Source of the DNA: an uncultured virus (IMG/VR IMGVR_UViG_3300023105_000021)
Lineage: Duplodnaviria; Heunggongvirae; Uroviricota; Caudoviricetes
Reading direction: 5' to 3' (one strand)
IMG/VR virus record: IMGVR_UViG_3300023105_000021
DNA: 64,000 bases
Part shown: in pieces, positions 1 through 64,000 of the stretch
Layout: every line of letters begins with the position of its first letter
Numbering within the stretch: position 1 is the stretch's first letter
The notes under the pieces: model-generated
Told to the model about the DNA's origin: nothing
Seen by the model: the letters and a program-made list of their open reading frames with translations, nothing else
The model's database searches: none
Translations under genes and position numbers: made by a program

Positions 1-1237
1 GTTCAGACACAAATAGTCCTGGTATATTCTCTTCCCCAAAATCGTTTATAACGATTAGTGCTGCTTCTCCGATACCGTTATTTTCTACACTCCAATATAC
101 TCCATTGGGATTATTAGTTTCATTTGCAACATATGTACAAATATCTGACAGTACACGTATTTGTCCTGGTATAGCAGTTGTATTGTGTTGCCATTCTGCA
201 ACCTGTTCGTATGTAGGAAGTTCTATGACTTGAATTGCTGCATAGTCGCCGCCTGTACCCATTGATGGATCAAGTGCTACACAATAAGTATACTGACTGG
301 TTGGCTTTTTATACCAACGTGTTTGTCCCATATTAATAATTGGAGACACACCTTCCATTACTGCTAATTTAATACTGTTAATAAGTGTTTCATCAAATAC
401 TAAGAATTCGCAGCCGTATTCACGTCTAAATTTTTCTTCACCAATACGTCCAATTTCTGCCACTTTCCATTCTTCGTCACGATCTGGATGTTCTTCCCAA
501 CTTGCTCTAAATGCATGAAATCCGTTTACGCCTACTTCTTGTTCGTTACCGTGTTCGTCAAACTTTTGTTCTGCTTGTTTCCAAATAGTAGCAAATGTAT
601 CTTCGTCTGAGTTTGGTGTGCTTGTTATAATAGCACGACCACCTGTTGCTAGTGTAGGTGATATTGAAGTCCAAAACTCTTCCGCAATGTTAGGTTGCAC
701 AAACGCAAACTCGTCACAGTATAGTAGCGAGATAGACATACCACGTCCTGTGTTGCCTGTTGTTGTTTGTGATACAATACGTGATCCGTTTTCGAACTCA
801 ATGCTACCTTTGTTATATGAAGTAACACCTGCTCTAATATGGTCTGGACACATCTCGTATACATATCTAATACGTTGCATAATTTCTTGTGCACCTGTGT
901 ATTTGTGTGCGGCAATAAGAATAGTTTGATCTGGATTAAACATAGCATACCAACAAAGATATATTGCGGCACAGGTAGTTTTACCTGTTTGCCTTGGCAT
1001 CATATTAATATTAAAACGATAACTGTGATACGAATGCATCAAACGTAACTGGTACTCGTATGGCTCAAACAACAATTTACCTTTTACAGGATGTTGAATA
1101 TAACCAAAATGTTTTGCAAAATACAGATATCCTTCATCGGGATCCATACACAATGCAAGATCTTGTATTTGTTGTTCAGTATATGTTTCTTTTGTATTAG
1201 CCTTTTTGGTTAATACACCGTCTAAACTTTTACTCAT
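1..1237 (-). CDS. gp17: Terminase large subunit (T4 gp17-like), 3' end beyond window
   Basis: Not in the ORF track because it runs off the edge. Manual translation from ATG 1237: MSKSLDGVLTKKANTKETY...HPVKGKLLFEPYEYQ...MMPRQTGKTT (Walker A), RGMSISLLYCDEFAFV (Walker B), IITSTPN, FRREYGCEF, VALDPSMGTGGDY (RNase H-like nuclease). Confidence 0.95.
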   Translation of the reverse strand, partial: MSKSLDGVLTKKANTKETYTEQQIQDLALCMDPDEGYLYFAKHFGYIQHPVKGKLLFEPYEYQLRLMHSYHSYRFNINMMPRQTGKTTCAAIYLCWYAMFNPDQTILIAAHKYTGAQEIMQRIRYVYEMCPDHIRAGVTSYNKGSIEFENGSRIVSQTTTGNTGRGMSISLLYCDEFAFVQPNIAEEFWTSISPTLATGGRAIITSTPNSDEDTFATIWKQAEQKFDEHGNEQEVGVNGFHAFRASWEEHPDRDEEWKVAEIGRIGEEKFRREYGCEFLVFDETLINSIKLAVMEGVSPIINMGQTRWYKKPTSQYTYCVALDPSMGTGGDYAAIQVIELPTYEQVAEWQHNTTAIPGQIRVLSDICTYVANETNNPNGVYWSVENNGIGEAALIVINDFGEENIPGLFVSE

Positions 1238-1250
1238 ATTGTATTTAACC

Positions 1251-1277
1251 AAAAAAATAGGCACTAAAGTGCCTATT
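1251..1277 (-). terminator. Rho-independent terminator
   Basis: Minus strand AATAGGCAC-TTTA-GTGCCTATT followed by a T run, just downstream of the 243-aa gene. Confidence 0.8.
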
Positions 1278-1297
1278 GATTCATCTGGGGGGATGTA

Positions 1298-2029
1298 TTA
1301 TTTTTTACGGCAAGATCCTGGCTCGCCTCTTTTCTTACCCGGAACTTTTTCATAACCGTCCCAGCACTTGTCGTATACTTTACTGTTGCCGTGTGCTTCG
1401 TCTACGTCTGAGTCAGTCTTTTTTTTTGACTTGGCTGCGTGTACTGCTTTACGCTGTGCATCGTTAGCATACTTGCCTTCGAGTGCTTTCATTAATTGTT
1501 CTTTAATTGATTCAACAGCCATTGCATTATCGCCATCTTGTGCTTTAGCATACATTTTCTTTTGTTTGTTAATACCGCCCGAAAGTGTTTTAGTCATATA
1601 ATGATGATCTTGGTACTCTGGTGCGCCTTCTGCATCTTCAGGTGCATTTTCAAAATCTTCTTCTTCTTCTTCGGCTTCTTCTACACCCATAATTGCTGCT
1701 TTCATTGCAGCCATATCAGGCTCGCCTGTGTTGTGCGAGTCTTTATCAATATGTGCATCGTGTGCCATTGGCATATCTACATGTTGTTCAATACCAGCTG
1801 CTTGTTGCATTAGTGAAATTAAATCTGCAACATTGTCTTTTCCTGAAGCAGTAACACTAACTGTAACTGGTTGTTCTTGTGTTGGCGCTGACATCTCTCC
1901 CATGCCGCATTCTTGTAATGATTCTAAAATTACTTTCATGTCATTCACATCTTTTGCAGCCGCTGAAGGTTTTTTTCCTTTTTCAGCTGCATCAAAGTTT
2001 TTTAGTATGTCTAGCATATTGTTGCTCAT
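1298..2029 (-). CDS. Hypothetical acidic phage protein, possibly head-associated
   Basis: 243-aa ORF in frame with the operon; acidic tracts and C-terminal KCWDGY...GSCRKK mini-motif. Confidence 0.6.
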   Translation of the reverse strand: MSNNMLDILKNFDAAEKGKKPSAAAKDVNDMKVILESLQECGMGEMSAPTQEQPVTVSVTASGKDNVADLISLMQQAAGIEQHVDMPMAHDAHIDKDSHNTGEPDMAAMKAAIMGVEEAEEEEEDFENAPEDAEGAPEYQDHHYMTKTLSGGINKQKKMYAKAQDGDNAMAVESIKEQLMKALEGKYANDAQRKAVHAAKSKKKTDSDVDEAHGNSKVYDKCWDGYEKVPGKKRGEPGSCRKK

Positions 2030-2031
2030 TT

Positions 2032-2589
2032 TTAACTCCCTACAGCACTAGTGCTGTTTTCTGTGTTTTCTATATCTTTGGAATCGCCTGTAGGTACGCC
2101 TTCAGTTGGATCGTAACCTCTTTCTTTACGAGCAACTTCTAATTCTTTTAGTAAATCCATTACTCTATTTGTAGCAACTGCTTCTTGTGCGCTTTCGCCG
2201 CCCATATCATCTTCACCAATAATTGGCTTATATTCTGTATCTTCTTTTTCTTGTTGTTCGAGCTCAACAGGTTCGCCTGGAACTCTTACATTCAAGTGTG
2301 TATGATCAATACAGCAACAGTCAACAAGATAACGTTCTAGTATATGTCCGACTGTTGGATAGCTTACTTCTGCTTCAAACGTATGCACTTCCATATTTTG
2401 TAATTGTGGAAAATCCATTGGTGTTTCTTGAATAGGTGTTCTCTTTGGACCGTTAAAGCTAACCAAGTCAAACTTTTCTAATGCAGTTTTCATTGTGCTT
2501 TCGCAGCCTTCAGGTAAATCACCTGCAACTCTAATAATAAAGTTATAAGTCTTTTTAGATTCTGTTAAAATTTCACTAAATTTACGCAT
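2032..2589 (-). CDS. Hypothetical phage protein
   Basis: 185-aa ORF, preceded by TAAATA motif and AGGA RBS; packed tightly against neighbours. Confidence 0.7.
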   Translation of the reverse strand: MRKFSEILTESKKTYNFIIRVAGDLPEGCESTMKTALEKFDLVSFNGPKRTPIQETPMDFPQLQNMEVHTFEAEVSYPTVGHILERYLVDCCCIDHTHLNVRVPGEPVELEQQEKEDTEYKPIIGEDDMGGESAQEAVATNRVMDLLKELEVARKERGYDPTEGVPTGDSKDIENTENSTSAVGS

Positions 2590-2609
2590 GTTGGTTTTCC
2601 TATTATATG

Positions 2610-3113
2610 TTATTTATCCTTATCTAGGCCTTTTAACCTTTCTAAGAGACTGTTTCTGTCAGTAACAACATAACCTTCACCGTTTATCATGCCTTCATCA
2701 CCCGGTGAAGAATCGTTATCTAATTTTTGTTTTTTAAGTTGCAATTCTATCATTTTTAATTTTTTATCCATTTTTGCAACTTTAGCATCTAGACTAGTTT
2801 TAAGCATTGTGCCTGCAACTTCCATAATTCTACCAGCATAACGACTTTCAACATTCATGCCTAAGTCCATCAAGTCATCATATGCAGTCATTGCTTTGTC
2901 TGCAACTTCGTTTAATTCTTTGTCTGCCATATCGCCCAAGCCTTTCACAGCTGGTAAAGCACTGGCAATTTTATCAAACTCGGCAATGTCACGGAACGTT
3001 TGTTCTTGTTGTTCTAATTCGTACTGTTTTTGATCTTTTTCTTTTTCTTCTGCTTTATCAATAATATTTTTATTTTCAGGCAAATTTAAAAGTTCTTCTA
3101 ATTTTTTAGTCAT
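2610..3113 (-). CDS. Probable terminase small subunit (gp16-like)
   Basis: 167 aa, helical; ESRYAGRIMEVAGTMLK resembles the gp16 S-x-x-P-R-x-x-E-V segment; lies upstream of gp17. Confidence 0.55.
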   Translation of the reverse strand: MTKKLEELLNLPENKNIIDKAEEKEKDQKQYELEQQEQTFRDIAEFDKIASALPAVKGLGDMADKELNEVADKAMTAYDDLMDLGMNVESRYAGRIMEVAGTMLKTSLDAKVAKMDKKLKMIELQLKKQKLDNDSSPGDEGMINGEGYVVTDRNSLLERLKGLDKDK

Positions 3114-3140
3114 TGTGTCACCATTATATGCTAGTATTAT

Positions 3141-3581
3141 TTATCGCCTGCGGCCTCCTTGGTGAAACATATCGCCTTCGTTTATAATTCTAAAAATTAT
3201 TCCCTTTTGTTTACACCATGCTCTTGCTGATTCCCATTTTGCTTGATTAATAACATAATGAGCTTGGTTAGCTCTACTACGACCTAGTTTTTCTCTTACG
3301 GTTTGGTTTGATGGCTTAACTTCTATTAATTCGACTCGTTGTTTACCATTTTTGTCTGCATATACAATAAAAAAGTCTGGAACATAAATTGTATGTTTTC
3401 CTGTTAATGGATTTCTATATGGTATGCGTATCGCTTCCGAAGCCCATTGACTAACACTTGGATGTGCATCACAAAACTTCATAAATGTAAATTCCCAACT
3501 ACTTCTATAAGTTGGTGTTTTATTACCTACATATTTTTCAGGGTTTTGTGGTGTAAATTTTCCTTGTGCAAACTTAGCCAT
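3141..3581 (-). CDS. gp4: Head completion nuclease (T4 gp4-like, TnsA-type PD-(D/E)xK fold)
   Basis: QGKFTPQNPEKYVG, YRSSWE, WASE, YVPDF, IEVKP, NQAKW motifs typical of gp4. Confidence 0.85.
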   Translation of the reverse strand: MAKFAQGKFTPQNPEKYVGNKTPTYRSSWEFTFMKFCDAHPSVSQWASEAIRIPYRNPLTGKHTIYVPDFFIVYADKNGKQRVELIEVKPSNQTVREKLGRSRANQAHYVINQAKWESARAWCKQKGIIFRIINEGDMFHQGGRRR

Positions 3582-5580
3582 TTCTTCTCAACTGCAATCC
3601 ATTCTTAAACACAAAACTACCTCTTACACTAAGTGTTTTTTCTAGAGGAGTTGTGATTGGTATATTAGCATTGTATATAACCCTAGCAGGGCCACCATTC
3701 AAGCTATTTAGATCCGACCATGCTGTGTCTTCTGGACCGGTTGGATCACTACCTATATAGAAATTAGTTGACGATTGTGTTTGTACTTCGGATTGTATCC
3801 AACTACGTAAGTCTTCGTAAGTCCAATTTCTATTATATTGAATTACAGTTGATAAAAATCCTGCTGCTACTGGACATGCTGCTGATGTTCCACCGAATCG
3901 AGTATCTCTACAATCCTGTGTTCCTAAGTCAGTATAATTATCGTCTAGTCTTGCTGTATCTACACCGTATGTACCTACTGTAGCTGCTAGTGTGCCATCT
4001 GCTGGAGCATAAAAATCTATAGCATTACCCATATCACTGTAATTGACTTTTTGTTCTTTACTCGATGGTATTAGATCATCTAATGCGCCGATGTTTATAC
4101 CTGGAAACTTAACTGTAGTGTTTCCTTGAAAGGTAAGACTTTCTGTCTTACCTATATGTTGAGGGAATCCTCGTCTGTTAGTAGTTCCAGTTACTGCAAA
4201 CCCAAAACTAAACCAAGCATTGTCGTATACTCCTTCATTGGTATTGTCTCCGATATGATTGTCGTAATTAGGATGGTCTGGGTTTACTTGTTGCTGATTA
4301 CTATTGCCTGCGGCACAAACATATATAACACCTTCGTCAACTAATTCTTTAGCTGCTTGTGTCATTGAATTATCATACATTTCAGACTTCCAACGTCCGC
4401 CGTCGCCGGCTGATCCTAAATATCTTATAAATTCTGGTTCGGTAGTATATGCAACTGCTGGATCATTTCTCCAAAAATAATAACTAGCCGATTTATCAAC
4501 TCTAAATCCCCAACTATTAGAACTTATTGTAGGATCTTTTGTTCCATATTTAGGATTAATAGGTTTATACTTGTGAAATATTTTTTGTATATCAAATCCT
4601 ACATCCCAGTCTACTCTGCCGCCGCCGATATGATTAAGATGCCACTTGTTAGCATTATATGCCCAACCTTGAGTTCTACCATATGTTAAACCTGCACATT
4701 GGGTTCCATGAGTTCCAGATGCAGTAGTAGGATATGAATTATTGTTACCGTTATTACCTGTACGAGTATATAGGTTTTCTATTTGTATTGATCCAAATTC
4801 TGCAAACTGCGGAGAACGTTGATTTGTTTGTTCCCACCATGCTCGTGCTGCTGTTTCGGTTGGAACAATAGTGCCGTCCCAACGAGTTTCTAATCTAGTT
4901 GGATCAGCATCAAACCATTCTGGATCAATATAGTACGGAGAATCAAATACAATATCGAGTAAATCACAGTAGCCATTTCCAGGCAATACATTTCCGCCTT
5001 TATAATTTACAGGATTAACAGCATTTGTAACTCCTCTGTTAATAAATTCTACATGACCAAACCAACATCCGTTATCGCAAACAATAACATCAACATCTTC
5101 TCCTGCACCGTGTGTAGGTATAGCACTATCTATAATAGTGCTATCGTTATTACCATTTTGTAACCACGGACTGACTTTTTCTGTTAGTCTTAATAACTGA
5201 CTGGTATTTCTATTTAATGCGTTAGTATTAAAATTTCCATTACCGTACCATATTTGAGCGTTTTCGTATGCTTGTTCATAACGTTGATATATTGTTGGAT
5301 TTTCAAAAAGTAAGTCGTCTTCTGGAACATTATACAAATCTTTGTTATGTTTAAAATCTAAATTAATAAATTGTATTCTTGAATCGTTTTTTAATAATTC
5401 TGCTTCTTCATCAGTTAATAAAAATATTCCTCTAGTTGGACTATGTTCTACATGATCTGTACACTCAACTTCTCTTACCGGAATAGCTTCTATTGAAGAT
5501 CCAGGATTACACAATTCATTGTGTACTTCATTAAATTGCTCTGCTGTATGTGTTCCTATAGCATAATAGTTTTCTGACAT
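3574..5580 (-). CDS. Subtilisin-like serine protease (peptidase S8)
   Basis: Catalytic motifs DVIVCDNG (D), HGTQCAG (H), AAGN (oxyanion N) and GGTSAACP (S); N-terminal propeptide-like segment. Confidence 0.85.
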   Translation of the reverse strand: MSENYYAIGTHTAEQFNEVHNELCNPGSSIEAIPVREVECTDHVEHSPTRGIFLLTDEEAELLKNDSRIQFINLDFKHNKDLYNVPEDDLLFENPTIYQRYEQAYENAQIWYGNGNFNTNALNRNTSQLLRLTEKVSPWLQNGNNDSTIIDSAIPTHGAGEDVDVIVCDNGCWFGHVEFINRGVTNAVNPVNYKGGNVLPGNGYCDLLDIVFDSPYYIDPEWFDADPTRLETRWDGTIVPTETAARAWWEQTNQRSPQFAEFGSIQIENLYTRTGNNGNNNSYPTTASGTHGTQCAGLTYGRTQGWAYNANKWHLNHIGGGRVDWDVGFDIQKIFHKYKPINPKYGTKDPTISSNSWGFRVDKSASYYFWRNDPAVAYTTEPEFIRYLGSAGDGGRWKSEMYDNSMTQAAKELVDEGVIYVCAAGNSNQQQVNPDHPNYDNHIGDNTNEGVYDNAWFSFGFAVTGTTNRRGFPQHIGKTESLTFQGNTTVKFPGINIGALDDLIPSSKEQKVNYSDMGNAIDFYAPADGTLAATVGTYGVDTARLDDNYTDLGTQDCRDTRFGGTSAACPVAAGFLSTVIQYNRNWTYEDLRSWIQSEVQTQSSTNFYIGSDPTGPEDTAWSDLNSLNGGPARVIYNANIPITTPLEKTLSVRGSFVFKNGLQLRRNG

Positions 5581-5589
5581 AATGTTTCC

Positions 5590-6936
5590 TTATACTATTG
5601 GGCTTGTATCTAATCTTAACCAAGTACCGTTTTGATAAACTTGGAACCTATTGTCATCTGTGTTATAGATCATATCTCCGTTTTCAGCAGTTAGTGCATC
5701 TCTTTGTGCGTTTGTAAAATTTGCAAGTTTAAATGGACTTTGTGTTACTTCAACTCTTGTACTAGCTGTTAGTAAAATGTTAGATTCTGAAAACAATTCA
5801 GGAGCACCTGTACCTGCTGTTGTTATTTCGCCATTCACTGTAAATTTGTTGTTAACAACTAAATCATTTTCAACAGTTAAATCGCTACTCATAATCATAG
5901 AAGGAGTAACTGTAATTGCACTAGAATCGTCTGTATCAATTACACTTGCAGCAAAACTAAAATTACCTACAGTATCGCCTACAATACCCGATAAGTCAAC
6001 AGTATTGCCGTTACTAATTGATAAATCAGTTCCTGCTAATGTAAGTGTTTGACTGTCTGTTTCTGAAGTAATAAATCCTTGACTTAACACAAATGATTGT
6101 GTTGCAAAAGATGACAAATCTCCCGGAGTTAGATATCCTTGTCCCGTTACAAATGATTGTGTTGCAAATCCTTGACCTAACACAAACGATTCTGTTGCAA
6201 AGTTTGGTTTGTTAATTAAGTCGTTATAATCGCCGCTAAAGCCTGCTAGTAAGTTGTCAGTGTCTTCTAATTCGTTAACGTCACCTGGAATAACAGGACG
6301 TCCTGTTAAACTAAAATAATCTCCATCAAACGCTTCTGCTGCTAATTGAAATACACTTAAATCAGGAGTATCTGTTAAATCGTTATAGCTTCCGCTAAAC
6401 AAAACAGGTAAATCAGACAAATCATTATAACTTCCTGCCGGCGGTACTGCAAATGAAAAATTCCCAAAGCCGTCTGTTTTTAAAAACTGTCCTGCTAATC
6501 CGTCGGATATTCCTAAATTTAATATACTAGTCGGAATTGTTGGACGATTTTCTAAATCATCAAATGATCCTGAAAACGCTGATGCAGACAATGGTGAATT
6601 ATAGTTAGAAGGAGTAACTTCAGAGGTATCTAGTAGTAGTTTGTGCCAGCCACCGGCATGAGCAAAATATAATGCACCTTCATCATGCACATGCATTATC
6701 ATACCCATGTAAGTAGATGGAGAAATACTATTTAAATCGCTACGTGTTTCTACGGTATTTCTATAATAAATTTTATTAGATCCAAAATCTATGTCATCTG
6801 ACAATAGTGTAGATCCATTACCTATTGTATTGTATATTTCATCAAAATTAAGGTTAATTTTATTTGATGCATTTCTTAAAGAATCTCCAGATCCATCGTT
6901 TGGATTAACCCCTCTATTAAGTATTTCTTTAGCCAT
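5590..6936 (-). CDS. Baseplate/tail-fibre structural protein
   Basis: N-terminus G..PNDGSGDSLR.A..KIN.NF.EIY (gp9/gp10-type attachment motif); repeated FSGSYNDL.D.P; C-terminal GDMIYNTDDNRFQVY. Confidence 0.75.
   Translation of the reverse strand: MAKEILNRGVNPNDGSGDSLRNASNKINLNFDEIYNTIGNGSTLLSDDIDFGSNKIYYRNTVETRSDLNSISPSTYMGMIMHVHDEGALYFAHAGGWHKLLLDTSEVTPSNYNSPLSASAFSGSFDDLENRPTIPTSILNLGISDGLAGQFLKTDGFGNFSFAVPPAGSYNDLSDLPVLFSGSYNDLTDTPDLSVFQLAAEAFDGDYFSLTGRPVIPGDVNELEDTDNLLAGFSGDYNDLINKPNFATESFVLGQGFATQSFVTGQGYLTPGDLSSFATQSFVLSQGFITSETDSQTLTLAGTDLSISNGNTVDLSGIVGDTVGNFSFAASVIDTDDSSAITVTPSMIMSSDLTVENDLVVNNKFTVNGEITTAGTGAPELFSESNILLTASTRVEVTQSPFKLANFTNAQRDALTAENGDMIYNTDDNRFQVYQNGTWLRLDTSPIV
6091..6200. 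repeat. Three short direct repeats encoding FAT(Q/E)SFV
   Basis: aaatgattgtgttgcaaa at about 6091 and 6151, with a variant at about 6184. Confidence 0.7.
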
Positions 6937-6940
6937 TGTG

Positions 6941-7411
6941 CTATTCTCCGTCTATAGTTACTAGCTCGCTATCCAACGTAGTTTCTGTACTACTAAGATC
7001 TTTATCACTTGTAATTTCATCAGTTGTAAAATTAATTGGATTGCCTTCGATTATATTTCTAGATTCAAATGTTGCTATTCTTCGTTCTTTTCGATAACCT
7101 ATAACACTAGTTCTTTTTCTATCATAATTTAAAATTTCAGCAACTACAGAACTTAACTGTGTTCCGCTATACTTTTTAAGCGTATCTAACAATTTAAAAA
7201 TTTTTATATTTTCATTTTTTGCTTGTTGTAATAAAACATTACTAACTGCTATTGCTGCTGATCTTTCAAAACCTTGTGTTTCAAAAAATGCAACAACAGT
7301 ATTTAGATCATTGTCTGCTAAGTTTAATACTCTAGAATAATAAGTGTCAAAATACAAATTAGTTCTAGCATCAGTTTTTTTAGATATGTTTATTGGTAAA
7401 CTACTACTCAT
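6941..7411 (-). CDS. Hypothetical virion-region protein
   Basis: 156-aa ORF overlapping the upstream stop (ATGA coupling). Confidence 0.65.
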   Translation of the reverse strand: MSSSLPINISKKTDARTNLYFDTYYSRVLNLADNDLNTVVAFFETQGFERSAAIAVSNVLLQQAKNENIKIFKLLDTLKKYSGTQLSSVVAEILNYDRKRTSVIGYRKERRIATFESRNIIEGNPINFTTDEITSDKDLSSTETTLDSELVTIDGE

Positions 7412-8646
7412 TGTCTTGTACCTTCTAAGACTTCTTTTCTGTATGCTTCTTTTTCTGTTTCAGGAAGTGCATTCCAAGCACTAATTAAATCATTTATTCC
7501 ATTACCACCAGTGCTTAAGAAAGTACCTTTAAATTGTTGTATTGCTAACGAATCTAATTTTGCAGGATTATTTTGTAATGATTGCGCTGTTACATTTACA
7601 TTTCTGGCTGCTGTACTATTTGTTGTAATTGTAGTCGGTGAAGAAGATACAATGTTTTGTGCGCCATCGGCACCTTGTGTTTTAGGTATAATTATATCAC
7701 TTATACCTCCAATGTCGTCTGTATTTGTTACTGTAGAAATGCTACTAAGCAAAGGATTGCTTACTGATGTCGGAAACGTATTAGTCCCTTCTGTTCTATT
7801 ACCAATATTAGTTTCAAATGAAGCAGGCGGTGTTCTAACTGATACATCATTTGGATCTAATTGTGTTGTTGTATTAATATTAGCTAGTGGACTTGGAAAA
7901 GAGTCGTAGTGTGCAAATCCAAATGCTATAGGATCGCCATCGGGTCCTACTTGAACAGTACCTCTACTATAATGCACTGCTTCGTATTGTACTGTAATAG
8001 TATTTTGCATCATGCCGCTGCCATCGGAATTATCAACAGAATCATGTTCCCAATTTGTAATAATCGGATTTACTAATGTGTAAGTTGTGTATTGAGTTCT
8101 TGCAATTTGAGATAACTGTATTCTTTTAAAAAACGGAACACTTAAATTATTATCTAATCCAAAACGAAATTGGTTTCTTTCTCTGCTCTTATAAGTGTTA
8201 TCTCCGTCGCCTGCTTTGTTAAATGCTCCAGGCTGACTAGCATGCCAGCCGTCTGCGTAATACCATCTATAATATGCTTCTAACAAAGCAGTAGTAACAC
8301 CGTGATTATCGTCATGAAATGTAAGTGTTATTGGCTGATATTGAATACTTGTTTGAATATGCTTAGTTCTATTATATTTCTTTTTAGTTTCAACATTTGC
8401 TGTAAATCTAGGCAAATCTGCTTGTTTAACTAGTAGTCCTATTTCAGTATTATATTTCTCTATTAATCCTGGATTAATATCTTTAACCCCAGGATCGATT
8501 CCAAACCAACAATGATAAAGAAACTTTGTTTTAGGAGCAAATTTAAAATTTTGATTTGTATATAATCTAGCCGCATGGTTGTAATCAAGCAATGTAATGC
8601 CGTCTTGTTTTCCTCCAAGGCTATCTCGAAAAGCGTTAGTACTCAT
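7408..8646 (-). CDS. Tail-tube-fold baseplate protein (gp48/gp54-like)
   Basis: VKQADLPRF, YQPITLTFHDDN and ITVQYE motifs of the tube fold; adjacent to gp19. Confidence 0.6.
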   Translation of the reverse strand: MSTNAFRDSLGGKQDGITLLDYNHAARLYTNQNFKFAPKTKFLYHCWFGIDPGVKDINPGLIEKYNTEIGLLVKQADLPRFTANVETKKKYNRTKHIQTSIQYQPITLTFHDDNHGVTTALLEAYYRWYYADGWHASQPGAFNKAGDGDNTYKSRERNQFRFGLDNNLSVPFFKRIQLSQIARTQYTTYTLVNPIITNWEHDSVDNSDGSGMMQNTITVQYEAVHYSRGTVQVGPDGDPIAFGFAHYDSFPSPLANINTTTQLDPNDVSVRTPPASFETNIGNRTEGTNTFPTSVSNPLLSSISTVTNTDDIGGISDIIIPKTQGADGAQNIVSSSPTTITTNSTAARNVNVTAQSLQNNPAKLDSLAIQQFKGTFLSTGGNGINDLISAWNALPETEKEAYRKEVLEGTRQ

Positions 8647-8684
8647 ACAAATATTTATCTAATATTATTATGTATGTAGATAAT

Positions 8685-8712
8685 AAAAAAGGAGCTCTAA
8701 GAGCCCCTTTTT
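8685..8712 (-). terminator. Rho-independent terminator after gp19 (possibly bidirectional)
   Basis: aaaaaaggagctc-taa-gagccccttttt, with A/T runs on both sides. Confidence 0.75.
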
Positions 8713-8727
8713 AAATAAAGATATTTT

Positions 8728-9354
8728 TTATGCGCCGCCGCCGGTAATTAAACTACCGCTGCCCCTCGGTACAGCAACACCAATACCACCATCAGCATCT
8801 GTTTGGATTGCGTTGTCGTATTGGACTTCTAATGTAACTGTAACTGGTTCATTATTTTGATATGCTAGTGTGTTGTAGTTAGCATTTGTAATAAAGCATC
8901 CGTATAGTTCAAATGTTTCAAGTACATTTGGTGTATAAACTCCGTTACCACCATCTAAGATTTCAATACGTGTTGTAAATTTATAATCTTGTCCTGAAAC
9001 CGGGCTTGACTGCTCCATAAAGTCGAATTGTTTCTGTAGCTGTTCGCCAACAAGTTTTTGTACAGCATTGTTCACGTCTTCACGTAAGTTTAGTGTAATC
9101 GGTGACCATGTGTGCTTACCTGCTAAGTATGCTTTTGAGTTATACGCATGTATTTCCATTGGCTCAAATGCAACTGTCGGACGAGTTACGTCAACAACTT
9201 GTTTTGTAAGTTCCGTTGTTGGTGTTGAAACTCCAAAGTTTTCCAGCGACACCCTAAAGCGGTACTGGAGCTTCGGCATCAACAGACCCTGGCTAGCGGC
9301 ACTGTCGCCGCTTGCTAGTGGAACTGTAATTTTTGATAATGATGAGATTGCCAT
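8728..9354 (-). CDS. gp19: Tail tube protein (gp19-like)
   Basis: YRFRV, AGKHTWSPITLNLRED, FELYGCF, VTLEVQYD; directly downstream of the sheath gene. Confidence 0.85.
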   Translation of the reverse strand: MAISSLSKITVPLASGDSAASQGLLMPKLQYRFRVSLENFGVSTPTTELTKQVVDVTRPTVAFEPMEIHAYNSKAYLAGKHTWSPITLNLREDVNNAVQKLVGEQLQKQFDFMEQSSPVSGQDYKFTTRIEILDGGNGVYTPNVLETFELYGCFITNANYNTLAYQNNEPVTVTLEVQYDNAIQTDADGGIGVAVPRGSGSLITGGGA

Positions 9355-9386
9355 TTAATTTGCTCCTAGTTCAATAGTATTTATCA

Positions 9387-12300
9387 TTACGCTTCACCAC
9401 TTATTTCGCCTGTATTTTTCAAGCGTAGTGGAATGTAGATAAACTCAATACTCTTAACAGGTTCAATAGCAATGTCTACATATAGTTCATTACGATCAAT
9501 TCTTGCTGGAGTGTTGTTAGTTTCATCGCACACAACTAAGAAGTCAAATAGTGCTCTTTGGCCAACAAGTTCAAGTAGTAAACTTTCAACTTGTCCTTTG
9601 ATTTCATCACGTGTGATTTTATCATTTGGTTCAAAGATATATGGCTTCGCAAGTTGATTAAGTTGGCTACGTAAATAAACTACTAATCTTGCAACGTTAA
9701 TTCTGTCTAGCGAACTTGCGCCTCTAGCACGAGTTTTCTGTCCAAAGTTAACAAGTCCTGCACCTGTAATAAACGTAATTGGGTTTACACCTTGTGCATA
9801 TAATGTATCTCTTTGTCCTTCATTTAGTGGTGTGCTTACAAATTCTCCTTCGCTGTTAATAAAGCCAGTTGAACTTGCATTGTTAATGCCGCCACGTCTT
9901 GTACCTGCTGGTGCAAACCATGGATAGCTAACTTGGTCACTTAGTGCAATAGTTCTTAGCATCATGTGGCTTGGCGGAACAACAACATTGTTACCAAAGT
10001 TGTCGCTTGTAAAGCCCCATGGATAAAACACACCTAAATATTCGTCATTAGTAACAAGACCATCGTCATTGTCTTCTACTGCTGCACGAACGTTTGTTGC
10101 CCATTCATTTAATGAAGTAGCATCTGGTGTTAATCTTGCTGGCGAATCGCCAACTACAAATGCTGTTAATCCTCTATCAGCGTTAAGTGTTACTAGTTCG
10201 CCAATTAGTTCTGGATAACCTGGGCAAGATATTAAGTTAAATCTACGTGCATCTTCGTTGCGTATTTCGTCGTTTGAATTAACAACTGCTTGTAGTTTTT
10301 GTACAACAACTTTACGCTGTGCGTTGCGCCCAAAGCTGCCTGAACCATCTACATTGTTTGCACTTTCAGTTACCCAACGATCAGCAGCATAGTTTACCAT
10401 CGATTCGTCACCAAAGCGTAAGTTAACGTCTGTTGTATCAACATAATTCTTTTCGAAACGCTTAACATTAAATCCACTTCTGCGTGTATTGAATAGCAAT
10501 GTTCCGCTTGGATACAATGCTGGATCTGGACAATCAGGATCTACATAATTTACTGCAAGCAAATCTGTAATATCTGCTGCTGTGTTTCCTGTTGCTCCAC
10601 TTGACCCATAACGTGCATCTGCAAAAACAATACCGTTTTCTGTTGTTTGATCACCGTTGTCTACTAAAATCCAACGATCAGTACTTTTACGATATTTGTA
10701 AATTACTGGATAGTTTTCTAAGTCTGAAGTGTCAATCCATAAATCGCCTTCTACTAATGCACTACTACCATCTGATTGTGTAGTTGGTTGTGATGCACTT
10801 ACAATAGGCCCGTTAGCATCTGTGCTATTGCTTAATGAATAAACTGGGCTGTCCGGATGTCTATATCCAACCCATTTGTTACCGTCATTGATCATAATGT
10901 CAACTTCATCAACAATTGAGTTATACCATAGTGTTCCTGTTTCGGCAGTATTTGTTGGTTCGTTTTCTGATGCTGTGTAACTTAGTACTTCCCAATTACT
11001 TACTCTGTACTGAACAGGATTACCTAATGAATTATCAATTCCTGGTTCGTCTGATACAAAGCGTGTTGAAGTACTAATACCTAATGCAGTAAGCATTGGC
11101 GCAAAACTACTTGCAACATCAACAAATTTCATTTCGCCGCCTTGGCTATGTTTAATAACAACTGCATTGTTTTCATCAACTGATGCACTTACATACGGAA
11201 TGTTTGCACTTGTAATTGCTGCTGCAATAGCAATAGCAGTATCAGCTGCTGTTGACTGTGCTTCAACTTCAATTAGTCCTGGAACATCGCTGCTGAACAC
11301 TGCTGAACCTGGTGAAGTTGCAGTAATTAACATTTTGTAAGTTTCACCATCTGTGAAGTTTGATAGTGTAATTGGTTGTGAAGAAACTTGAGTATTTCCA
11401 ACTGTGCCTCTTTTAAATATTTTAAATGTACCTAACGGATCACTGTCTCCTGCAACATTTGATTGTACATATAAATCACCTATTTGTAAATTTGATCCGC
11501 CACCTGTTCTGTCTAGTTCAACTAGAGCAGATTCATTTGTTGGATAAATCGGTGCTTCAATAGAATCCCATAATTTAGTATCGTCATTCCATTGTCTAAC
11601 TCTCCAGCGAGCACCACCGTTTGGTGTAGTTGTTTTAAGCCATACACTTCCTGTTGGACGGCCATTATATGCAGTTCCTACTTTAAATGTGTCTGGAATT
11701 TGTGTGTGCTTACTAATTTGTACTGCTGGAATTAAATAAGTTCCTGCATCAATATTTAAGAACTCTAAAACCGCTGTAGATGCATTTGAACCTGCTGCAA
11801 ACTCTAATGATGTTGTTGAACTACCATCATTGTAAAATGCAATCTCTCCGCTTATTACGGCTGCTCTTATACCCGGAATTGATAGTCCGTTAATTGTTGC
11901 TGCTATGTCTGTAACAGTTTCGCCAGTAGTAACAGTAATAACAGTTCCATTTAATACAAAAACGTCTGAGCCTTCATCTGTTGAATCGTCGCCAAATGTT
12001 GTACTTGTTTTGCTACTAACTACAGTTGGAACGGCATCCTTCCAAGCAGTTGAACCTAGCTCAACCCAACCTGCGCTTGCTCTATACCAAACTTTGTTAA
12101 GAGTAGTTACAGCAACGACTGCATAATCTCCAACTGAGCCAATTGAGCCTAGTGGTGTATAATCTTCGTTTTCGTAATCTATAACGTCTGATTGACTTGT
12201 AATAACAATAGGTGTTTGTGTTGTAAATGATTGTCCGCCTGTTATAGTTTCACTTGCATTATTCCATTCCTGGATACCAAATGCACTTGAACCAGTATCT

Positions 12301-12710
12301 AACCAATATGTTCCTGCATCTGGAAATGCTGTTGGAACTGATGATTGAGGAACTAGTTGTTTTAAGTCTATGTCGGCTCTTACAACCCATGCTCTGTTGC
12401 TTACACCTAAATATGAATAAGCTGCTTGTAATCCGTATTCACTTAATTCTGAACCGTGAATTGGATTATTGCTTGCATCAATTTGGAAAACTGGGTCGCC
12501 AAATGTTTCAGCTAGGTCACGTTGCGATGTCATTAAATAAGGCTTACCGGCATTTTCTGCTAGTGTACCTATCGCTGTTCCTGATCCTGAAGCATTTAGT
12601 TTGTTCTCTTGCGATGCAACAAAAATTACTGGTACAGTTCCTGGTTCAGCGGGAGTGTAAAAACTCTCGTCTACTACGCTAACCTGTACACCTGGTGATA
12701 CTAATGCCAT
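9387..12710 (-). CDS. gp18: Tail sheath protein (gp18-like) with large central insertion
   Basis: Starts MALVSPGVQVSVVDES (ATG 12710, AGGAG RBS); C-terminal PWFAPAG.RRG, RDTLY..GVNPI, DRINVARL, FEPND, CDETNN motifs. Confidence 0.95.
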   Translation of the reverse strand: MALVSPGVQVSVVDESFYTPAEPGTVPVIFVASQENKLNASGSGTAIGTLAENAGKPYLMTSQRDLAETFGDPVFQIDASNNPIHGSELSEYGLQAAYSYLGVSNRAWVVRADIDLKQLVPQSSVPTAFPDAGTYWLDTGSSAFGIQEWNNASETITGGQSFTTQTPIVITSQSDVIDYENEDYTPLGSIGSVGDYAVVAVTTLNKVWYRASAGWVELGSTAWKDAVPTVVSSKTSTTFGDDSTDEGSDVFVLNGTVITVTTGETVTDIAATINGLSIPGIRAAVISGEIAFYNDGSSTTSLEFAAGSNASTAVLEFLNIDAGTYLIPAVQISKHTQIPDTFKVGTAYNGRPTGSVWLKTTTPNGGARWRVRQWNDDTKLWDSIEAPIYPTNESALVELDRTGGGSNLQIGDLYVQSNVAGDSDPLGTFKIFKRGTVGNTQVSSQPITLSNFTDGETYKMLITATSPGSAVFSSDVPGLIEVEAQSTAADTAIAIAAAITSANIPYVSASVDENNAVVIKHSQGGEMKFVDVASSFAPMLTALGISTSTRFVSDEPGIDNSLGNPVQYRVSNWEVLSYTASENEPTNTAETGTLWYNSIVDEVDIMINDGNKWVGYRHPDSPVYSLSNSTDANGPIVSASQPTTQSDGSSALVEGDLWIDTSDLENYPVIYKYRKSTDRWILVDNGDQTTENGIVFADARYGSSGATGNTAADITDLLAVNYVDPDCPDPALYPSGTLLFNTRRSGFNVKRFEKNYVDTTDVNLRFGDESMVNYAADRWVTESANNVDGSGSFGRNAQRKVVVQKLQAVVNSNDEIRNEDARRFNLISCPGYPELIGELVTLNADRGLTAFVVGDSPARLTPDATSLNEWATNVRAAVEDNDDGLVTNDEYLGVFYPWGFTSDNFGNNVVVPPSHMMLRTIALSDQVSYPWFAPAGTRRGGINNASSTGFINSEGEFVSTPLNEGQRDTLYAQGVNPITFITGAGLVNFGQKTRARGASSLDRINVARLVVYLRSQLNQLAKPYIFEPNDKITRDEIKGQVESLLLELVGQRALFDFLVVCDETNNTPARIDRNELYVDIAIEPVKSIEFIYIPLRLKNTGEISGEA

Positions 12711-12823
12711 TTTAATCTCCTGTTGGATAGTGTATTGTTTATTACATGTATTTACCAATTAAAAGAAAAAACTCTGTGCAAATACCCCCGAAAAAGGGAC
12801 CGAAAAGGTGAGGTAAATACAGT

Positions 12824-13159
12824 ATGCGACCATTATGTAAATGCGGACAGCGTCCGGCAGCTATAAATTATAAAAAAGGAAACAAAATTTACTATCGTAA
12901 ATTGTGTGAGACGTGCCTACGCAACGGATTAGGACACGGAATACCAAAATGGAAGCAAGCAGGATATATTAAAAAAGATACTTGTGAAAAATGTGGTTAT
13001 ACAAGCAAGCATCAAGAACAGTTTAACGTGTTTCATATTGACGGCAACTTAGAAAATTGCCGTCCTAGCAATTTAAAAACAGTGTGTGCTAACTGTCAAC
13101 GTATTCTGCAAAAAACTGGGGTGCAGTGGAAACAGGGAGACTTAATCCCTGATTTTTAA
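12824..13159 (+). CDS. Zinc-finger / HNH-like endonuclease-family protein
   Basis: CKCG, CETC, CEKCG and HIDGNLENCRPSNLKTVCANC. Confidence 0.7.
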   Translation: MRPLCKCGQRPAAINYKKGNKIYYRKLCETCLRNGLGHGIPKWKQAGYIKKDTCEKCGYTSKHQEQFNVFHIDGNLENCRPSNLKTVCANCQRILQKTGVQWKQGDLIPDF

Positions 13160-13649
13160 AAATAGTACGCATTAGCATTGCTACATTCTTTTCTAGACGC
13201 TTTAGATCGCCGTTGTTGTCAATTGTGTAATCACACATCCATTGTTCAATTGTCATTGAATTGTTATCTTCATGCGGCAAGTGGTCTGAACGATCTACCC
13301 AAATAGCATAATCAAAAATTTCTTCGTTTTGCATTGCAAAAAATTCACGTTTGTTGCGAAGTCCGCAGTATATGTCATGTTCTGCAAATAAATTACGTCC
13401 TAGTCTAGCAAGATCATCTTTACAATAATCATGTATCATGTCATACCATAGTTTACGATGATTGTGCCTATCTGCATAACATTCTTCTTCGTCAGTATAA
13501 CTGTACTTGTCTTTTAATTCATCAAAAATAAACAATTCACTACAAAATTTAGAACTAGACTGAAATGAATATCCGTAAAGTTCTAGCATTTCGCAAACAG
13601 TGTCTTTGCCGTGTCTGCCGTGTCCTACAACAAGTAGTTTAGGTAACAT
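13089..13649 (-). CDS. Deoxynucleoside monophosphate kinase-like P-loop protein
   Basis: GHGRHGKDTV P-loop, GLRNKREF, DYTIDNNGDL; T4 gp1-like layout. Confidence 0.7.
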   Translation of the reverse strand: MLPKLLVVGHGRHGKDTVCEMLELYGYSFQSSSKFCSELFIFDELKDKYSYTDEEECYADRHNHRKLWYDMIHDYCKDDLARLGRNLFAEHDIYCGLRNKREFFAMQNEEIFDYAIWVDRSDHLPHEDNNSMTIEQWMCDYTIDNNGDLKRLEKNVAMLMRTIFKNQGLSLPVSTAPQFFAEYVDS

Positions 13650-13676
13650 TAATTAATCTCCACATAGTATAATTTT

Positions 13677-13705
13677 ATTATATGTTATTAATGATATTTT
13701 GTCAA
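13677..13705 (-). promoter_or_regulatory. Consensus sigma70 promoter for the kinase gene
   Basis: TTGACA-17 nt-TATAAT on the minus strand, followed by GGAG RBS and ATG 13649. Confidence 0.9.
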
Positions 13706-13711
13706 CCTATA

Positions 13712-13924
13712 TTACCACTTAGCAACACTTTTCAACCGTTTTTGTGAACGAATAGCATCCATAATACGAAGTATTTGTTTCTTTTTATTGCCAGGGCGAT
13801 CATAATGATTTTTTGATGCCCAAGTTTGATCTGCTTCTAGTTGTTCAGCAAACTTTTCACCTAACAACTTTTCTAAGTACGATAAGTCCTCATTACTTAG
13901 GTCTTGTATCTTCCGTGAAACCAT
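13712..13924 (-). CDS. Small hypothetical protein (likely start MVSRK at 13924)
   Basis: 3' part of the 104-aa ORF; GGAG lies upstream of ATG 13924; overlaps the end of the upstream ORF. Confidence 0.5.
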   Translation of the reverse strand: MVSRKIQDLSNEDLSYLEKLLGEKFAEQLEADQTWASKNHYDRPGNKKKQILRIMDAIRSQKRLKSVAKW

Positions 13925-14114
13925 TCTGTCTATCTCTCCATGCTTGTTCGAACTGTTCTGCATAGTCGTACAAAGGTGCACCATTGCAACCGTCATACCA
14001 TAGACGTTTGAAATAACCTTCTGCACTTGCTACTACTGTTTCTGGGGTGGCGTCAAGGTGGCCCTTGACCATGTAAAATAATCTGTACTCTTCTTTAAGA
14101 TCATTTCTTAACAT
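13893..14114 (-). CDS. Small hypothetical protein
   Basis: 73-aa ORF directly after a TAAATA motif. Confidence 0.6.
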   Translation of the reverse strand: MLRNDLKEEYRLFYMVKGHLDATPETVVASAEGYFKRLWYDGCNGAPLYDYAEQFEQAWRDRQNGFTEDTRPK

Positions 14115-14163
14115 ACAGTATTTACATTACTGTTACATTTAGTGCGCTAACATTGGGGTATTT

Positions 14164-14913
14164 TTAGCCGATTGTAAATCCGTAACCTACGCCACCAGCA
14201 ACTTGCTGAATTACATCTTGCTCTAGTTTTTCCATTTCTTGCATTGCTTCATTTTTAAGATCATTACCATTAAGGGTTGACCCACCTTGTGGTCCTGCAA
14301 TAGTAGCAAACTTTGAACGTGCTTCGCCTAACATATATTTACAGTTTGCCAAAGTATAATCTTTAATCCACTGCTTTGCTAGATAATCATCAAGTAGTTG
14401 CTCGTCTGGACGATAATTGTACGCCATGAGCATTAGTGTTTCGTCTGTTCTCGGACGCTGTAATAATGTAAGTTTATGTGTTGTAGGATTCCATTTGAAT
14501 TCGATGAACGATCCAAACATACGTCCTACAAGTTCTTGGTATTGGCTAAACAAATCATATGTTGCTAGTCCTCCCATATTAGATGAACTTAACAGATATG
14601 TGTTAGTGTACGCAAGGTTAAATGGTTCAAACAAAGTGCCGCCGTCTCCGCCGCCTGTTCTTGATCCAATTGATCTACGAAAGATTCTTCGAACTTCAAT
14701 AACTTCGTTTGGAAGTGTGTATTCATTTGTATCTTCCATAGTTTCCATAAACAAATACGATTCTTCTACACTGTTATCTGAACGCTGTCTAAATTTAGTT
14801 AATGATTTAACTAAAGCAGTTTCATAATGGATAGGATCTAGTTCGACATCGACCATGCCGCCGCCTAGCATTGCGTGGACGTAGTCAAATATTTCTTGTT
14901 TTTGTGTAGCCAT
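14164..14913 (-). CDS. gp13: Neck protein (gp13-like)
   Basis: LGGGMVDVELD, WIKDYTLA..K..LG..RSKF, PQGGSTLNG motifs. Confidence 0.85.
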   Translation of the reverse strand: MATQKQEIFDYVHAMLGGGMVDVELDPIHYETALVKSLTKFRQRSDNSVEESYLFMETMEDTNEYTLPNEVIEVRRIFRRSIGSRTGGGDGGTLFEPFNLAYTNTYLLSSSNMGGLATYDLFSQYQELVGRMFGSFIEFKWNPTTHKLTLLQRPRTDETLMLMAYNYRPDEQLLDDYLAKQWIKDYTLANCKYMLGEARSKFATIAGPQGGSTLNGNDLKNEAMQEMEKLEQDVIQQVAGGVGYGFTIG

Positions 14914-14934
14914 ATATAAAGTTCTCCGATATAG

Positions 14935-14954
14935 TATTTATCTTTCGATAAATA
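14935..14954. promoter_or_regulatory. Back-to-back late promoters (inverted GATAAATA)
   Basis: tatttatc-tttc-gataaata between divergent gp13 and gp14. Confidence 0.7.
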
Positions 14955-14959
14955 TGTGT

Positions 14960-16063
14960 ATGCCAAGACTTAGCTTATATAAACCCGAACGTGGTAACGA
15001 TTTTAACTTCCTAGATAAACAAATTCTAGAGATGTTTACTGTTGGTGGTACAGACATACATGTATACAAATATATCGGTACTGATGACGGAACAACCGTT
15101 AAAGATCATACTCAAATACAAGATTTAATGTTTCTTGAAAATCGAGATAGAAAATACGATCAAGATATTTACAGACTTAGAGGCATATACAATGTACAAG
15201 ATCAAGATTTTGATTTAAGTCAGTTTGGTTTGTTTTTAAGCAACGACACATTGTTTATGACAGTTCATATACGCAGCAGTGTTGAAACCATTGGTAGAAA
15301 AATTATGCCTGGTGATGTATTTGAGTTGCCGCATTTAATAGATGAATATGCAGAAAATGATGCCAGTGTTGCTCTTAAAAGATTCTACGTTGTAGAAGAT
15401 ATTAATCGTGCTGCTGAAGGATTTTCACAAACATGGTATCCGCACTTATATCGTGTAAAACTAAAACAAATATACGACGGACAAGAATATAAAGATATTT
15501 TAGATTTACCAGCAAGTGAAGATGCGCCCGATGGAGATACTTTAAGAGATATATTATCTACATACGAAAGAGAAATGAATATTACTACAGGAGTAATACA
15601 AGAAGCAACAGAAGAAACTCAAAAAAGCGGATATGATATCAGTCATTACTTTTCAGTATCCGTTGACGACAACGGTATAGTAGAATTAACTGAAACAAAA
15701 GACGCAGACGGTTTATCCGAGATGGCGCCGCCTGATAGAGCAGGATACAAAGGATATATTATTGGTGATTCTATTTCACCTAATGGAGAAGCATTTGGCT
15801 TTGGAGTTCAGTTTCCGGCAGAGCCAGAAACTAATGATTATTTTTTAAGAACAGATTTTTTACCTAATAGATTGTTTCAATTTAGAAATAATAAATGGAA
15901 CAAAATTTACGATGTTAAACGTGCATTTGTTTACGGTGCAGATGAAACTAATACCCAGCGTGGCACATTTATTAATAATACCAATACTAATAATATAGGT
16001 GGCGAAGTAACCGAAGAAAGACAAAGTATTTCTCAAGCACTAAAACCTAAGGCGGATAACTAA
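14960..16063 (+). CDS. Neck / head-closure protein (gp14-like)
   Basis: FDLSQFGLFL and MPGDVFELPHL motifs; lies between gp13 and gp15-like genes; likely start MPRLSLY at 14960. Confidence 0.65.
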   Translation: MPRLSLYKPERGNDFNFLDKQILEMFTVGGTDIHVYKYIGTDDGTTVKDHTQIQDLMFLENRDRKYDQDIYRLRGIYNVQDQDFDLSQFGLFLSNDTLFMTVHIRSSVETIGRKIMPGDVFELPHLIDEYAENDASVALKRFYVVEDINRAAEGFSQTWYPHLYRVKLKQIYDGQEYKDILDLPASEDAPDGDTLRDILSTYEREMNITTGVIQEATEETQKSGYDISHYFSVSVDDNGIVELTETKDADGLSEMAPPDRAGYKGYIIGDSISPNGEAFGFGVQFPAEPETNDYFLRTDFLPNRLFQFRNNKWNKIYDVKRAFVYGADETNTQRGTFINNTNTNNIGGEVTEERQSISQALKPKADN

Positions 16064-17487
16064 TGCAACATTTTTATGATGGACAAATACGTAGATATCT
16101 TACACAAATAGTTAGATTGTTTGGACAATTTAGTTATAAAGACGGTAAGGGTAGACTAGTACAAGTTCCAGTTACATACGGCGACTTAACAAGACAAGTA
16201 GGAAGTATCCTTAGAGATAATTCTGAAAATAAAATTCCTAGCGCACCAAGAATGGCTGTGTATATAACCGGACTAGAAATGGATACTTCACGTCTAGCAG
16301 ATAGCAGTTATGTTAATAAGCTAAACATTAGAGAACGTGCATATGATGTAGACGGCCAAGAATATTTAAATAAAGCAGGTAAAAATTATACAGTAGAACG
16401 TATAATGCCAACCCCTTATACTCTTACTGTAAACGTAGACATATGGACTACTAATACGGATCAAAAATTACAAATACTTGAACAAATTTTTATGTTGTTT
16501 AATCCTAGTTTAGAAATACAAACAACAGACAATTATATCGATTGGACTAGTTTAAGTGTTTTAAATATAGATAACATAAACTTTAGTAGTAGAAGTATAC
16601 CAACTGGTACTGAAAGTGAAATTGATGTTGCTTCGATTAGTTTAACAACACCTATCTTTATTAGTCCTCCTGCAAAAGTTAAAAAATTAGGAGTTATTAG
16701 TAAAATAATTACAGCAGTATTTGCAGATCACGGATTAGAAGTTAATATAGACGAAACTGCTTACACACAAAGTTTAGTTGAACAAAAAATTAAAGAGAAC
16801 GAAGAAACAGACAAAGTTAATAGTCAACCAGATGAAGCATTGACTAATGAAAGTGCATTAGTAGTAACTACATATCAAGATTATGGATTAGAAGTGTTTG
16901 ATGGTGTTGCAAGATTATTAAAGAATGGTGTTAATCGAAACGATACATGGACTGCTTGGAACATTGCGCAACCATTTACATTTGAACCTGGAATTACACA
17001 ATTACGATTACAACGTGCAAACGGTTTAGAAATAGTATTTACTATTGATAGTATTGATACTACAGACGAAACACGACTTATACTAAATGCTCCTGATGCA
17101 GAAACATTACCAGCAGATTCTGTTATACCAGGTCCTGCTGGTGACAAAACATATGTTGATTATATTATAGATCCACTAAGATTTGATCCAATGCAATCGC
17201 AATCAAATAATAGACTTTTATTATTAGGTAGTATAGGTGATCCTAATAATACTAATGGCGCTCTGGCATGGAAGAATTCAGATAACTCAGATTTTGTAGC
17301 AAGTGAAAATGATATTGTAGAATGGGACGGTTCACGCTGGCACATTGTTTTTGATGCTAGTGAAGAAACTAACGAAGCATTTGTAACTAATCTAAACACA
17401 CAAACACAATACAAATGGACAGGCGAGTATTGGATACTCTCTTATGAAGGAGAATATCCAAATGGCTCTTGGAGGTTTACATACTAA
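16063..17487 (+). CDS. gp15: Tail completion / sheath terminator (gp15-like) with C-terminal extension
   Basis: HFYDGQIRRY, VPVTYG, PRMAV, MPTPYTL, QILEQI...FNP motifs. Confidence 0.75.
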   Translation: MQHFYDGQIRRYLTQIVRLFGQFSYKDGKGRLVQVPVTYGDLTRQVGSILRDNSENKIPSAPRMAVYITGLEMDTSRLADSSYVNKLNIRERAYDVDGQEYLNKAGKNYTVERIMPTPYTLTVNVDIWTTNTDQKLQILEQIFMLFNPSLEIQTTDNYIDWTSLSVLNIDNINFSSRSIPTGTESEIDVASISLTTPIFISPPAKVKKLGVISKIITAVFADHGLEVNIDETAYTQSLVEQKIKENEETDKVNSQPDEALTNESALVVTTYQDYGLEVFDGVARLLKNGVNRNDTWTAWNIAQPFTFEPGITQLRLQRANGLEIVFTIDSIDTTDETRLILNAPDAETLPADSVIPGPAGDKTYVDYIIDPLRFDPMQSQSNNRLLLLGSIGDPNNTNGALAWKNSDNSDFVASENDIVEWDGSRWHIVFDASEETNEAFVTNLNTQTQYKWTGEYWILSYEGEYPNGSWRFTY

Positions 17488-17500
17488 GATAATTATTAGT

Positions 17501-17932
17501 ATGAAAGACATTATTTGTAGTGGTGCATTAATTTATTCTCTAAAGTCTAAAATGTTTCTATTTCTGCATAGAGCAAACGGAAGCCGTAATAATGTTTGGG
17601 GCTTAGTTGGTGGAACTAACGAAGGTTTAGAAACACCCTGGGAAGGTTTGCGCAGAGAAATTGAAGAAGAAATAGGCTCTATAAATATAAAGAAAACTAT
17701 TCCTTTAGAAACATTTGTATCTAACGATTCTAAGTTCCAGTTCCATACATATCTTTGCGTTATCGAAGATATTTTTATTCCTAAACTTAATAACGAGCAT
17801 GACGGATTTGCTTGGGTAGAATTTAGTAAATGGCCGAAACCTTTACACTCAGGTTTGCAAAGCACTCTCAATAGAAAAAGTAATATTACTAAATTAAAAA
17901 CAGTAATCGAAGTAATAGATTTACTTGACTAA
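17501..17932 (+). CDS. NUDIX hydrolase
   Basis: Nudix box GGTNEGLETPWEGLRREIEEEIG; likely start MKDIIC at 17501. Confidence 0.85.
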   Translation: MKDIICSGALIYSLKSKMFLFLHRANGSRNNVWGLVGGTNEGLETPWEGLRREIEEEIGSINIKKTIPLETFVSNDSKFQFHTYLCVIEDIFIPKLNNEHDGFAWVEFSKWPKPLHSGLQSTLNRKSNITKLKTVIEVIDLLD

Positions 17933-17953
17933 TAATCATAAAGGTAGTATAAT
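17925..17953 (+). promoter_or_regulatory. sigma70 promoter of the heptose operon
   Basis: TTGACT-17 nt-TATAAT, ending 5 nt before ATG 17959. Confidence 0.85.
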
Positions 17954-17958
17954 AAATT

Positions 17959-19101
17959 ATGTCTAAAGTATTAGTTATTGGTGATTTAATAAATGATAGG
18001 TATATTTTTGGTTCTTCGACTAGGTTAAGTCCTGAAGCACCTGTACCTATTGTAAGTCAGGATCGTATAGAAGAATTTCTTGGTGGCGCAGGACTTGTTT
18101 ATAACAACTTAAAAAGTTTAGGCGTCGATGCAACTTTATTAGAATACGACGATCCAAAAAGTGAAAAAACTCGTGTAATCTGTGATGGCCATTATGTTAC
18201 AAGAATAGACGACGATCGTTATGCTAACGGATTAGATATTTACAATGATATTAAAAAATTAGATTTATCTAATTTTGAATATGTTATTCTTAGCGATTAC
18301 AATAAAGGTGTATTAGAATATTCAAAAGATATTATTGCACATCTTAATAGTTTTGATTGTAAAGTTATTGTAGATCCTAAACGCCACGTTAGTTGTTATG
18401 ACGGGGCTTGGTTAGTAAAACCTAATTACAAAGAATACAAAGAATTAGGGTTTGAAAAATGGGACGGTAATATAATTGTCACTAATTCTAGTAAAACTAC
18501 TACTGCTGAATTTGATTTAAAACGTTATGTTTCGCAACCTGAACCTTTAGAAGTTAATGATGTAACCGGAGCCGGAGATTGTTTTCTTGCTGCATTTGTT
18601 TATGCGCTAACTAAAGGGTATGATTATCAAAAAGCATTAGATTTAGCAAATAGAGGATCAACTGAAAGTGTAAAACACGTAGGTACATATATTCTTACTG
18701 AAAAAGACTTGAATAAACGTATTGTTTTTACTAACGGATGTTTTGATGTATTGCACAAAGGTCATCTTACATTACTAAAAGAAGCTCGCAGTTTAGGTGA
18801 TAAACTTGTAGTAGGACTGAATAGTGACGGTAGTGTAAAACGCTTAAAGGGAGACAACAGACCGTTTAACGATCTTGAAACAAGACGAGAACAATTAGAA
18901 CTTATTCCGTATGTAGACGAAGTTATTGTATTTCATGAAGATACGCCATATGAGCTTATTAAAGAACTAAAGCCAGACTTAATTGTTAAAGGTGGAGACT
19001 ATACTGTAGAAGAAATTGTAGGACATGATTTAGCACCTGTGCATATTGTACCTACAGTACAAGGTTACAGTACAACAAAAATTTTAGAGGCGTCTGTATG
19101 A
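17959..19101 (+). CDS. hldE: Bifunctional heptose-7-phosphate kinase / heptose-1-phosphate adenylyltransferase
   Basis: VLVIGD, RLSPEAPVP, SDYNKG, VDPK, DVTGAGD (PfkB kinase) fused to FTNGCFDVLHKGH, GLNSD.SVKRLKG..RP, KGGDY, YSTT. Confidence 0.92.
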   Translation: MSKVLVIGDLINDRYIFGSSTRLSPEAPVPIVSQDRIEEFLGGAGLVYNNLKSLGVDATLLEYDDPKSEKTRVICDGHYVTRIDDDRYANGLDIYNDIKKLDLSNFEYVILSDYNKGVLEYSKDIIAHLNSFDCKVIVDPKRHVSCYDGAWLVKPNYKEYKELGFEKWDGNIIVTNSSKTTTAEFDLKRYVSQPEPLEVNDVTGAGDCFLAAFVYALTKGYDYQKALDLANRGSTESVKHVGTYILTEKDLNKRIVFTNGCFDVLHKGHLTLLKEARSLGDKLVVGLNSDGSVKRLKGDNRPFNDLETRREQLELIPYVDEVIVFHEDTPYELIKELKPDLIVKGGDYTVEEIVGHDLAPVHIVPTVQGYSTTKILEASV

Positions 19102-19916
19102 AAATTTTAATTACTGGACACAAAGGATTTATTGGACAAAATCTAACTCTTAGATTACAAGACGAACACGAGCTATCAGGATATGAATGGCAAGCTGATT
19201 ATTTGCCTGAAGTTGAAGGCTATGATTGGGTTATTCATTTAGGTGCTATTTCAAGCACAGCTGAACGTAATGTTGATAAGATCATGTTACAAAATTATGA
19301 ATTTTCAAAATGGTTGTTTAATCAATGTAATCTAAAAGGTGTAAATTTTCAATATGCATCTAGTGCAAGTGTATATGGACCATACGAAAAGTTTAAAGAA
19401 GAAGATCCAAAACAACCACAAAGTCCGTATGCTTGGAGCAAGTATCTTTTTGATAGATGGGTTACTGGACTCTCAAAAAGAAACATTATAGTTCAAGGAT
19501 TTAGATATTTTAATGTATACGGTCCTTTAGAAGACCACAAAGGACATCAAGCAAGTCCTATAACTAAATTTACTAATCAAGCAAAAGAAACTGGTACTAT
19601 TTCTTTATTTGAAAACAGCGACAAATACAAAAGAGATTTTATTTTTGTAGGCGATGTATGTGAAGCACATAAAAAATTATTATCTAGTGATGTTTCCGAC
19701 ATTTATAATATAGGAACAGGAACTACTACAAGTTTTCAACAAATAGCAGACATTATTGCTAAAAAATATGATGCAAAAATTAAATATGTACCGATGCCGG
19801 ATCATTTAGCAAATCAATATCAAGAGTACACATGTGCAGACAATTCAAAATTAAGTAATATTGTAAAAATTAATTTTACAACAGTAGAGGAATATATAAA
19901 TGGATCAGCCAACTAG
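19098..19916 (+). CDS. hldD: ADP-L-glycero-D-manno-heptose 6-epimerase
   Basis: TGHKGFIG, HLGAISST, YASSASVYG, YAWSK, FRYFNVYGP.E.HKG, YQEYTCAD. Confidence 0.88.
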   Translation: MKILITGHKGFIGQNLTLRLQDEHELSGYEWQADYLPEVEGYDWVIHLGAISSTAERNVDKIMLQNYEFSKWLFNQCNLKGVNFQYASSASVYGPYEKFKEEDPKQPQSPYAWSKYLFDRWVTGLSKRNIIVQGFRYFNVYGPLEDHKGHQASPITKFTNQAKETGTISLFENSDKYKRDFIFVGDVCEAHKKLLSSDVSDIYNIGTGTTTSFQQIADIIAKKYDAKIKYVPMPDHLANQYQEYTCADNSKLSNIVKINFTTVEEYINGSAN

Positions 19917-20286
19917 AAAGTCAGGTGTAGATCAAAAAGGTTGGGGCTACGAAATGATTTGGGCCACAAATGATTTATACTGCGGAAAAATTATGGTGTT
20001 TACTAGAGCTGGAGCAAAAACTAGTATGCACTTTCATAAAGAAAAAGACGAAACTTGGTTTGTAAACAACGGCAAATTTAAGGTTGCATACATTGATACA
20101 AAAAATTCAAAACTACATGAAAAAGAACTTAATGAAGGCGAAGTTTGGAGGAATCCTCCATTACAGCCACATCAATTAATTTGTCTTTCGAAAGAAGGAA
20201 GTGTTACAGAAGTTAGCACTCCAGATAGTGTTGAAGACAACTATAGAATTATTCCCGGCGACAGTCAAGTATTAAGCGAAGAATAA
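19900..20286 (+). CDS. Cupin-fold protein (sugar isomerase-like)
   Basis: KGWGYE, SMHFHKEKDETW, PLQPHQL, EVSTPD..EDNYR. Confidence 0.75.
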   Translation: MDQPTRKSGVDQKGWGYEMIWATNDLYCGKIMVFTRAGAKTSMHFHKEKDETWFVNNGKFKVAYIDTKNSKLHEKELNEGEVWRNPPLQPHQLICLSKEGSVTEVSTPDSVEDNYRIIPGDSQVLSEE

Positions 20287-20287
20287 A

Positions 20288-20986
20288 ATGTATAGCATAA
20301 ACTGGAGCAATAAAAAATCAGACAACACTGTATCCGATAAAAAAGAATCTGCGATTCGATACAGTACAGATAAAACAGAAGAAGAATATAATATTCCATT
20401 CTACGATACTGTGAATAATATTGCACCAAAAGTTGTTGTAGGTTTAGATAGAGACGGTGTTATTAATGTTGATCGTGGAGACTATACCTACAAGGTAGAC
20501 GACTTTGAACCGATCGAAGGTAGTTTAAAAGCAATAGCTAAAATTCGTAGACTAGGTCATAAAATTGTTATTATAACAAATCAAGGCGGTATAAGTAAAG
20601 GCATTTATACTCAAAACGATGTTGACACTGTACATAATCATATGTTTAATTTATTAGGTGAAGCAGGCTGTGCAAGTATAGATGCTCTTTATTATAGCGA
20701 AACTAGTGCTAGATGGGACCAGTATGCAAAACCTAATACCGGTATGTTTAAAAGATGTGAAAAAGAATTTCCTTTTATTAAATTTTCAAAAGGATTTTAT
20801 GTAGGCGATAAAATATCAGATCTAAAAGCTGCTTTTAAAATGGGAGCAAAGCCTGTACTAGTAAAAACAGGCTACGGAAATGAAACGTTAAAAGAACTTA
20901 ACAAGTTTTCTAATCAAAAAATTAAAAAGAAAACTATTGTTTTTGATAATTTATCTAGCTTTGCTGATTGGTTATCTCGTCGATAG
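20288..20986 (+). CDS. gmhB: Heptose-1,7-bisphosphate phosphatase (HAD family)
   Basis: LDRDGVIN, ITNQGGI, KPNTGM, VGDKISDL, LVKTGYG. Confidence 0.85.
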   Translation: MYSINWSNKKSDNTVSDKKESAIRYSTDKTEEEYNIPFYDTVNNIAPKVVVGLDRDGVINVDRGDYTYKVDDFEPIEGSLKAIAKIRRLGHKIVIITNQGGISKGIYTQNDVDTVHNHMFNLLGEAGCASIDALYYSETSARWDQYAKPNTGMFKRCEKEFPFIKFSKGFYVGDKISDLKAAFKMGAKPVLVKTGYGNETLKELNKFSNQKIKKKTIVFDNLSSFADWLSRR

Positions 20987-21578
20987 CTATTCCAAAATTT
21001 GCACTAATAGTGGATCTTAATTCATCAGCCTTGTGTGTTGATACATAATGATCTAAACTAGCAGGAAAGAAAATAATATCCCCTTCTTCTAGCGGCGGCG
21101 TAACTCTTCTTCCCATAAACGGTTTGTTTGTAAAGCATTGTGCAAGATGTACCGGAAAATGACTGTAACTAGAATCATAAAAAGAAAAACTTGCACTGTT
21201 TGGTGGTAACTTTAACATATATGCACAGCTAATTACTAAATTTCCACCACTATGGGAATGTACTTCTTGGTATTGTCCTTTTGTATATCTATTTGCCCAT
21301 GCTTGTCCGTACATTTTTTCACATGCTTCTTGTGACAATCCTATAGAATATGCATATTCGTCTACTAAATTATAAACAGTTTTAAAAAACAAATGCCAAG
21401 GAAATAAACTATTTTTTTCATCATTTTGAATTGTTGTTCTACAGTCACAATCCCAAAATGTTGCTTGATCAAAATTATCTTCAGACTCAATAAAAGGAGT
21501 AAATCCTTTTAAAATTTCTTCGTGATTAGGCATTTTTGTTTTATATACAGGTGTGCCAAAAATTACATTAAGACTCAT
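20955..21578 (-). CDS. 2OG-Fe(II) oxygenase superfamily protein
   Basis: WANRY..G.YQEVHSH, EGDIIFFPASLDHYV, RSTISANF. Confidence 0.8.
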   Translation of the reverse strand: MSLNVIFGTPVYKTKMPNHEEILKGFTPFIESEDNFDQATFWDCDCRTTIQNDEKNSLFPWHLFFKTVYNLVDEYAYSIGLSQEACEKMYGQAWANRYTKGQYQEVHSHSGGNLVISCAYMLKLPPNSASFSFYDSSYSHFPVHLAQCFTNKPFMGRRVTPPLEEGDIIFFPASLDHYVSTHKADELRSTISANFGIAIDEITNQQS

Positions 21579-23361
21579 TTTTTACCTTTACTAACTTTTT
21601 CTTTTCTGGCAAATACAAATATTCAATTTTACTTTTTGCTAGTGTATGGAATGCATCTTCTAAAGTTTCAACTAGAGGATCGCCGCCTAAATTAAAACTT
21701 GTATTAAAAATAATCGGACAACCTGTCTTTTCTTTAAAGGCTTTAATCAAATCATAGTAGTTTGCATTTTGTTCTCTGTTAACAGTTTGAATACGGCAAG
21801 TTCCGTCTACGTGAATAATAGCAGGAATCTTTTCTTCTACTCCGGGCTGACAATTAACAGCATACATCATTGTAGGAGAGTTTTTCATACCTCGCAAGTC
21901 AAACCATTCATGCACATCTTCTTCTAGAATAGATCCTGCAAATGGGCGGAAATATTCTCTGTTTTTAACACGATTTACAAAATCTTTTCCGTCAGGATCT
22001 GTTGGATCATAAAGAATACTTCTATTACCTAATGCACGTGGGCCGTTTTCACTACGTCCTTGAAATATTGTAACAATATTTTTGTTTGTAATTAAGTCGA
22101 TAACATCTTCATTAGTAGCATCTGTAACTTCGGCAGAGTATTTTTTTGCTAGTTGTTGGATATCACCTTCTGTAATTTTATAATCTGGTCCTAGATAAAC
22201 AGTTTCAGCTTGAGAATCAATCGACATATCTTTAGTAAGACTTCTATGTAACCACAATGCTGCACCCATTGCAGTGCCGCCGTCATTTGAAACCGGCTCT
22301 ACATAAAGATTAATATCATTGTCTATCTCTTTTAAATAATGATAATTTGCAACACAATTCAACCCATATCCACCGCTTATAACAACATTTTTAATTCCTG
22401 TAGATTCAACAGCATGTTTTATTAGTTGAGTTACCGCTGCTTGAGATTCTACTTGTACTGCATATGCCATATCTCTTCTATTTTGGCATAGTGTTGCATC
22501 TTCTTCACCTTTGTCAATCAAATAACTATATAAATTTTCGTTTAGAATAGAACCGTTTGGATATCTCGGAACAAATAAACTTCTATTACTTACTGGAATA
22601 GGCAAATCAGTATATGGATCAAATACCGGAGGAATTAAATCATTAGGTTTACCATATGGAAATAATCCCATAGTTTTTCCAGCTTCAATGGCATCCCAGC
22701 CACAGTATTCTGTTACACCCTCATAACACTTAACAATGCCTGCTCTATCAGATAACGAAGTTGAAAATTTACCTATTTCTTTACCAAAAATATCTTGATC
22801 AGGTGCTGTAAGTTCTGCTGTTGGCAGATAGTCTCTACAACCCATAGTTTTAAAAAGAGTTTGTATATTGTCTGGATATGTACATTTATATAATGTTTCA
22901 GTTTCCCACATATGTTTTATAGATCCGTCAACTTCTAAATCAAAACAAGTCCCAGCACCGTCAACAATAACTGCTACTGCTTCTTCAAAGCCACTTCTAT
23001 AAAATGCTAAACTGGCATGCATTTTATGATGTAGTTTAGATACATCGATTACTTGTGGATGCGGATCCCAAGGCGGAGAATACTCTATTAGACCTACTTT
23101 TCTAGCAAGACCTGTGTAAATATCCTCAGCAGTATAATCAACTCTACCAGCTGTTTCTGCAAGAGTTTGTGTATGCGATATTACCATGTAATCAAGTTTG
23201 TCTGTATACTCTAAAATTTTTAGAATTGACGCTAACGGTCCTCCATCGTACTTTTTACGAGTAAGTCTTTCTTCTTCAATAGAAAAAACTATTTCTCCAT
23301 CTTTTAATAAGCATACTCCAGCATTGTGTCCTCTAGCAAGTCCTGCTATCCACATACTCAT
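21568..23361 (-). CDS. O-carbamoyltransferase (NodU/CmcH/TobZ family)
   Basis: GHNAGVCL, EEERLTRKK, HHKMHA, VDGAG, GKTMGL.PYG, SGGYGLNCVAN, GPRALGNRS, REYFRPFA, HVDGTCRIQTV, NTSFN. Confidence 0.92.
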   Translation of the reverse strand: MSMWIAGLARGHNAGVCLLKDGEIVFSIEEERLTRKKYDGGPLASILKILEYTDKLDYMVISHTQTLAETAGRVDYTAEDIYTGLARKVGLIEYSPPWDPHPQVIDVSKLHHKMHASLAFYRSGFEEAVAVIVDGAGTCFDLEVDGSIKHMWETETLYKCTYPDNIQTLFKTMGCRDYLPTAELTAPDQDIFGKEIGKFSTSLSDRAGIVKCYEGVTEYCGWDAIEAGKTMGLFPYGKPNDLIPPVFDPYTDLPIPVSNRSLFVPRYPNGSILNENLYSYLIDKGEEDATLCQNRRDMAYAVQVESQAAVTQLIKHAVESTGIKNVVISGGYGLNCVANYHYLKEIDNDINLYVEPVSNDGGTAMGAALWLHRSLTKDMSIDSQAETVYLGPDYKITEGDIQQLAKKYSAEVTDATNEDVIDLITNKNIVTIFQGRSENGPRALGNRSILYDPTDPDGKDFVNRVKNREYFRPFAGSILEEDVHEWFDLRGMKNSPTMMYAVNCQPGVEEKIPAIIHVDGTCRIQTVNREQNANYYDLIKAFKEKTGCPIIFNTSFNLGGDPLVETLEDAFHTLAKSKIEYLYLPEKKKLVKVKNES

Positions 23362-24338
23362 ACATTTTCTCCGAAATTTTCTTTTGGTTGTTTAGGTGCA
23401 GTCTTAATAGACTTACCTACAGTTTGTTTAATTGATTTTACGATATCATTAATATGTTCTTTGCTCATATTCATTGCTTTATCGTTTAATCTATCTGGTT
23501 CTTCTTCAGTACTTACACGTATAGGACTATAAACTCTTCTACCGTCTCCTATATCAAACACTGTTATATCTTTGTCATTTAGATAAGTTGTGTTGATAGG
23601 AAAAGTACTTCCTGTAATTACAGTTGCTTGTTTTCCTAAAGATTTTGCAATATGTTGTCCTACACTGTCACAACCTAAGAAATGATCAGCTGCTTCTATT
23701 ACACCTGCCCATATTCTAATATCCGGTATTTGAGGTTGTGCAAGCGGAGTGTTATCGCCGTCTTCATTATAAAATGGTAAGGGAAGTTCACTCATAATAA
23801 TAACACCATAATCTTGTTTCAGTTGATTAGCAATATCAAGCATATCTTCTGCTCTAAAACTTCTAGATGTTTGGTCTATTAAACTTTCTTCAACACCTCG
23901 GCCAAATGGTTGTATTACAATAACTTTATTAAATCCAGTAACATCTTTTACTTCTTGTACTACTGATTTTCCATTATGCTGTTCTGATTTATTAAGATAT
24001 ATGTTAGGTATAGGTACTTCTCTTATGCCTTGTTTATTAATTTCAATATCAAATGCTTGTGCAAGACTACATTTTTGATTATAATATTCCCATATACGAT
24101 ATGGTTCTGGACTTACACAATTTCTATCTTTGATATATTGTTCAAATAATCCTTTATGCCATACATCGTATGCACGTCTATGAAGTGTAGGATGTCCTTT
24201 ATAAAAGTCAGTTCCGCCTTCGCAAACAATAATAAAATCGTCATTTGGATTTTCTTTTTCATATAGTTCAAGTGCTGGAATTGAGGTTATAACACGACCG
24301 GCACCGCCGTTAATAAAGAATGCTGTAGATCTAGTCAT
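23358..24338 (-). CDS. GT-B glycosyltransferase, GT9 (heptosyltransferase)-like
   Basis: GGAGRVI..IPAL N-terminus, IVIQPFG and ADHFLGCDSVGQHIAKSLGK, matching the GT9 DSG..HLA.A.G motif. Confidence 0.7.
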   Translation of the reverse strand: MTRSTAFFINGGAGRVITSIPALELYEKENPNDDFIIVCEGGTDFYKGHPTLHRRAYDVWHKGLFEQYIKDRNCVSPEPYRIWEYYNQKCSLAQAFDIEINKQGIREVPIPNIYLNKSEQHNGKSVVQEVKDVTGFNKVIVIQPFGRGVEESLIDQTSRSFRAEDMLDIANQLKQDYGVIIMSELPLPFYNEDGDNTPLAQPQIPDIRIWAGVIEAADHFLGCDSVGQHIAKSLGKQATVITGSTFPINTTYLNDKDITVFDIGDGRRVYSPIRVSTEEEPDRLNDKAMNMSKEHINDIVKSIKQTVGKSIKTAPKQPKENFGENV

Positions 24339-24408
24339 TAAGATACCTTTTTGTAATTACAAAATATTTATAGTACACTTGATCCTATAATTACAAAAAT
24401 GGTTTCAT

Positions 24409-24439
24409 AAAAAAAGGCTGTACAAATATACAGCCTTTT
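24409..24439 (-). terminator. Rho-independent terminator
   Basis: aaaaaaaggctgta-caaata-tacagcctttt, ending the tail-fibre transcript before the GT9 unit. Confidence 0.8.
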
Positions 24440-24457
24440 AAGTTTTATATGTAACAG

Positions 24458-25297
24458 TTATTCACCGTATGGGTTATTAGAATCATAGCCTTCAACGCCA
24501 TACTCTTCATTTAGTTCATCACACTCTGGCCAACAAGAATCAACAAAGATTAAATCAATTCCTGCATCTTGCATTACTTGCGGAAAGTCTCTAAGACGTT
24601 GCTTGTATGTTTCGATGCCTGCGGCTCTGTCTGCATCTACGCTTGAAAAAACCATTGCCGGTGCATCTGCTTCGGCAAGTCTTTGGTTTCTCTCAACTTT
24701 TATCATAGGCCATGTCTGAGGTAGTCCCATTACATCTACGTTTGAATTTTTATATAGGTCTAACGAATTAGTTTCAAAGTTCCATATAGATTTTTTATCA
24801 TCGTATAACTCGTCTGGATGAATTGGATATTCGTATGAAAAATGTCCATACCCTTCAATCGGAGTTGCAGGGATTGTTTTTTCACCAGGAGTTTCCTCCC
24901 AATCTTCTAAATCTTTATAATTATCATGATAATCTGATAAAACTTCAGCACCCAATGGATCTACAGTAGCATCGAGTTTAATAAGTTCTACTTCTTCTGG
25001 AATTTGACTAAAATCTTGTGTGATTTCTCTTGCTTCAAATTCTCTCCATACAGACTCAAATGATCCTACAGGATTTGCTCCTTCCGTATCCTTCCAAGCA
25101 TAAAAATAAAGATACTTAGGTCCTTTATATGTCATACTAATTGTTTCTGTTGTTTCACCGTCTAGATAATTATCATTAGGACAATCATATGTATAATTTA
25201 CCTCAACCCACTCAGTACCGTGTTCATCAGTATCTGTTATAGTACGATAATCAACTACTTCGCTTTCTAATTCATCATTTAAATTGTCATCAGCCAT
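24458..25297 (-). CDS. Tail fibre assembly chaperone-like protein
   Basis: C-terminal W..I..ERNQRL..AD...Y.Q.LRD.PQ.....WP motif; very acidic. Confidence 0.6.
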   Translation of the reverse strand: MADDNLNDELESEVVDYRTITDTDEHGTEWVEVNYTYDCPNDNYLDGETTETISMTYKGPKYLYFYAWKDTEGANPVGSFESVWREFEAREITQDFSQIPEEVELIKLDATVDPLGAEVLSDYHDNYKDLEDWEETPGEKTIPATPIEGYGHFSYEYPIHPDELYDDKKSIWNFETNSLDLYKNSNVDVMGLPQTWPMIKVERNQRLAEADAPAMVFSSVDADRAAGIETYKQRLRDFPQVMQDAGIDLIFVDSCWPECDELNEEYGVEGYDSNNPYGE

Positions 25298-25300
25298 TAA

Positions 25301-26164
25301 TTATCTCCAAGTAATTCTTACTAGTCCAGGATTTCCAGGTGTACCTCTACAGTTTCCTAAATCCTGTCCACACGTTGCTTTAATTAGATTTGACCCTGCC
25401 TTGGCAATTTGTCTAAATCCTTTACAACAATTTGTACAACCGCAGTACTTAGTACCTGTCTGCATAGCATATTCGTGTCTATTTTTAATACCCCATGATT
25501 CTGATGTAGCACTTGCTCGTGAACCACAGTTCATGTTTGATCTGTATCTGTTAAAATAAGATTCGTTACCTAAGTCAACAAAATCCCATTTACAACCAAT
25601 ACATAGTCCTAAGTTACACATGCCTTCACTTCTGTTACCTTGGTTGATACAGAAGCATACACAATATAGATTGTATCCGCCTCTTCCGCCCGGTACACAT
25701 CCGCAACATATACCCGATCCGCTAAACCAACTACCACATCCTCTTGGTGCATCACAACAAGCCGTAAAACACCCACAACCGTTATTGGTTGTACCATTGC
25801 CGCCTGCTCCTACACAGTAGTTGTAACTACATCCTGGTACAAACTGTCCATCAATTCTTCTAATAGTCTTCCGACCATAATATCCAGCATAAGCGCCACA
25901 ACTTGCAATGTCGCAGAAACAGTTTCTACAACATTGGCCTGCTCCCGAGCCGCCGCCACTCCATACTTCAAATGTTATCTCTGATGCACACGTTGGTGCC
26001 GACCAACTTCCGCAACGTCCGCAGTGCGCTCGACATCCGTGCGGACCGTTACACACTGAGCATGTATTAAAACATTGAAACATGCCCCCAGAGGTAACAC
26101 CTTGTGTTCTTTGGCACGTTCCGTCTGGAAATCTAATACCATCTGCGTATAAACAAGTTGCCAT
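25301..26164 (-). CDS. Cys/Gly-rich tail-fibre-associated protein
   Basis: About 37 Cys in 287 aa; FEVWSGGGSG, VGAGG and G.PGLVRITW glycine-rich-domain frame. Confidence 0.65.
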   Translation of the reverse strand: MATCLYADGIRFPDGTCQRTQGVTSGGMFQCFNTCSVCNGPHGCRAHCGRCGSWSAPTCASEITFEVWSGGGSGAGQCCRNCFCDIASCGAYAGYYGRKTIRRIDGQFVPGCSYNYCVGAGGNGTTNNGCGCFTACCDAPRGCGSWFSGSGICCGCVPGGRGGYNLYCVCFCINQGNRSEGMCNLGLCIGCKWDFVDLGNESYFNRYRSNMNCGSRASATSESWGIKNRHEYAMQTGTKYCGCTNCCKGFRQIAKAGSNLIKATCGQDLGNCRGTPGNPGLVRITWR

Positions 26165-28369
26165 TTATTCCTCTCCTTTTAAACTATTTATTTCTGCTTT
26201 TAGTTCTTTGATTGCTTCAACTAATAATGGTACAAGTCTTTCGTATTGCAATGTTATGTAGTCATTGCCTGAAATACTTTCACCTTCTTCTCCTCTATCA
26301 AATGGAGCATCGTGAATCACTTGAGGAAGAACTTTTTGAACCTCTTGCGCTATTAAACCTACTTCTTCGACTTCAGCACTAAATCCAGCTTCAATGGCTG
26401 TTTCATTCCAGTTATATGTTATACCGTTTAGTGACATAACTTTATCTAATGCACTGTCAATGTTTTTAATATTTGTTTTAAGTCTTGCATCTGAAGTATT
26501 TGAAATAATATTTTCAGTAGCAGTAATACGTCCTGCAACGTTTGGATCTGCTGTGTTAACACCAATACAACGTACACTTGTAAGATTTTTGCTTGAGTCA
26601 AACAAATCATTGCCTGCCATTTTAATAGCACCAACGTTTACGTTAATACCTGTATCGTCTAAAATTTGGAACCAAATTTTATTTGAATCTTCTGGTTCTT
26701 TAAAGTCTAATCCTTCAGGTGTTGCAAGTATTTCACAGTCAACGCCTGAGTCACTTGAACCATTAAATGTAATACCTGGATTAGTAGTACCGTATAAGTT
26801 TATTTTACCGCCGTTATTATTAATAGTACCGTTAATAGTATGTGAGTCACTTGTTGCATTACCTAGTGTGCCGTTACCGTTATAACTAAAGTTACCACTT
26901 GCACTTAGACTTGTAAATGCACCTGAACTAGCACTACTTGCACCGATTGACATATTGTTAATTGTACCACTACCCGGGTTAAGTGTTAGTGACCCTGCTG
27001 GTGATATAGTAACTGTACCTGTACCACTTGGTGACATAGTTACGTTAGCATTATTTGGTGAAAATGTAACTGTTGAGTTAGCATCGAGTGTTGTAAACTG
27101 TCCAGTACTTCTTGATACGTTACCAATTGCGCCTACAAAGCCGCCTCCTGAATAAACACGTTTAGCAATACTTGCACCACCTTCACAACGTAACTGTCCT
27201 GTGTCACCTGTTGCATTTGTTGCTTCACCTGTGCCTGTAATATCTACTACACCACTTGCTGTTACACTTGTAAAAGTACCTGTATTGCTACTTACGTTAC
27301 CAATTGGACCTTGGAAACTACCTGAATAAAGTGCTCCGCTTACACCTAATCCGCCTGTTATAACTACTGTACCTGTTGTAGTATTAGTTGATGCTGTATT
27401 TGCTGTAAATGTTGTTGCACCGCTTGATGTTAGTGTAGTAAATGCACCTGTATTAGCTGTACCGCTGCCAACTGGCCCATTGATTCCGCCTGCGTAGATT
27501 GATCCACCTACGCCTACACCACCTGTTACAACTACTGCACCGCTTCCTGTTCCTGAACTTGCTGTTGCAGAGCTAAGTGTTACATTACCACTTGCGTTAA
27601 GTGTTGTAAATCTACCAGTTCCTGGTGTTGTAGCACCAATATTCATGCCATCTATTGTACCTGCACTGTCAGAACTAATTGTTACTGTAGTACCTGATCC
27701 TATTACTACTGGACCATCTGGATCTATAGTAACTGCTGAACCTGCATCTGTTGGAGAAATTGTAACAGTTTGTCCTGACGTTGTAAATTCAATGTTACCT
27801 GGAAAACTTGTAGTTTCTCCTGCATCACCGATTGATACTGTACCCGTACTAGAACTTAAATTTAAGTTTCCTGCAGGACGAATAGTTGCTTGTCCGCCTG
27901 GCTGTATTGAGACGGAGGATTGCGGACTAATGTCAACTGTTCCTGTTCCTGTTGGTTTAATTTGTACGTTTTCATCTGCAGGATTAAGTTCTACTGGACC
28001 ATCTGCATTTAGTACATCATTAAATGTAACTGGTAATTCAAATACTGTAGTACCTGCTAACGCACTTGTTAGAACGTAATTAGTACCGTCTGATGTTAAA
28101 GTATAAGTTGAGTTTGTTGGAATATCAATCTCAGTACCTAGTGTAACACCGTTACCAGTAATTTGTCCTGCTGCTGTACTAAGAGTAATCATATCAGCAG
28201 TAGCATTATAAAATGTTTGTTTGCTACCAGGGAAAAATACAGGACTTACCATTTCAACTGTATATCCCGGAGTTCCGGTTAAACTGATAATTCCACCTGT
28301 AAACGCATAGGTAAATTCTGTTGCTCCGGTTACTTCTAGCGTTTGTGGTGCTGTATTATAACGTGCCAT
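26165..28369 (-). CDS. Tail fibre with C-terminal intramolecular chaperone (peptidase S74)
   Basis: Gly/Thr/Ser-rich repeats (TG.FTTL.A, GGVGV.G..Y.G); SDARLKTNI...GLIAQEV...YERLVPLLVEAIKEL. Confidence 0.85.
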   Translation of the reverse strand: MARYNTAPQTLEVTGATEFTYAFTGGIISLTGTPGYTVEMVSPVFFPGSKQTFYNATADMITLSTAAGQITGNGVTLGTEIDIPTNSTYTLTSDGTNYVLTSALAGTTVFELPVTFNDVLNADGPVELNPADENVQIKPTGTGTVDISPQSSVSIQPGGQATIRPAGNLNLSSSTGTVSIGDAGETTSFPGNIEFTTSGQTVTISPTDAGSAVTIDPDGPVVIGSGTTVTISSDSAGTIDGMNIGATTPGTGRFTTLNASGNVTLSSATASSGTGSGAVVVTGGVGVGGSIYAGGINGPVGSGTANTGAFTTLTSSGATTFTANTASTNTTTGTVVITGGLGVSGALYSGSFQGPIGNVSSNTGTFTSVTASGVVDITGTGEATNATGDTGQLRCEGGASIAKRVYSGGGFVGAIGNVSRSTGQFTTLDANSTVTFSPNNANVTMSPSGTGTVTISPAGSLTLNPGSGTINNMSIGASSASSGAFTSLSASGNFSYNGNGTLGNATSDSHTINGTINNNGGKINLYGTTNPGITFNGSSDSGVDCEILATPEGLDFKEPEDSNKIWFQILDDTGINVNVGAIKMAGNDLFDSSKNLTSVRCIGVNTADPNVAGRITATENIISNTSDARLKTNIKNIDSALDKVMSLNGITYNWNETAIEAGFSAEVEEVGLIAQEVQKVLPQVIHDAPFDRGEEGESISGNDYITLQYERLVPLLVEAIKELKAEINSLKGEE

Positions 28370-28384
28370 TCTTTATTCCCCTAA

Positions 28385-28705
28385 TTACGTTGTAGATGTT
28401 TCAATGCCGTACACAGTAACTCCAACATTTGATGCATCTGTGTTTACTACTATATTTAGTCCACCTTGCATAACTAAGCCTGTGCGTTCAAACACACCGT
28501 TTGGAATAATAATTGTATTCCATTCGATCCATTCTTCATCATTTGGCACGCCTGTAGTTGCCATTGCTAATTTCATTGAAATAGCGTTTTGGTTTCTATT
28601 AGTAATTGAAACGTTTGCTACTGCATATGTACCGACCGGAACAGTATATACAGTGGTGTCTGTATTTAATGTTAAGTCTTGTACTCCTAGTCTTCCTGTT
28701 GCCAT
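28385..28705 (-). CDS. Small beta-rich virion protein (paralog family A)
   Basis: T.VYTVP...A.VSITN pattern shared with 48247..48576 and 59216..59563. Confidence 0.65.
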   Translation of the reverse strand: MATGRLGVQDLTLNTDTTVYTVPVGTYAVANVSITNRNQNAISMKLAMATTGVPNDEEWIEWNTIIIPNGVFERTGLVMQGGLNIVVNTDASNVGVTVYGIETSTT

Positions 28706-28722
28706 TTTTTAATTCTCCGTCC

Positions 28723-31700
28723 TTATCTGCTTAAGAAGTATCCAAGTGCTACTGGAGCTCCATCAATACCACCTGTAAAATTCATTTTTGCTTTAATATT
28801 TAGCTGTCCGCCACTTGTAGTTGTTATTTCATCATTTGCAATGAATACAACACCTGCTGTAAGTGTGTTAACGTTCAAGCTACTCTGACCGCCACCAATC
28901 TGTGCTGTAATGTAGCTCTTAATTGCACGTTGCGTTGGAACAATACTATCACTATTTTCAGTAAAGAATGGATCTGTACTGAACTGTGTAATAATTGCTG
29001 ATCCAATACCAACAGCAATACCACCAAGTTGCAATGACTGCAAGCCTGCTAAGTTAAACGCATCAGCATCCAACGTCGCAGTACCTGTTGACTGTTGAAC
29101 TCCAAACAGTCCGCCAACGTTAAAGTTACCATCTTGGTCAGTACTTGTAAAGAACACTCGACCACCGCCACTACTTAATTGTTGTCTATTAATATCTGCT
29201 GTAGTAATATCAACAAATGGATAGTTCGTTTTAGCTTGGTTTCCTGTACCAATATACAAGAAGTCATGTCCAGTTAGTCGTACTTGTGAGTATTTGTTAG
29301 TTGTAACAACTCTTGTACCATCTTTTGGTGCATTTAATGTTACTAGTCCTGGACTAATTTGGAAAGTTGCTGTATAACTTCCAGGTTGTCCTATAACATT
29401 ACTAATTGTAACTAGTTTGTAATATGATCCAGGAATATTATCAAACTCAACATTTGATCCAGGTTCTGGTAATTCAAACAAGCCTCTTAGTGCAATAAAT
29501 GTGCTTGGTTGATACAAGTCTGCGTTACCGTCGCCGCCTAGCTCTGCTGTTGCTGTTGTATAACCTGCACCTCTATTAGTAAATGTTGGGTTAGCTAACG
29601 CACCATTTCTAATTCTCGAATTAACAGCTACATCGATAGTTGCGTTCGGATCGCCAATTGTTGCTTTTGGACTTCCTGCAAATGTTGCTGTACCTATAGC
29701 AGTTGGTGCTACAGTTTCAATATCAAAACTTGCTCCTCCATCAAGTAAGCTAATTTCTATATCTGTTCCAGCTATTGCCGAAATGTAGTACTTGACTTCG
29801 GAATCAATACCAATTGCTGCTAAACCGTCTCCGTCAAAGTTGATAGGTTGTCCTACAAACAAGTTAGACACTGTGTTTAGTTCAATTGTGTTTGGTGCAG
29901 TTGTACTTACAATAGAACCTTGTGTAAATCCTGAACCCGGTTCTCTTAATGTAAATGCTACAATAGAATCTGTATCTACATAAGTTCTACCATTTGGTCT
30001 AGCACCAGTTTCAATCCACTTTGCACCATTGCTGCCGCTACTAGTAACAGCAGCCCAGATTGGAACATTACTTGGATTACCAAATGCTACCGCTGCAAAC
30101 CCAGCAGTATCACCTGTAGTTCTATCTGTCCAAATAACACCGTCTTGTGAAGTTGCAAAAGTACCTCCAATTGGTCCTGATGCTAAAAATAGTCCTTGAC
30201 CATATTGTACATCACTCCATCCTGATGAACTAATATTAGCAAGTGATGTTGATCCTGCTGACCAGTTTTGACCAAAGTCATAACTTATAGCCTGTTCACC
30301 TGCTGAACCAATTGCAACAAAACGTCCATTACCGTATGCAACCTTCATCCAATTAGTTGAAGAACCAGGTAATGCGCCACCTACAGTCCAAGTAATACCG
30401 TTTGAGCTATAAGACGTATATCCGTTATCGTTAATAGCAACAAATGTTGTACCACCATATGCTACACTTACAAAAGTACCTGCAGGTGGTGTAGTATTAT
30501 CACGTGATACCCAGTTTTCGCCGTCTGTTGATGTTCCTGCTGATCCTGATCCGCCTGTACCACCAACTACAACCCATACACCGTTACCAAATGCAATATC
30601 ATTAAAGTTTGAATTTGGTAGTGCTGAACCTGCTGCCCAAACAGCGCCAGGAGCATCTGTTTGTGTTAAGTATGCATTATTAGTTGATCCAGGAGCAATA
30701 GCAACCCATCTAGCATCTTCATCAGTAATTGTTACTGTTGGTTGTGAAGTATAACCGGAACCTCTAAGTAAAATACCATCATTATCTTCGTCAATAGTAA
30801 TAGTTGCTACACCTCTGTTATCAAGTGTTGCAGTTACTTCAGCTTGTACTGAAGCTCCTCCGCCTGTGATAGTTACAGTTGGAGCAGTTAAGTAGTTATT
30901 ACCTTTTGTGTCAACAATAATTTCAGTAACCTTGTCTGTTTCAGCAGTTACTGTCGGTGCTTGTGAATAACCTGCACCAGTACTTGTAATGATAATCTCT
31001 TGGATAATACCGTCTTTAACTGTTGCAACAGCACTTGCGCCGCCGCCACCTGCTGTTGGCGTAAACACAATAGTCGGAGCAGTTACAAAACCAGTGCCGC
31101 CATTAATTACATTTACTCTTGCAATCTGTGTCGGACCTGGTAAACCAATACTATTAATTTCACCTAGCTCTGCTTCAAGTATTGCACCTGAACCACCTAG
31201 TCCGCCGATAACTGCTGTTGCTGTTGCTCCTGTGCCGCCGCCAAATGCGCTTGCACTCCAGTTACCTGTTGCTGGTAATACACCAGCTTGTACCCAAGTT
31301 TTACCATCTAATGAGTAATCAGTTTGTGTACCATTATTTGGTAATGCTATATATCTACCCATTGCAAAATCAACTCTATCAAAACCAATAGCGTCTGCTG
31401 TAGTAGTATTATTTGCAGTAAATCCTGGCTCTGTATAATGTACTGACGGTTCAATAGTATAACCAGTTGTTAAGTCTAGTCCTGCTACTGCTGCTTTACC
31501 TGGAATAACATTATCCCAACCAGCTGTATACATTGCAACACTTTGACCTGTTGTAGTTATTAGTGTTGCTGCTGCTCCTCCAACGGAATCACTTAGCTGA
31601 ATAGTGCCGTCTAAGTTATTTGTAATAACGTAGTAAACATTGCTAGGTGAATTACCTTCATCTAAACCGCCTACACTTGCATTTAAGTAAACTGGATCAT

Positions 31701-34700
31701 CTACGCTAAGATGCTCATAGTTTCCAGTTATAGTAACAATGTTTGTCGTTGCAGTTGTAGCAGTAATTGTAAATGGCTCAATGCTTGGTTTATAAACAGT
31801 TGCATTTTTAGTACCATTATTAAATCGTAATATCTTAGCATACTGTCCTACACCTGAACCTGCTGTAATTTGTACATTCATTCCTGAATATGCATTACTT
31901 AGAGCAAAGTCAGTAGCAGCTAGTGTGATATATGTTGGATCGCCGCCTTGCGCAACGTTTTGAGCAGTTACATAATCCTCACCGCCGATACCGTTGCCAT
32001 CGTTTAAATCGATGATACGTGTTTCAACAACAGCACTATCTCTAAATTCATCATCGTCTGCTGCTGCATTAAATCCTGTACCACTGATTGCAAATTCTGC
32101 ATTGGTGTAATCTCTACCAGCGTTGCTGAACTCAAATCCTAGAACTTCTTCTTCTCCGTCTGTTGCTACACTATATATTGTTGCTTCTTGTGATAAGTTA
32201 TCAACTATTGCTGTAATTGGTTCTTCACCTGTGTCAGTACCTTCAGCAATAACACCATATGTACCATAAGATGAGTTACCATTTGTAGCACGAATACGTC
32301 CGCCAAAGTCTGCTAAGTAACCTGAATAGTTATAGTATGCGAACACAGAAACAAGTTCTGTTAATGAGTTGTTACCGCTACACCATACGCCAATACCATC
32401 ACTTAGTACTTGTGTAAAGTCGTTTGAAACAATAGATCTGTTACCGCCTGCGTGTAACGCACCGTCAATTTTACAACCAACACAACCAACACCAAATGTT
32501 GTTACGTTTTGTACATAACAAGATTTGTTAGTTACCCATGCTTCGGTATCATTTGGACCAAACCCTGGATCAAGTGATACATAAGAGCCTGCTGTTGGAC
32601 GTCTTGTTCCAAAGTCATTAAGTTCTGTTAAGTTTCCACGTAGTCCATTAACTGTTTGGTTACGTACACCAGTTGCGTTTCTTACATGATACATATCTGA
32701 TTTTTCAGAACCATTAACCGCATTTAAGTATAGCTCACCTGCTTTCCAAACTTTGTGATTTCCTGGATATTGTAAATCGTATACAATAGCATCAATATAA
32801 CGCTCCATGTCTCTACGGCATAGAGCAGGATCATATGCATATCTAGCAACACTAGATCCAGAAGCTACATCAAGTACTAGAGGTTCGCCGCCTCTGGTAT
32901 CAGAAATTTCAACACCTGTTGTATCTACAATAGATGAAACATAATAAGTTTGTCCTGCTACTAGTTCGCCAAATGCATTTTCGTCAAACACAATAGGATC
33001 GTTAACTATTAAGTTGTGGGCACTAGTGAATCTAATAGTTCCTGGAGAACCTTCAATGTCAGTTACAGTTCCACCATAACTTTGTGTGATCCAAGCTGTT
33101 GCCTCGTTTGCTAAGAAGTTTCTATTTGCTTTAAGTATATCAACAGCATTGATTGTTTCTGTATCACCGAAGTACGTAATAGTTCCATGAATTTCTGGAG
33201 TGTTTCCGTTACCTTTGTCTAGCATATTAATAATAATATCCATTAACGAATTAGTACGCTTTTTAGCTAATGCACTACCGTCAATGTATGTAGCAATTAC
33301 ATTTTTTAGTTCTCTATAAGATTGTACAGTAGCATTCTTTTGCGCTCCTAAAACTAAGTCTGCTTGTGTACCTCTATAGTATGCCTGTGCAACAATTTGT
33401 GTTAAGTAGTTGGTGTTATTCATCATATCTCTACCAACTGCTTCTACAATATAACCTACATCTCTTTCACACTTAGCTACATCATAGTCAAGTGTTGGAT
33501 ACTTATCTGCAATAAATGATGTAATAGCTGCCTTAATTGAAGATAAAGAACCAGTTAAGTTTGTGAACTGCTGTTGTAATGTTCCAGAAACACCAGTAAT
33601 GCTACCTGTTTGATAAATGTATGCAGTAGCAATTATATCGTTTTGATCATCTGCTTCATAAGTAGGTCCATTAAAGTATCCTGACAAAGTAAACGTTGTT
33701 GGATTAACAATGGACTTAACATAGTATGTTTCAAAGTCTTGGAACTCGTCTAAGAATTGGACAATGTCGCCTACACGTAAGTTGTGATTAACGTCACAAA
33801 TAAACCCATTACTAGATATGCCAGTTACTGTAACACGAGGTCTTAATTGTTGATCGTTTATGCTATCATAAACTATTGTCATTAATTCTTCAACTTTAGC
33901 TAAAGATCCGGCATCACCTACTGGCTGAAGTGAATCTCTTATTACTGGTTCAACATATCCTTGTAATGGTCCTGGACTTACGGCACTGTTTACTGCTAAT
34001 CCAGTAACAATTTGTTTTGCATAATCATATGCAGCAAGTGTAGCAGTTTTCTCATCTTCGCTAATAACTAATTCATTATCACCGTTAATGTCTTTCTGAT
34101 AGTAAAATTCTGCAAATTTTACTGATGCATAATTACTGTTATAAGTTAAATCATATCTTAATGCATCAACTAACATTCCAACATCTCGTTCACACTTGGT
34201 TTGATTATATGTTAGTGATGGATACTCTTGATTTAAAAACTCAATTACTTCAGCTGTTACATATGCTTTATTTTCCCAAATAATGCTTGCTGCTGCAACA
34301 TCTGCTGTGTCAGCATCACTAGGTTCAACCCATTTAGCAACTGGAATTTTGCCGCCGTTAATGTAATTTGTTAAGTCTTCAATTAATAAGTTTACTGAAG
34401 CGTTTGCTGATACTGTTGCAACACGTCTTACTTTTTGTGCCATAAACTCCATGCTACCAACAGTTGCATATAGTTCATTATTAACAACTTCTAAAGCAGA
34501 TGCAATAAGTCTATAATAACTCATTCCAGCTTTTGTAGTTGCAAAGTTTGATCCGGTATATAAATCTCTAGCAAGTGCATCAACAATTAACCCTGCATCA
34601 CGTCTGCAAGTATCTTGATTGTATTCTAGTTCTTGATGGAATTTTTCTACCCAAAACACAACATCTTCAACAATTTCATTTTTACGATTTAAAATTCTAT

Positions 34701-37700
34701 TATACGCTGTTGTTGTTTCAATTTGCTGCCAACTATTTGCAATTTCGATAGCAGTGTTTGCTTCGCCGTTGTTAATATAGTCAAGTACATCTTGTACTCT
34801 ATCTTCAGCAAATTCAATTGATGCTGCGTTACCCGGAGTACCGCTTGTATCTTGTACTTCTGTTACACCTGGGCTAGTAGTTACAGTAGTTTCTGCAATG
34901 ACTTCTGCAACAACAACTTTTAATCTTGCATACGCTGCAAGAGTTGCTGGAAGTTCGTTTGCACTAATTGTTAGTACAAAGTTTGAATAGTATGCGCTAC
35001 CTGCAATCTCTGACTGTGTATTACCGCCATATGTTAAATCATAACGTACTGCATCAAGTATATAACCTACATCACGGATGCAACGATCTTGTCCGTCAGC
35101 ACTAATAGATCCCCATATAACATCGTAACCGTTATTAGAATCTTCTAACCAATGACGTATTTCATCTTGGATAAATGCATGGTTAGCAACAATTTGCGCT
35201 GCTGCATCACCGTATGTTGTAGTAACACCAGTTGTGTTTGATGCTGTAGCATAAGCAGTATCACTAAAGTCTACTGTATTGTAACCCGGTGCTGTTGGAA
35301 ATACAGTTGGCGGTAATGCTGCTAAACCGTTTTGAACAATGGTGTTCATATCTTTAATTAGTTTGTATGCACGATCGCCATCTTTTCTAGTTCCAGGTTC
35401 GGATATAACTCCGATAGTAAGTTCTGTTATTGCTGAATTTAAGAATCTAACAGTTGATAGTGTTTCTTGTAGTTGACTATTTAGAACTAGTTCTGTTGAT
35501 ACTGTACCTCTACGATATGCTATAGCATTTTGTACTGACAAGTAATTACTATCAAAAATTACGTCATAACCAATACCGTCGATCATATAACCAACATCTC
35601 TTTTGCAAAGATCTTTGTTATATGTTAAAGTAGGATACACAAAATCAATATAATCAACTAATGCATCTTGTATAACCGGAGTTCTTTCTGTTAACACATT
35701 TTTTAATTTTTCTAAAGCATTGTCAGTCCAAGCAGTTGAAGGCTTAATTAATGCTGGAGCTAATGCAGTGTCAGCAGTATTATAAATTTCTTGTGTTCTG
35801 TCTTGAGCAAATGTACCTGCACCAAGTGAACCTGCTGTTCCATTAGTATCCTGTGTATCGGCATTACTTGTAGATTTTGTAATTGCATTACCTTGTGCAA
35901 TATCTGAAATAATATCTATAAGTCTTTGCTGTGCATCAAGTGTTTCGGTTTTTTGACTTGCACCTCTTACAAATGCGCCGTCTAAATCATAAAATAATCT
36001 AGATTGAATAATAGTTGCTAAGTTACCTCTATATGTTAAATCATATTTTACTGCTTCAATCTGTTCATCTAAATCTTCTAACCACTGTGCTTTTGAATCT
36101 GAGTCTAAACCTACCCAGAATGCACCATGGTTATCTGTCATATATGCATCTATTTCAGAAATGATAAAGTCTTTGTTAGCAGTAATAAGTCTACGTGCAT
36201 TAAAGAATCCTGTATCATAGTTTGTTGGATCAGTGTATGTATAACTAGTTGGAATTGAACCTGATCCGTTTTCTAAAATATCTATAATTAAGTTTGTACT
36301 TTCATCTACTTTTGCTGTTCTAGTTGAGTAATACTTAATTCTATCTCTCGTATATTCAATTGTTCCTAGTGTTGGTTCTAGTTGACTATCAATTACAAGT
36401 TCTGCAGAACTAATTGCTCTACGATAAGACATGCCTGCTTTTAGTGAACGGAATGTACTTCCAAATAAAACATCATATTCTAAAGCGTCTACAATATAGC
36501 CAATGTCTCTTTCACACTTAGCTTGATCATAATCTAGATCCGGATAATTTTCATTAACCCAGTTAGTTGCACCTGTTTGAATACTAGATTTTACATTAGT
36601 AAAATCTGTAACTATAGATTGTACAACAGTATCAGTCCAGCTAGTATCTGGAAGTATCGGTGTTGGTAATGTACCGTCTGTGTCAATAGTATCATAAATT
36701 TCTTGAATACGTGCATCTGCAAATGTTTCTGCACCTGCACTACCTGCTGTTCCTGAAGTGTCTTGAGTTTCAGTATTTCCTGCTGTCGGAGTAATTGTTG
36801 TTTCAGTAATTACATCTCCGATAATTGATTTTAAATGTGCGTATGTAGCAAGCGTTTCTGCTTTTTTACCAGTACCGTAAACTGGGTTACCATTTACAAA
36901 ATAACTTCTTGCTGCTACTGTAGTTTCTAAATTACCGCCATAAGTTAAATCGTAACGTAGTGCATCGATAATATATTTTGTGTCTCTTTCACAGTTTGCA
37001 GTATCAAATGTAAATAATGCATCAAATGGTGCAATAGTATTATCAACTTGGAATTGAATCCAGGCTGTTTGTTCTGCTACTATGAAATCTCTGTTTGCTT
37101 CAAGTTGTGCAACAGCGTTTGCAAATCCCGCATCGCTTGCGTTGTTTGTACCGCTTGTAGGTGTTGGACCAACTTCTGGTAAGTCTGGTACAACTTGTAA
37201 CCCATTTGCAAGTACATCAGTTATAACTTCAACGCCATTGTTTAGTCTGTTTGTTGAAGCTGTGTTTCCAGCATATCCGTTTACATACTGCTGATCTACG
37301 TTATTTCCAGTAGTCTTAGCAATCTCAACATTTTGTAAAATGTCATCAGCTACGTCTTTAATTCTGTTTAATGCACTAGTTGTTTTGTTTACATCATTTG
37401 CTAATTCTGGTATTGCTGTTTGAGGTTGTACAACACTTGTACGTAGTTCGTCTCCTACTACCGCAGTATATTCCGGAAGAATCATTGGAAGTACTTCGTT
37501 GTATGTACCTGTTTTAATAAACACTGTAGTATTTGGAAGAATAGGTAATGCAATAGCAGTGTTAGAACCTGCAACAATACCGTTTACAACAATGTCTAAT
37601 AATTCATTTGCTTTTGCTGCGCCAACTTCTTCAGCAGTTAAATTAAAGTCGATAACTTGCTGGGCTCTATCTTCTAACTCAATTCCAATTAATGACTGAT

Positions 37701-39945
37701 AACTAACTGGAGATCTATTATTAAGAACTGTTGAAACAAACTCTTTTAATTTTGTATAAACCTCTTCGTTAATTTTTTTCTGTTCTTGAACTTCTTGAGA
37801 AACATAATTGTTACTTTCAACACTAAATGTGTAAGTATTTACATAATACAAGTTAGTTGCTGTTGTGGTTTTTAATGTGCCACCTCTTGAAATATCGTAG
37901 ATTAGTCCGTCAATAATAGTAGCGCAATCTGCTTCTAGATTATCAAAGTTTACAGATGCGTTACCTTCCATAGTACCTGTATCATCTGTAAGTATTAATG
38001 ATATACCACCTTGGGTGTCACTAATTCTAAATTCTGTTGAACTTACAATAGCATCAACATAATATTGTGTTCCAGCTGTTACGCCGCCTAATGTTCCATC
38101 AAATACAATTGGTATGCCGTCACGTAATTTTTCTGTGCTATTACATGTAAAAGTACGTGTACCACTTGCAGAAGCAGTTATAGTAACTTTATAATTATTC
38201 TTTACCCATGCTGTAGATTCTTTAATTAAGAACTGTTTGTTATTTTTTAGAATATCTCTAGTTTGAGGGTTTAAATAACCTTCTCTAATTTGATCTAGTG
38301 CATAGCGTACACTTGCCCAAGGTTTGTCGATTGTTAATCCAGATTCTGGTGCAGGCGTATCTGTACCTAAAGGACCAACATAAACAACATTATCAATTAG
38401 TCCATAGTTTGCCCAGTCTGGGAAACCATCTGTTGCACGAAGAATCTGACCATCAACACCGATTGGTAATCTTGTTGGACCGTTGTTACCAAAGTAAACT
38501 AAATCACCTTCTGCTTCGAGTGCTAGTGCTTCAGACCCGATTGTTAAGATATTCCAATAATCTGCAACTAGATCGTTATCTGGTCTGTTTGCAGTTTCTG
38601 ATGTGTGTTTTTGTGTACAAATAAATGAACTTGCACCATAAATTACAACATCTCCTACATGATAATCGTTAGCAGGTACCCAAGTAGATGAATAACCAGT
38701 ATGTGTAACTGTGTCAATGACACCGCCTGTTTGTCCTGTTACTGTTACTATAATATCATTTGCTGGAGTAGTGCCGCCGACATCTGCACCTGAAATAGTT
38801 ATAACATCATTGTCAGCATAACCTGTACCAGCATATCCTGTTGATATACTGACTGTGTAAACTGTATTTGACTTAACAACATCAAAACGTGCTCCTGAAC
38901 CACTGCCTGATTCGTTAGTACCAGAAACTTGTGAGAAAGACTCAGTACTTCTTGTCCAGTTAATACCAGAGTTTAGTCTACTCCAGTAAGTATCGTTCGG
39001 TGGTTCAAAATCTAAACTATCTGCAATAGCTACATAGGTATTACCGCCAAGTCTTACTACATCACCAACTTTATAAGAATCTAATGAGCTCCAATCACCT
39101 TGGAATGCAAATCCTGATGTAAATACTTCCCAATCATCTGGGCTTGCAGTTGGCTGTGCATTTGTATTGTTTGTTTTAGCAACATATACATAGCCACCGT
39201 ATGTAACTGTGTCTCCTATTTGATAGACTGTAGAATTATCCCAGCTATCTTCAAATTGGAAGCCTTCGATAAAGACATCCCAGTTTACTTCGTCTGAAAT
39301 AAAATCATTTGAAACATGCGGTGCAGTACAAATGAAAACGTTTCCGCCGTATTTTACAACATCATTAACACGGTAACGAGTTGTAGTTACCCACTCGCCT
39401 AAATATACAAGTCCGTCGCTGAATAACGTCCATTTACCTTGATCGGCTTCTAAGCCTAATGCTACTGTGGCAGAAGAAACGTGAGCAGTGTTACATACAT
39501 AAACATAACCGCCATATCTTACTAGGTCATTAATTTTATAACGGGTATTTATTGTCCAATCACTTTTCCAATCAAAAGATGTAGCAAACGGTGTCCACTT
39601 ATCTAAGTCTGCTTCAAGACCTAAATAATCAGGATCTGCAAATGTTGCTGATGTATGTCCTGTTTCAGCAATATAAACAATAGCACCATAACGTACAACG
39701 TCACCTGGTGCATATGTAAATTCTGGTTGCCAATCACCTTGCCAACTTGTACCATCTGATACAATATCCCATTTTGGAATTTCGTTATCAAAATCTGCTT
39801 GGAAATCTGTTGATGCAGTATGGTTTCTAATACATATGTATGATTTACCGCCAAAACTTACAACATCGTCTGCGACATATGCTCGTTCTGCTGCCCAGTC
39901 ACCCTGCCAAACAAATCTAATTCTACCTAGTTTAAACTCTGCCAT
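28723..39945 (-). CDS. Giant 3740-aa multidomain virion/appendage protein
   Basis: N-terminal W....Y..GDVV.YGG..Y.C...H.S repeats, beta-helix-like segments, helical C-x-R-D repeats, Asp-box S.DG..W repeats, G.GY..APTV.I repeats; GGAG RBS and TAAATA upstream. Confidence 0.85.
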   Translation of the reverse strand: MAEFKLGRIRFVWQGDWAAERAYVADDVVSFGGKSYICIRNHTASTDFQADFDNEIPKWDIVSDGTSWQGDWQPEFTYAPGDVVRYGAIVYIAETGHTSATFADPDYLGLEADLDKWTPFATSFDWKSDWTINTRYKINDLVRYGGYVYVCNTAHVSSATVALGLEADQGKWTLFSDGLVYLGEWVTTTRYRVNDVVKYGGNVFICTAPHVSNDFISDEVNWDVFIEGFQFEDSWDNSTVYQIGDTVTYGGYVYVAKTNNTNAQPTASPDDWEVFTSGFAFQGDWSSLDSYKVGDVVRLGGNTYVAIADSLDFEPPNDTYWSRLNSGINWTRSTESFSQVSGTNESGSGSGARFDVVKSNTVYTVSISTGYAGTGYADNDVITISGADVGGTTPANDIIVTVTGQTGGVIDTVTHTGYSSTWVPANDYHVGDVVIYGASSFICTQKHTSETANRPDNDLVADYWNILTIGSEALALEAEGDLVYFGNNGPTRLPIGVDGQILRATDGFPDWANYGLIDNVVYVGPLGTDTPAPESGLTIDKPWASVRYALDQIREGYLNPQTRDILKNNKQFLIKESTAWVKNNYKVTITASASGTRTFTCNSTEKLRDGIPIVFDGTLGGVTAGTQYYVDAIVSSTEFRISDTQGGISLILTDDTGTMEGNASVNFDNLEADCATIIDGLIYDISRGGTLKTTTATNLYYVNTYTFSVESNNYVSQEVQEQKKINEEVYTKLKEFVSTVLNNRSPVSYQSLIGIELEDRAQQVIDFNLTAEEVGAAKANELLDIVVNGIVAGSNTAIALPILPNTTVFIKTGTYNEVLPMILPEYTAVVGDELRTSVVQPQTAIPELANDVNKTTSALNRIKDVADDILQNVEIAKTTGNNVDQQYVNGYAGNTASTNRLNNGVEVITDVLANGLQVVPDLPEVGPTPTSGTNNASDAGFANAVAQLEANRDFIVAEQTAWIQFQVDNTIAPFDALFTFDTANCERDTKYIIDALRYDLTYGGNLETTVAARSYFVNGNPVYGTGKKAETLATYAHLKSIIGDVITETTITPTAGNTETQDTSGTAGSAGAETFADARIQEIYDTIDTDGTLPTPILPDTSWTDTVVQSIVTDFTNVKSSIQTGATNWVNENYPDLDYDQAKCERDIGYIVDALEYDVLFGSTFRSLKAGMSYRRAISSAELVIDSQLEPTLGTIEYTRDRIKYYSTRTAKVDESTNLIIDILENGSGSIPTSYTYTDPTNYDTGFFNARRLITANKDFIISEIDAYMTDNHGAFWVGLDSDSKAQWLEDLDEQIEAVKYDLTYRGNLATIIQSRLFYDLDGAFVRGASQKTETLDAQQRLIDIISDIAQGNAITKSTSNADTQDTNGTAGSLGAGTFAQDRTQEIYNTADTALAPALIKPSTAWTDNALEKLKNVLTERTPVIQDALVDYIDFVYPTLTYNKDLCKRDVGYMIDGIGYDVIFDSNYLSVQNAIAYRRGTVSTELVLNSQLQETLSTVRFLNSAITELTIGVISEPGTRKDGDRAYKLIKDMNTIVQNGLAALPPTVFPTAPGYNTVDFSDTAYATASNTTGVTTTYGDAAAQIVANHAFIQDEIRHWLEDSNNGYDVIWGSISADGQDRCIRDVGYILDAVRYDLTYGGNTQSEIAGSAYYSNFVLTISANELPATLAAYARLKVVVAEVIAETTVTTSPGVTEVQDTSGTPGNAASIEFAEDRVQDVLDYINNGEANTAIEIANSWQQIETTTAYNRILNRKNEIVEDVVFWVEKFHQELEYNQDTCRRDAGLIVDALARDLYTGSNFATTKAGMSYYRLIASALEVVNNELYATVGSMEFMAQKVRRVATVSANASVNLLIEDLTNYINGGKIPVAKWVEPSDADTADVAAASIIWENKAYVTAEVIEFLNQEYPSLTYNQTKCERDVGMLVDALRYDLTYNSNYASVKFAEFYYQKDINGDNELVISEDEKTATLAAYDYAKQIVTGLAVNSAVSPGPLQGYVEPVIRDSLQPVGDAGSLAKVEELMTIVYDSINDQQLRPRVTVTGISSNGFICDVNHNLRVGDIVQFLDEFQDFETYYVKSIVNPTTFTLSGYFNGPTYEADDQNDIIATAYIYQTGSITGVSGTLQQQFTNLTGSLSSIKAAITSFIADKYPTLDYDVAKCERDVGYIVEAVGRDMMNNTNYLTQIVAQAYYRGTQADLVLGAQKNATVQSYRELKNVIATYIDGSALAKKRTNSLMDIIINMLDKGNGNTPEIHGTITYFGDTETINAVDILKANRNFLANEATAWITQSYGGTVTDIEGSPGTIRFTSAHNLIVNDPIVFDENAFGELVAGQTYYVSSIVDTTGVEISDTRGGEPLVLDVASGSSVARYAYDPALCRRDMERYIDAIVYDLQYPGNHKVWKAGELYLNAVNGSEKSDMYHVRNATGVRNQTVNGLRGNLTELNDFGTRRPTAGSYVSLDPGFGPNDTEAWVTNKSCYVQNVTTFGVGCVGCKIDGALHAGGNRSIVSNDFTQVLSDGIGVWCSGNNSLTELVSVFAYYNYSGYLADFGGRIRATNGNSSYGTYGVIAEGTDTGEEPITAIVDNLSQEATIYSVATDGEEEVLGFEFSNAGRDYTNAEFAISGTGFNAAADDDEFRDSAVVETRIIDLNDGNGIGGEDYVTAQNVAQGGDPTYITLAATDFALSNAYSGMNVQITAGSGVGQYAKILRFNNGTKNATVYKPSIEPFTITATTATTNIVTITGNYEHLSVDDPVYLNASVGGLDEGNSPSNVYYVITNNLDGTIQLSDSVGGAAATLITTTGQSVAMYTAGWDNVIPGKAAVAGLDLTTGYTIEPSVHYTEPGFTANNTTTADAIGFDRVDFAMGRYIALPNNGTQTDYSLDGKTWVQAGVLPATGNWSASAFGGGTGATATAVIGGLGGSGAILEAELGEINSIGLPGPTQIARVNVINGGTGFVTAPTIVFTPTAGGGGASAVATVKDGIIQEIIITSTGAGYSQAPTVTAETDKVTEIIVDTKGNNYLTAPTVTITGGGASVQAEVTATLDNRGVATITIDEDNDGILLRGSGYTSQPTVTITDEDARWVAIAPGSTNNAYLTQTDAPGAVWAAGSALPNSNFNDIAFGNGVWVVVGGTGGSGSAGTSTDGENWVSRDNTTPPAGTFVSVAYGGTTFVAINDNGYTSYSSNGITWTVGGALPGSSTNWMKVAYGNGRFVAIGSAGEQAISYDFGQNWSAGSTSLANISSSGWSDVQYGQGLFLASGPIGGTFATSQDGVIWTDRTTGDTAGFAAVAFGNPSNVPIWAAVTSSGSNGAKWIETGARPNGRTYVDTDSIVAFTLREPGSGFTQGSIVSTTAPNTIELNTVSNLFVGQPINFDGDGLAAIGIDSEVKYYISAIAGTDIEISLLDGGASFDIETVAPTAIGTATFAGSPKATIGDPNATIDVAVNSRIRNGALANPTFTNRGAGYTTATAELGGDGNADLYQPSTFIALRGLFELPEPGSNVEFDNIPGSYYKLVTISNVIGQPGSYTATFQISPGLVTLNAPKDGTRVVTTNKYSQVRLTGHDFLYIGTGNQAKTNYPFVDITTADINRQQLSSGGGRVFFTSTDQDGNFNVGGLFGVQQSTGTATLDADAFNLAGLQSLQLGGIAVGIGSAIITQFSTDPFFTENSDSIVPTQRAIKSYITAQIGGGQSSLNVNTLTAGVVFIANDEITTTSGGQLNIKAKMNFTGGIDGAPVALGYFLSR

Positions 39946-39977
39946 TTTTTATATAACTCCGTGTTCTTATATTTATC

Positions 39978-42900
39978 CTATTGCAAATCACCGCGTGTAG
40001 GATCGACAAATGTCTTAAAGAAATAAGCCATTGCAAGTCCGTCTCCTGCCCAAGCTGCTGTTGGTCCTTCTACCATTGCTTTGGTTCCGATTTTAACTTG
40101 CCAATCTTCACCACCTTCAGGTATTGAAGATGTAATTTCGTCTGGTCCGCCTACTTTAACAGTACCTGCTTGTAGCAAACCTGTAAATGTGTCTGAACCA
40201 CCTTGTGACAACCTACTTGCTAAGTAAGTTCTAATTGCCCTCTGTGTTGGTACAATATTATTTGAGTTAGCAACAAATGTACCGTCTGTGCTAAACTCTG
40301 TAATAACAGTAGGTGATCCGCCAAGTGCAACACCACCGATACTCAATTCTGTCAGACCTTCAAGTCCAAACTCTGATGCACTCAAAGTAACAACACCAGT
40401 TGCCTGCTCAACTGCAAACAAGTCACCTACTCTAAAGTTACCATCTTGGTCTGTGCTTGAATAAAACACACGACCGTTATTTGTCTCTTGGACTTCATCC
40501 TGTGGCTCTAGTCCTGTATCTACTGGTAAGTTAGGATAGTTAGATTGTATTTCGTTACCAAAACCAATGTTTAGGAAGTCGTGGTTAGTAATACGACATT
40601 GACTAAATCTTGAACGTATGGTAAACGGTGTATCATTTTCAGGGGCTGTTTCTTGTGTAAGTTGTGGACTAATTGATATTAATGCTTCTAGATTTGGAAC
40701 TTCTGTTCCTCTTAATCTAGTTGCACTTGCAACTCTATAAATTTCTGGATTCCCGTCAAACTGTAAATTATCACCTGGAGCAGGGAATCTAGTAATTCCT
40801 TTTGCAATAAATTCTAATCCAGTTTGGAACGAATCTGAGAAGCCATCACCTCTAATCGCAATAGCAGTAGATGTTGAATTATACCCACTACCTTGACTTA
40901 TAAATGTTGGAGCTCCTAGTGTTCCGTCGCCAATTCTTATTTGTATAAGAGCTTCTTCTGAATTGTTAGGGTCTGTAATAGTAACTCCAGGGCCAAAACT
41001 GTCATCAGTATAACCAGAACCTGTTTCTAATAAACTAATTCCAGTAATTCTAGCATTACTAACAGATGCTCTGCCAAATGCTTTACATCCTGCTCTAGCT
41101 TTATATGCAGAACTGCCGAATTCATCTATAGTCATAAACCAACCTTTGTTAGTATTTCGATCAATGCCAAAAGCACAAACATCATAATCGCCGCCGACTG
41201 TATCTGTTTCTTGATCCCAGGTATAACCGTCTGGCGATGTATAACAGATTCCTGTATCTGGGTTAATCACTACAAAAACGCCTTGACCATATTTAATAAA
41301 TGATCCGCTAACATCTACATTAGAAGCATACCAATTTATGCCATTAAAGCTATATGCTGAAGGTCTGTCGTCTCTAGATATTGCTACAAATCTTCCGTTT
41401 CCAAATTCAACACTGCTCCAGTTGTCAATAGTACTTCCGTCGCCATCTTCTCTTAGAGTCATTCCAATCCAAGTAACGCCTCCGTCTGTAGAATATTTTC
41501 CAATGTCGTTTGATCTAGAAATAACTACAAATGTTTCTTTACCATAAGTAATATCGATCCAGTCTTCGTCACCAATAGCTGGTGAAACTACACTAGTCCA
41601 TGTAATACCATTGTTATTACTATAAGCAATTTGTGATCCGCCGTTTGCTACAGCAACAAAAGTTCCGTTACCGTATGTTACCGCTGCATAGTTTAGACCA
41701 CCTAAACTAGGTAAGTCTACTGATAACCATGTTAACCCATCAGCTGCTGAAACTAGACAATCTGTTCCATCAGCTGACAAAATAAACCAAGTGTTATTGC
41801 CGTAACACGCATCTACCCAACCGCCATTAGTACCAGGAGTGCCTGATATAGGTAATGTATAAACTTCGTCCCAGTCAGTATAATCACTAGTTCCTAAAAC
41901 AGTATCACCCTGACGAGGTATTGCAAGCATTTTATATCCGTCACTTACAATAGCACAGAATCCTAAGCCGTCGCCGCCTTGTATAGTTGGTAGTAACTCA
42001 ACATAAAAGTTTGGTTTATCAAATGTAATTCTTGGTTCAATAATATAAACTGATGTAGAGTCAAACTGTGTAACTAAAGGAGTTCCTGCATTAATGTGAT
42101 CCCAACCAACTTCGTTGATTTGCATAGAACCAGTTTCGTCAATTAATGTTACATCCGGGCCGCCTTCTGTTTCAGAAATTGTAATTTCGTATGATGAATT
42201 CGTATCAGTTTTAGAAGTTACAAAATATTTTGTTCCTTCTACGATGCCGCCAAATATTTCTGTAAAGAATGATCCTTCCATTGCATCTCTACCAGCTTCT
42301 AATACTAGTTTAGTGCCAGTTGTTTGGCCGTTCATTGTTCCTGTGGTTGTAGTTAACACAATTTCGTCTAATACCGTAGTAACAATTACATTACCGACTG
42401 CTGTTGTTAATGGAACGGCTGCGCCTCCTGGTGTTTCGGAAATTGTAAATGATGTAGCATCGTTAACAACCTGTATATAGTAAACTTCATCATTATCAAG
42501 TTGTCCAAATGTTACACCTGTAAACTTAATAGGAGCATTTACAATAAATCCGGCTGTACTATCAACTGTTATAAGGTTTGATATGCCTTCAGTTGCTGTT
42601 GCTGTAGTTGTAATTATATCACTTGCTAAGGTAAAGTTTGTCCCATTTAAAATACTATTAACATAATATTTTGTTTTTTCTTGTAAGCCGCCTAGTATGG
42701 TTCCTTCTTTAAAAATAATAGGGTTTAATGAATTTAAGCCTGAAGTATCAGCAATAGTAAGACTGTTATCAACTGCACTAGATGCTGTTACTTCAATCGG
42801 TAATAGTGCTTCTGAAATTGCAAACTCAGTATCATTATAAACTTCATGAATATAATAGGTAGCACCTAGTTCAACGCCGCCGATTGATTTACCTGTAAAT

Positions 42901-45900
42901 TGTATAGGAAGTGTTACCTCCATATTAGCAGTTGTATCTGCTTCTAAGAAGCTAGTTTGATCTGGATAGTTTAATGTAAATGGCGGAATTTCTCCTGTTA
43001 ATACAATCGGAGAATCATCTGGATCCTCAATGTTTACGTTTGATAACGGCCATACAGCACCGCCTAGTGATGTCGAAATTTGGATTGTTCTGTCGTCAAT
43101 TACGTCAATAATATAATAATCAAAACCAACAATAACGCCGCCAAATGTTGTACCACTAAAGTTAATTTTTTGTCCTATACGTAATCTAGCAGTACTGTCA
43201 ACGTACATGTAGTTATTTAAATCTCCTAATGTACCTAAAACATTTACTCCGCTTTGTGAAGAACTTAGTACGTCTATATTATAAAATGTAGGTGTAAATT
43301 CTATTTTTTGTCCTACAAAAATTCCATGAAAATCTGTATTAGGTCCAAATATAAGAGTATTATCAGCAGTGTTTACTGCTACAATTTCTTGCTGATCAAA
43401 AGATTCTTTAACAACAGATGCATACTTAGTAACTGGATCATAATTTGAAATAATACCATATTGACCAGCTCCAATACCTGACTGTACAACTAATCTCATA
43501 CCTTCATATTCTGTTGCTGTTGCTACTTCTGATTGTGCTAATATTAAAAGTTCTGTGCTGCCGCCTTGAGCATTATTTGACTGAATATTGTAACCTAAAC
43601 CGCCTAATCTAACTGTTTCGCTTTCAAGAATTCTTGACTGGAATATTGATCCAGTTCTTACTTCGTCTGCAATTACTTTAACTCCTGTACCAGCACCTGT
43701 TATATTGATATTGGCATGTACCGTTGGTGTACTGTCAGTATTTTCTACAAAATAATCTGGAGTATCGCCTATTAATATTTGAGCTCCGTAAAAATTTGTA
43801 TACCCAGCAATACCGTCAATTCCTCGAGGATAAACTCGCATTGTTAAATTTGTATTTTGTGCTGTTTCGTCAAATATTGAATATGAAAGTCTCCACCAAC
43901 CGTCTTCTAAGAAGTCGGCTCGAAGATCAGTTGGGTCATTTAAATTTCCTAATTGAGATAATGTTGTAAATTCCTCTGTATCAAAATTAAAACGACAACT
44001 ATATGTTTTTTCTTCTCCTGGTGTAGGCGATCCACTAAAAATTCCTTCTAAATCAAAATAAGCAGTGTCTCCTTTTTTAGCATGAATACTAACATTATAT
44101 TTTAATGCAGATCCTAAAGGAACTGTACCTTCATGATTAATTCCAGAAATTGCTGTAATACTCAAATCTTGCACTGTAACCGTAATATCATTTTCTGGTG
44201 ATCGTCCGCCGAAATTTCGACCGTCTATTTGTATTTGATTACCAATAACATAACCGCTGCCGCCGTTATTAACTGTTACCTCATAGCTTTCAGCAAGAAC
44301 TTTAACATCAAATGTTGCTTCAATACCAGAACCGCTAATATTTGTTCCCGCAACATTTGTATAAGTTCTTCCTTGAGGTCCAATACCAATTTGTTGTTCA
44401 AAATATGCACTGTCAGTTAGAGAAGTATTTGCAGTTACTCTCCAAGCAAATTCGTTTTCATAAGGAGTAGTATTTGCACGTATAACACTAATATTTGAGT
44501 CATTGGTCCAAACAGAATCTAATAGATCGTTTGTATAAGTTAATAAGTTTGTGACCTTTTTAAAGTATTCTGATCCGCCATGTGTATATTGTATTTTTAA
44601 TATTTCAGAATTTGCACCTAACGCAGAAACTGCTTCAGCTGTTGCTTCTCCTGATTTGTTGTTAATTATACCAGTTGCAGGAGTTTCTGAATCGTCAAAT
44701 CCTTCTGAAATAACACCAAAAGTACCATAAGATGAGTTACCATTTGTTGCACGAATTTTTGCTCCGTCTTCTGCAAAGTAACCTGCATAGTTATAATAAG
44801 AGAACACAGAAACACATTCTGTTAATGCATCGCCACCTTTACACCAAATACCAATACCATCTGAAATAATTTGTGTAAAGTCGTTTGATACCATTGAACG
44901 ATTTCCGCCATTGTGTAATGTTGAGTCAATTTTACAACCAGTACATCCTTTACCGAACGTAGTTACGTTTTGAATATAAGGAGATTTATATGTAATCCAG
45001 GCTTCAGTATCGTCTGGTCCTTTGCCTGGATCAAGTGCTACATATGCACCTCCAGTTGGACGTCTTGTTAAGTATTCGTTTTCTTCTGTTAATGTACCAC
45101 GTAAACCTTTGACAGTTAAATTTCTAATACCTGTAGCGTTACGCACACGGAACATATCTTTAAGAGCATTACCTCCATATACATACATTCCGCCAATGTT
45201 TGTTTGTAATTCAACACTTGGTCCGTCTGGTACTTCAGAAACACTGAATGTTGTATCAGTAATCGAGTCGCCAATAACATAATAAGTTTGTCCTGCAACA
45301 ACATTACCAATTATAGTACTAATTTCGTCAATTGGATTTAATGAAACAAATTGTACCGGAGAATTATGTACCATATTACGTGTTGATCCTACAGTAAACA
45401 CATTAATATCGCCTGTTGTTCGTGTACATAAAGTATTAATAGGATTAGCAGGTTGTATTGTTGTACCACGTAGTTCGTCACCATTAATTGCTGTGTTAGC
45501 AGGAACAACAATCGGAAGTTCTTCAAGATATGTTCCAGATTTTACATTAATTGTACAGTATGCTCCTTCGTTTGCAGACGGAATGTTATCAGGTGATCCT
45601 GCAACAAATGATTCTACATATATTCTTTCAAGTGCTCTGACTATTGTAAGTGTATCGCTTTCTAATGTTAAACTACTATTAATATATTGTGTTACAATGC
45701 CATTGTCTAATGGCCTTCCTAGTCTATCAGATTCTAGCTGTTGATAACTTGTTGACGACAGTGTGTTTGTAAGAGCTTTTTCAATATTATTAAATAATTC
45801 TACAAAGTAAACTATAAAATAAGGTGCTTGTGCTGCAATTTCTTCGTTAGTAAACTTGTTTGTACTTTCTAAATCAAAATAAGAAAGGGCTGCTGCAACA

Positions 45901-47828
45901 GTTTGAGAGTTGCCACCTTTTTTCAAATCTTTAACTACTGCGTCAATAATTTGACGAGTATCTCTTATAACCTTATCATTATCAAAGTTTACAGAATCAG
46001 CAAACGGCTCGGTTCCTTGGTTTTGCTGATACAAGAACCAGTAAAAAGTTTCTTGTGTAATCCACTCTTTGTTTCTTTCTATTAGCTCTTTAGCATTTTG
46101 TTGTAAAGTTCCTTCTAAAACTCTTTCACATGCGTACTTAACAGTTTTCCATGCAGTGTCAGGTGTTGTTCCGTATGTTGGTACATCTAAACCGTTTATT
46201 GCAACATAATAAACATTTGTAGTAAAGTTAATGTCACTCCAAGTAGGCAATCCATTTACAACTTTTAAAATACTTGCTTCGTCGCCTATTGGTAGTGCAA
46301 TGTTTCCTTCGTTGCTATCAAATGTAACTAATTCACCTGGTTGACTTAAACTATTTCTTTGATCATGTTGTAAATAAATTACCCAATAATTAGTTTGAAA
46401 ATCTACATCAGGTCTATTAACTAAAGCCGAAGTGTGTTCTCTAATAGCTCTGTATGTTGCATTTCCGTAATATACAACATCGTCAATATTATATAGAGAT
46501 CCTTCAGCCCAACGACCTTCCCAGTTAAATCCTGGTATTAACAGTTCCCAATATGCAAAATTAGTACCTACAAAAGTTAACACAGCTTCGTCAGATATTG
46601 TGCCGTCTGGCGCATAGTTTAATGTTACTGTAATTAATTTTGTTTCTTCGTCAACACTAACAGTTTCAACTTGTTGTCCACTAGCAAATCCTTCGCCGAT
46701 AACTGTCATACCAACTGTTATAGCACCTAGATTCACAGAATCTTCTGCGTTTAAAACTAGAGTAGTGCCTGACGATCCTTCTGCTTCAAATGGTATAGTA
46801 ACTTCAAAGTTTCCAGGATTTTGACCTACGCTGTCTGTTAGTGCAACATATAAATCTCCGCCATAATTTACAATACTACCGATTTTATATTCTTTGTCTA
46901 CTACCCAATCACCTTCAATATCGTATGCTTGTGTAATAACTTCCCAAGCATCGGTAGAATCTTCACCGTAGTTAGTTGAAGGACGATTTCCTAAGTTATT
47001 AATAATTTTACTTTGGAATAGATAACCACCATATAATACAACATCACCTGGTTGATAGAATGTGTCAACATCCCATACATTATCAAAGTCTAACCCTGGA
47101 AGCCATAATTCCCAGTACTCACTAATAAATGTATCTGCAAACTCTGTGTTAACTGAATCGTCAAATCCAATTCCTGGTGCATGTCCCCAAATGCATTTAT
47201 ATAAACTAGGACCGTACTTTACAACGTCATTTAATTTGTATCTAACTGTTGCGCTATCTTCTGAAAATGTAGTATATTTTCCTCTGTACTGTACACCATA
47301 CTGAGATAACTTCCAATATCTTTCAGTACTATCTTCAATGTCTGTATAATCAGCTTCTAATCCTTCTAAATCTGTTGCAGCAGATACATGAGCAATAGTA
47401 CATTCGTAAGCTGAACCGCCATAGTTTACAATGTCGCCCGGACCATATGTTGTATTAGATGTCCATTCACTTTTCCAAGTTTTAGACTCCGCATATACGT
47501 CCCACTTGTCAATGTCTGGATCAATTATACTTGCACTAAGATGTTCTTCATTACATTTATAAACAACACCACCGAAAATTACAATATTATCTAATGCATA
47601 TCTTTTAAACTGTTCCCAAGGTCCTTTCCAGGTTTGCCCTGTCATCATTAGTTCCCATCTAGGTTCAACAGCGTTTAAATCATTGTTAAATCCATTTGAT
47701 GTATGAGGAATCAAACAAACATATGCTTTACCTTCGTATTGTACAATTTCGTCTTTGTTATAAACGTATTGATCTTGCCAGGGGCCTACCCAACTAAATC
47801 TTAATCTGCTAATTTTAAATTCTGACAT
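39978..47828 (-). CDS. Giant 2616-aa virion/appendage protein, paralog of the 3740-aa protein
   Basis: Same N-terminus (EFK..R.RF.W.G.W), same IQNVTTFG.GC.GCKID, NDFTQ..SDGIG.W, HDFL.IG.GN and STDQDGNF.VG motifs. Confidence 0.85.
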   Translation of the reverse strand: MSEFKISRLRFSWVGPWQDQYVYNKDEIVQYEGKAYVCLIPHTSNGFNNDLNAVEPRWELMMTGQTWKGPWEQFKRYALDNIVIFGGVVYKCNEEHLSASIIDPDIDKWDVYAESKTWKSEWTSNTTYGPGDIVNYGGSAYECTIAHVSAATDLEGLEADYTDIEDSTERYWKLSQYGVQYRGKYTTFSEDSATVRYKLNDVVKYGPSLYKCIWGHAPGIGFDDSVNTEFADTFISEYWELWLPGLDFDNVWDVDTFYQPGDVVLYGGYLFQSKIINNLGNRPSTNYGEDSTDAWEVITQAYDIEGDWVVDKEYKIGSIVNYGGDLYVALTDSVGQNPGNFEVTIPFEAEGSSGTTLVLNAEDSVNLGAITVGMTVIGEGFASGQQVETVSVDEETKLITVTLNYAPDGTISDEAVLTFVGTNFAYWELLIPGFNWEGRWAEGSLYNIDDVVYYGNATYRAIREHTSALVNRPDVDFQTNYWVIYLQHDQRNSLSQPGELVTFDSNEGNIALPIGDEASILKVVNGLPTWSDINFTTNVYYVAINGLDVPTYGTTPDTAWKTVKYACERVLEGTLQQNAKELIERNKEWITQETFYWFLYQQNQGTEPFADSVNFDNDKVIRDTRQIIDAVVKDLKKGGNSQTVAAALSYFDLESTNKFTNEEIAAQAPYFIVYFVELFNNIEKALTNTLSSTSYQQLESDRLGRPLDNGIVTQYINSSLTLESDTLTIVRALERIYVESFVAGSPDNIPSANEGAYCTINVKSGTYLEELPIVVPANTAINGDELRGTTIQPANPINTLCTRTTGDINVFTVGSTRNMVHNSPVQFVSLNPIDEISTIIGNVVAGQTYYVIGDSITDTTFSVSEVPDGPSVELQTNIGGMYVYGGNALKDMFRVRNATGIRNLTVKGLRGTLTEENEYLTRRPTGGAYVALDPGKGPDDTEAWITYKSPYIQNVTTFGKGCTGCKIDSTLHNGGNRSMVSNDFTQIISDGIGIWCKGGDALTECVSVFSYYNYAGYFAEDGAKIRATNGNSSYGTFGVISEGFDDSETPATGIINNKSGEATAEAVSALGANSEILKIQYTHGGSEYFKKVTNLLTYTNDLLDSVWTNDSNISVIRANTTPYENEFAWRVTANTSLTDSAYFEQQIGIGPQGRTYTNVAGTNISGSGIEATFDVKVLAESYEVTVNNGGSGYVIGNQIQIDGRNFGGRSPENDITVTVQDLSITAISGINHEGTVPLGSALKYNVSIHAKKGDTAYFDLEGIFSGSPTPGEEKTYSCRFNFDTEEFTTLSQLGNLNDPTDLRADFLEDGWWRLSYSIFDETAQNTNLTMRVYPRGIDGIAGYTNFYGAQILIGDTPDYFVENTDSTPTVHANINITGAGTGVKVIADEVRTGSIFQSRILESETVRLGGLGYNIQSNNAQGGSTELLILAQSEVATATEYEGMRLVVQSGIGAGQYGIISNYDPVTKYASVVKESFDQQEIVAVNTADNTLIFGPNTDFHGIFVGQKIEFTPTFYNIDVLSSSQSGVNVLGTLGDLNNYMYVDSTARLRIGQKINFSGTTFGGVIVGFDYYIIDVIDDRTIQISTSLGGAVWPLSNVNIEDPDDSPIVLTGEIPPFTLNYPDQTSFLEADTTANMEVTLPIQFTGKSIGGVELGATYYIHEVYNDTEFAISEALLPIEVTASSAVDNSLTIADTSGLNSLNPIIFKEGTILGGLQEKTKYYVNSILNGTNFTLASDIITTTATATEGISNLITVDSTAGFIVNAPIKFTGVTFGQLDNDEVYYIQVVNDATSFTISETPGGAAVPLTTAVGNVIVTTVLDEIVLTTTTGTMNGQTTGTKLVLEAGRDAMEGSFFTEIFGGIVEGTKYFVTSKTDTNSSYEITISETEGGPDVTLIDETGSMQINEVGWDHINAGTPLVTQFDSTSVYIIEPRITFDKPNFYVELLPTIQGGDGLGFCAIVSDGYKMLAIPRQGDTVLGTSDYTDWDEVYTLPISGTPGTNGGWVDACYGNNTWFILSADGTDCLVSAADGLTWLSVDLPSLGGLNYAAVTYGNGTFVAVANGGSQIAYSNNNGITWTSVVSPAIGDEDWIDITYGKETFVVISRSNDIGKYSTDGGVTWIGMTLREDGDGSTIDNWSSVEFGNGRFVAISRDDRPSAYSFNGINWYASNVDVSGSFIKYGQGVFVVINPDTGICYTSPDGYTWDQETDTVGGDYDVCAFGIDRNTNKGWFMTIDEFGSSAYKARAGCKAFGRASVSNARITGISLLETGSGYTDDSFGPGVTITDPNNSEEALIQIRIGDGTLGAPTFISQGSGYNSTSTAIAIRGDGFSDSFQTGLEFIAKGITRFPAPGDNLQFDGNPEIYRVASATRLRGTEVPNLEALISISPQLTQETAPENDTPFTIRSRFSQCRITNHDFLNIGFGNEIQSNYPNLPVDTGLEPQDEVQETNNGRVFYSSTDQDGNFRVGDLFAVEQATGVVTLSASEFGLEGLTELSIGGVALGGSPTVITEFSTDGTFVANSNNIVPTQRAIRTYLASRLSQGGSDTFTGLLQAGTVKVGGPDEITSSIPEGGEDWQVKIGTKAMVEGPTAAWAGDGLAMAYFFKTFVDPTRGDLQ

Positions 47829-47857
47829 TTATGCGGTTCCTAATTTATTTTACATAT

Positions 47858-48235
47858 TTATGTGACTATCTGTGATGGCAAATAATTGTAAGCCTGATTA
47901 ATTCTAACTACTAATTCGCCTTCGTCGTTAACATAATAATACATATTTTTGTTATCCCAGCGATATTGATCCCATTGTAAATTTGTGTACGGACGACTAT
48001 GATCTTCTTCTAGACGACCGTCAAAAAAGTCAACACCATATTCAAACTCAGTAAAATCATCTGCTGACTTTCCTGGATTATTAACTGTAATTGTATCAAC
48101 GTCCTTTAACTGATCAATTTTTGCAAAAAACAAAGTACCGTCCTCTGTTCTTCTTAAGGCATAAAAGTATCTAGGTTGACCTACGCCTAGTAATTCTGTT
48201 ATACTTGGTGTTCCACCTACGTAAAATGCTGACAT
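47858..48235 (-). CDS. Hypothetical virion-region protein
   Basis: 125-aa ORF with AGGAG RBS, in operon. Confidence 0.65.
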   Translation of the reverse strand: MSAFYVGGTPSITELLGVGQPRYFYALRRTEDGTLFFAKIDQLKDVDTITVNNPGKSADDFTEFEYGVDFFDGRLEEDHSRPYTNLQWDQYRWDNKNMYYYVNDEGELVVRINQAYNYLPSQIVT

Positions 48236-48246
48236 ACTTTATCTCC

Positions 48247-48576
48247 TTATACAATCTCTACTGTACTCATAATAACATCGACGCTATCGTCTACGTTAGA
48301 AGTAACATACAAATTATTCTCTGGAGTAAGAATTAATTTTTCTCCTCCATTTAGTACTCTTAAACTAGCATTTGGCGGCAGTACAATTTCTTTAGCATAA
48401 TATCCTGTAGTACTAGCTTCGTCTCTTAATTCAACATCTACTAGTACAGTTCCGCTTGTGATATTAGCTAAACTAAATCCTACTACTGTTACTCTTGCGT
48501 TTTCGTTAGTTGCAAGTACTTCTGTTCTTTGTGTTCCTATGTTAGGTACTACTTTGTTTTTAAATGTTGTTGCCAT
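48247..48576 (-). CDS. Small beta-rich virion protein (paralog family A)
   Basis: 109 aa; VVGFSLANIT, LPPNASL..LNGGEKLIL. Confidence 0.65.
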   Translation of the reverse strand: MATTFKNKVVPNIGTQRTEVLATNENARVTVVGFSLANITSGTVLVDVELRDEASTTGYYAKEIVLPPNASLRVLNGGEKLILTPENNLYVTSNVDDSVDVIMSTVEIV

Positions 48577-48580
48577 ATCT

Positions 48581-51500
48581 TTATCCTAATACCAATACTG
48601 TTGCTAGTGCAATTTCTTCTGCATCACCTCTAGTAATACCTGCTCCAGAACCCGCAACAGATACCCAGTTACTTCCGTCAAATATTTCAACACGACTATC
48701 GTCAGTATTAAAACGCATTTGTCCTACTTCAACAAATCCTGCAGGAGGTCTATCAACGCTTGCACCTACTGGAATAACAACACCATATGTGCCGTCAAAC
48801 TTTACATAACCGTTTCCAGTATTTTCAAATAATGTAACACTGTCACTTACTGTGTTTGTAATTGTAGAACTTTCAAATGCAAAATTGTCAAATCTTACTC
48901 TACCTGCACCGTTTGCAGACAAACGCAAATCAGTGTCAACTGTGCTAGTTGTTATAACATTGCCGTCGATTTCAACATCGTCAACAATCACTTTCGGTGC
49001 GTTTAATCCAGAATCGTTAACAGTTACAATAGTACTACCTTGAACATCAAATCTAATTACACCGTCATTAGCTCCTTCAGTTAACTCAGCAGTAACTTTT
49101 GTATCGCCGTCTAAATCTTCTACACCTTTTAGATTAATCCAATTTGTTCCGTTATAACCTTCAAAGCGTGATAAGTCTGTATTATAACGAACTTGTCCTG
49201 TTACTTCTGCAGGACGTTCTAATGTTGTACCTGCAGGTAATTTTAATGCACCTGTACCATTAATTATAATATTACCGCTACCAGGTGTTAAATTTAAATC
49301 ATTAGTTGTAGTAATAGTAGATCCATTAACATCAAAATCATCAATAATAATAGATCCGGTTCCGTTTGCACGTAGTTCTAAATTACTATTACTTAATGTA
49401 GTAGTAATAAAATTGTCATCAATTAATATATCACCTGTTGAAAATGAATTAGACTGTATACTATTTGAAACGTTAATATTTTGAACTGAAACTGTATTAC
49501 CTACTGATAAATTATTTTCAATTAATAAATCGTTTTCAGGGATATAAACATTTCCTGTTCCGTTTGCACGTAGTTCTAAATTACTATTACTTTCAGTTGT
49601 AGTAATTTTATTACCGGTAACTTGTATATCTTCAAATTGTATAACACTTGCGCTAATAATAACTTCACCAGTTACATCTAGGTTACCAGTTAAATTAATA
49701 TTACCTGTTTGAGTAGTATTACCGGTATGTGTTACATTTCCTACAATATTAGTAGTTTTTAAATTAGTATTACCATTTACAGTTAAATCGTTTTCAATAA
49801 CAACATTATTGCTCGGAACAACTACTTCGCCAGTTCCGTTAGCACGTAATTCTAAGTTTGAATTAGTTTGAGTAGTTGTAATAAAATTATCATCGATTAA
49901 TATATCGCCAGTACTAAATCTGTTTGCAGTAATTGTTCCTGCACTATTAATATCTCCAACAGTAATTGTTCCTTCAACAATTAAATCGTTTGATATAACT
50001 AAATCATTATTAGGAATTAATATTTCACCAAACTGTGTAGCTCTTAATTCTAAATCCGAAGTGCTAATTGTTGTAGTAATAAAATTATCATCAATTTGAA
50101 TATTTTCAAATTGTGCAGCATCGGAAATAGTAATATTTCCAGTAATACCTAAGTTACCAGTTAAATTAATATTACCTGTTTGAGTAGTATTGCCTGTTTG
50201 TGTTACATCTCCTACTATAGAAACACTTTGTAAACTTGTTGTTCCTTTAACTGTAAAATCTTCGTTTGCAAGTATATCATTATTAGGAATAAAAACTCGT
50301 CCAGTTCCGTTAGCACGTAAATCTAGATCGCTATTTGATTGAGTAGTTTCTATATAGTTGTCTTGTATTAAAATATTATCTGATGCAAAGCTGTCAGCTG
50401 TAATTTGTCCAACTAGTGTAAGATTATTAGCAGTAATATCGTTGCTAACTGTTAAATCATTTGTAATTTCTACATCATTATTTGGTACAAATATTTTTCC
50501 AGTTCCACTAGCACGTAATTCTAAATCTGCATTTGAGCTAGTAGTTGTAATATAGTTGTCATCAATTAATATTTCTTCAAACTGTGCTGCACCAGTTATA
50601 TCTACGTCTTGAGTTACTGTAAGATTGCCATCAACAGTTGTATTACCAGTTTGATTTAAATCGCCTACTAGAGTAAGTGTTCCGGTAACACTTGTATCTG
50701 ACAAGGTTGTTGTTCCACTTACTGTTAAGTTATTATCAATTTGTACATTATTACTTGGAACAACTACTTCGCCAGTTCCGTTAGCACGTAATTCTAAATC
50801 GCTATTAGATAAACGTGTTTCAATGTAATTTTCACGTATTTGAATATCGTCTACATTAATTTCATTTATGTATAAATTTTTCCAAGTTTTAGTTACAGTA
50901 CCTAAACTATAAGTGCTTGCAGTTTTTGGAATAATGTCTGAGTCAATACCTGCAATAATTTGAATAGTGTCAGTTGCTTCATCACCAATTGTAATATTGC
51001 CTCCGATAGTAACATCACCTGTTACATCAAGACTTCCAGTAACATTTACATCAGCATTAAGATTAATTTCACCACTACCTGCTGCAAAGTTAGCATCTTG
51101 TGTTAATGTTTCTACAGTGTTGCCGCTTATGCGCCAATCACCTGTTTCAATCTTAGTACCGTCAACAAAAGTAGTATCGCTTCCTGTAACAAATGTTACA
51201 CCATTGTCTGTATTAATTTCAAAATCACTTACTGCAAATGTTACACTACCTGTTTCTTGATTAACGTAGAATAAGTCTCCAACTCTAAAGTCGCCTTTGT
51301 GATCAACTGAGTTATAACGTATTTTTGCACCTTGTGATTCAACAACTTCGTTTGCTTGGATAACAGTCTCGGTGTCATTAGTAACTTCTTTACCGTTGCC
51401 AATGTAAGCAAGGTTGTGTCCAATAGCATACATAATAACACCCGGACCTTGTCCAACAAGTCCAAAGTTACCGTAAACTGATGCAGAAGCAATTAAGCGT

Positions 51501-53314
51501 ACTTCTGCACCAAATTCACGTAAGTCAAAACTGTCAATTGTTGTTGCTGTTGCTGTGCCGTCTGTAATGCTTTGTGGTGTTAAATCAAATCCGTCTAGTT
51601 CTAAATAATTGCTGATGTATAAGTCATTGCCGTCTACTTCATCAATTGTACCTATTAGCACAGTTGATGCGTCAGTTGAAGTAACTGTAAGCGTATTACC
51701 TTGTGTAAATGTACCTGTAACGCCGCTTAGTGTGAGTTTAGTTCTACCTGCTAGTCTACGTCCGTCTTTGCTATCGTAAGCGTACATAGAACGATTAGCA
51801 AAGTATGTGAAGCTGTTTAGCCACTCAACTCTAGCACCGTTAGTCATTGTAATTGCATCAACGCCTGGTGTAATAAATGTTGCTGAGTGGAATAGCATTG
51901 CAGTGTTTACGCTAGTTGCGCTACCATAAGCACCATCAACATAAGCGCCTTTACCTGCATCGCCTGCATTAAATCCTCTAGGATCTTCAACAGTTGTAGT
52001 GCTACCGTTTGTAATTACAGTAATGTTTCTAATGTAAGGAGAACGACTTGATGCTTCGTAATCTGTTGCATAACGGAAGCCGTATCCGTTGTCTGGGAAC
52101 GTTCTAGTGTCATTGTTGCAGCTAAATGTTAATCCGCTTAAGAAAACATCATTACCGATATTTGCTGTGCCACCTGCGTGTGTAATTTGTAGTACACCAG
52201 TTGTTTCATTGTAAGTTGCACCGGTTATGTTATAGTTAGCACCAAGTATTTCAATAGTTCCGCCACTAACATAAGTATGAGCAAAAGGAGCAGTACCAAC
52301 ATTAACAGTTGTAGTTCCTGCTGATGCACCTGTAACTTCAAAGTAGTTGCCTCCGCTATAAAAACCAGTTAGTGTTAAGTCTTCAACAGTAGTTTCGCCG
52401 TTAAGTAAAATAGCGTCATTGTAACGTGTTTCTGTAGTTGGGCGAATAGATACACTACGAATACCTTCGCCTTTTAGTGTAACACCTTGTGGAACTGTTA
52501 AAGGAAATTCTTCTGTGTAATCACCTGGTGAAACAATAATAGTATCACCTGTAACAGCTACGCTTAGTGCATGTTTGATGCTTGCAAATGGAGCAAATAA
52601 ATGATCACCTTGAGAAGCGTCATTACCATTTTCTGCAACATAATATACATTTCCGTGTACTAGGTTAAAATCAATATTACTAATATTAAGTTGATTAGAA
52701 CTAACACTAGTAGCAATTAAGTTTCTTGTCCAAACGTCATTCCATTGCTTATTAACATTTCCTAATGAATATGTATTATTCTGATCTGGAATGATGTCTG
52801 ATGCAACTTCTGCATTAAAAATAACATTGTCTGTATCTGCATCACCAATTGTAATATTACCGTCTGCTGTAATATTACCTGTCGCATGTATGTTACCGTC
52901 TACATTTAAATCACTATGTATTTGAACAATACCTGTTCCGTTTGGACGAATTTCTAAATCAGCATTTGAACTATTTGTTGTAATAGCATTGCCTTCAATA
53001 TCAATACTATCAATGCGAATCTTGTTTAGTGAAACAACAGTATCTAGTGTTGCTAAGTTTAAATAAGGTTGTGTAGTACTAATAGTGTTACCTTCAATAG
53101 TAACGTCAGCTAGGTCAGCTCTATTAGTAACAATTAAGTCTGTGGTTTTAGTGGTTCCGTTAACATCTAACTCGTACTGAGGTGCAGTTGTCTTAACGCC
53201 GATACGCTGATTATTAACATCTAGATATAGTAAGTCTGTCTCAAAGGCTAGATCGATCCCATTACGGATCAAGTTAGACTTTAAGAGCGGACCTGATATG
53301 CGACCAACAGCCAT
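48581..53314 (-). CDS. 1577-aa repeat-rich tail fibre/appendage protein
   Basis: GRISGPLLK N-terminus; about 9 SN(A/S)DLELRANGTG repeats; YYVAENGND beta-helix cap; G.TLERP...GQVRYNTD C-terminal motifs. Confidence 0.8.
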   Translation of the reverse strand: MAVGRISGPLLKSNLIRNGIDLAFETDLLYLDVNNQRIGVKTTAPQYELDVNGTTKTTDLIVTNRADLADVTIEGNTISTTQPYLNLATLDTVVSLNKIRIDSIDIEGNAITTNSSNADLEIRPNGTGIVQIHSDLNVDGNIHATGNITADGNITIGDADTDNVIFNAEVASDIIPDQNNTYSLGNVNKQWNDVWTRNLIATSVSSNQLNISNIDFNLVHGNVYYVAENGNDASQGDHLFAPFASIKHALSVAVTGDTIIVSPGDYTEEFPLTVPQGVTLKGEGIRSVSIRPTTETRYNDAILLNGETTVEDLTLTGFYSGGNYFEVTGASAGTTTVNVGTAPFAHTYVSGGTIEILGANYNITGATYNETTGVLQITHAGGTANIGNDVFLSGLTFSCNNDTRTFPDNGYGFRYATDYEASSRSPYIRNITVITNGSTTTVEDPRGFNAGDAGKGAYVDGAYGSATSVNTAMLFHSATFITPGVDAITMTNGARVEWLNSFTYFANRSMYAYDSKDGRRLAGRTKLTLSGVTGTFTQGNTLTVTSTDASTVLIGTIDEVDGNDLYISNYLELDGFDLTPQSITDGTATATTIDSFDLREFGAEVRLIASASVYGNFGLVGQGPGVIMYAIGHNLAYIGNGKEVTNDTETVIQANEVVESQGAKIRYNSVDHKGDFRVGDLFYVNQETGSVTFAVSDFEINTDNGVTFVTGSDTTFVDGTKIETGDWRISGNTVETLTQDANFAAGSGEINLNADVNVTGSLDVTGDVTIGGNITIGDEATDTIQIIAGIDSDIIPKTASTYSLGTVTKTWKNLYINEINVDDIQIRENYIETRLSNSDLELRANGTGEVVVPSNNVQIDNNLTVSGTTTLSDTSVTGTLTLVGDLNQTGNTTVDGNLTVTQDVDITGAAQFEEILIDDNYITTTSSNADLELRASGTGKIFVPNNDVEITNDLTVSNDITANNLTLVGQITADSFASDNILIQDNYIETTQSNSDLDLRANGTGRVFIPNNDILANEDFTVKGTTSLQSVSIVGDVTQTGNTTQTGNINLTGNLGITGNITISDAAQFENIQIDDNFITTTISTSDLELRATQFGEILIPNNDLVISNDLIVEGTITVGDINSAGTITANRFSTGDILIDDNFITTTQTNSNLELRANGTGEVVVPSNNVVIENDLTVNGNTNLKTTNIVGNVTHTGNTTQTGNINLTGNLDVTGEVIISASVIQFEDIQVTGNKITTTESNSNLELRANGTGNVYIPENDLLIENNLSVGNTVSVQNINVSNSIQSNSFSTGDILIDDNFITTTLSNSNLELRANGTGSIIIDDFDVNGSTITTTNDLNLTPGSGNIIINGTGALKLPAGTTLERPAEVTGQVRYNTDLSRFEGYNGTNWINLKGVEDLDGDTKVTAELTEGANDGVIRFDVQGSTIVTVNDSGLNAPKVIVDDVEIDGNVITTSTVDTDLRLSANGAGRVRFDNFAFESSTITNTVSDSVTLFENTGNGYVKFDGTYGVVIPVGASVDRPPAGFVEVGQMRFNTDDSRVEIFDGSNWVSVAGSGAGITRGDAEEIALATVLVLG
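49355..50810. repeat. Dispersed near-identical DNA repeats encoding LELRANGTG
   Basis: caactacttcgccagttccgttagcacgtaattctaa at about 49820 and 50761; gttccgtttgcacgtagttctaaattactattactt at about 49359 and 49557. Confidence 0.75.
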
Positions 53315-53457
53315 CTCTTCTCCTCAATACGGGGATCCTGTCCCTCTAGCCTAAATTTTCAGCTTGCGCTCTTTGCTGGCTAACCACAGTTTGACCCTGC
53401 AAGTATGGTCGTACTTTGCATTAATAGTATTTATCGTATTGAGAAAATAAGTGCTTA

Positions 53458-56400
53458 TTACCCAAAGATTAGAGTATATTCTAAGATAAGATCATCCATT
53501 TCTTCGGGACTAATAGATGCGCTTGTACCTGCTGCACTTACAAAGGTACTGCCGTCCCATGCTTCTAGAACTTGAATGTCAGTGTTCCATCTCATCATAC
53601 CAACTTCTGGTGTAAATCCTGGTTGCTCTGCTGTAGTACCTGAAGGAATTTTTAATGCACCAGTAGTATTAAATTTTGTTCTGCCGCGGCTTGTATTTTT
53701 AATAGTTAATACATTTCCTGATGTGTTTTGTATCAATTCTCCGGACAAAGTAATATCGTCAATAACAAGATTTCCTGTTCCGTTAGCACGTAGTTCTAGA
53801 TCTGCATTTGAATTTATTGTTGTAACTATATTGCTATCTATAAAAACATCGTCAACAGTTAATCCACTAATGGTTATATTATCATTATTTACAGTTGCAC
53901 GAAGATTCCCTCCAGTTACTAATGTAATTGTATTGTCCGTAGGATGAGCTGTAACGCGAGTACCTCTATTATCAGAATAAATACCACCAAATGAAATATT
54001 ATTTTGATTATATCCTTCAAAACTTGATGTTATACTATTATAACGAATGCTATAATCTATATTTGGTCTTTCAGTAGACAAGCCAAAAGGTAGTTGTATT
54101 GCTGATGTACTAATTATATTAATATTATCTGTTGCCAAAGTTATATCAGTTAAGCTAGTTGTCAAGGTATCAGAATTAAACAATAATTCTTGTAATTCTA
54201 TATTACTGTTATCAAAAGTTCTTAACTCTAAATTAGAGTTGCTTTCAGTAGTTCTAATAACATTGTCAAAAATTTCAATATTAGAACTTATCAAAGCATT
54301 ATTAAACTCAAAATTAGATCCTATAACTATATTACTAGAAGTTAAATCAGTTGCTTGTAAATTATTAGTAACTTCTAAGTTATTTGTTACTATATTACCA
54401 ACACCATTTGCTGATAGTTCTAAATCACTGTTTGAGTCTGTAGTTTCAATAAAATTATCGTTAAACAAAATGTTATCAAATTGTATTTCACTTTCTATAT
54501 TTGTTGAACTTACAGTAACATTACCTATAACATTTAAATTACCTTGTTGAGTTGTATTTCCTGTTAGTGTTATATCTCCAACAATGTTTGTATTTTTTAA
54601 ATTTGTTATTCCATTAACAGTTAAATTGTTTTCAATAACTACATTTTCTGGCAGTCGAACTATTTGGTTTTCCGAAGCACGTAATTCTAAATTTGCATTT
54701 GATATTGTAGTAGAAATAAAATTATCGTCAATTTCTATAATGCTGTCAGTAATTACAATTTCATTAAGATTTAAATCTTGTTGTACTGTAATGTTGTTAG
54801 AAATAATACTAGCTGCAAATAAATCTTGTTTTGCTCGCATATTATTATTAGGTACTAAAATGTTTGCTGTTGAGTTTGCACGTAATTCAAGATTTGGACT
54901 ATCATAATCGCCAAAGAATAAAACTGGATTAAAATATCCAGGAGTAGCATTTTCTAACGAAAGAATTTCTTCAGTAATAGGTTGTATAAAAGCATTATAT
55001 TCAGGATCAGGAGTCTGACCATTTACAACATACTGCAACCAAGCAATATAATCTGTAGTAGTTAATGTTCCGCTTTGGTTAACATCTACATAATTATTGT
55101 TTATAAAAAAGTTTACAAGATTTTTGTCTTGTTGATCTGTATAATCTGCTGCTGTTGCTCCGTTAACTATTGATTGTATAATTTTAGGAATAGAAGAATT
55201 ATCTGAAGATTCTGTTGATAATCTTAGGCCTTCTGCTGTATTTTGTAGTATATTATTATCAATAGTTACTACAGGACCGATAAAATCACCTGTAGCTGTA
55301 AGTCCTCCAGCAACAACAGTATTTCCAGTTTGCGTTATATCTCCTGTTTGAGTTATATTGCCCGTTAAGTTAACATCAGTATAGTTAACATCAACAGGAG
55401 TAAAGGCAGTAACAAATCCGATATCTTCAAATGCAGAAATATTGTCCCATTCAACAATAGTATCAACAGCACGGAAAATAATATCAATAGATGTAGTTTG
55501 TGGAACAAATGATGCTGTTAGCAATTGATCTGCAACTAGACCAGTAGTTTCATTCCATTCAAATAATGTACCAACACCAGATTCGAATATTCTTAAATAA
55601 AATGCATTTGCATTTGAAACACTTCTAAACTGTGCTTCAAAGTCATATGTTTTTCCAGGTTCGACTACAATCTCTTGTGATACGTTACGTGCAGCACCTG
55701 TAGCATCAATTCTTAAGTTTCCGTTAACAGATGAAGCAGTGCCGCCACCTGCTTGAGCCCAACCATTTACATTTGTATTAAATGTTCCATTAATTACAAG
55801 CTCTGGGCCGTACTCATATGTTGTTGCACCATTTTGTAAAAAGGTGTTTTTATTAACTACTAAATTATTTTCTAAATAAGCAGGACTTTCGATGTTTATA
55901 AATCCAGTTCCGCTTGCTCTTAGTTCTAAGTCTGCATTAGAAATATTTGTAGTAATATAATTTTGTGTAATGGTTATATCGGTTAGATCTGCATAATTAA
56001 ATGCTGTTTGTAATGAAACATTTATATTATTGCTAGTAATATCATTAACTAATAAATTATTATTAACTTCCACATCATTAGGTATTAATACTTTGCCAGT
56101 ACCGCTTGCACGTAATTCTAAATCTGCGTTTGAAGTAGTTGTAGTAATTACATTGCCATCAAATAATATTTCTTCAAATTGTACTGCACCAGTAATGTCT
56201 AAATCTCCATCAACATAAAAGTTTGTTGCAGTTCTATTACCGGTTTGATTAAATGTTCCTGCAGAATTAAAAATTCCTTGAAAATTTGTTGACTGTAAAG
56301 TAGTAAGACCATTAACATTTAAGTTATTATCAATTTGTACATCGTTACTAGGAACATAAATTTCTCCAATTCCACTTGCACGTAATTCTAAATTTGCGTT

Positions 56401-58497
56401 TGATGTATCAGTTGTGATAACATTTCCATCTATACTAATGTCTCCAACTTCTGTTTTGTTTAACCAAGCATTTAGCCAAGGACGCTGTACTTCTCCTAAA
56501 CTATGTACAGTATGTTGATGAGGATTAAAATCTTGTTCAAATTCCACATTGAACACTAACCTGTCAGCAGCAGTATCTCTACCAGGTTGATCACCTGCAA
56601 TATTTAATGTGCCGCCAAAACTAAAATTATTAATAATATTTAAATTGCCGTTAACATTAGTATTATCGTTAAAATTAATAGTGTTTGTTCCGGCATCTAA
56701 ATTTAATTCGTCAACTACACTTACAATTTCGTTATCTGATATTCTTATATTTCCGGTTGTTATATATGCGCCATCAATAACACTTGTTCCGCCGGGTGTA
56801 TTAACAACTAACCCAGACAACGTTTCAATATCACCTGTATTAATGTTTAAACTTGTATTACCTGTTTCAAAATTTACAAAGAAATTATCGCCAACTCTAA
56901 AGTTACCAACTTGGTCTGTGCTTACATAATGAATTTGTCCTGAGTTTAATTCTACTACTTCATTTGCTTGTACAACTAAATCTAAATCGTTTGTTCTATC
57001 AGATCCTGCACCTATATACGCAAAGTTATGCTGTATCAGATACATTAGAGTATCAGCACCGTCTGCTACTGCACCGTATGTGCCGTAAACGTTTGCTGAC
57101 CCAATTGAGCGCAATTCTGCACCATATATTACTGTGCTGCCATCTTCACTTGTTCTGCCAGTTGCACCATTAAATGCATACAATCCTCTGTTTGCGAAAT
57201 ATGTAAAACTGTTTAGCCATTCTACTCTAACACCGTTTGTCATATTAATAACATCAGCATTAGGTGAAATAAATGTACAACTATGAAATAGCATAGTAGC
57301 ATTAGGACTTGCAGCATTTAATTCTGCACCGTCTATCCAAGCCCCTCTACCTGCATCTCCGTCTCCTGGATTTGTTTCTTGTGTTAGTACCGTTACATTT
57401 TGAATATAAGGACTGCGTTCGCTCATTACAGCATTAGGTGCAAATCTAAATGCATATCCTTTATTGTTTACATTGTCATAGTAATGATTTTGAATAGTTA
57501 AATTAGCAATATTAGTTTTATCATTTAAATGAAAAACATCTTCACTCTGACTACTGGTATCTGGGGTGATAATAACATTACGTATGTCAGCACCAATAAC
57601 AGATACATTAGATGGAACAACCAAAGGTAATGCTTCTTGATACTCTCCTGGTGATACTATAATTGTAAATGGCTGATCTCCACTAGCTTCTGCTTTAGAA
57701 AGTGCAGCCGAAATAGTTGCCATCGGATCAAGATGATGATCACCACTATTATCGTCATTCCCTTCAACTGCAACAAATATTATGCCTCCGTGTTTTGTAA
57801 GAAGATTAACTCCGTTTAGGAAATATGCTTGTGTTCCTACTAATTGTCCGTTTAATAAATTTGTATATATAGAATTCCATATTTTTTGATCAGCACCTAA
57901 ATTGTAAGTATCTGTAATATCAGGAATAATATCAGAGTTAATGTCAGAATTAAATGTTACATCATCTGATGCTTGATCACCTAGTGTAATAGTTCCTTCA
58001 AAGGTAATATTACCCGGAGTATGCATATTACCAAAAACTTGTAAGTCTGCTTTTGTATCTGTAGTTGAATCATCATTTAAAAATCCATTACCGACTCTAA
58101 CAGTTCCTGTTCCGTTAGGAGTAATATCTATGTCAGCATTTGATTCTACAGTTCTAATTGCATTATCATTAATTCTTATAGTACCATTATCTAATGTACT
58201 AAAAACAACAGCATCAGCTGCGTTTAAATAAAGATTACCTATTGTACTAAGTGTATTGTTATCAATAGTATATCCTGCTATATTAGAGAAATCGCTAATT
58301 AAATTTGTTGTTTGAAAAGTTTGAGATATTTCTAAATCAGTAGTTGGTGTAGAAGTATCAATACCAATCTTACTATTGTTAACATCTAGATATAAGAGCT
58401 GATTAGTATTAAGATCGTTGCGAAACGCAAGATCAATGCCATCACGCAATAAGTTATCTTTTAAAAGAGGACCGGATATTCTACCTACTTGTGCCAC
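53458..58497 (-). CDS. 1679-aa repeat-rich tail fibre/appendage protein, paralog of the 1577-aa protein
   Basis: GTG start with AGGAG RBS; same N-terminus, same repeats and RVEWLNSFTYFANR core. Confidence 0.8.
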   Translation of the reverse strand: MAQVGRISGPLLKDNLLRDGIDLAFRNDLNTNQLLYLDVNNSKIGIDTSTPTTDLEISQTFQTTNLISDFSNIAGYTIDNNTLSTIGNLYLNAADAVVFSTLDNGTIRINDNAIRTVESNADIDITPNGTGTVRVGNGFLNDDSTTDTKADLQVFGNMHTPGNITFEGTITLGDQASDDVTFNSDINSDIIPDITDTYNLGADQKIWNSIYTNLLNGQLVGTQAYFLNGVNLLTKHGGIIFVAVEGNDDNSGDHHLDPMATISAALSKAEASGDQPFTIIVSPGEYQEALPLVVPSNVSVIGADIRNVIITPDTSSQSEDVFHLNDKTNIANLTIQNHYYDNVNNKGYAFRFAPNAVMSERSPYIQNVTVLTQETNPGDGDAGRGAWIDGAELNAASPNATMLFHSCTFISPNADVINMTNGVRVEWLNSFTYFANRGLYAFNGATGRTSEDGSTVIYGAELRSIGSANVYGTYGAVADGADTLMYLIQHNFAYIGAGSDRTNDLDLVVQANEVVELNSGQIHYVSTDQVGNFRVGDNFFVNFETGNTSLNINTGDIETLSGLVVNTPGGTSVIDGAYITTGNIRISDNEIVSVVDELNLDAGTNTINFNDNTNVNGNLNIINNFSFGGTLNIAGDQPGRDTAADRLVFNVEFEQDFNPHQHTVHSLGEVQRPWLNAWLNKTEVGDISIDGNVITTDTSNANLELRASGIGEIYVPSNDVQIDNNLNVNGLTTLQSTNFQGIFNSAGTFNQTGNRTATNFYVDGDLDITGAVQFEEILFDGNVITTTTSNADLELRASGTGKVLIPNDVEVNNNLLVNDITSNNINVSLQTAFNYADLTDITITQNYITTNISNADLELRASGTGFINIESPAYLENNLVVNKNTFLQNGATTYEYGPELVINGTFNTNVNGWAQAGGGTASSVNGNLRIDATGAARNVSQEIVVEPGKTYDFEAQFRSVSNANAFYLRIFESGVGTLFEWNETTGLVADQLLTASFVPQTTSIDIIFRAVDTIVEWDNISAFEDIGFVTAFTPVDVNYTDVNLTGNITQTGDITQTGNTVVAGGLTATGDFIGPVVTIDNNILQNTAEGLRLSTESSDNSSIPKIIQSIVNGATAADYTDQQDKNLVNFFINNNYVDVNQSGTLTTTDYIAWLQYVVNGQTPDPEYNAFIQPITEEILSLENATPGYFNPVLFFGDYDSPNLELRANSTANILVPNNNMRAKQDLFAASIISNNITVQQDLNLNEIVITDSIIEIDDNFISTTISNANLELRASENQIVRLPENVVIENNLTVNGITNLKNTNIVGDITLTGNTTQQGNLNVIGNVTVSSTNIESEIQFDNILFNDNFIETTDSNSDLELSANGVGNIVTNNLEVTNNLQATDLTSSNIVIGSNFEFNNALISSNIEIFDNVIRTTESNSNLELRTFDNSNIELQELLFNSDTLTTSLTDITLATDNINIISTSAIQLPFGLSTERPNIDYSIRYNSITSSFEGYNQNNISFGGIYSDNRGTRVTAHPTDNTITLVTGGNLRATVNNDNITISGLTVDDVFIDSNIVTTINSNADLELRANGTGNLVIDDITLSGELIQNTSGNVLTIKNTSRGRTKFNTTGALKIPSGTTAEQPGFTPEVGMMRWNTDIQVLEAWDGSTFVSAAGTSASISPEEMDDLILEYTLIFG

Positions 58498-58529
58498 TCA
58501 TATTCTCCTTGACACAGTATTTATTGAAT

Positions 58530-59216
58530 TTACTTGTCGAAATTATGTAGTACTGTTACAGGTTTGTTTAAGTCTACTGCTGAAGTAAATTCTAAATAGT
58601 AGCCTGTGAGTCTTGCTAAACCTGTTGCATCAGCAGTTCCGGCAGATGCTGCTGTAAATGTTGTTCCAGGATTATTATCTGCTGCACCGTGTTCTGAAAC
58701 ATAGTCTGTTACACCTGTTGCAGTAATAATATATTCTTCACCTATAACAAAGTTTCCTGACTCAACTTCTTGTCCAGTTCCTGTTGAACTTGGATTTTGA
58801 ATTAATGTATAGTTAGTAGTTGATATTTGAAAAACGTTTTCAACAAATACTAAAACGTTTTGTGCTGCTGCTGGTGCAGTATATATTGTATTAGGGTCTT
58901 GACTATCTAGTGGACCAAATAGTGTAATAGTAGCATCACCATTACCTAAGTTTTGTTGTACAATACCAGGATCGTTATTTGGCTCTTTGTATCTTACACT
59001 GCGCCATTCGCCTTCTGAACGTATTTCTAATTCATTTAAGTCAGTGTTATATCTCATGTGTCCGTCTACTGGAGTAGATATAAATTCCGCAGATGTGCCT
59101 TTTGGTACAAGCATAACGTTTGTAGTATCCATTATAACTTGTCCATTTATATCGTACTTTACGCCTTTACCGTAGATGTTACGTAAATTTGTGTTCTGCG
59201 CTTTTAATAATCTCAT
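58530..59216 (-). CDS. Virion structural protein
   Basis: VPKGT..., G.MRYNTD, GNGD...T.FGPL and VLVFVENVFQ baseplate/fibre-type motifs. Confidence 0.6.
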   Translation of the reverse strand: MRLLKAQNTNLRNIYGKGVKYDINGQVIMDTTNVMLVPKGTSAEFISTPVDGHMRYNTDLNELEIRSEGEWRSVRYKEPNNDPGIVQQNLGNGDATITLFGPLDSQDPNTIYTAPAAAQNVLVFVENVFQISTTNYTLIQNPSSTGTGQEVESGNFVIGEEYIITATGVTDYVSEHGAADNNPGTTFTAASAGTADATGLARLTGYYLEFTSAVDLNKPVTVLHNFDK

Positions 59217-59563
59217 TATACTTCCAAGTAACTAACTGACACTGCTAAGTTTGCTGCGTTTGTTGCATCTCCTACAAACGATAATTTTTCACCACTTTCT
59301 AATACAACTTTTTCACTATCAAAAGTAAATGTTTCGCCTGCTGGCAAACTAAGTTCTCTAATAACACATGTTAATGCATTATTTAAAGGTTGATTATCTT
59401 TTAAGAAATGCATATCAAATGTAGCTGTTTCGTTTTCAGGTGATGCGCCGCTTGGTGAATATGTATTGCAAACCATTATACTTGTTATAGCATATATTTT
59501 ATTCGCTGGTACAACAAGCACATCTGTTTGTGTATTTGTTAATGTTGCGTTTTCTAAAGCCAT
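59216..59563 (-). CDS. Small beta-rich virion protein (paralog family A)
   Basis: VLVVPA...AITSIMVCN, LPAGETFTFDSEKVVLESG. Confidence 0.65.
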   Translation of the reverse strand: MALENATLTNTQTDVLVVPANKIYAITSIMVCNTYSPSGASPENETATFDMHFLKDNQPLNNALTCVIRELSLPAGETFTFDSEKVVLESGEKLSFVGDATNAANLAVSVSYLEV

Positions 59564-59572
59564 TATATTTCC

Positions 59573-60859
59573 TTAAAATAACATGCTATAAAGCAATGCT
59601 CTACTTTTACTTATTACTTCGTCTTGATAGTTATTTTCATTAACGAAGTATAACCCTGTTTTACCTGTTCCTTGTGCTTTCGAATATAATTTGATACCTT
59701 CTAACGGAGGATTAGGATCTAATAAAATATCATCATCACCAGGTGTTTTAGTTATTTCTAATGTATCTTTAATTTTTACAGAACCGATACCAGAACTTGA
59801 TAAAACTAAATCATCATTACTTGACGATGTAAATATTTCAGTTCCTTTAATTTCAATATCTGCAAGATTTATTCTATTATTATAGAAATTAGTAATATTG
59901 TTGCCTTCAACGGTAATAGATATTTCTGATTCAGCAGAAACAGTTCTTCCTGAATTACTTACATAAAAACTTTTATCTGCACCAATTGAATTTGCATCAA
60001 ATTCAAAAGATGTTGACGAAGGAACATCGGTAACTGTCCAGCTTCCTATTAACGATTGAAGAATTGCGTCATTAGGACTTGATTGCACTCCAGTTATAGT
60101 TACTGTATCGTTAATAGCAAAACCGTGACTGTTTTGAGTTGTTACTAGTGTTCTAGGTCCAACTCCGATAATATTTAAAATTACGTTGTTTTTATCAACA
60201 ACTTCAATTGATGAATTATCTTCTTGGATTTTATCAATAACAACAGTTGCTAGACTATAATCAACAATATCTCTAACTGCTTTTGCATTAGGAATGTTAT
60301 CATCGTCTTGTGTAATTTCATTAGTAATAGGATCTGGTGTAATAACACCGTTATCGTAATTCCAAATTTTTAGTTCATAATTGTTTGTGCCTGAAACACT
60401 TATAACTCCGTCATTAGTGTCAACATATAAATTATGATCTGATACTATACCCGAAGTCTTAATAGGAAGTATTTGTTCTGCACCAATATCTCCTTGGGTG
60501 CCTATCCAAGCACCTATTCCTGTAACTCCGCCTAAGTCCCAACCAATGCCATCGTCATACACCCATCTTGAATTTGCTAGAGATCCTCTTTCAATTTCTA
60601 TTCCTGAGCTTCTAGGTCTATCTAACGATACAGGTAATCCTGAAGATGTATTTCCTGCACTTAAAAGAAGAATGTTATCGTCTATAGTAGCTATAATCGA
60701 TTCAATTGTAGTTGTACCACCGTTTACTTCTAAATCACCTTTAACAACAACAGTTCCGCTCAAATTTCCTGTTGCGTTAGTTGTATCAAGAGTGATGGTT
60801 CCGCCGTCACCTGTTATTATTCGATAATCTGTATCTGTGGTTCTTATAATCTTTGGCAT
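59573..60859 (-). CDS. Virion structural protein
   Basis: V.GDL.V.G.TTTIES....IDDNILLL, SGIEIERG and DDD.IPNAKAV.D fibre-type motifs. Confidence 0.65.
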   Translation of the reverse strand: MPKIIRTTDTDYRIITGDGGTITLDTTNATGNLSGTVVVKGDLEVNGGTTTIESIIATIDDNILLLSAGNTSSGLPVSLDRPRSSGIEIERGSLANSRWVYDDGIGWDLGGVTGIGAWIGTQGDIGAEQILPIKTSGIVSDHNLYVDTNDGVISVSGTNNYELKIWNYDNGVITPDPITNEITQDDDNIPNAKAVRDIVDYSLATVVIDKIQEDNSSIEVVDKNNVILNIIGVGPRTLVTTQNSHGFAINDTVTITGVQSSPNDAILQSLIGSWTVTDVPSSTSFEFDANSIGADKSFYVSNSGRTVSAESEISITVEGNNITNFYNNRINLADIEIKGTEIFTSSSNDDLVLSSSGIGSVKIKDTLEITKTPGDDDILLDPNPPLEGIKLYSKAQGTGKTGLYFVNENNYQDEVISKSRALLYSMLF

Positions 60860-60870
60860 TCGAAATTCCT

Positions 60871-60892
60871 AAAAAGGGGCATTAAGCCCCTT
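60871..60892 (-). terminator. Rho-independent terminator
   Basis: aaaaaggggc-atta-agcccctt directly after the 129-aa gene. Confidence 0.7.
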
Positions 60893-60895
60893 AGA

Positions 60896-61285
60896 TTAGA
60901 TTGCAGTTAATACTAGTACGTTTGCTGTTGAATCGTCAGTAACAGTCCATGTATAACGATTGTTATTAAAATCAAACATTGTACGGTTGTGTACTTTACG
61001 AATGTTTACAGCACTTTCTCCGGCTACAAAACCTTGTAGAACCATTTCGTTAGCTGCTAGTGATCCAATTGCTTTGTCAACTAGTGTACATACACCTGTG
61101 TTACCTGATGTTCCATCTGGATCATCGTGACAGTTAAATTTTGTTTCTGAGCGTTGTGATAAAATTACACCGTTGCCAACTGCTGCGTTAGCACCAATTT
61201 TACACATTACTGTTAGGTTATTACCTTCAGTACCTGCTGAACCTTCAGTAGCACCAAAGTATCTTTTGTTTAATGGGCGTCCCAT
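60896..61285 (-). CDS. Hypothetical protein near capsid gene (possible head protein)
   Basis: 129 aa, MGRPLNKRYFG start, AAGGAG RBS, own TAAATA promoter and terminator. Confidence 0.7.
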   Translation of the reverse strand: MGRPLNKRYFGATEGSAGTEGNNLTVMCKIGANAAVGNGVILSQRSETKFNCHDDPDGTSGNTGVCTLVDKAIGSLAANEMVLQGFVAGESAVNIRKVHNRTMFDFNNNRYTWTVTDDSTANVLVLTAI

Positions 61286-61391
61286 AATTATCTCCTTTGT
61301 TTAATCATTGCCGTTCTAGGGTCTACGCGGTGAGTTTCCGCATAAGTCCTCAATAGAGGCTCCTATATGACAATAGTATTTATCCAAAGAG

Positions 61392-61418
61392 AAAAAAGCC
61401 CGCACAGTGGCGGGCTCT
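61392..61418 (-). terminator. Rho-independent terminator after the candidate ncRNA
   Basis: Minus strand AGAGCCCGC-CACTGT-GCGGGCTTTTTT; no CDS lies immediately upstream. Confidence 0.85.
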
Positions 61419-61422
61419 AAGA

Positions 61423-61639
61423 ATAAGCAAAATAGGTAGGACTCGGTTACACCTACAAGCCGCGGACCAAATACCATTTCATCTCCGCAACAACCTGCTT
61501 CCGCTCGGTAGAGCGATGTGACACTGCCTGTTTCCAGTACAACGCCTGGGTACCACCCCTAAGCAGTCAAGTTCGACGCTCTGGTAAACGCCTCTTCCTT
61601 GCACTATAAACATTGACTAGCTAAGTCTTTGTTGCTTAT
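61423..61639 (-). ncRNA. Candidate structured non-coding RNA (~217 nt)
   Basis: GC-rich island with paired ends (AUAAGCAA/UUGCUUAU), at least 6 internal stems, upstream sigma70-like promoter and downstream terminator. Confidence 0.7.
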
Positions 61640-61645
61640 GTTATT

Positions 61646-61673
61646 AATATAACATCTTTATAGTAAAAGTCAA
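61646..61673 (-). promoter_or_regulatory. sigma70-like promoter for the candidate ncRNA
   Basis: TTGACT-16 nt-TATATT with a TG extended -10. Confidence 0.65.
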
Positions 61674-61755
61674 CCACTTTTTATAGAAAATTAATGATTT
61701 TCTGCAAGATTTTTTTTAAAAAGTGTGTTTAAATAATAGTTGAAAGGAGAGCATT

Positions 61756-61827
61756 ATGTGGACAAAACCTAGCTATACTGAAATGCGTTTTGGCTTTGAA
61801 GTTACAATGTATGTAATGAACAAGTAA
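61756..61827 (+). CDS. pqqA: Pyrroloquinoline quinone precursor peptide PqqA
   Basis: Manual translation MWTKPSYTEMRFGFEVTMYVMNK*; W.KP leader and E-x-x-x-Y core (EVTMY); AAGGAG RBS at 61744-61749. Confidence 0.92.
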   Translation: MWTKPSYTEMRFGFEVTMYVMNK

Positions 61828-61837
61828 AAATGTAGTC

Positions 61838-61865
61838 AAAAAAATAGGCCCCGTAGGGCCTATTT
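61838..61865. terminator. Terminator between convergent gp23 and pqqA, probably bidirectional
   Basis: aaaaaaataggccc-cgta-gggcctattt. Confidence 0.8.
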
Positions 61866-61886
61866 CTAGTTTTTTACAACTATAAC

Positions 61887-63062
61887 TTAGCTAAATGTTA
61901 CGCCTGCGGCGATATCAACTTTACCTAAGTAGTCAGCTGCGTTACCTAGTGATGACGCAGTGTTTGTAAGCTCAACATAACCATAACGTGTCATAAATGA
62001 TACTGTTGGTTCGAATGTTGATGGATCTAGTACAACACCTGAGCTCATTAGTGGGATATATGGGCAGTAGAACGCTGCTGCGTCTGACTCGCTTGATCCT
62101 TTATAACCAATAAGAACTGGTGCAGTATCTGATGCATATGTGTTAACATATACTTTCATTGCGTTGTTCAATGTACCAACCATTTTTGTGTTAGTTGGTG
62201 CTTCGAATGTACCTTCTGTTGTACGAGCGAACGCTGAAGTAGTTGCTGACTGTAGGATTGTTAGCGCGAATGGGCTAACAACTGCCCAGTTACCAGCACC
62301 ACGTCTTGTACGCTGTGCAATCAAGTTTGATACTCTGTTGATTTGAACTGCTAGTGCAGCATGTTCGTCACCAACAAAAGTAGCTGTACCTGAAACGGCT
62401 GTTTGATCATAAGTTTCAGTAGCAGCGCCTGCTAGTGAACTTAGTGAGCCTAGTACTTCTTGGTCGATTTCAGCAGTAATCTCTTGAGCAAGTGCTGCCA
62501 TGATTTCTGCTTCAACGTCAATACCGTGCTGTGATTGAGCATCTTGTGCCGCTTCGAATGTCCAGCGAGCTGATAGCTTTCTGGTTTTCGCTTCGACAGT
62601 TTGTTTCAAGATTTGGATTGACATTCTGTTACCAGCCTGTCCTTCAAGTGCTGCTGTTGCCGCTGCGCGGTCAGTTGCTGCATCACCTGAATATCCTTCT
62701 GCAATCTTGAACGGTGATAGTGCTTCTTCACCAGCAGTAGCTGAAGTGCCACCTGTGCTAGTAAAGTCGTCGCTATAACGTACTCTTAGTGTGTGGATTT
62801 GACCCACTGGACCTGTCATTGGCTGAACACCAACCAACTCGTTTGCAATAACGGTTGGCATAACACGTCTGATAACTGGTAGGATAACTCTGTTTAGAGT
62901 TGCTACATTACCGGCAGAAGTTGCACCAGCTGTTGCTGATTCTGAAAGATACTTACGAGTATTTTCTAGAGTCGCTTCCATAACAGCTTTCTTGTTGCCT
63001 TTTAGGCCTTCAACAAGTGCAGTCTTAGTGTCCTGCCAGCGACTTTCTAATAGTTCTGACAT
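61887..63062 (-). CDS. gp23: Major capsid protein (gp23-like)
   Basis: LPVIRRVMP..IANELVGVQPMTGPVGQI, VEAKTRKLSARWT.E.AQD, EIDQE, FYCPYIPL, FMTRYG. Confidence 0.97.
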   Translation of the reverse strand: MSELLESRWQDTKTALVEGLKGNKKAVMEATLENTRKYLSESATAGATSAGNVATLNRVILPVIRRVMPTVIANELVGVQPMTGPVGQIHTLRVRYSDDFTSTGGTSATAGEEALSPFKIAEGYSGDAATDRAAATAALEGQAGNRMSIQILKQTVEAKTRKLSARWTFEAAQDAQSQHGIDVEAEIMAALAQEITAEIDQEVLGSLSSLAGAATETYDQTAVSGTATFVGDEHAALAVQINRVSNLIAQRTRRGAGNWAVVSPFALTILQSATTSAFARTTEGTFEAPTNTKMVGTLNNAMKVYVNTYASDTAPVLIGYKGSSESDAAAFYCPYIPLMSSGVVLDPSTFEPTVSFMTRYGYVELTNTASSLGNAADYLGKVDIAAGVTFS

Positions 63063-63078
63063 TTTGATTTCTCCTATA

Positions 63079-64000
63079 TTATAATCCAGCTAGACGCTTA
63101 ATGTCAATGACATTACCGTCTGCGCCTGCTTGTGAACTAACGTTAGTTTGCGAATATTCGCGGTTGCCTGTAACTTCTTTGCCTTCTGCTAAAACTGCCT
63201 TCTTCTTAGCCGGAGTATTACCGTCGATTACCGCCGGTAGGTATTTGTCAAACGCAGACTGAAGTCTGTCTGTTTGTACTGATTCCAGTAAGTCTGTCAT
63301 AATTTCACGTTGAGCTTTGCCTAATGGCGCAACTAAATCGTTCAATTTCTTTTCTCTCTTTGCAGATTCAATTAATACAGCTTTTTCTTTTACTGCTGAC
63401 TCTGCAAGCACTTTTGCTTTGACAGCTAACGCTTTATTTTCATTGATCTGTTTATCTTTAGTTTCAATAACTTTCAATAATTTTGCAGTCTCTGATTTTT
63501 CGTTTAAGTAGCTGTTTGCATATTCTGAAGCAAAAGCTTCGAATACTTTACGACCGAAGTCGTTTTTACGTGCTGCTTCAATGTCATCTTTAAGTTGACT
63601 AATTTCTTTATTAAGATTTTTACCAACTGTTTCTGACACCAAGTTTGCACTTTTAGCAACAAATTCTTTTTGAACTGCTGCAAATTTTTCTTTGGCTTCG
63701 CGTACAAGACGTACTTTAGTTTCAGCCAAGTCTTTTTTATCTTCGTAAAACTCTGCAATTTCTTTTGCAAGTGCTTCTACCACAAATTCTTCAAGTTGTG
63801 TGAACTTTTGTGCTACTGCTTTTTGATCTTCGTGAAGTTCGCTAACTTCTTTCTTTAGCGATTCTAATACAAAGTTTTTAAGTAGAGTTGCATTTTCACG
63901 TTGTGCAACAGCATATTTTGCTTTTGCTTCAGCTAGACCTTTACGATCTTCTGCAAACTCTGCAAGCTCTGAACTAAGACGCTCTTCTAATAGCTTGTCA
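63079..64000 (-). CDS. gp22: Prohead core scaffold protein (gp22-like), 5' end beyond window
   Basis: Frame stays open to the window edge (DKLLEERLSSELAEFAEDRK...); Glu/Lys coiled coil; directly upstream of gp23. Confidence 0.75.
   Translation of the reverse strand, partial: DKLLEERLSSELAEFAEDRKGLAEAKAKYAVAQRENATLLKNFVLESLKKEVSELHEDQKAVAQKFTQLEEFVVEALAKEIAEFYEDKKDLAETKVRLVREAKEKFAAVQKEFVAKSANLVSETVGKNLNKEISQLKDDIEAARKNDFGRKVFEAFASEYANSYLNEKSETAKLLKVIETKDKQINENKALAVKAKVLAESAVKEKAVLIESAKREKKLNDLVAPLGKAQREIMTDLLESVQTDRLQSAFDKYLPAVIDGNTPAKKKAVLAEGKEVTGNREYSQTNVSSQAGADGNVIDIKRLAGL

Follow-up and report, generated by a model that had tools for sequence, protein, structure and literature searches.

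Layout of the locus

The DNA analysed here is a stretch of 64,000 nucleotides (the window) from an uncultured marine jumbo phage related to T4. Its capsid gene DNA is about 69% identical to that of cultured phages of about 350 kb, and the window also codes for a tail sheath and a gp15-like protein. The nearest related record used for comparison (G001) is 98.5 kb long, with an estimated completeness of 28%. Along the minus strand, the order is capsid gene, hairpin, pqqA (on the opposite strand), promoter, RNA, terminator, late motif, leader and a gene for a protein of 129 aa. The features are as follows:

61887..63062, minus strand: major capsid protein gene, Gp23 family (PF07068, E=2.9e-99)
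61842-61865, minus strand: terminator-like hairpin after the capsid gene (terminator search)
61756..61827, plus strand: pqqA-like ORF of 23 codons, divergent from the manA promoter (PF08042 PqqA, 46 bits; cut-off 21.1)
61646..61673, minus strand: sigma-70-type promoter, TTGACT-16-TATATT with a TG extended −10 (10/12 consensus matches)
61422..61639, minus strand: manA-class RNA, from the predicted start at about 61639 to the final base before the terminator (RF01745 match at 61426-61626; match to our own model R1 at 61422-61632)
61389..61418, minus strand: intrinsic terminator, a hairpin at 61418-61395 (9 pairs, 6 of them G-C) followed by a T run
61376..61384, minus strand: late-promoter-like motif GATAAATAC for the 129-aa gene (invariant in 10/10 aligned relatives)
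61283..61360, minus strand: freshwater-2 RNA (RF02980), a structured leader in which the 129-aa gene has its ribosome-binding site and ATG (model positions 1-84 of 84; 45.3 bits, E=1.2e-5)
60896..61285, minus strand: 129-aa gene, always 3′ of the capsid gene (ORF, predicted late gene)

An earlier note on this DNA, made from the sequence alone, had described the RNA region as a structured non-coding RNA with its own promoter and terminator, lying divergently from pqqA. The minus-strand promoter and the strong terminator are both present as it described them, the divergent pqqA is real, and the description of a structured minus-strand RNA with its own promoter and terminator was borne out by comparison across relatives. 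The segment is also more GC-rich than its flanks, as had been claimed (0.535 at 61400-61599 vs 0.275–0.41, the GC-rich stretch being about 215 nt long), and a search with ARAGORN found no tRNA or tmRNA, in agreement with the note. Its statement that there is no ORF does not hold to the letter, since two mechanical ORFs, of 44 and 53 aa, extend into the region.

Relatives of the 129-aa gene were collected from viral contigs, giving 59 loci that represent 41 distinct upstream regions, the window's own included. The capsid gene lies upstream of the 129-aa gene in 57 of the 59 loci, and the remaining two end at the contig edge. Among these loci, the spacer between the two genes ranges from 142 to 1726 nt and its cargo varies, consisting of pqqA (in either orientation), a glutamine riboswitch or manA.

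Family identity and fold of the RNA

The Rfam model of the manA motif (RF01745) matched the window with 49.8 bits (E=1e-11) over its full length (model positions 1-192 of 192). This score is 5.4 bits below the curated cut-off of 55.2 bits. A scan of the whole window at the Rfam gathering thresholds returned 0 matches, and manA appears only with E-value thresholds; divergent manA copies escape the default thresholds. In the nearest record, the manA match had an E-value of 3.4e-13. RF01745 was searched in 50 of the 59 loci, leaving out L002-L004, L006, L007, L013, L014, L017 and L023, which were duplicates or were covered in later scans. It matched in 16 of the 50 records, 10 of them above the cut-off (55.4–85.4 bits), and all 16 copies lie 142–163 nt ahead of the 129-aa gene. 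A covariance model of our own was then built from ten of these copies. It found manA in 14 of the 41 distinct loci, including L038, which the Rfam model had missed, and the window scored 200.5 bits with model R1. The flagged RNA is thus almost certainly a divergent member of the manA family. The earlier note had implied a novel RNA, had asked for a comparison with Rfam, and had foreseen that a known family would remove the novelty and leave the feature. This is what was found: with a full-length RF01745 match in the window and syntenic copies above the cut-off in relatives, the RNA does not represent a new family.

The manA type was found to be uncoupled from the flanking genes. At locus L050 the 129-aa gene is only 39% identical to that of the window and its manA scores 197 bits, while at L005 the gene is 92% identical to the window's and yet the manA is of a different subtype.

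The elements of the fold, all on the minus strand, are as follows:

61431..61608: P2, the junction-closing stem around P3 to P9, 61608-61604 with 61435-61431 (90.7% paired; both-side changes at 3/5 pairs)
61495..61566: P4 three-way domain with P5, P6 and P7 (helices 5-8 of the 73-sequence covariation test)
61556-61551: loop L5 on P5
61534-61531: GAAA tetraloop on P6, closed by CUG/CAG (consensus loop 'gaaa')
61510-61507: loop L7 on P7
61436..61490: P8 and P9 region
61490-61484 with 61466-61460: P8, loop region 61480-61473 (helix 9, 81.5% paired)
61456-61452 with 61440-61436: P9, with the 11-nt loop L9 (helix 11, 100% paired)
61423..61430: 3′ strand of the terminal stem, partner 61632-61639 (8 bp; lineage-specific; outside the Rfam model)

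All helices of the nine-helix manA architecture (5′ hairpin, closing stem, P3, P4 with P5-P7, P8 and P9) can form in the window, and the GNRA tetraloop typical of the family is present on the sixth helix. The internal stems named in the earlier note are all there, with one correction: its GGGU/ACCC stem consumes a loop that is open in relatives, and the family stem is GGG/CCC. The pairing that it proposed between the two ends of the RNA is in the sequence and in the minimum-energy fold. This terminal stem, by which the note had set the ends of the RNA, is a lineage-specific addition: of 10 lineages compared, only the window (8 bp), L017 (6 bp) and Pelagibacter phage Mosig (5 bp, with compensating letter changes) have it, and the remaining 7 lack it.

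The minimum-energy fold of the minus strand has −84.3 kcal/mol (z=−2.06), with 5 of 200 shuffles equally good; the plus strand gave z=−1.79. Folding energy alone is modestly better than chance. It is only mildly unusual; the case for the structure rests on comparison with relatives.

For this comparison, viral contigs were scanned with a pattern for the conserved junction motif, giving at least 119 stretches, and flanks were taken for 80. The covariance model matched 76 of these 80, which with the window and Mosig make 78 rows, 73 of them distinct. In the alignment of the 73 distinct sequences, which was fitted to the model and so is tilted towards structure, 81.4% of cells pair compared with 61.0% in shuffles, and both-side changes occur at 50 of 60 pairs (883 cells vs 328 in shuffles). 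The covariation score was 0.476 vs 0.160 for shuffled sequences, a value reached by 0 of 500 shuffles, and was 0.06–0.14 with slid partners. Support was poor for the 5′ hairpin (61% paired) and for the inner part of P8 (40% paired). This alignment superseded a first one of 13 sequences, in which 71.8% of cells pair and one subtype is out of register. RNAalifold on a plain MAFFT alignment gave 23 pairs only, with the variable helices misaligned, and was replaced by transfer of the structure from the window row and realignment with the covariance model. The comparison shows that the predicted manA fold in this lineage and its relatives is supported by covariation, the property that the earlier note had proposed to look for among homologues.

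The same comparison bears on whether the region codes for a small protein, either from the 44-aa ORF (61479-61613) or from the 53-aa ORF (61316-61477). Both ORFs exist mechanically, and sense-strand stop-free stretches of 28–65 aa are found in all 12 relatives. However, the variation tracks base-pairing and not codons, and the length differences between lineages are not multiples of three. On reading the sequence, no ribosome-binding motif was seen ahead of the ATG at 61613, a start that, in an alignment judged by eye, appears to be missing in other lineages, and the 53-aa ORF crosses both the terminator and the late-promoter motif. A coding function for the region is hardly credible.

Transcription of the RNA and its neighbours

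The extended promoter pattern has a single match within the 64-kb window. All 12 aligned relatives have both of its hexamers unchanged, while the RNA diverges greatly. At the other end, the hairpin and T run of the terminator are kept in 12 relatives by means of five different stem sequences. When full transcripts were folded, the mean pair probability of this hairpin was 0.95 for the window and no lower than 0.94 for 11 of the 12 sequences, the twelfth (L017) having a weak T run and a misplaced cut. The start at about 61639 is predicted from the position of the −10 site, and the end at about 61392 is likewise a prediction. We consider with good confidence that manA in the window forms a transcription unit of its own, served by a promoter of the host type.

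The same arrangement was sought across the wider subfamily. A promoter ending 3–20 nt before the RNA was found in 53 of 72 distinct copies, 42 of them with the TG, compared with 7 of 3637 control windows. A terminator starting at most 25 nt after the RNA was found in 33 of 68 copies (control 135 of 3637), and 29 of 67 have both. This layout, with a promoter in most copies and a terminator in about half, backs the reading of manA as an RNA particle independently of the in vitro cryo-EM work considered below. The other half or so of the subfamily lacks a terminator and runs into an ORF. Among the 31 terminator-less copies for which a downstream ORF was called, that ORF was scanned for 22: these were gp32 (7), Hsp20 (2), rubrerythrin (1), redoxin (1), a 5′-3′ exonuclease (1), one marginal match (1) and nine that were unrecognised. 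Because the downstream genes are so diverse, an early-promoter module fits better than a sensor of a single metabolite. The manA family can evidently also serve as an mRNA leader.

A cultured phage provides an example. A blastn search of cultured phages with a consensus-like copy (L011) returned only Pelagibacter phage Mosig EXVC030M, and no cyanophage copies were found by this route. The Mosig copy (MT647606.1, 108164-108371), which is unannotated in the record, is 77% identical over 225 nt and scores 64 bits against RF01745. Within this phage, which is T4-like and has a genome of 141 kb, it lies among the replication genes. It resembles the window copy in its promoter type, the TG extended −10 included, and in the terminal stem, which is kept by compensating changes. 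Unlike the window copy, it has no terminator, and a rubrerythrin ORF begins 18 nt after the RNA.

A rival view, the long-standing riboswitch idea, is that manA is a cis-acting leader or attenuator: transcripts from the sigma-70 promoter would normally end at the terminator, and a ligand or factor bound to the manA fold would permit read-through and hence early expression of the 129-aa gene. Such a role would agree with the available text of PMC2864571 (Weinberg et al. 2010), where manA is proposed as a riboswitch candidate in 5′ UTRs, with the half of the subfamily that stands without a terminator ahead of an ORF, and with Mosig, where nothing lies between promoter, manA and the rubrerythrin ORF. 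In the window the arrangement is different. Rfam types the motif as 'Cis-reg', and the position that this implies, the 5′ UTR of the next gene, is not found here; that position is a trait of the context and not of the RNA. A riboswitch platform would have aptamer and terminator sharing sequence in two mutually exclusive folds, and equilibrium folding gave no such pair. The terminator lies outside the manA fold, and its high pair probability in 11 of the 12 full transcripts means that no competing fold is apparent. Since the terminator sequences vary while the 3′ part of manA is conserved, there is also no conserved anti-terminator. The unrelated genes found after terminator-less copies are likewise ill-suited to the sensing of one metabolite.

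The 129-aa gene itself supplies further evidence. Its protein matches no Pfam or PHROG family. The motif GATAAATAC ahead of it resembles the T4 late promoter, TATAAATA. The core of this motif, ATAAATA, occurs 13 times on the minus strand of the window vs 3 times on the plus strand, mostly about 30 nt ahead of start codons, and the exact nonamer occurs 4 times vs 1.1 expected, all on the minus strand. At −71 to −105 of the 129-aa gene, ATAAATA is present in 33 of the 41 distinct loci, and in 19 of the 27 loci that lack manA. The motif is followed by the freshwater-2 RNA, a full-length match that takes in the ribosome-binding site and start codon, and that is a neighbour of the flagged RNA and not part of it. 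The window score is below the cut-off (45.3 vs 49.9 bits), relatives are above it in 7 of 9 scanned (50.6–76.6 bits), and compensating changes are visible among the aligned relatives. The freshwater-2 core was found in 31 of the 41 distinct loci, and in 17 of the 27 without manA. No relevant paper on freshwater-2 was found in the literature, and the motif is known here from its Rfam entry line. Another leader in the window, of 120 nt (53314-53434), had no Rfam match and gave z=−0.41.

Because the late motif and the leader are mostly kept where manA is absent, the 129-aa gene would be served by a putative late promoter and a leader of its own, regardless of manA. Moreover, both stand between the terminator and the gene, which argues that manA is not the leader of this gene. 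The attenuator role is accordingly judged unlikely for the window.

Contigs from RNA libraries were also considered. The region is contained in six metatranscriptome runs, four of which were examined by contigs. Such contigs reveal no transcript start, end or strand, and DNA may be present; with this reservation, the manA core was covered by contigs from 3 of the 4 libraries. One contig of 156 nt lies wholly inside the core, with 2 differences. Another, of 621 nt, links the 129-aa gene to the 3′ half of manA and so crosses the terminator, a join that would be expected of an attenuator, and a contig from a relative reaches 43 nt upstream of the predicted start. These bridging and upstream contigs could reflect read-through or DNA. 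Run X11 had no contig on manA, and positions 61339-61415 were almost uncovered in three runs, a contig gap that is no proof of absence. The library contigs weakly indicate that manA is expressed.

The divergent pqqA suggests a further arrangement, in which the manA unit is an antisense or divergent-promoter partner of pqqA and the two interfere with each other. A plus-strand site, TTGACT-18-TATGTT (9/12), is located at 61613-61642 inside the 5′ region of manA, and pqqA starts at 61756. This site is a weak consensus match, however, and pqqA is absent from most manA-bearing relatives; where pqqA is present in related loci, it is on the opposite strand relative to the window arrangement. The arrangement is therefore specific to the window genome and cannot explain a conserved RNA, and we regard mutual interference with pqqA as very improbable.

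Loop–loop pairings and the role of the RNA

The loops L5 and L7 are complementary in the window, where four pairs are possible, one of them at the expense of the P7 stem. Among 12 relatives, 48 of 48 L5-L7 cells pair. In the 73 distinct sequences, 88.5% of cells pair, with both-side changes in 27 cells vs 6.2 in shuffles, and the central pair is GC in 39, AU in 14, UA in 10 and GU in 3. The columns of L8 and L9 could not be aligned, so duplex energies were compared instead. Cognate L8-L9 loops gave −3.77 vs −2.21 kcal/mol for non-cognate loops, and among 49 loop types 0 of 5000 permutations were as good, a figure that is no true probability because the lineages are related. The L8-L9 complementarity of the window itself is short, at 3–4 pairs (4 consecutive bases; −3.6 kcal/mol for the extracted loops), and fits less well than in many relatives.

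The L5/L7 pairing was marked 'pseudoknot?' in a figure legend of PMC2864571 in 2010. A recent cryo-EM preprint (10.64898/2026.07.01.735769), in the text available, describes manA RNAs that form 10- to 60-mers, including decamers and a 60-mer cage. These are pentamer-based assemblies in which the molecules are connected by two sets of kissing loops, L5-L7′ and L8-L9′; one variant also uses a GNRA contact. The cages were formed in vitro by other manA members, at about 3 mg/mL RNA and 10 mM MgCl2. We mapped the loop numbers of the preprint onto the window by counting Rfam helices, and the identity of L6 with the GNRA loop agrees with this mapping. Covariation is blind to whether a pairing is intra- or intermolecular. 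By analogy with the published members, it is quite possible, if short of likely, that the window RNA self-associates in vivo as they do in vitro.

Taken together, these observations are consistent with the following scheme. The manA gene would form a cassette complete in itself, placed in the variable spacer that follows the major capsid gene. Host sigma-70 RNA polymerase would start at about 61639 and stop at the intrinsic terminator at about 61392, producing an RNA of about 250 nt outside any mRNA. As covariation shows, this RNA folds into the nine-helix manA core, to which the extra terminal stem adds a closure, and it exposes the loops L5/L7 and L8/L9, whose complementarity is likewise shown by covariation, as well as the GAAA tetraloop. 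By analogy with the cryo-EM structures of other manA RNAs, the loops would link several such molecules into closed oligomers built on pentamers. In this form the RNA may act in trans as a free particle, and not as a switch on the neighbouring gene. The window RNA is probably early-transcribed, free-standing and self-associating rather than a riboswitch. With all parts combined (a manA RNA, its own transcription unit, and a self-associating free particle in place of a riboswitch), we hold this scheme with moderate confidence. The wider proposition, that manA RNAs in general are not riboswitches but products of early phage RNA genes, assembling during infection into particles made of RNA only, is offered more tentatively.

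A different explanation is that manA is the passenger of a mobile promoter–terminator cassette that spreads through variable regions by recombination, the RNA being mainly a stable, insulating filler or 5′ stabiliser with no function in trans. Cassettes of this kind, with a promoter and a stem-loop, are described for T4-type phages as PeSL elements in the available text of PMC2839356 and PMC4122927. Their layout is similar to that seen here, with an early promoter and a stem-loop terminator on either side of a small unit that is mobile and occupies a variable stretch flanked by conserved genes. The likeness is one of layout, and PeSL cassettes, as far as those texts go, flank protein-coding cargo, whereas the cargo in the window is a conserved structured RNA. 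Mobility would account for the patchy presence of manA (14 of 41 loci), the changing cargo of a spacer of very different lengths, and the uncoupling of manA type from the flanking genes. It would also account for the window and L011 having the same terminator with different manA types, and for those copies in which the terminator is followed directly by another TTGAC. A filler, however, would not preserve about 60 base pairs and two loop–loop pairings by compensation across 73 distinct sequences. We think it unlikely that the RNA is only a passenger. Mobility and function are not exclusive, and the passenger explanation overlaps with the free-particle scheme preferred above.

The RNA family was already known; what the locus adds is its genomic context, namely a discrete unit with a host-type promoter, often its own terminator, and conserved cage loop pairs. 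Since 2010 manA has counted as an orphan riboswitch candidate, and in 2026 its RNAs were reported to form cages in vitro, without biological context. The locus and its relatives supply such a context from sequence alone, and make the alternative between free particle and mRNA leader directly testable. manA was found at unrelated positions and in different phage types, including jumbo phages, a pelagiphage, and ahead of gp32, hsp20, rubrerythrin and other genes. In the jumbo lineage the unit immediately follows the capsid gene as an exchangeable cassette, alongside further small RNA cargo. In the text available, both PMC9964418 and the CaCoFold preprint still present manA as a 5′ UTR element. 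Apart from methods papers, the literature found on manA as a free-standing RNA consisted of the 2010 paper, the 2026 preprint and the S-CREM1 paper, and the available portions yielded no description of a terminator-bounded unit.

Compared with the manA motif as given in the available text of PMC2864571 and in RF01745, the window RNA has the same nine helices and junction letters, the GNRA loop on the sixth helix, the L5/L7 and L8/L9 complementarity, and the habitat in marine phages. It differs in having an A-U-rich junction-closing stem where the consensus has G-C, and an extra terminal stem that joins the RNA ends. It also lies outside a 5′ UTR, with a terminator and a separate promoter standing before the next gene. 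It is carried by a jumbo phage whose capsid is of the Gp23 type, and not by a cyanophage or Photobacterium as for the manA motif. Compared with the RNAs described in the available text of the cryo-EM preprint, the window RNA is outside the studied set, so that its oligomerisation is proposed by likeness, and its L8-L9 pairing is weaker than in many relatives. It belongs nevertheless to the same family, the GNRA loop is present, and the loops that make the L5-L7′ and L8-L9′ contacts in those assemblies are complementary in the window and show covariation across its relatives.

Variable spacer cargo 3' of the capsid gene

In the viral loci that carry relatives of the 129-aa gene (L002–L060), the spacer that separates this gene from the capsid gene was measured. 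Its length ranged from 142 to 1726 nt and its small cargo varied from locus to locus; the spacer immediately 3' of the capsid gene is a recombination hot spot. Four of these loci carry a glutamine riboswitch aptamer (RF01739), in each case 3' of the capsid gene and 5' of the manA promoter, with scores of 46.9–51.3 bits (cut-off 35):

L017, 1918–1965: glutamine riboswitch aptamer
L008, 1953–1999: glutamine riboswitch aptamer
L050, 1956–2003: glutamine riboswitch aptamer
L053, 1956–2003: glutamine riboswitch aptamer

The Rfam scan did not find this riboswitch at the corresponding site of the window. Two plus-strand features were recorded nearby in the window:

61756–61827, plus strand: pqqA-like ORF of 23 codons with a ribosome-binding site (Pfam PqqA, 46 bits versus a cut-off of 21.1)
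61613–61642, plus strand: promoter-like site (9/12), contained in the manA unit towards its 5' end and directed at pqqA

Peptides near-identical to the pqqA-like product are encoded in five related loci (L003, L011, L016, L017 and L028), always on the strand of the capsid gene, indicating that the pqqA unit is inverted in the window. No pqqB–E-like domains were found in a domain scan of 36 of the window's 40 ORFs.

manA copies before gp32, and other gene blocks

In at least seven viral contigs from the junction-motif pattern scan (L071, L072, L094, L101, L103, L113 and L118), a manA copy lies 60–97 nt 5' of the gene for gp32, the single-strand DNA-binding protein, with no terminator between the two in these contigs.

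Elsewhere in the window, a plus-strand block (17444–20983) encoding NUDIX, a PfkB/cytidylyltransferase fusion, an epimerase, a cupin and a HAD phosphatase looks like sugar-nucleotide synthesis, and on the minus strand (3144–5580) a TnsA-like endonuclease adjoins a subtilase.

The freshwater-2 leader and the late-promoter motif

Throughout this jumbo-phage group the 129-aa gene lies 3' of the capsid gene. This conserved late gene has a structured leader at the same site in the window and its relatives:

within 61283–61384, minus strand: freshwater-2 motif, leader of the 129-aa gene

The orphan freshwater-2 motif is thereby tied to a phage lineage and a gene.

The window holds 13 copies of ATAAATA on its minus strand and 3 on its plus strand, mostly 27–33 nt 5' of start codons. 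This motif is probably the late promoter of the phage. Only one other late-motif site has a long leader:

53314–53434, minus strand: leader of 120 nt

This second leader had no Rfam match and folded no better than its shuffles. The freshwater-2 leader, in the window and in relatives, begins right 3' of a late-promoter-like motif, which resembles the T4 late promoter consensus.

Follow-up and report, generated by a model that had tools for sequence, protein, structure and literature searches.

The 64,000-nt stretch of uncultured phage DNA analysed here (referred to throughout as the window) carries, next to a capsid gene, an open reading frame of 72 nt that an initial annotation had read as a stand-alone gene for PqqA, the peptide from which the cofactor PQQ is made. 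This raises the question of whether so short a frame is a genuine PqqA gene and, if it is, what a phage would gain from carrying the precursor on its own. According to the available part of Coutinho et al. (2020; PMC7678222), PqqA is a ribosomal precursor in which a Glu and a Tyr are cross-linked by PqqE with PqqD and excised to yield PQQ (its references 50–51), and one peptide is spent per PQQ molecule.

The peptide translated from window positions 61756–61827 (+) was MWTKPSYTEMRFGFEVTMYVMNK. The upstream frame is closed by an in-frame TGA at 61741–61743, and a longer reading of pqqA is therefore impossible. In the two profile searches that the initial annotation had proposed, the peptide scored 46 bits against PF08042 (cut-off 21.1, E = 4.5e-12, model positions 1–19 of 19) and 47 bits against TIGR02107 (cut-off 20, E = 1.5e-12, model positions 1–21 of 21); because both scores are more than twice the cut-off and cover the full model, the frame lies far beyond a chance ORF. 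The Glu-x-x-x-Tyr pair is present as Glu15-Val-Thr-Met-Tyr19, and the N-terminal Trp-x-x-Pro leader, the part of PqqA that is recognized by PqqD, is represented by W2 and P5. The claim that this ORF is a genuine PqqA gene is confirmed. No PDB entry matched the peptide by sequence at E up to 1. The exact peptide was absent from a collection of 15 billion proteins, which is consistent with gene callers missing pqqA and says nothing of its rarity.

The gene lies within a bona fide phage genome, with terminase, sheath, tube, portal, protease and gp23 genes around it, and its host homologue is the pqqA of Methylophilaceae. The genes of the window, among them those for the large terminase, tail sheath, tail tube, baseplate wedge proteins and tail fibres as well as ORFs of 3740 and 2616 aa, make up the structural module of a T4-like myovirus. 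The gp23-type neighbour of pqqA (391 aa, 333 bits against its Pfam family) is most similar, among named phages, to proteins of ∼350 kb jumbo phages (67–71% identical). The nearest record (G001; 98,563 bases, rated 28% complete) has 98% of the sampled words in common with the window and carries the same pqqA. In a Pfam scan of 44 ORFs of the G001 flanks and 20 window ORFs, T4 portal, prohead protease, UvsX, gp32 and sugar-modification genes were matched. No PqqB, PqqC, PqqD or PqqE family was found in the window or the G001 flanks by PHROGs and Pfam scans, and no PQQ-dependent dehydrogenase was found in the 98.5 kb of G001 (∼28% of the genome). The initial statement that the window lacks pqqB–E therefore holds, and the proposed search for pqqB–F beyond it, which with ∼28% of the genome covered gave no PqqB–E family in the flanks, leaves pqqA standing alone in the visible part of the genome. 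Rfam at gathering thresholds and ARAGORN returned nothing in the window. Large blocks of sugar and cell-envelope genes were observed at window positions 17444–23361 and in L332 (2454–19804); these encode a heptose kinase/adenylyltransferase, an epimerase, a carbamoyltransferase, 2OG-Fe(II) oxygenases, KDO-8-P synthase-like and CMP-KDO synthetase-like proteins, sulfotransferases, glycosyltransferases and a Vut_1 transporter.

Table 1. Features of the pqqA locus, in window coordinates.
Feature	Position	Strand	Remarks
pqqA cassette	61691..61833		143-nt insertion relative to pqqA-less relatives
Late-type promoter-like motif TTTAAATAAT	61728..61737	+	TAAATA at 61730–61735
Shine-Dalgarno AAGGAG	61744..61749	+	6-nt spacer to ATG
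pqqA	61756–61827	+	23 codons + TAA, ATG start; Glu15 and Tyr19 form the E-x-x-x-Y pair
Bidirectional intrinsic terminator hairpin	61842..61865		10-pair stem; pqqA (+) and gp23 (−)
gp23-type major capsid protein, convergent neighbour	61887..63062	−	PF07068, phrog_138

The signals described initially were all located (Table 1). The strong AAGGAG ribosome-binding site is present, and GGA was likewise found within 45 nt upstream of 120/123 viral and 114/116 bacterial pqqA copies examined. T4-type late promoters have a box resembling TATAAATA close upstream of the late genes, at a fixed distance. The TAAATA late-type motif that had been proposed for pqqA starts at −26 from the ATG, and TAAATA starts 26–32 nt before the ATG in ten of the 42 window genes, pqqA included, where ∼0.16 would follow from how often the motif occurs overall (71 sites, counting both strands). 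The other nine genes, mostly tail and baseplate genes, all have ATAAATA at −26 to −32; the pqqA box TTTAAATAAT is one base off this form, and the same box is found in an inverted copy of the cassette in another phage (L295, described below). A late-type promoter at pqqA, with this box as the candidate motif, is plausible. The terminator that had been ascribed jointly to pqqA and gp23 is a hairpin that serves both strands: CTAGTTTTTT comes after it on the + strand, and on the − strand, past gp23, a T-run does.

The boundaries of the cassette were obtained from relatives of the window phage, which were fetched as 80 IMG/VR loci with a capsid protein 82–100% identical to that of the window. In pqqA-less relatives gp23 ends in the same hairpin. 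In L254, L257 and L286 the blastn match that includes gp23 and the hairpin stops at ∼61834 and is taken up again directly at 61690, so that window positions ∼61691–61833 (143 nt) represent an insertion, with the gp23 terminator on one side and, on the other, the promoter of the next minus-strand unit. The inserted DNA carries its own promoter-like box, Shine-Dalgarno site and ORF and uses the pre-existing gp23 hairpin, from the opposite side, as its terminator. A PqqA-like ORF was present in 2/80 of the loci within the DNA available for each; 61 of the 80 extend at least 300 nt past gp23, and since pqqA occurs there in only two of these 61, the gene is dispensable for the lineage. L295, in which the gp23 DNA is 80% identical, has a pqqA cassette in the same intergenic gap; its 107-nt promoter-to-stop unit is 89.7% identical to that of the window, inverted, co-directional with gp23 and equipped with its own terminator. 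Five large relatives were searched over their full length, and one of them, G067, has pqqA in a third location, beside gp32. The inverted copy and this third site indicate that pqqA is an accessory gene that, in the T4-like family, was inserted or relocated on more than one occasion. Of the repeats sought around the cassette, none was a clear mark of inversion or of a target site; all that was found was an imperfect inverted repeat of 17 nt (88% complementary; 61675–61691/61709–61725) at the left cassette edge, with one arm next to the manA promoter described below and the other ahead of the pqqA promoter box. This repeat may be left over from the inversion by which the window phage and L295 differ.

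Another pqqA was observed on a 72-kb IMG/VR contig (G070), where it is surrounded by host-like energy genes (L336, 273–11123): a curlin-repeat protein, a 624-aa PQQ-dependent dehydrogenase (PF01011, 150 bits), a 946-aa formate-dehydrogenase-like molybdopterin oxidoreductase, a SoxY-SoxZ fusion and RNA polymerase omega. This run is a methylotrophy island of a jumbo phage, comparable to the case of Coutinho et al. (2020), or else host or chimeric DNA.

On the opposite strand, upstream of the cassette, two RNA motifs were matched below their gathering thresholds. The manA RNA motif (RF01745) at 61426–61626 (−) scored 49.8 bits (gathering threshold 55.2, E 1e-11) and is flanked by a promoter-like site at 61673..61646 (−) and a terminator at 61418..61395 (−); the overlapping stretch ∼61427–61651 is 77% identical to an unannotated spot in Pelagibacter phage Mosig. 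RNA-library contigs over 61426–61639 and 61442–61597 had depths of 175–525, and the manA-motif stretch looks like a discrete, abundant small RNA. The freshwater-2 RNA motif (RF02980) at 61283–61360 (−) scored 45.3 bits (gathering threshold 49.9) and ends in the Shine-Dalgarno site and ATG of a 129-aa ORF (60896–61285, −) for which no family match was found in PHROGs or Pfam. Blastn similarity somewhere in 61240–61710, which includes both motifs, was seen in 23 of the 50 capsid relatives whose flanks extend far enough. The GC-rich structured stretch upstream was considered as a part of pqqA and rejected because it is on the opposite strand.

The gene was then sought in other phages. Blastn with the locus returned Venkman (91%), MEP301, MEP401, MEP402, P19250A and one spring-water podovirus; all six loci contain an intact 23-aa PqqA with a Shine-Dalgarno site, and the matched spots in the six records bear no feature on that strand. 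A tblastn search, run with the peptide against 50,697 phage records, gave 12 records. Ten of the 12 are methylophages or the spring podovirus, namely the six records found by blastn and four Melnitz isolates with a 24-aa PqqA beside tRNA-Leu, and the remaining two, labelled 'Acinetobacter phage', are bacterial contigs with pqqBCDE. One of these (L331; CAKLQF020000010.1, 'Acinetobacter phage MD-2021a') has ppk, pqqB–E and ordinary chromosomal neighbours and is bacterial. Intact pqqA is thus present in every methylophage record returned by the pqqA searches (Venkman, MEP301, MEP401, MEP402, P19250A and the four Melnitz isolates), a statement that leaves room for methylophages without pqqA elsewhere in the collection. 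The main texts of the isolate papers on the cultured methylophages, P19250A aside, mention no pqq gene. Gene callers skip the 23-codon pqqA or call the wrong strand, and it is therefore absent from the annotations of these phages. A hypothetical protein is annotated opposite pqqA at L330 2461–2556 (Melnitz gp152) and L007 2067–2195 (MW202481); in Venkman, MEP301, MEP401, MEP402 and P19250A the site bears no annotated feature.

In IMG/VR the degenerate core pattern EMRFGFEVTMYV matched at least 119 contigs. The neighbours of these copies are phage genes, most frequently YqaJ (31 loci among the matches listed), with Sak, ERF, capsid, RegA, gp32, clamp loader, Gp23, terminase and portal also represented. 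From the 438 ORFs neighbouring the IMG/VR matches listed, 188 clusters were formed, and among the 110 cluster representatives (from clusters with two or more members or with a representative of 200 aa or longer) no PqqB–E family was found. Among the carriers of pqqA are T4-like phages that are strictly lytic, and at least three unrelated phage types are represented.

The same core pattern occurs in at least 123 places in bacterial genomes. Of the 80 listed, 69 are named Methylo- (Methylophilus, Methylotenera, Methylovorus, Methylobacillus, Methylopumilus and Methylophilaceae among the matches listed), one is an Acidovorax MAG and the rest have higher-rank labels only. The best bacterial and viral copies among the matches listed have 62–64 of 72 bases in common with the window gene. 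By sequence, the peptide core EMRFGFEVTMYV is of the Methylophilaceae type, and our best inference for the window phage is a Methylophilaceae host, which may be marine or freshwater. The resemblance to Methylophilaceae PqqA that the initial annotation had suggested is thereby substantiated. Matches to pqqA were found in 61/61 Methylophilaceae genomes (median 5, range 1–12; three in each of the 1.3-Mb genomes), where matches per genome are not strict copy numbers; three to 12 copies are given for the family in the available part of Beck (2014; PMC4109929). These many copies stand against one set of pqq enzymes, and a PqqB-like ORF lies just downstream of only 4/84 bacterial pqqA copies examined. 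Most host copies examined are therefore orphans, and linkage to pqqBCDE is not required of a PqqA family member. The available part of PMC9851590 reports that pqqA transcripts follow the rate of PQQ synthesis in a PQQ-overproducing strain; together with the multiple copies, this points to precursor dosage as a controlling quantity.

Selection was assessed on 125 viral copies (six from GenBank and the 119 listed from IMG/VR), which comprise 113 distinct DNA versions. Among the copies listed W2, P5, N22 and the stop at codon 24 were found in 125/125, with several synonymous codons in use (three Pro codons at Pro5). Over the ten codons outside the search pattern pN/pS was 0.248 for the 125 viral copies listed versus 0.258 for the 128 bacterial copies listed, and by this measure pqqA is shown to be under purifying selection in phages, like the host copies. 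As the IMG/VR set was retrieved by an intact-core pattern, its counts of intactness are biased; the copies free of this bias, namely the six GenBank loci found by blastn and Melnitz found by tblastn, are all intact. The commonest viral peptides are also the commonest bacterial peptides among the copies listed, which is expected of a substrate and not of a decoy. Residues 6–7 are Ser-Tyr in the window versus Ala-Ala in most copies listed. Tyr7 was found in 1/125 viral copies listed; this copy is DNA-identical to that of the window and probably comes from the same phage. Tyr or Phe at position 7 is present in bacterial copies too.

We consider it likely that pqqA is a host-derived auxiliary gene with which a T4-like jumbo phage feeds precursor to the PQQ pathway of its host. 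The mini-gene would have been captured from a Methylophilaceae host. On expression, its 23-aa product would be taken up by the PqqD and PqqE of the host and cross-linked between Glu15 and Tyr19, after which host PqqB, PqqC and proteases would process it to PQQ. A lytic phage may silence host transcription, whereby the host supply of precursor would be lost; with one peptide spent per PQQ, the phage copy would sustain the supply of precursor for the PQQ-dependent methanol dehydrogenase, from which the cell draws its energy. The same supply logic was proposed by Coutinho et al. (2020) in the available part of PMC7678222. The earlier reading that the phage feeds the consumed substrate to its host is supported by the profile matches, the solitary gene and the host type; the boost in PQQ that it added is one that we infer. 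Several points count against the supply reading: a late gene leaves little time for a multi-step maturation, TTTAAATA is off-consensus relative to the ATAAATA of the nine other genes, and pqqA is missing from most of the capsid relatives. PQQ is also a recycled cofactor, and the gain within a single infection is uncertain. In RNA-library contigs (four libraries, window 60800–63200) the bin 61691–61771 had no cover in any run and the 3' half of pqqA had depths of 1–11, from strandless contigs that may include DNA. One contig, also strandless (61791–61946, depth 3), bridges pqqA, the terminator and gp23 with no mismatch.

Alternatively, the gene could be a neutral passenger or recombination scar derived from a multi-copy, highly expressed host locus, perhaps a former attachment site. 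The many orphan copies in host genomes, the sporadic occurrence of pqqA among the capsid relatives and the 17-nt inverted repeat at the cassette edge would suit such an origin, which we nevertheless regard as unlikely: similarity to other phages and to hosts does not reach beyond ∼11 nt from either end of the ORF, every copy comes with its own Shine-Dalgarno site, and neither frame nor length nor stop is lost over the 113 DNA versions, with pN/pS of 0.25, among the copies listed. The gene is found, moreover, in strictly lytic T4-like phages as well as in at least three unrelated phage types. An attachment site in particular was rejected because nothing outside the ORF is similar and lytic T4-like phages are among the carriers.

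It is improbable that the peptide acts as a decoy or regulator that occupies host PqqD/PqqE or another target and thereby alters or blocks PQQ synthesis. Such a role would agree with a solitary pqqA without any pqq enzyme in 98.5 kb, with the apparent late-type control and with the rare Ser-Tyr at residues 6–7 (Tyr7 in one of the 125 viral copies listed). Glu15, Tyr19 and the whole core are unchanged, however, albeit in a core fixed by the search pattern; the peptides most often seen in phages are the same as those most often seen in hosts among the copies listed, the strength of selection equals that on host copies, and some bacterial copies, too, have Tyr or Phe at position 7. A chimeric assembly or contamination of the metagenomic contig with host DNA, which the uncultured origin of the window and the fragmentary state of its nearest record (G001) might suggest and for which the initial annotation had advised a check, is very improbable, since the locus is identical over 2601 nt in an independent contig of the same phage (L250, 100%), the 72-nt gene is identical in another (L102), the different phage L295 has the cassette in the same gap, the RNA-library contig 61791–61946 spans pqqA, terminator and gp23 with zero mismatches, and both flanks are phage sequence common to the relatives.

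Beyond supply of precursor by the window phage, we suggest tentatively that pqqA may be the signature auxiliary gene of Methylophilaceae phages, in the way that psbA is for cyanophages, acquired repeatedly by unrelated podo-, sipho- and myovirus lineages as a self-contained mini-cassette. If so, the supply of precursor peptide, and not the PQQ enzymes, would fail first in an infected methylotroph, the 23-codon gene by itself could serve as a simple marker from which the hosts of uncultured phages are inferred (at least 119 IMG/VR contigs), and phages may be the vehicle that multiplies orphan pqqA in host genomes. Methylophilaceae, the marine OM43 clade included, take up a large part of the methanol set free in lakes and coastal seas, and the sole enzyme by which methanol enters their metabolism needs PQQ. 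If phages must bring the PQQ precursor, infection would alter methanol turnover and precursor supply would be a weak point of the pathway.

Phage-borne PqqA is already in print for T4-like Methylophilaceae phages, and the window is not the first of its kind. Coutinho et al. (2020; PMC7678222) reported PqqA in the T4-type Lake Baikal population VP_266 (35% GC, predicted Methylophilaceae host) and interpreted it as an auxiliary gene for methanol oxidation, and virus-encoded pqqA is listed in the available part of a 2026 reservoir study (PMC13188868). The VP_266 phages resemble the window phage in having PqqA, a T4-type genome and a predicted Methylophilaceae host; they also carry a methanol dehydrogenase, whereas none was found in the 98.5 kb of the window phage. 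This comparison is by description and not by sequence, and the available part of PMC7678222 gives no cassette anatomy for VP_266. The literature search returned no paper stating that pqqA is in every cultured methylophage record returned here, giving the exact boundaries of the 143-nt cassette or describing two orientations and three sites within one T4-like family. The orphan chromosomal pqqA genes of Methylophilaceae likewise encode 23 aa, often an identical peptide, with their own Shine-Dalgarno site and terminator and no adjacent pqqB; the window copy differs in lying in a phage structural module behind a late-type motif and in having Ser-Tyr at residues 6–7, where most orphan copies listed have Ala-Ala. 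The cultured methylophages have an intact 23–24-aa PqqA with a Shine-Dalgarno site, 73–96% identical to the window peptide, but belong to other phage families and place the gene among other neighbours. Cyanophage psbA is a host-derived, rapidly consumed component of energy harvesting that is found across unrelated phages of one host guild. It is not a member of the same class and works alike, in that a host-derived and rapidly consumed component would be supplied in both cases. The expression and function of psbA are supported by experiment, whereas pqqA is known here from sequence alone, and the product of psbA is a protein subunit, whereas that of pqqA is the precursor of a cofactor.
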